DNA from: Candidatus Helarchaeota archaeon
Lineage (GTDB): Archaea; Asgardarchaeota; Lokiarchaeia; Helarchaeales; RDOG01
Direction of reading: 5' to 3'
NCBI GenBank assembly: GCA_019058315.1
Contig: JAHPZH010000007.1
Coordinates: forward strand, 255,089-275,544
Length of the DNA stretch: 20,456 bases
How positions within the stretch are numbered: the first letter of the stretch is position 1; every line of letters starts with the position of its first letter. The position numbers and the translations under genes were made by a program. This document shows positions 1 to 20,456 of the stretch, in pieces. A model generated the notes under the pieces. The model worked only from the letters and a program-made list of their open reading frames with translations, was not told the origin of the DNA and ran no database searches.

Positions 1-2
1 CA

Positions 3-461
3 ACAAATAACGACACAGATGATGATGGGTTGAATGATGGTGCTGAAATTCTGGTATATCAAACAAACGCAACAAATAACGATACAGATGATGATGGATT
101 GAATGATAGTGCTGAAATTCTAGTATATCAAACAAATGCGACGAATCCAGATACCGATGGCGAAGGATTGAATGATTATGAAGAGATAATCACGCACCAA
201 ACAAATGCGACCAATCCGGATACTGATGGTGATGGATATAATGATAAAGTAGAAGTTGATGCAGGGACAGATCCAAAAGATCCTACCTCATATCCAAAAA
301 CATCGAAGTCTCCTAATTACTTAGCATTCATTTTAATTGGCATACAAGGTGAAGGAGATATAACAGAGTTTTTCATATCACCACTTGGGCTAGTATTATT
401 AGGTTGCATAATCGCATCCGTAGTTACTATGATTCTAATTATTAGAAAAAAGAAGCATTAA
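3..461 (+). CDS. 5'-truncated membrane-anchored surface protein with thrombospondin type-3-like (DxDxDG) Ca-binding repeats, C-terminal TM helix and basic tail
   Basis: Frame is open from position 3 (TNNDTDDDGLND...), so the TTG at 30 is not the real start. Four DTDxDGxND-x-E repeats, then hydrophobic LGLVLLGCIIASVVTMILII and RKKKH; stop TAA at 459-461. Confidence 0.85.
   Translation, partial: TNNDTDDDGLNDGAEILVYQTNATNNDTDDDGLNDSAEILVYQTNATNPDTDGEGLNDYEEIITHQTNATNPDTDGDGYNDKVEVDAGTDPKDPTSYPKTSKSPNYLAFILIGIQGEGDITEFFISPLGLVLLGCIIASVVTMILIIRKKKH
12..287 (+). repeat. Coding tandem repeat, 69 bp / 23 aa unit (DTDDDGLNDxAEILVYQTNATNx), 4 units visible
   Basis: Units start at 12, 81, 150 and 219, exactly 69 nt apart. 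The first two are nearly identical in DNA and the later ones degenerate. Confidence 0.9.
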
Positions 462-462
462 C

Positions 463-471
463 TTTTTTTTT
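463..471 (+). terminator. Oligo-T archaeal-type terminator
   Basis: T9 run immediately after stop codon 459-461, between convergent genes. Confidence 0.5.
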
Positions 472-634
472 ATATTTAAATTCAGAAAATTAAAGCATTT
501 TTTGGATTAGTAGTTTTCACATATTACAAATACTATTTTTTAGTAATTTATGAATTAGTATAGAAATTTATCTAAAGTCTTGTAAAATGATACCTAATCA
601 AAGATTTTATGGAAAGAAAAAATTAATTAAAAAA

Positions 635-1192
635 TTAAGATTGAGATAATAGTTCATCTGCTATTTGAAATCCTCGGTTTAATGCTTTTAAATTAACTTC
701 TTTAGCTTTTGGAGGAACGGAAGTCTCTACAGTTTTTTTTGCTGCATCTCGAGAAATTAATTTAGAAATTGCTACTATGGCCCCAAACATAATGACATTT
801 GCAACAACAGTCATGTTGAATTCTTCTCGTGCAATTTTTTGGGCTGGTATTTCGTATACTTTTTGTGTTTTTTTTCCTCTATATCTTCTAACACTGTGTG
901 GATCAATAAAAATTATACCACCATCAGTTTTGACCCTCTTTTTGAAATCACTTGCTGAGGCTTGAGTTAAAACTATTAAATAATCAGAACGCATCGCACG
1001 TGGGTAATTGATCTTTTCATCTGATATAATAACTTCAGCCCAACAAGAACCACCACGAGCAGCAGCTCCATACGCTTCTGTTTGTGCAACTTCATTTCCT
1101 TCATATATTAAAGCAGCTTTTGCAAGAAGTTGAGCCATGGTAATAATACCCATACCACCATATCCACCAAATATTAATTCTGTCCTGGTCAT
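635..1192 (-). CDS. korC: 2-oxoacid:ferredoxin oxidoreductase gamma subunit
   Basis: ELIFGGYGGMGII, TEAYGAAARGGSC, NVIMFGA and VNLKALNRG motifs of the POR/KOR gamma family. ATGA overlap with the beta gene stop. Confidence 0.9.
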   Translation of the reverse strand: MTRTELIFGGYGGMGIITMAQLLAKAALIYEGNEVAQTEAYGAAARGGSCWAEVIISDEKINYPRAMRSDYLIVLTQASASDFKKRVKTDGGIIFIDPHSVRRYRGKKTQKVYEIPAQKIAREEFNMTVVANVIMFGAIVAISKLISRDAAKKTVETSVPPKAKEVNLKALNRGFQIADELLSQS

Positions 1193-2055
1193 TTTGATTT
1201 GCTCCTTAAGTCATTGATTATTTTGTACTTCATATCGCTTAGCGTAGGTTTTTCAATTTTAAGCAGCTCACCAATAATAAATTTGTCTTTTAATTCCTCT
1301 GGGTTCATATTCTTTGCTTTTTCTATTTTTACGGCGCGATCACGGATCCATTTGAATATCTCAACTGGAGCTGCCATTTTATTTTTCCTACCAAAATATG
1401 TTACACACTGTGAATGAATCTCAATAAAAGAAAATCCTTTGTGATTCAACGCAGTTTTAATAGATTTCATGAATTCTCGCATATGAGCAGTTGTCCATCT
1501 AGCAATATATGTAGCACCTGCTGCTCTTACTAATTCTGCAGCATCTATTGCAGGTTCTTCATAACCATATGGGCTTGTAGTAGAGTACATTCCTGTTGGT
1601 GTAGTTGGTGCAACCTGTCCTCCTGTCATTCCATAGATTTTATTATTTAACATGATTACTACCATATCAATATTTCTTCTTGCGGCATGTATCAAATGAT
1701 TTGTTCCTATAGAGACCGAGTCTCCATCTCCTTGGATGGAAATAGGTTTTAATTCTGGATTTGTTAATTGAAGTCCTGTTGCCACGGCAGGTCCTCTTCC
1801 ATGAAGGACCATATAACTTGTTCCTGGAAGTATTAATGGTAGCTGAGAATAACAACCAACTCCAACAATTAAGGGATATTTTACGGGATCTAATTTTTCA
1901 TCCTTAAAAATTCTACATATTGCTTGACCAATTGATCCATATCCACATCCTCTGCATAATAAATGTAAGGGAAATCCAGCCATACGCCCAGTAGTTGTCA
2001 TATCCGCATATGGATGCTCAGGTTTTTCAGCTTTTGGTACAGCGGGTAAACTCAA
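1189..2055 (-). CDS. korB: 2-oxoacid:ferredoxin oxidoreductase beta subunit (TPP-binding)
   Basis: LCRGCG, GVGC, LHGR, TPP motif GDGD...NNKIYGMTGGQVAPTT, SQCVTY. TTG start directly after the alpha stop with a GGAGG RBS. Confidence 0.92.
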   Translation of the reverse strand: MSLPAVPKAEKPEHPYADMTTTGRMAGFPLHLLCRGCGYGSIGQAICRIFKDEKLDPVKYPLIVGVGCYSQLPLILPGTSYMVLHGRGPAVATGLQLTNPELKPISIQGDGDSVSIGTNHLIHAARRNIDMVVIMLNNKIYGMTGGQVAPTTPTGMYSTTSPYGYEEPAIDAAELVRAAGATYIARWTTAHMREFMKSIKTALNHKGFSFIEIHSQCVTYFGRKNKMAAPVEIFKWIRDRAVKIEKAKNMNPEELKDKFIIGELLKIEKPTLSDMKYKIINDLRSKSK

Positions 2056-3249
2056 TTAAGCAACCTCCTTAATTTTATTTAATATTTCTTTAGGTTCATG
2101 TAAACGAGTAGTTATTGGTAATACATGCACATTTATTCCCTCTTTTAGCGAAATTCGTTCCACCTCTCCCGCTATTTGACCTAAATTCATTTCTGGCATA
2201 ACTATCTTTTTAACCGTTTGAATAGCTTTTCGAATTGCAGTGATTGGGGTAGGCCATACTGTAATTAATCGAAGTGAACCTGCTTTAATTCCCTCTGCTC
2301 GTGCCATATCAACAGCTTCCAATGCTGTTCGACTTGTAATTCCATAAGATATTATTAAAATATCACAATCGTCTAAATATCGCTCTTCAGTCCTTGAAAT
2401 TTTGTCTTCATTTTTCGAAATTTTATAGTTTACTATTTTGACTGTCTTATCTGCTATTTCGGGATCCTCAACTGGAAAAGCTATATTTTGTACGTGAGTT
2501 ACTGTTGGAATCCACATTGGAAATTGGGGAGTACCCATTAATGGTAGTGGCGGGATATCAAATTCAGTGAAATCTCCTTTACATGTTGTAAATACATTTC
2601 TTAATTTATCCTCTGGTTTATACATTTTCCTCGGAACAACTCGCTTTTTAATCTCATCTGCTGGTGGAATTACTACTTTTTCATGAATATGGCCAAGCCA
2701 AGCATCTGACATTATTATTGTTGGATTTCTCCATTTTTCTGCTAAATTAAAAGCTTCAATAGAAAGATCAAATAATTCTTGAGCTGAATTTGGGGCCACT
2801 GTAATAATTTCATAATCACCATTACCTCCGCGATGGAATTGGGTGACATCACCATGAGTAGGTAGACTTACAACTCCGGATCCAGGCCCCACTCTTTGAA
2901 CTTCTCCAACAACGATTGGCAATTCCTCTAAAGCGGCTAAACTCATAGTTTCTTGCATTAAAGAAAAACCAACACCAGAAGTTGATGTCATGGCTTTTTT
3001 TCCAGACAAGCAAGCACCTAATACAGCAGAAATGCTGCCTATCTCATCTTCCATTTGTAAGTAGATTCCACCGACTTCAGGCAATCGTAAACTCATTCGT
3101 TCAGGAACTTCATTTTGGGGTGTAACTGGATACCCAGCAAAAAAACGACAACCTGCAGCTATGCAACCTTCAACCATAGCTGTGTTACCCATCATTAAAT
3201 GAGTACCTGTCATTACACTTTTATTAAAAAAATACTCATCATCACTCAT
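2056..3249 (-). CDS. korA: 2-oxoacid:ferredoxin oxidoreductase alpha subunit (397 aa; start corrected to ATG at 3249)
   Basis: GNTAMVEG, FFAGYPVTP, QMEDEIGS, TSGVGFSLMQE, EMNLGQ. The ATG at 3249 (MSDDEY) has GGAGG upstream and overlaps the ferredoxin stop; the longer 3375 start runs through the delta gene. Confidence 0.92.
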   Translation of the reverse strand: MSDDEYFFNKSVMTGTHLMMGNTAMVEGCIAAGCRFFAGYPVTPQNEVPERMSLRLPEVGGIYLQMEDEIGSISAVLGACLSGKKAMTSTSGVGFSLMQETMSLAALEELPIVVGEVQRVGPGSGVVSLPTHGDVTQFHRGGNGDYEIITVAPNSAQELFDLSIEAFNLAEKWRNPTIIMSDAWLGHIHEKVVIPPADEIKKRVVPRKMYKPEDKLRNVFTTCKGDFTEFDIPPLPLMGTPQFPMWIPTVTHVQNIAFPVEDPEIADKTVKIVNYKISKNEDKISRTEERYLDDCDILIISYGITSRTALEAVDMARAEGIKAGSLRLITVWPTPITAIRKAIQTVKKIVMPEMNLGQIAGEVERISLKEGINVHVLPITTRLHEPKEILNKIKEVA

Positions 3250-3499
3250 TTTTGTAATCCTCCACAACATAAATTGCAAAATCAGGACACACAAGTTCGC
3301 ATGATTTACAAAAAGTACATACACCATCATTAACAATAACAGGTGGATATTGAGTCTTTGAATTAAGTTCTTCACCTTCGACTAAAATCTTTCTTGGACA
3401 AACTTCGATACAAATTCCACAACCTTTGCATCTTTCAAATTGTAACATTAGAATCTTGCCTTTTTCATTATCTTCATACAAAATAGGAATAAAAATCAC
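3242..3499 (-). CDS. korD: 2[4Fe-4S] ferredoxin, oxidoreductase delta subunit
   Basis: CKGCGICIEVCP and CTFCKSCELVCP motifs; first gene of the operon. GTG start is uncertain and could be a few codons downstream. Confidence 0.88.
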   Translation of the reverse strand: MIFIPILYEDNEKGKILMLQFERCKGCGICIEVCPRKILVEGEELNSKTQYPPVIVNDGVCTFCKSCELVCPDFAIYVVEDYKNE

Positions 3500-3662
3500 C
3501 TTTTAATATAATATTGCAATTAAAACATCAAATATTTACTAAAACTTAATTGTAAATATGTTTTAAAATGCTTCATTAGTTTTGTGAATAACAACTAAGA
3601 CAGTTAAAAAAAATAAAAACGAAAAGTTGAAATTTGACTTTCATTTCTTTCATTTGAAAAGC

Positions 3663-4337
3663 ATGATTGATTATCATATACACTCCTATTTTTCTGATGG
3701 TGATCAGACCATAGAAGAAATTATATCTACTGCAGAACGACGAAAATTAACAGCTATAGCTATTACAGATCATTCTGACGCAGATGGTAAATTTATGTAC
3801 ATTAGAGATACTAATCCACCGCGTCCTTTAAAAGAATATATTTCCGAAGTTCGTTCTGCTTCTAAAACAACTTCATTAAAAATATATCTTGGGCTTGAAA
3901 TTACGTCTTTCGAGAATAATGATGAAATTTTCATTCCAATTGAATTTAATTCTCTAGATTTTATTTTAGTTGAAACTTTCTTTCCACAAAAATCTTATTT
4001 CACTGAATTTGACCCCATAAAATATGCAATTCAATTAAAGAATAAGGTTAAAATTCCTATAGGTCTTGCTCACCCGACAATTACCCATATCGAAAATAAT
4101 TTTGATATGATAGAAAAGCATGATATTTTTATAGAATTAAATTCTGATAAACTAATTTCAAAACCTAATGAAAAACAAAACACCTTCAATCGTCTTAAAG
4201 ATTTATTAGATTCTTCTAATGTAAGGATTTCAATAGGAAGCGATGCGCATATTATATTTCTAATTGGAGGAGTACGGGAGATTTGGGATTTTATTATTAC
4301 AAATAATTTTAAAAATCGACTAATTTTACCTCCTTAA
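3663..4337 (+). CDS. PHP-domain metal-dependent phosphoesterase (YcdX/HisJ-like)
   Basis: MIDYHIHSYFSDG, AITDH, GLE, AHP and GSDAH motifs. ATG at 3663 preferred over TTG at 3627 because the PHP domain begins there. Confidence 0.88.
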   Translation: MIDYHIHSYFSDGDQTIEEIISTAERRKLTAIAITDHSDADGKFMYIRDTNPPRPLKEYISEVRSASKTTSLKIYLGLEITSFENNDEIFIPIEFNSLDFILVETFFPQKSYFTEFDPIKYAIQLKNKVKIPIGLAHPTITHIENNFDMIEKHDIFIELNSDKLISKPNEKQNTFNRLKDLLDSSNVRISIGSDAHIIFLIGGVREIWDFIITNNFKNRLILPP

Positions 4338-4401
4338 TTATATAAAAATAATATAAAAAGTCTGTATTAAAAAAAATAAAAAATAGAGAATTAATTTTTT
4401 T

Positions 4402-5238
4402 TTAAATTACCATACCACCAGAATAAAGCATCCATTGTCCTGTCATGTAATGCGCGTCTCGGCTACATAGTGCGGTGAACCAATTTCCAACATCTTCAGG
4501 TAGAAGAGGAGTTTCACGAGATTTGCACATCGGAAGTTGAGATTTATAAATTTTCATTACTTGAGCTGGATCTTGTCCTGATACTGCTTTCATTTGCGCC
4601 ATTTTTTGTCCCATAATTTCAATATCTTCATGAGGGGCAACCAAGCGAGTCCATACCGCACCAAAACCAACTACATTAACTGCGATATTATCTTTAGCCA
4701 GAGCTCTCGCGCAAGCTTTTGTTAATCCCACTAGAGCGGCTTTTGCAGAGGAATAATTTATCTGAGCTGCATTTCCTCCAATCCCAGCAACAGAAGAAAC
4801 ATTCCAAACTTTTCCATATTTAGCTTCTGCCATCAATGGGGCAACAGCTTTAGTCATATTAAATGAACCCACCAGAATAACGTTAAGAATGATGTCCCAC
4901 CACGATTCTGAAAGAGTATGAATTGGTTTATCTAATGTTAAACCAGCATTATTAACTAAAATGGAACATCCACCCAGTTCATTTTTAGCTGTCTCAGCCA
5001 TCTTTACGCAATTATCCCATTTTACTATGTCTCCAGTTTCTCGGCTTGCGACAACAGCAACTTTTACACCGGAGTATTTATCATTGATTTCTTTCTTTGT
5101 TTCGGCAGCTTTTGCTTCATCTAAGTCAATTATTAATATGTTTGCACCTTCTGAAGCGAATTTTAAAGCAATTGCTTTTCCAATACCTTGTGCTGAACCA
5201 GTTATTATTGCATTTTCACCTTTTAAAACATCAACCAT
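4402..5238 (-). CDS. Classical short-chain dehydrogenase/reductase (FabG/3-oxoacyl reductase-like, probably NAD(H))
   Basis: TGSAQGIG, acidic IIDLD after beta-2, NNAG, SSVAG, catalytic YSSAK. Confidence 0.9.
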   Translation of the reverse strand: MVDVLKGENAIITGSAQGIGKAIALKFASEGANILIIDLDEAKAAETKKEINDKYSGVKVAVVASRETGDIVKWDNCVKMAETAKNELGGCSILVNNAGLTLDKPIHTLSESWWDIILNVILVGSFNMTKAVAPLMAEAKYGKVWNVSSVAGIGGNAAQINYSSAKAALVGLTKACARALAKDNIAVNVVGFGAVWTRLVAPHEDIEIMGQKMAQMKAVSGQDPAQVMKIYKSQLPMCKSRETPLLPEDVGNWFTALCSRDAHYMTGQWMLYSGGMVI

Positions 5239-5244
5239 TTCATA

Positions 5245-5994
5245 TCACTCTCCACTTATTGTATAAATTCCTCCAAAAGCATCTATTATTGCAGCATTTA
5301 TTGCATTCGAATCATCTGAGGCAAGGAATAATACAATATTCGCAACATCTTTTGGTTTTGAACCTGCTTTAATTGGGTTTGTAGGACCAGCTAATTCTTT
5401 AAAGCCTTTTTTACCAAGACCTTGGTGTTCATATCCTTCTGGGAATTTAATTTCACCCAAATTAACGAGATTTGCTCGTACTCCACCAAATCGTGACCAT
5501 TCTTTTGCTATGGTTTTTGTCATACCATATAAACCAGATTTTACAGAGGAATAATCTATATATTTTGAAACACCTGCAGCACCAGCTACGCTTCCAATAT
5601 TTATAACATTAATTTTGGTTTGGGCCTTCACAGTAGGATATATAGCTGCCAAAGTATGCCAAATTGTTTTTAAGTTTAGATCTACCGTTTCCATAAATTG
5701 TTCTGTAGTTAAATCATCTATTTTCTTTGGTTCGGGGACAAAATCTTCATTATTAACGAGTACATCTATTTTATTGCCACCCTTAGCTAAAGCAGATTGG
5801 ATGAGTTTATCCGCATCTTCTTTTTTCCTTAAGTCTCCAATGATTTTTTCACCGGGATATCCAGCTAATTTTGCGTCATCAGCGTCGTGTACAATCAAAG
5901 TAGCACCTTCTGCAGCGAAAGCTTCGGCAATTGCCTTGCCTACGCCTCCGCCAGCATAAGCAACTACAACAGTTTTTCCATCAAATTTTCCCAT
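5245..5994 (-). CDS. Atypical SDR paralog with degenerate cofactor motifs
   Basis: YAGGGVG in place of TGxxxGxG, NNED in place of NNAG; GSVAG and YSSVK retained. Start at ATG 5994 (MGKFDGK) or 6003. Confidence 0.85.
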   Translation of the reverse strand: MGKFDGKTVVVAYAGGGVGKAIAEAFAAEGATLIVHDADDAKLAGYPGEKIIGDLRKKEDADKLIQSALAKGGNKIDVLVNNEDFVPEPKKIDDLTTEQFMETVDLNLKTIWHTLAAIYPTVKAQTKINVINIGSVAGAAGVSKYIDYSSVKSGLYGMTKTIAKEWSRFGGVRANLVNLGEIKFPEGYEHQGLGKKGFKELAGPTNPIKAGSKPKDVANIVLFLASDDSNAINAAIIDAFGGIYTISGE

Positions 5995-6148
5995 CTTTAT
6001 CATCTTTTTGTATTTTTTAATATAAAAAACAAAAAAAATTTGATTTTTTTTTGACGATTTCCTCTATACTAAAAATATTAAAAAATTTTTTTAATCGAAA
6101 AAAAAGATATAATAAAAAAAAGATGAATTTTTATAACTTTTAAGGAAA

Positions 6149-6988
6149 TCATGTAACTTTTTCAAAGTATTTAAGTTGGGTTATACATTCTTCTGCATAA
6201 AGATCAAAAATATCCGGATCTAATTGACTAAGGTCATATACATCTGCTGCAGTTGGAGGCAAAGGCTCCATAGCGAGATAACCTTTAAAACCAATCTCCT
6301 TTAATGAACGAATTATTTCCTTAAAATTGATATGTCCCCTTCCAACAGATTGTCTATTACTATCGCCAACGTGAAGATGAACTAAATGTTTTCTTGCAAT
6401 TCTAATTGAAGCTGCAGGATTTGCCTCTTCAATATTCATATGAAATGTGTCTAACATTAATTTTATTCCTTCTCTATTTACTTCCTCAACGAATTTAAGT
6501 CCATCATGAACATTATTAAGTAAATATAATTCATATCTATTTATAGGTTCGATTGCTATAGTAACTCCAGTATCAACTGCTTTTTTACTTAAACCTTTTA
6601 CAGTTTCAACTGCATATTGCCATTCTTTATCGTGTATTTTTTTCGTTTTTCCACAACCTCCGACCACACAAACTAAAACTTTAGCCCCGAGTTTATTTCC
6701 GAATTCTAAAGCACTTTCTGCATATTTAATTGCTTTATCTCTGACCCTTCCAGAAGGATTAGCTAAATCTCTAGATTTCATATGGTCTGATGGATCCCAA
6801 GGCCACATTCCACAAATTGATGCTGCTTCAATTTGATAACTTAGCATTAAATCTTTCAATTGCTTTATATCATAACTTTCAGGTTCCCCTTTAATTTCTA
6901 TTCCATCATATCCAAATTTTTTTAATCTTTCGAAAGTTTTTTCAATTAGTTCTTCCCCGTAAATCCAATTACTTATAGCATATTTCAT
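6149..6988 (-). CDS. Ketose 3-epimerase, D-psicose/D-tagatose 3-epimerase family (xylose isomerase-like TIM barrel)
   Basis: IEPINRYE, MLDTFHMNIEE, HLHVGDSNR, GHINF, MEP: the Glu/Asp/His/Glu metal and catalytic set of the DTE/DPE family. GAGGT RBS. Confidence 0.85.
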   Translation of the reverse strand: MKYAISNWIYGEELIEKTFERLKKFGYDGIEIKGEPESYDIKQLKDLMLSYQIEAASICGMWPWDPSDHMKSRDLANPSGRVRDKAIKYAESALEFGNKLGAKVLVCVVGGCGKTKKIHDKEWQYAVETVKGLSKKAVDTGVTIAIEPINRYELYLLNNVHDGLKFVEEVNREGIKLMLDTFHMNIEEANPAASIRIARKHLVHLHVGDSNRQSVGRGHINFKEIIRSLKEIGFKGYLAMEPLPPTAADVYDLSQLDPDIFDLYAEECITQLKYFEKVT

Positions 6989-7060
6989 AATTTAACCTCT
7001 ATTTTATTTTGTTTATAATATCATCTTTAATTTCTTGTATGAGTAATTGATAAAAAAAAT

Positions 7061-8188
7061 TTAGTAAAAAATTATTTCTTTTACAATATCTATTGTATTA
7101 CCCGCATCTCCAGTCGCTTGAGCCTTTAATAATTCCTTTTTATTTGAATAAATTAATAATGCTTTTTTCATACAATTTCCAAAAAATTCTCTTGATAAAG
7201 TCATTGCTTTTACAGGATCCATTCGATATGTAAATTGATCTTCTCCAAACCATCCTTGATAATCTGTGTCTAATGCAGCATAGCAAAAATCAATAAATCT
7301 CCAGATATCACCAGTACCTGTCACCCTATCTTCATCATTGGAATGTAATTTTGCATTATTCACATGAAAATTCACGACTGGTATACCAAAACGTTTCATA
7401 GTATATAGCATATCAGCAGGTTCAACTGCACACATTTGTTCATGTCCATAATCTATTGCTACTCCCATATTTTTACCGCCACACACTTTGTTTACTTCTG
7501 ATGCTACTAAACCGGCTTTGGCAGTTGTAGAAATTATCATATTACCCTCACGTGGCTCATGTAGTTTGGCTTCTACACCAAATTTCAAATTTTTATTTTT
7601 AGCTGCTTTGTTTATTTCAATGCATGCTTCTAGAAAATCATCAAGAATTGTTCCATAATTTACTTGGAAGTTATAATCCCAACCATCAGAACCAGGCCAA
7701 AGAGCTACACTTGAACAACCAACTTCTTTTGCTATTTCAACGCCTTGAAGTGCCACATTAAGTGCATCCTCTCTGATTCTTTTATCCGGATTGCAAACCC
7801 CACCAAGTTTCCATTTAGGATCTGTAAACAAGTTTGTATTCATATTGGTAGGAATGATTTTGAACTTTTCTAAAGCCTCAAGAACTTCTGTTATTTTGTC
7901 TTTAGAGACTTTATAATTTTCATCGATAAAAACTCGTTCATGGAATTCAATACCTTCTATTCCAGCTTTTGCGACTCTGGCTATTTGTGCTACAATTTCG
8001 CTTGAAAATTCAGGATCTTTGATTAAATATCCTTCTGTTGCAAACCTATCTAAAAAATCTCCAGCACACCAATGACCTGCTGCAAATTTAATGCCGAATT
8101 CCTTGAAAAACTCATCCAATTTCATTCCAGAAATAAAAGCTGGATATTTTTTGTTGATATCTTTTAGATTTTTCTCTTCTATTTTCAT
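7061..8188 (-). CDS. Xylose isomerase / L-rhamnose isomerase-like aldose-ketose isomerase
   Basis: EFHE, MNTNLFTDPKWKLGG, WPGSDG, EAKLHEP, DYGHE, FHVNN, NDED, EDQF. GAGGT RBS. Substrate not determinable from sequence. Confidence 0.82.
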   Translation of the reverse strand: MKIEEKNLKDINKKYPAFISGMKLDEFFKEFGIKFAAGHWCAGDFLDRFATEGYLIKDPEFSSEIVAQIARVAKAGIEGIEFHERVFIDENYKVSKDKITEVLEALEKFKIIPTNMNTNLFTDPKWKLGGVCNPDKRIREDALNVALQGVEIAKEVGCSSVALWPGSDGWDYNFQVNYGTILDDFLEACIEINKAAKNKNLKFGVEAKLHEPREGNMIISTTAKAGLVASEVNKVCGGKNMGVAIDYGHEQMCAVEPADMLYTMKRFGIPVVNFHVNNAKLHSNDEDRVTGTGDIWRFIDFCYAALDTDYQGWFGEDQFTYRMDPVKAMTLSREFFGNCMKKALLIYSNKKELLKAQATGDAGNTIDIVKEIIFY

Positions 8189-8333
8189 AATATAACCTCA
8201 TATCCACTAAAATTAATTAATATAATGAAGTTTATATTCTTACATAATAGTAAAAATATTAAAAATAAGTATACATTTTTTATACGTTTTCACTCACCTT
8301 TAATTTATAATTAGATTTTTGGGTGTTAAGGAT

Positions 8334-9518
8334 ATGTCAATCAATTGGGATGATATAACAAAAAATCCAAGTAAAAATCATAAAGTATTAGGAAGTTATC
8401 TACTACAACAAAAAAAGAAAATAGATGAATTAGAAAAAAAACAGAAAGAATTTGAAGAGGCTAAAGAAAATATAAATAAAATGCATGATTCTATGGTTTC
8501 AGAAATAGAATCAAAAGATAAAGTTATTGAAGATACTAAAAAAGAACTTGATAATAGTAATAAAAAAAATGAATCATTACAAAATACTATAATAGATCAA
8601 GAAAAAGAGATTTCTAATTTAAATTCAAAAAATCAAGGATTGGAGGATAAAGTTCAAGAATTAGAAACTAAAGTCAAAGAATCCATCAATTTAACTGTAG
8701 AACTTGGGCAAAAAAAGAGTGAACTTGAAAAATCTAAATCAGAACTTCAAAATTACAAAGATTCCGAAACAAATTTTAAAAATGAAATACAAAAACTTAA
8801 AAACTCAAATTCTGAATTAAGAGATGAACTTCAAAAAATCAAAGATGCAGAAGAAGGGCAAATAAAGGAAATAACGCAATATCAAGAGAAGGTAAGGGAA
8901 TTAACATCTGAGATCCAAAATTTAAGAACAGAATTGGATTCATTAAAAGAGAAACTTCCTAGTAAAGATGATGAAGAAAAATTAGATAACTTAAGACAAG
9001 AAATCTCTAACGCTAAACAAACGATTGAACAAAATAATAATCAAATAGAAGAATTAAAACAAAATATTAAAGATAAAGAAGCAGAAATCGAAAATTTAAA
9101 AGAAGCACCAACTTCTGCTCCTGTTATTGAAATGCTGGCAGTCAAAGGAAAAGAAGCTGCGATTAATACGCTCCAAAATATACTTAATGAAGCAAAATCT
9201 AAAGTTTTAATTGTTACTCCTGATATCAAATATATTCAAGATTTACCATTTCAAGACATTCGAGAAGTAATAAGGATAGATGTCGCAGCTAATATTACTG
9301 ATAAAAATGTTTATGACCATCTCATGGATATACGACCATCATTAAGAGTCCGAGATAACCCCCATATTGACCGATGGGGAATAACAATTGATAATGAAAA
9401 ATTATTTTTTGCTGCTTCAATCGAAGAACCTATTGGATTTATTACCACAAATAGAAAAATGATCGATTTCATCAATGCTATCCTAACAGAATCATGGGTT
9501 CGTGCAAAACGTTTGTAA
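8334..9518 (+). CDS. Long coiled-coil protein with C-terminal TrmB-effector/PLD-like alpha-beta domain
   Basis: About 235 aa of E/K/Q heptad-rich sequence, a short Pro linker (APTSAP), then KGKEAAINTLQNILNEAKSKVLIVTP...ITIDNEKLFF. ATG at 8334 preceded by GGGTG. No Walker A motif, no HTH. Confidence 0.7.
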   Translation: MSINWDDITKNPSKNHKVLGSYLLQQKKKIDELEKKQKEFEEAKENINKMHDSMVSEIESKDKVIEDTKKELDNSNKKNESLQNTIIDQEKEISNLNSKNQGLEDKVQELETKVKESINLTVELGQKKSELEKSKSELQNYKDSETNFKNEIQKLKNSNSELRDELQKIKDAEEGQIKEITQYQEKVRELTSEIQNLRTELDSLKEKLPSKDDEEKLDNLRQEISNAKQTIEQNNNQIEELKQNIKDKEAEIENLKEAPTSAPVIEMLAVKGKEAAINTLQNILNEAKSKVLIVTPDIKYIQDLPFQDIREVIRIDVAANITDKNVYDHLMDIRPSLRVRDNPHIDRWGITIDNEKLFFAASIEEPIGFITTNRKMIDFINAILTESWVRAKRL

Positions 9519-9570
9519 ACTTATTAAATTCTATTCTATCATTTTTTATTAATTTTCAAAAATTAGATAT

Positions 9571-9597
9571 TATTATATATATTATATATATTATATA
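9571..9597. repeat. Intergenic minisatellite (TATTATATA)x3
   Basis: Three perfect 9-bp copies at 9571, 9580 and 9589. Confidence 0.75.
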
Positions 9598-9712
9598 ATA
9601 AATCAAAAAAGACAAAATAGTTTTATTGTTGCTATTGTAGATATAATATACATGGGTTTCTTAGTGAATAAAGATATTATAATCTTTAAAAACTCTGAAA
9701 TGAGGGAATTTT

Positions 9713-10798
9713 ATGACTATTGCAACTGTTGATAAAGATTTACAACCGTTTAATACTTCAATTTCTTATAAACAAGCAGCTATAGGAGTTTTATGGGCAA
9801 TTTCAATTGGATATGGTATATATGTTTTTATATATTTTATTGATCCATTATTAATTTCCATGTTCAATTGGAGTATAATAGGTTTTTTTTCTGATTTTTA
9901 TCTAATTCAAGTTTCTCCTCCAAATCACTTGTATTATATCTCAATCGGATTCTCATTTCTAACTAATATTCCTGCATGCTTAGGTTGGTTTTTTGGGGGA
10001 ATTTTTCTTGGAAGTTATAATAAGAAAAAGAATACTCATTTTAATGGAGTTAAAGGATCTTGGAAATCATTTCAAATTGTTATTATGGCAATAGAACTGA
10101 TTTTTATAGGAAGTGTATTTTATTATCTAATTTCCTATTTAATTGGTTTGAATTTCATACCAATTACAACATTTTTTGGTGGCCTTGTTTTATCCTTAGT
10201 TACACTTTTCATTACTCCTGGTTTTTGGTTATCATTCTCATTTGTTCTAATAGGTGGAATAATTGGCACAAAATTTACAAAACCAATTAAAGCTCCCCCA
10301 ATAAAAAAGGTTCCAAAAATAGTAATTGAACCTGAAGCAAAGCCTACGTTAGCAAAGCCAGCAATCAAAAAAGCTGAATTTGCAAAAACTCCATCTTCTT
10401 CAAGAGCAACACAAGCTGAGACTGCTGTTAAAGTTCCAACTAAACCACCAATTACTGAAAAAGTCGAAATTACTGAAGAGGATCTAAAAATTACTGAAGA
10501 AATCTTGAAAACTGGTATTTGTCAAAAATGTAACAATCCTTTTCCTATTGAACGATTAAAAATGATACAAAAGGGTAATGATACATTCTGTCCAAATTGT
10601 TTTCAGGTTATATATGCGATTGATATTAAACGAAAGAGAGATGATATTAAGAAGATTTTTCGGATTGGAGTCGAATTAATATCAGAAGATTTAGAAAAAG
10701 CAAAAGCAGCTTTTGAAAATGCTTTAGAACTCGCAAAAAAAATAAATGATGATGAGTTGATAAAGGAAATAGAGGAAATAATAAATAAACTCGATTGA
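9713..10798 (+). CDS. Multi-pass membrane protein with Pro/Lys linker, C4 zinc ribbon and C-terminal TPR/MIT-like helices
   Basis: 4-5 hydrophobic segments in the first ~190 aa, a P/K/A/E/T-rich linker, CQKC-x19-CPNC, then EKAKAAFENALELAKKI. GAGG RBS. Confidence 0.72.
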   Translation: MTIATVDKDLQPFNTSISYKQAAIGVLWAISIGYGIYVFIYFIDPLLISMFNWSIIGFFSDFYLIQVSPPNHLYYISIGFSFLTNIPACLGWFFGGIFLGSYNKKKNTHFNGVKGSWKSFQIVIMAIELIFIGSVFYYLISYLIGLNFIPITTFFGGLVLSLVTLFITPGFWLSFSFVLIGGIIGTKFTKPIKAPPIKKVPKIVIEPEAKPTLAKPAIKKAEFAKTPSSSRATQAETAVKVPTKPPITEKVEITEEDLKITEEILKTGICQKCNNPFPIERLKMIQKGNDTFCPNCFQVIYAIDIKRKRDDIKKIFRIGVELISEDLEKAKAAFENALELAKKINDDELIKEIEEIINKLD

Positions 10799-10832
10799 AA
10801 AATTAAGCTATTAAGATTTAAACTAACAAAAA

Positions 10833-13277
10833 TTATTCTAATTTCTTCCTTACAAATTTTTCCTTTTTTTTTCTCTTTTTTCTTTCTACATTCTTTTGTT
10901 TTACATTTTCCTTAAATGATACAATTTTGGTTTGTATTCTTTTTCTTTCTTTTATTAAAACACTTGAAACTGCCCCTATTGAAATAATAGAAATAATAAG
11001 GATAAAATTAAAATCATTAGTTTTTTCCAAATCAATTTGATTTTTTACAAAAATTGTGATAAATTCTGGAATCGGATAATATTGGAACTTAATTTGAACT
11101 TGTCCAATAACGGCTAAGGATAAATTATAGGCTGAAATATTTGCTATGCCTTGGACCTTTTCTGTTTGAATCCTGAAAGTTAAGATCTTATTCTTAATAG
11201 AAACTTGAACACCTGGAGTTAGAGGATCCTCATCGTGAGATACTATTTTACCTAGATCTGTTGAAATTGTAATTAATATCCCATCATTTAATTCTTCTTC
11301 ATTTGAATCATACATTATTCCAGAGTTAATTTTAATTTTACTTGTGCCATCTATGGAAATACTTCTTTTGGAAGGATTTAAAGTGAAATTTACATACGGT
11401 TTACCAGTTTTTAACCAACATTCTAAAAAGGGAAATAAAAACGCATTCCCTCTTTCATTTGTAATAACATCACTATCCCCAATTGCCATGATGCTGGAAT
11501 TATAGAGTATTAAAGGAGTTGTATTGAGGTCTTGATCGTTAAAAGAAATAGCTCCAGCAAATCCTAAATTAGATATGTTTTCTCCCCAAGAAAAAGGTGA
11601 TCCTTGTGCAAAGATTGTTAAGTTTGAGCTTATATCTATAACAGAACTTTGATATGCAGGAAAATATAATTCAGGGATTATTCCTTTTATTAATGGATAT
11701 ATCGGATCAGAGTTTTCATTCGTATTATTATCACAGATTAAATAATGAGTTATATTAATTCCATAATTCATCAAAAGTTCGTTTAAAGGATTCCAACGGG
11801 GTTTAAATCCATAAAGGAGAAATTCCTCAGCGATATTATCCTCACATAAAAAAGTGGAATAACTTTCACCGAATACTAATAATTTAGTTGAAGAGTGTAA
11901 ATTAGAAATTTGGTAACTGGAAATATTTTGTAATGGATTTGAAATGCAAACTGCATCGAAATTTGACACATTTAATACCATTTCTGATGCAAAGACAGAA
12001 AAATTATGATCCCTTAAGTATTTCGCAAAATTATATAGTCCACTGATACTTTGATCAACTTTTCTACTAAAATTTACTTCTGAAAATAAAATACTGCGAG
12101 AAGAGATAACAGGCTTAAAAAAATGAACAACACATGTTTTATTTTCATTAGAATTATTAACTATAAAAATTACGTATCCATCTTCATTTACAGTAATATT
12201 CCATGTAGTCCTATTTTCTGCATTAATCATTTGATTTGGTTCGATAGTACCTCCAGTGATATTTGCAGAGATATTGTAAATTCCATTTGTTGATAAATTT
12301 AAAGAAAAAGTATTAGCAGTAAACAGACTATATTCGGGTAAAACTTGGATATTATTTGATGAAATTGATTTATTTACTAACCATTTAATTATCTTTAGAA
12401 TAAACTTGGAATTATTACCAATTTTCATCCCAAAATTAAATGGTCTTCCGATTCTAGCATCCCCATTCCAAATGAATTCAGCATCGGTTACACAAATAAC
12501 TCTTCCCTCTCCATATTCACATTTTGCACCAACTACCGCATTAAGAGGGTTTGAATTTTCCGAACATATTGCAATTGGAGTTGCTCCTGTACCAAGAGTT
12601 AATGAAGCTGCAGCAAAAAATGTAATATTTGTTAAATCGAAATAAGATGAGTTGAATACTATATATTTCTCATGATAATAATTATAAACGCTATCATTAA
12701 TCCTATTAAAATCAATTGATATATTGAATTTTTCTAATAATTTATTTTGAAAAGTGTTAATTCCATATGGATCATTTCTATTTCCATGATCACCGAAGAC
12801 AAGGAGCCCCCCACCATCAGATACAAATTGATCAATTAAATTTATTTCTTGGTTTGTATAAGTTTGGTTGTTTCCATAATTTAACACAAGTATATCATTA
12901 TTATTTAAAGAAGGAATAGTTTCATTTAGAAATCTTGTACTTGCACTAACGTGAAAAGAATTATTCATTAAAAAAATAGCAAGATCCGAATAGCCTGCGA
13001 ATCCTGTATCCCAAAGGGAAAAATATTGGTGATGTGAAGCATCAAAAACAATATTTATCTCGGATCCATTGGAAATATCACTCATATCTGCTTTGTGAAT
13101 TTTAAATTCTTGGTCTGTAGAATTAATTGATTTATTAGTTAAATAATTATTACTGTAATATGAAACATGATAAAAATTAAGTAAGCTGTTCAATAAGCAA
13201 AAAGTTATTACACCTACAAGTAACAAAAACTTCTTTCTAGAAAATTTGAACCCAATATCCAATGATTTAATTTTCAA
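10833..13277 (-). CDS. Type-I membrane protein with two GIFT/DUF4350 (GldG/IFT52-like) domains and an Ig-like domain
   Basis: N-terminal basic+hydrophobic signal (RKKFLLLVGVITF). Domain 1: IVFDASHHQ...YSDLAIFL...EINLIDQFVSDGGGLLVFGD...GEGRVICVTDAEF...IIKWL. A second similar unit runs from ILFSEVN to ECWL. Then a beta-rich ITISTDLG domain, a C-terminal TM and a Lys/Arg tail. Confidence 0.72.
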   Translation of the reverse strand: MKIKSLDIGFKFSRKKFLLLVGVITFCLLNSLLNFYHVSYYSNNYLTNKSINSTDQEFKIHKADMSDISNGSEINIVFDASHHQYFSLWDTGFAGYSDLAIFLMNNSFHVSASTRFLNETIPSLNNNDILVLNYGNNQTYTNQEINLIDQFVSDGGGLLVFGDHGNRNDPYGINTFQNKLLEKFNISIDFNRINDSVYNYYHEKYIVFNSSYFDLTNITFFAAASLTLGTGATPIAICSENSNPLNAVVGAKCEYGEGRVICVTDAEFIWNGDARIGRPFNFGMKIGNNSKFILKIIKWLVNKSISSNNIQVLPEYSLFTANTFSLNLSTNGIYNISANITGGTIEPNQMINAENRTTWNITVNEDGYVIFIVNNSNENKTCVVHFFKPVISSRSILFSEVNFSRKVDQSISGLYNFAKYLRDHNFSVFASEMVLNVSNFDAVCISNPLQNISSYQISNLHSSTKLLVFGESYSTFLCEDNIAEEFLLYGFKPRWNPLNELLMNYGINITHYLICDNNTNENSDPIYPLIKGIIPELYFPAYQSSVIDISSNLTIFAQGSPFSWGENISNLGFAGAISFNDQDLNTTPLILYNSSIMAIGDSDVITNERGNAFLFPFLECWLKTGKPYVNFTLNPSKRSISIDGTSKIKINSGIMYDSNEEELNDGILITISTDLGKIVSHDEDPLTPGVQVSIKNKILTFRIQTEKVQGIANISAYNLSLAVIGQVQIKFQYYPIPEFITIFVKNQIDLEKTNDFNFILIISIISIGAVSSVLIKERKRIQTKIVSFKENVKQKNVERKKRKKKEKFVRKKLE

Positions 13278-13496
13278 TAAAATTCAGTCCGAATTTTAGT
13301 ATTAGATATTCAATAAATAACTTATTTTTAATATTTGATATATTTATTTTTTTTAATATTTTTTTTGAGGCAATTTTTCATATCTATTGATTAAATTTCT
13401 TTAATAGGGTTAATAATCTCATTATTTAAGATATATAAAACCAAAAATCATCTATATTAACATAGAAAAAATATTAAATTTTGTAGTATTTTTGAA

Positions 13497-14627
13497 TTAA
13501 GTTAATCTTGTCATATATGTCTTTAAAATTAATAATGTTGCCTTTATTTCTTTTAACTCAGATTTAATCTCTGTAAATTCGGTTTGAAGTTCCCTATATT
13601 GATTCTCTAGAGCATTAATTTTAATAGCGATTTTATTAGATTCGTCACCGATAGTAACCATATCTTCAATTTCTAGATATTTTTTTCTTAAATCTTCAAT
13701 AAAATCCGGATCATTTGCATTTTCAAATCCCTTTGGATGTGCCATTTGAATTTTTAAAAAATCTTGATCAATACCTGCTTTTTTTAATAAAGTAATATTA
13801 AGTTTTTTAATTGATTTTGGATCTAATCCGTTTATACCTAATTCTAATGTTATATTCCTTAATATATGGCTAAATGTAGCCGGCTCTAATGAGTGTTGGT
13901 GTTCATCATCCTTTTTATTTTTTCTAAAAGTAAGAAATATTGGTTCATTCTCATTTTCGAAGATTTTTCTTTCGTATTTAAAGTAATCATTTATAAAAGA
14001 ACAACTTTCAGAACTAAAAAACGCGATTTTAGATTTATTATTTTTTGAGCGTTTATAAATAATAATATTTGTGTTTGAAACCTTATCATAATTTAAAACC
14101 CAATTTTGTTTTGTTACTTTAAAAAGATCAGATAAATCCATGGTTGAAGAAAATATTGAGCAAATAATGGCTTTATCTCTGAAATTTTTAGCTCTTCTTA
14201 AAATTTTTTTTAAAAAAAATCTCAACTTTTCAATTTTCAGTCCATTTTCTGTGAGTTCTTTGGATTTAATTCCCTGATCCGGAAAGGGTAGCCAATCATC
14301 TTTAGTCCAGATAATTGGATTCATATTATATCTGAAAAATCTTCCCAATTTACTCCCCAAATATTGTCTTATTGTTCCACCGCTTACGCCTTCCGATTTT
14401 AAGAAGTGACCGAATTGTAATAGCCTGTTTTTTGATTCTCTAATGTTGTTTCTAGCTTCTTCTATTAATTCTTTTGGACTCATTCTCGCAAATTCCGTAT
14501 AACGCCTCAAAACACTTAAATATGCATTTCTCCCTCTCTTTAAATCTTTAATATAATAATTTGTCTCTGGAAACTCAAGAAGCTCTAAATAGATCTTTTC
14601 ATTCTTTCCTATATTGTTTATAGACAT
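13497..14627 (-). CDS. Tyrosine recombinase/integrase-fold protein, apparently catalytically inactive, with C-terminal coiled coil
   Basis: SAM-like N-domain (AYLSVLRRYTEF...SPKELIEEA...TIRQY...FFRYN), box I RDKAIICSIFSSTMDLSDL, KRSK, EPIF, box II LDPKSIKK and QMAH. Catalytic H-x-x-R and Tyr are missing. Confidence 0.8.
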   Translation of the reverse strand: MSINNIGKNEKIYLELLEFPETNYYIKDLKRGRNAYLSVLRRYTEFARMSPKELIEEARNNIRESKNRLLQFGHFLKSEGVSGGTIRQYLGSKLGRFFRYNMNPIIWTKDDWLPFPDQGIKSKELTENGLKIEKLRFFLKKILRRAKNFRDKAIICSIFSSTMDLSDLFKVTKQNWVLNYDKVSNTNIIIYKRSKNNKSKIAFFSSESCSFINDYFKYERKIFENENEPIFLTFRKNKKDDEHQHSLEPATFSHILRNITLELGINGLDPKSIKKLNITLLKKAGIDQDFLKIQMAHPKGFENANDPDFIEDLRKKYLEIEDMVTIGDESNKIAIKINALENQYRELQTEFTEIKSELKEIKATLLILKTYMTRLT

Positions 14628-14794
14628 CCTAATCCTTAATTAAATTATAAATGAATCAATTATAAATCTTACTACTCAAGTAACTAATTTATATATAAAA
14701 AATTTAAAATTTGAAAAATTCTCAATTTTTATTGAATAAATTCCTTTCAAAATAAAAAAATTTTGAGAAAATCACATTTAATTAAACAATTTTT

Positions 14795-14813
14795 GAAAAA
14801 AACACTTATATAG
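14795..14813 (+). promoter_or_regulatory. Candidate BRE/TATA promoter of the giant surface protein gene
   Basis: GAAAAAAACAC followed by TTATATAG (14806-14813), about 160 bp upstream of the ATG. The AT-rich context lowers specificity. Confidence 0.4.
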
Positions 14814-14962
14814 GAAATGTATGTGACATAAGATATAATTAATCAGAATTTTGTCATAAGTAAAAAATTAACAAATTTTCTGTATAAAGTTTTTAGGATA
14901 ATTTTTGAAATAATTTAGTTGTCTAATAATAATTTATACTTTGAATTATGGACATACTTTTC

Positions 14963-14968
14963 AGGTGG
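14963..14968 (+). promoter_or_regulatory. Shine-Dalgarno AGGTGG of the giant gene
   Basis: 6 nt upstream of ATG 14975; supports this start over the in-frame ATG at 14948. Confidence 0.6.
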
Positions 14969-14974
14969 AAAAGA

Positions 14975-17900
14975 ATGAAAAATAAAAAGTTTAAAATTGG
15001 AATGGCTTTATTTTTATCAGTTTTAATAGTTTCTAATTTTGCTAATATTAGCTCTTATATTAGTGTAGACAGTACAACTCCTTTTAATTACATATATTCG
15101 TCAATTATTTTTGATTCAATTAAACCACCTAGTGATATATATAATATAGTTCCACCTGAACAAACTCCGTATTTATCTACTAGTGTGGCAAACGAACCTA
15201 ACTTAACTCGAGTAGATTATCCGGTAATCTTGAGAATGGAAGAACAAGCGAATATATATAGTGCAATAGGAGGATTAAACGAAAGCTACATTCGTGTTGT
15301 ATATTATTCAGGAGATAATGAATGGGTAGAAATACCATTTCAAATTGATGAAAAGGGTTGGCCTTTCATGTGGTGGTGGTCAGGGGTAGTAGGAGGTTTA
15401 GGTCAACCAGTATACGGTAATAATCTCACTAGGACTCATACCTATGTGTCTCAAAATGGAACCAGTAACTATGAACCGAGTAACGGGACTGATACTCAAG
15501 TTGCGTATGCACTCGATTATGATGATCAAATTTGTTTTTATGCAAAAAACGGGAAAATGGTTTCAGGGAGTACATGGTGGAGTAGAAATTTTCCTTACAG
15601 AATTCTAGTTAACATATCGGATCCAATCGATGGGGGACATTCTTTTATGTATATTTACTTTAATAATGTAACAAAGCAAGCGACACCATCATACACAAAT
15701 ATTGTGAGTTGGGATCCGGCCAATTTAATCATTTCGACACCAATTTACCAAAAACAGTTTAGTTCTTCTGATCCTGACATTACCACCATGATGAGAAGTG
15801 TAGCTCCAGGCTTCGATGGAGCGGATGTTATACATGAAATGGATAAAGCATTTACCGGGTTACACCTAAGTAGAGCGTGCACAATCATCACTATTGATCA
15901 ATTTGAGATTGATATAGATATCATGACCTACGGTACATGGGGCGGAACTTATTACAACACAAAGGGAACGACAATTGATAATCCAAATGAAGAAGCAGTT
16001 CAACCATCGAATCCACCTAATACTAACGGTTGGAACGGCTGGGACACCCAAGGAGATCACTTGGCAGTTAAAAACGGTCCCGTCCGAGTTATACTACAAA
16101 AAAGTTCTTACGAACAAGTTTTTATAGTTAATCTCCCAATTGTAGGAGATTTAATAGCTTGGTTTGTTGATCGACCCTTACACCTTTTTTATAAAAATAT
16201 GGAACAAGGTGATGAAGGTATAATTTCAATTCCAGCTGCGGGGTACTCGGTAGTAGATGCAGGTATGTGGCTGGCTACTGTTCGACTTAATAACACATAT
16301 AGATATGATTTTGAAGCCGTTTTTGGTGGTAACCCTGGCGGATACCCAGGATATACTGGTGCAGATGCCAATCCTGACTATGCAGTTGGTAATGAAAAAT
16401 TTATGGTTATGAGTGGAACAGATGCTGATGATGATTTGTCAAATGGAGGAAGTCCATTAACTAATCCTCCGACGTCACCCCCTTCCGGTAATCAAGGTCT
16501 TGCAGATTATATCATGATGTGTTCAGAAGAACATGGAGGAGTTTGGATGTATTTGCCAAGACAAGAGATGATGACTGCTATTCAAACTTATGGAGGCACA
16601 CCTTATATGTATTTAAATGATATTGGGTCATACAGTGAATTAGGGGGATGTGCTACTGGAATTGATCTTAACGATGGACAAACCGTAACCACGGATCCTT
16701 ACTATTTTAGGATTGTTTACGGTGATTTTACTAATGCTTCAGATGTTGCCAAAGCACAGCTCGAATATAAAAGATATAAAACAGATTTAAGTGGTCGCCC
16801 ACATGGCGTAATAGAAGAAATGCCCACTGGTCCTTTAATTGAATATGTAGTTTCTCCAACAGGTTCTATTTATAAGGATGGTGATACTATTACATTAATT
16901 ATTAAAGCAGATAACGATGGATATAATGCTACCATCGACTGGTCAGCGATAGATTCCACGGCAGGAGTAGCAGTGGCAACTTCTGTAGGTCCAGGAACTC
17001 ATCAATATATGGCTACTCACACAATTTCAACATCTAATTCCCTTGGAGATGGTGTCAAAAATATATTTTGTGAGGTAACAAACCTTTCAACTTTTCTAAC
17101 AGCTAATAATACATTTGAAAGTGAACTGGATAACACCAACCCAGTTGCTGCCCAACCATCCGCACCGCCTACACCAATTGGAGGAACATCTGTGACGATT
17201 GATTGGTCTGCAAGCCCGGGTAGTGATGCTGGAGATGTAAAAAGAATTTCTCACTATAGACTACTCCGGAGCACTAGTTCAGGTCCACCTTACGAAACTT
17301 TTGTAGGAAATACGACAGTAACGTGGAGTAATGAGACATCAGAGACTTCAATGCTCGCTACTGGATTAAGTGCTGGAATGAATTATTTTATGCTTCAAAC
17401 TTTTGACTTAGTTGATCTTGTAAGTAATGCTACGCAAGTTTCAACGCAAGTTGTGCTAGCTGTTGATACACCTGCAGAATTGGATGCACTTCCCACATAT
17501 ACCGGTCATAATAGTACCGGTGGGGTCAGTGTGACTCTTAATTGGACTGATAATCCTGGATCAGATGCAGATGGACCTATTAGTGGTTACCGCGTTTATA
17601 GAGCAACCCATGCTTTTCCACAAACAGGTCCTGTAGGATCCTTTGTTGATGTTAGTGGACTTTTAGGATCCTCAACAACAGTATGGACGGATCAATCCTT
17701 GGATATATCAGATGAAAATGATAAATTTATTTATATGCTCGCAACTCGAGATGCTTTAAATAATTGGGCCAATTCGAGTCCAGTAAATACTATTCTCGAC
17801 CTTAGTATTCAAACTTATGCTCAACCTGAAGATTTAGATGCTGCTTCACCTCCCGATGGAGATAATCAATACCGTTCTCCCACAGCACAAATAGTTCTTG

Positions 17901-20456
17901 ATTGGGGAGGAAACGCAGGTGGTGATACCTGGGGAATCGATCATTATAATGTATATCGGAGAGTAGGTGCTGGTAGTCTTGACTTTCTTGCTTCAGTAGA
18001 TTACCCACAAACCTATTATATTGATTATGATGTAACTAATAATGGTTGGTACAGTTATCTTGTTGAAGTTTGCGATAACGCAGTGCCTGAAAATAAATAT
18101 AACGGGACTGAACTTTCTTCAGTGCAGTTAATCGTAACAGGTCCTGGAGCTATTGAAATTTTAAATGTTACAACTACCCCTACAACAGTTAATCAAGGTG
18201 ATACTGGTATATCAGTAACTGCTGCCGTCCGAAATCCAGGCGGTGTTCAAGTTGAACTATATTATTTAAAATTACGATTCTTTAAAGATTTATTAAATGT
18301 CACTAATGAATATACCCAATCTGCTCCTTCACCTTCTTTAAATCAGACATTAGCTTCAGAAGCGACTCAAGTTTTTACTTTCACCGTGGATGTTTCAGCA
18401 TCAGCTACTGTAGGTACGATCACTCTTGATGCGGTTGCAAAAGCTCAAGAATCTGGAAAAACTCCTGTAACGGATTCATCAGCAGCGTTAACAGATTCTT
18501 GGGAAGTTCTAGCACCAAGTAATCCACCTCCCTCCCTTGTGGCAGGTGCACCAGACATCACATTAACTGAAGGTGCTGTTGCAGGTTACGACCTGGAATG
18601 GGCATGGACTGATACAGATCCTAGTGAGTATAATATCACTTTGATCGATACTTATCTAGCTGACGGCACTTGGTCTGTCGGCACCAATGTATCGTATACC
18701 CTACCTGCATTATCAGCTGGCACGTACGAGTATATGTGCGGTGTGAACGACAGTGCGGGCAGCTGGACATCAGATAACGTGACAGTGACGGTTAATCCTC
18801 CTGCAGATACCACACCTCCGAATTTATTGGCGGGTGCCCCTGACATCACGTTGGAACTAGGCTCTGTTGCGGGATACACGTTAGAATGGGATTGGAATGA
18901 TGCAAATCCTAACGAGTATAATATCACACTTATTGATACTTATCTTGCTGACGGCACTTGGTCTGTTGGGACCAATGTAACCTATACCCTTCCTGCGTTA
19001 GGAGAAGGCACCTACAATTATATGTGTGGCGTGAACGACACTGCGGGTAACTGGGCATCTGACAACGTGACGGTGACGGTGCAAGATACCATTCCTCCAC
19101 AATGGAATAATTTAGTAGAGATTTCTGACCCAGTAGAATTAGGAGGTTATTTCTGGGTTAGGATTAATGTTACCGATCTTTCAGGAGTTAATCAAGTTCT
19201 TTTTGAGATTGAAGGAACTAATTACACGATGGTAAATATTGGTGGAGATATGTACTTTAACGATACATGGGTTCCAACTAATCTTGGATTAATTCCATAT
19301 ACTATATATATGGAGGATAATCCTTGGAATACTACAATTTCAAATGTTACGGTGGTAGACAATACGGTACCCTCCCTTGTGGCAGGTGCACCAGATATCA
19401 CTTTAGAACTTGGCTCTGTTGCAGGATATAACCTGGAATGGGCCTGGTATGATTTAGCTCCTAATTATTATAATATCACCCTTATTAATACTTATTTAGC
19501 TGATGGCACCTGGTCTGTCGGTACCAATGTAACCTACACCCTTCCAGCATTGGGATTAGGAACATATGAATATATGTGCGGCGTGAACGACACGTCGGGC
19601 AATTGGGCGTCTGATAACGTTACGGTAACGGTGGAAGACACTACGAGCCCGAATTTAGTAGCGGGTGCACCTGATATTGCATTAAATGAAGGTTCTGTTG
19701 CTGGGTATAGCTTAGAATGGGCGTGGAACGATTTAGATCCTAACGAGTATAACATCACCCTTATTGATACTTATCTAGCTGACGGCAGCTGGTCTGTCGG
19801 GACCAATGTAACGTATACCCTACCTGCATTAACAGCTGGTACGTACGAGTATATGTGCGGCGTGAACGACACATCAGGCAACTGGGCATCTGACAACGTG
19901 ACGGTGACAGTTATTTTTGTAGACAGTACGCCTCCGAATTTAGTAGCAGGCGCACCAGATATCACGTTAGAGCTAGGCGCTGTTGCGGGCTACGACCTGG
20001 AATGGGCCTGGACTGATTTGGATCCTAACGAGTATAATATCACTCTTGGAGCCAGTTATTTAGCTGATGGCAGCTGGTCAGTCGGCACCAATGTCACATA
20101 TACCCTACCGGCACTAGGTCTTGGCACTTATGTTTATGTGTGCGGCGTGAACGATACGTCGGGCAACTGGGCAGTTGATAGTGTGACCGTAACGGTAGAA
20201 GATCATACTGCACCTTCCCTTGTGGCAGGCGCACCAGATATCACGTTAGAGCTAGGCGCTGTTGCGGGCTACGACCTGGAATGGGCCTGGGATGATTTGG
20301 ATCCGAACGAGTATAATATCACTCTTGGAGCCAGTTATTTAGCTGACGGCACCTGGTCTGTCGGGACCAATGTAACGTATACCCTTCCAGCACTAGGTCT
20401 TGGCACCTATGTTTATGTGTGCGGCGTAAACGACACGTCGGGCAACTGGGCAGTTG
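14975..20456 (+). CDS. Giant secreted/cell-surface glycoprotein (>1827 aa, 3'-truncated): signal peptide, ~600-aa unknown head, Ig-like, 3x FN3-like, CARDB-like and >=6 tandem Ig-like repeats
   Basis: Hand translation of frame +2 is stop-free from 14975 to the window end. Starts MKNKKFKIGMALFLSVLIVS. FN3-like VTIDW..ISHYRLLRS, VTLNW..ISGYRVYRA, IVLDW..IDHYNVYRR (~17129-18135). CARDB-like IEILNVTTTPTTVNQG..VRNPGG (~18140-18520). Many N-x-S/T sequons. Confidence 0.92.
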   Translation, partial: MKNKKFKIGMALFLSVLIVSNFANISSYISVDSTTPFNYIYSSIIFDSIKPPSDIYNIVPPEQTPYLSTSVANEPNLTRVDYPVILRMEEQANIYSAIGGLNESYIRVVYYSGDNEWVEIPFQIDEKGWPFMWWWSGVVGGLGQPVYGNNLTRTHTYVSQNGTSNYEPSNGTDTQVAYALDYDDQICFYAKNGKMVSGSTWWSRNFPYRILVNISDPIDGGHSFMYIYFNNVTKQATPSYTNIVSWDPANLIISTPIYQKQFSSSDPDITTMMRSVAPGFDGADVIHEMDKAFTGLHLSRACTIITIDQFEIDIDIMTYGTWGGTYYNTKGTTIDNPNEEAVQPSNPPNTNGWNGWDTQGDHLAVKNGPVRVILQKSSYEQVFIVNLPIVGDLIAWFVDRPLHLFYKNMEQGDEGIISIPAAGYSVVDAGMWLATVRLNNTYRYDFEAVFGGNPGGYPGYTGADANPDYAVGNEKFMVMSGTDADDDLSNGGSPLTNPPTSPPSGNQGLADYIMMCSEEHGGVWMYLPRQEMMTAIQTYGGTPYMYLNDIGSYSELGGCATGIDLNDGQTVTTDPYYFRIVYGDFTNASDVAKAQLEYKRYKTDLSGRPHGVIEEMPTGPLIEYVVSPTGSIYKDGDTITLIIKADNDGYNATIDWSAIDSTAGVAVATSVGPGTHQYMATHTISTSNSLGDGVKNIFCEVTNLSTFLTANNTFESELDNTNPVAAQPSAPPTPIGGTSVTIDWSASPGSDAGDVKRISHYRLLRSTSSGPPYETFVGNTTVTWSNETSETSMLATGLSAGMNYFMLQTFDLVDLVSNATQVSTQVVLAVDTPAELDALPTYTGHNSTGGVSVTLNWTDNPGSDADGPISGYRVYRATHAFPQTGPVGSFVDVSGLLGSSTTVWTDQSLDISDENDKFIYMLATRDALNNWANSSPVNTILDLSIQTYAQPEDLDAASPPDGDNQYRSPTAQIVLDWGGNAGGDTWGIDHYNVYRRVGAGSLDFLASVDYPQTYYIDYDVTNNGWYSYLVEVCDNAVPENKYNGTELSSVQLIVTGPGAIEILNVTTTPTTVNQGDTGISVTAAVRNPGGVQVELYYLKLRFFKDLLNVTNEYTQSAPSPSLNQTLASEATQVFTFTVDVSASATVGTITLDAVAKAQESGKTPVTDSSAALTDSWEVLAPSNPPPSLVAGAPDITLTEGAVAGYDLEWAWTDTDPSEYNITLIDTYLADGTWSVGTNVSYTLPALSAGTYEYMCGVNDSAGSWTSDNVTVTVNPPADTTPPNLLAGAPDITLELGSVAGYTLEWDWNDANPNEYNITLIDTYLADGTWSVGTNVTYTLPALGEGTYNYMCGVNDTAGNWASDNVTVTVQDTIPPQWNNLVEISDPVELGGYFWVRINVTDLSGVNQVLFEIEGTNYTMVNIGGDMYFNDTWVPTNLGLIPYTIYMEDNPWNTTISNVTVVDNTVPSLVAGAPDITLELGSVAGYNLEWAWYDLAPNYYNITLINTYLADGTWSVGTNVTYTLPALGLGTYEYMCGVNDTSGNWASDNVTVTVEDTTSPNLVAGAPDIALNEGSVAGYSLEWAWNDLDPNEYNITLIDTYLADGSWSVGTNVTYTLPALTAGTYEYMCGVNDTSGNWASDNVTVTVIFVDSTPPNLVAGAPDITLELGAVAGYDLEWAWTDLDPNEYNITLGASYLADGSWSVGTNVTYTLPALGLGTYVYVCGVNDTSGNWAVDSVTVTVEDHTAPSLVAGAPDITLELGAVAGYDLEWAWDDLDPNEYNITLGASYLADGTWSVGTNVTYTLPALGLGTYVYVCGVNDTSGNWAV
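18530..20456 (+). repeat. Coding tandem array of ~279-bp (93-96 aa) Ig-like repeats, interrupted by one unrelated 91-aa Ig-like unit
   Basis: Units PxLVAGAPDITL...EWAW.D..P.EYNITL..YLADGTWSVGTNVTYTLPAL..GTYEYMCGVND..GNW..D.VTVTV start at 18530, 18818, 19370, 19649, 19934 and 20213 (truncated). The different unit is at 19097-19369. Confidence 0.93.

Follow-up and report, generated by a model that had tools for sequence, protein, structure and literature searches.

The DNA analysed here (the window) is a stretch of 20,456 nucleotides from a Candidatus Helarchaeota archaeon, in which a tyrosine-recombinase-like gene (13497–14627, minus strand), encoding the 376-residue protein P0001, lies head-to-head with a giant gene (14975–20455, plus strand). 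The giant gene runs past the end of the contig and, as judged from its Pfam matches to Ig-like and PKD domains, encodes a secreted surface protein built of Ig/PKD repeats. As the orthologs of the giant gene begin with MKNK, the ATG at 14975 was favoured as its start, and an alternative ATG at 14948 is probably unused, to judge from the sequence. Accordingly, the length of 347 bp that the earlier note had given for the divergent intergenic region (14628–14974) holds.

The head-to-head arrangement was found in all four loci compared, namely, the window, L001, L002, and L151, and the N-termini of the giant proteins were 55–56% identical between loci. In L151, the contig turns into unrelated GC-rich sequence past residue 112 of the recombinase-like protein, pointing to a chimera or an insertion. 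The copy in this locus, the 117-residue N-terminal fragment P0005 and the fourth copy recovered, was therefore rejected as a truncated gene copy, and L151 was used for the upstream region only. On the far side of the recombinase-like gene, L001 continues directly with genes for a coiled-coil protein and sugar enzymes, while the window contains two extra genes (814 and 361 residues), the former of which is also present in L002. The recombinase-like gene is surrounded by a lower-GC stretch at about 8000–15000 (GC 0.24–0.30), and the two-gene indel that distinguishes the relatives lies within this stretch.

The absence of integration signs proposed earlier was borne out, as no tRNA was found within the window, no att-like repeats at the locus, and no phage, plasmid, or other mobile-element gene families among the nine neighbouring ORFs searched with Pfam. 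The aloposon, a giant-gene transposon of Asgard archaea, is recognised by giant genes in tandem, insertion at a tRNA, and a set of four genes upstream that includes a ParA-like ATPase (PMC8813620). Of these features, the tRNA is missing from the window and no ParA match was obtained among the nine ORFs; the downstream side of the giant gene lies beyond the contig end.

The reading of the 13497–14627 frame as a full-length integrase-like ORF was confirmed by both profile and structure comparison. P0001 matched PF00589 (Phage_integrase) with 32.8 bits against a cut-off of 27.1 over residues 141–297, which places it in the superfamily, and the match stopped 16 profile positions short, ahead of the Tyr region. 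Its scores for the NCBIfam models of XerA, XerC, and XerD were far under the cut-offs, with matches ending at or before residue 297. In the case of the archaeal XerA equivalog NF040815, 37.3 bits were obtained against a cut-off of 220, which leaves P0001 outside this equivalog. When AlphaFold2 (AF2) was run on an alignment of three sequences, the resulting model was unusable (pLDDT 38.9), and the model from an 81-sequence alignment (pLDDT 91.5, pTM 0.83) was used. In this model, a helical N-domain is followed by a catalytic-type domain, which has the customary beta-hairpin, and by one C-terminal helix. On comparison with known structures using Foldseek and VIA-align, the best match was XerA of P. 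abyssi (4a8e; Z 18.2), while Cre (1f44_A) gave a Z of 15.6 and an rmsd of 3.2 over 252 residues. IntI, Tn1549 Int, XerH, and lambda Int scored Z 13–16, and the non-catalytic repressors SroF, MrpR, and YopR scored Z 11–12.5 (11.2–12.5). As these matches span both domains, P0001 is confidently predicted to adopt the two-domain tyrosine-recombinase fold.

Within this fold, residues 1–112 (14292–14627, minus strand) form a core-binding-like domain, the helices of which align with the N-domains of Cre, XerA, and IntI from about residue 13–19 onwards. The catalytic-type domain, which was delimited by the Pfam match and the residue counts in family columns, covers residues 135–300 (13728–14225, minus strand) and contains a degenerate active site made up of D164, R193, K195, K271, K274, and H297. 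The C-terminal coil noted earlier from the sequence appeared in the model as a single 47-residue helix over residues 329–375 (13503–13643, minus strand; pLDDT 92–98). On the strength of the model, this helix is a possible oligomerisation coil; a complex prediction for two copies of residues 300–376, run without controls, scored 0.02, a value that speaks neither for nor against self-association. Moreover, P0001 and its orthologs are basic proteins with a pI of 9.4–9.6 and 44 positions that are invariantly basic.

To place the catalytic positions, an exhaustive HMMER search was carried out, which yielded 108 representative relatives. The 81-sequence alignment (A3) combined 79 HMMER relatives with a homolog encoded in the complete genome of a relative and with the XerA-like paralog from the same genome as P0001. 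The canonical R, H, R, H, and Y of this paralog fell in the box I, 271, 274, 297, and 305 columns, and the mapping of the catalytic positions of P0001 is thus anchored. Consequently, every catalytic codon named in the earlier note was found to be correct, namely, D164 (14136–14138), K271 and K274 (first and last codons of 13806–13817), H297 (13737–13739), and N305 (AAT, 13713–13715), all on the minus strand. At position 305, the nucleophilic Tyr is present in 75 of the 81 sequences and Asn only in P0001 and its two full-length orthologs, P0002 and P0003, and when a Tyr-bearing homolog was aligned pairwise, its Tyr fell at residues 305/306 of P0001. The suggested loss of the HxxR motif was upheld in part. 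Arg II at position 274, which is Lys in P0001, is Arg in 79/81 sequences; the Lys at the "His II" position 271, however, is no loss, because Lys is the commonest residue there (44/81, with His in 30).

In the case of box I, Asp occupies position 164 in 44 of the 81 sequences, including P0001, and Arg in 6. Since Asp is usual across the parent family, D164 is not diagnostic of inactivation, which agrees with the earlier caveat that the loss of this Arg and a C-terminal coil also occur in some archaeal integrases; both proved normal throughout the parent family. The remaining positions of P0001 carry the family residue, that is, Arg at hairpin position 193 (75/81), Lys at hairpin position 195 (79/81), and His at the His III position 297 (68/81), and R193 may serve as a substitute for Arg I. 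In summary, P0001 lacks the nucleophilic Tyr, Arg II, and Arg I of an active recombinase and keeps the hairpin Lys195 and His297. Judged from the alignment, Lys274 and Asn305 are the sole true catalytic losses.

Understanding whether these losses are old or recent required orthologs. Among 5.8 billion clusters, only two full-length close homologs were found, namely, P0002 from a metagenome contig (69% identity) and P0003 from a Promethearchaeota MAG (62% identity), both contigs being of Promethearchaeota type. A further search with an alignment of these Tyr-less proteins (the dead clade) returned no additional members from genome or metagenome contigs. As Asn is present at the Tyr site of all three full-length proteins, which come from independent assemblies, an assembly error was excluded. 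The other catalytic positions vary. Position 274 is Lys in P0001 and P0002 and Arg in P0003, R193 is gone in P0003 and kept in the two others, all three retain K195, and at position 297 only P0001 has His, with Tyr in P0002 and P0003. The shared N305 together with these differing further losses fits an early single loss of the nucleophile, after which selection on the rest of the active site was relaxed. The three-way amino acid identity follows the same division, with 0.20 in the His/Tyr segment (residues 286–310) against 0.56 in the N-domain, 0.58 in the remaining catalytic domain, and 0.54 in the C-terminal coil.

The residual active site raises the question of an enzyme that still recombines DNA, e.g., an invertase of the giant-gene promoter acting through another nucleophile or by cleavage in trans. 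The position beside a surface-protein promoter recalls FimB/FimE-type switches, and such an activity would be in keeping with the K195 shared by the three proteins, the R193 of two of them, and the His297 of P0001 alone. However, no Tyr is invariant across the three proteins within residues 286–330. The residue Y317, which belongs to a column with a structural Tyr in 74/81 sequences, is Cys in P0003, position 297 reads His/Tyr/Tyr, and two of the proteins have Lys in place of Arg II. In addition, the inverted repeats in the promoter region are AT-rich, 70–86% complementary, and not conserved between loci, so that neither the conserved flanking inverted repeats nor the active recombinase of a FimB/FimE-like invertible promoter is present. 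We consider a persisting recombinase activity very improbable.

Selection on the gene was assessed by comparing the three lineages. The frames are intact at 375–376 residues with a single 1-residue length difference, and the pairwise dN/dS was 0.24–0.29 at dS 0.73–0.87. The claim that the frame was kept despite the catalytic losses was thus sustained. In the case of recent decay, the earlier note had expected orthologs that retain HxxR and Tyr and a dN/dS near 1; instead, the orthologs share the Asn, only P0003 keeps R274, and dN/dS is well below 1. The enzyme genes flanking the locus were 86–92% identical between the window and L001 (dN 0.045–0.07), which means that the compared genomes are close relatives, and the recombinase-like gene, with a dN of 0.17–0.24, evolves approximately five times faster. 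On these sequence comparisons, the P0001 gene is under purifying selection, and its evolution is fast yet clearly non-neutral.

The fast evolution relative to the neighbours, the lower-GC stretch with its two-gene indel between relatives, and the very narrow clade could also be expected if the gene were what remains of an integrated element, devoid of function and so far undisrupted. Such a remnant would not readily account for the low dN/dS at a dS of approximately 0.8, nor for full-length frames in three lineages. Moreover, the conservation is patterned by domain, the N-domain and the coil being kept and the old active-site segment relaxed, and the promoter and Shine–Dalgarno region of the gene are conserved. 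A remnant is therefore regarded as improbable. As the orthologs share the Asn and the dead clade is nested within Tyr-bearing integrases, as described below, P0001 is better understood as a retained pseudo-recombinase than as a case of fresh decay, and we consider it very probable that the protein is catalytically dead and selectively retained.

The origin of the protein was examined using a quick maximum-likelihood tree. P0001–P0003 were monophyletic with an SH-aLRT support of 100, and their sister, also with a support of 100, was the Tyr-bearing P0004; both lie deep inside Tyr-bearing sequences. The genes of P0004 and another relative, P0006, adjoin D5-type primase genes and many small unannotated ORFs, surroundings that look like a typical mobile-element context, and the giant protein on the contig of P0006 is unrelated to that of the window. 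When 60 related genomes were searched with the single protein, one distant long-form homolog with 28% identity was obtained, in which box I carries Asp and KxxR, His, and Tyr are kept. A profile search of the same 60 genomes found long-form members in approximately four; the other matches were the housekeeping XerA-like gene of approximately 315 residues. In the genome of the window itself, P0001 and one XerA-like gene, the latter with canonical R, HxxR, H, and Y, are the only PF00589 genes.

Descent of P0001 from mobile-element integrases is accordingly the reading supported by the tree and the alignments. The Asgard mobile-element integrases (P0004, P0006, the G054 homolog, and others) are true homologs with 25–39% identity. 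Like P0001, they have an SSGxD box I, an R-x-K hairpin, a KxxR motif, and a C-terminal coil, and their domains follow the same order. They differ in that they retain Arg II, His, and Tyr, where P0001 has Lys274 and Asn305, and in that they adjoin primase genes and small ORFs, whereas P0001 lies in conserved chromosomal synteny. In contrast, archaeal XerA (4a8e, 5hxy) is the top structural match, yet the sequence score of P0001 is far under the XerA cut-off.

As the two genes share one intergenic region, its conservation was determined by three- and four-locus alignments. The three-way DNA identity reached 0.8–0.9 at 14778–14850, 0.73–0.8 at 14673–14717, and 0.77 at 14883–14912, compared with just 0.13–0.5 in the 3' flank of the recombinase-like gene. 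Within the gene itself, the DNA is most conserved at 14298–14372. A TATA-like box at 14688–14699 (minus strand), approximately 60 nt 5' of the ATG of the recombinase-like gene, is kept in four loci with one base change in L151, and the Shine–Dalgarno region of this gene is conserved like its promoter. Toward the giant gene, an A-rich BRE-like tract and a TATA-like box lie at 14793–14814 (plus strand), approximately 160 nt 5' of the ATG at 14975, from which the giant-gene leader would be approximately 135 nt long. Both are putative promoters assigned from the archaeal BRE/TATA consensus, the orientation of the giant-gene promoter being taken from its A-rich upstream tract. The core of the giant-gene TATA does not vary among the four loci, nor do the bases next to it, and the A-rich tract is unchanged in the three closer loci and mostly absent from L151. 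Conservation also extends into the sequence that flanks the two promoters. In L151, both TATA cores and the block 3' of the TATA of the recombinase-like gene persist, whereas conservation is lost between the giant-gene TATA and the predicted start site.

A 16-nt motif in the giant-gene leader (14889–14904, plus strand) has a core that is invariant in three loci, and three copies were counted in the genome against 0.04 expected. The other two exact copies, at C1:431678 and C1:432455, lie in a gene-poor repeat region, and a scan of genome contigs gave scattered matches in unrelated bacteria at the level of chance for the database size. Other candidates in the region were rejected. An operator-like palindrome just 3' of the giant-gene TATA was altered in L002 and absent in L151. 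In the case of a structured RNA, Rfam gave only a chance miRNA match inside the coding region, and RNAalifold returned -9.95 kcal/mol with an unfavourable covariation term. No conserved small ORF was found in the intergenic region, which contains a single ORF of 24 residues, and no inverted repeats around the promoter were conserved between loci. From these alignments, the conserved blocks seem to be mostly the two divergent BRE/TATA core promoters. A local operator would be in keeping with this region, and the promoters alone would explain the conservation equally well.

Whether P0001 acts on the giant gene was considered from the distribution of both genes. The linkage to the surface gene, which the earlier note had wished to see checked in relatives, held as far as the head-to-head pairing in four loci is concerned. 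However, since the four loci come from close relatives, conserved adjacency is expected by default and the linkage counts as weak evidence. Moreover, the head domain of the giant protein has three paralogs elsewhere in the genome (52–62% identity), and none of the three has a recombinase-like gene beside it. The intergenic blocks were found nowhere else in the genome, including upstream of these paralogs, and thus no regulon is visible.

These observations can also be read as those of a selected non-catalytic protein whose role is unrelated to the giant gene. Such a protein would block or modulate the att sites of related elements, or would serve as an accessory partner of an active recombinase, which could be the single XerA-like enzyme of the genome or the integrase of an incoming element. 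The parent mobile-element integrases are sporadic in relatives (4/60 genomes with a long-form member), and apart from the P0001 gene the genome contains a single PF00589 gene. Neither a regulon nor a repeated site ties P0001 to the giant-gene paralogs, and TnsF offers an example of an inactive recombinase derivative serving as a DNA-targeting subunit (PMC10293859). On the other hand, the locus has no att-like repeats, tRNA, or element genes, no partner gene beside it except the giant gene is conserved, and the proposal is made by analogy only. We regard a role of this kind as unlikely.

The reading we prefer is non-catalytic DNA binding by P0001. In this reading, an Asgard mobile-element integrase became fixed in the chromosome, its nucleophilic Tyr disappeared in the common ancestor of a narrow lineage of Promethearchaeota, and selection has preserved the gene since then. 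What has been kept is the complete C-clamp architecture of core-binding and catalytic-type domains, the basic surface, and the long C-terminal helix, and because of these retained features, DNA binding without catalysis is the most likely mode of action. The protein would then bind specific DNA sequences, probably as an oligomer, in the manner of the phage repressors MrpR/YopR/SroF and the target selector TnsF, and the most plausible target would be its own divergent promoter region, resulting in autoregulation, control of the giant gene, or both. Taken as a whole, with an intact clamp, a probably oligomeric state, and its own promoter as the most plausible site, this reading is one toward which we lean slightly. 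Control of the giant gene by P0001 is possible but doubtful. The same tentativeness applies to the fuller proposal that an integrase was turned into a non-cleaving chromosomal factor that sits on the shared divergent promoter and controls the expression of a giant adhesin-like gene. If true, Archaea would gain their first example of a tyrosine recombinase exapted as a transcription or architectural factor of the cell. Ndc10 and the Crypton-derived genes would then have a parallel among prokaryotes, in the lineage most closely related to eukaryotes.

Other consequences follow from the retained pseudo-recombinase itself. In the current annotation, P0003 is named an active "tyrosine-type recombinase/integrase", which would falsely flag a mobile element at this locus. 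The dead clade and its Tyr-bearing sister P0004 offer a naturally matched pair with which DNA recognition and catalysis can be told apart in this Asgard integrase family. The reach of the finding is limited by the very narrow distribution of the dead clade, known only from three full-length sequences and one fragment in one genus-level lineage. If P0001 binds DNA, the domestication of integrases as regulators, documented so far in Bacillus phages, Tn7-like transposons, and eukaryotes, would extend to cellular archaeal chromosomes.

On comparing P0001 with known systems, the exapted eukaryotic proteins were found to be similar in concept only. Ndc10 is a eukaryotic protein with an exapted tyrosine-recombinase domain that is used in DNA binding. 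Crypton-derived eukaryotic genes (DUF3504) likewise contain a domesticated tyrosine-recombinase domain that binds DNA (PMC3212892), and both cases are of an origin unrelated to that of P0001. TnsF, the target selector of Tn6022-like Tn7 transposons (PMC10293859), has N-terminal zinc fingers and no catalytic pocket and is part of a transposition machine, whereas the locus of P0001 contains no transposon genes. In Archaea, the characterised integrase families tabulated in PMC5861418 all keep Arg I, Arg II, and Tyr, and no archaeal recombinase without the Tyr was found described in the literature searched.

A likeness in both fold and loss of recombination was found with the phage repressors. MrpR/YopR is the master repressor of SPbeta and has an integrase fold (PMC10516654), and for SroF of phi3T a structure in complex with DNA has been determined (bioRxiv 10.1101/2025.11.27.690993). 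Similar to P0001, these proteins have the full two-domain recombinase fold, and they are repressors without recombinase function that act through DNA binding. They are encoded by phages in Bacillus, while P0001 is chromosomal in an Asgard archaeon, and the 47-residue C-terminal helix is a feature of P0001 in which it differs from them. The route of inactivation also differs, as MrpR retained the Tyr and Lys and lost Arg and His residues, whereas P0001 lost the Tyr. When P0001 was compared with PDB sequences using phmmer, no recombinase-fold match was obtained at E-values up to 10, and in view of this lack of detectable sequence kinship with MrpR, YopR, and SroF, the inactivation is considered independent. 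Inactive DNA binders with a recombinase fold are therefore already known, and P0001 is an independently arisen case from a different, archaeal integrase family.

The recombinase-like gene (window 13497-14627, minus strand) lies in a low-GC stretch (window ~8000-15000) with a GC fraction of 0.24-0.30, whereas the enzyme genes have 0.30-0.37 and the giant surface-protein gene (window 14975-20455, plus strand) has 0.36-0.44. The coiled-coil gene in this stretch was also found to be fast-evolving, with 63% identity and a dN/dS of ~0.31. Between it and the recombinase-like gene, two genes were located at window 9713-13277, one encoding a 361-aa protein that matched no family and the other an 814-aa protein with ABC_transp_aux/DUF4350-like domains. 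Both were missing from the corresponding interval (1889-2162) of L001, a closely related locus, and the 814-aa gene was present in L002, another close relative. This difference between the window and L001 is a recent indel, either a gain or a loss. At L151, a fourth locus, the recombinase-like gene broke off after residue 112, with an abrupt change to unrelated GC-rich sequence at ~1050-1176; this break represents either an assembly chimera or a gene-disrupting insertion in that population.

The listed ORF of the giant gene begins at ATG 14948. The orthologs start at the MKNK methionine (window 14975), and a Shine-Dalgarno sequence, GGTGG, was found 7 nt 5' of ATG 14975; the real start is probably 14975, not 14948. 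The leader of this gene carries a 16-nt motif (window 14889-14904) of which the 5.8-Mb genome has exactly three copies, against 0.04 expected, and the core of the motif was unchanged across three orthologous loci. In the genome-wide count, the other two copies were located at C1:431678 and C1:432455 (1178-1199 and 1955-1976 of locus L030), in a 1.5-kb gene-poor stretch of tandem repeat units, of which at least the middle one is bounded on both sides by a 10-bp inverted repeat. The gene downstream of this repeat region showed a weak winged-helix match. As for the giant protein itself, its head domain (~600 aa) has three paralogs in the genome (C2:299827-301650, C3:126597-128357, and C9:91290-92936), which share 52-62% identity within ORFs of 954-3050 aa; giant surface proteins are a small family in this genome.

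Two further family members, P0010 and P0078, lack the Tyr. P0010 is also without the hairpin Lys and without the His, and small ORFs surround it on an element-like contig (L029), so inactive copies have had more than one origin within the integrase family.

The columns of P0001 residues 164 (window 14136-14138) and 193 (window 14049-14051) were compared in the 81-sequence family alignment. The canonical box I Arg was missing from most of the parent integrase family, with Asp there in 44 of the 81 sequences, and an Arg two residues N-terminal to the hairpin Lys was present in 75. The five relatives with the box I Arg (P0025, P0037, P0065, P0078, and P0088) all lacked the hairpin Arg. This pattern suggests that Arg I has been relocated in these Asgard mobile-element integrases, which form an uncharacterised family; a clade effect could also produce it.
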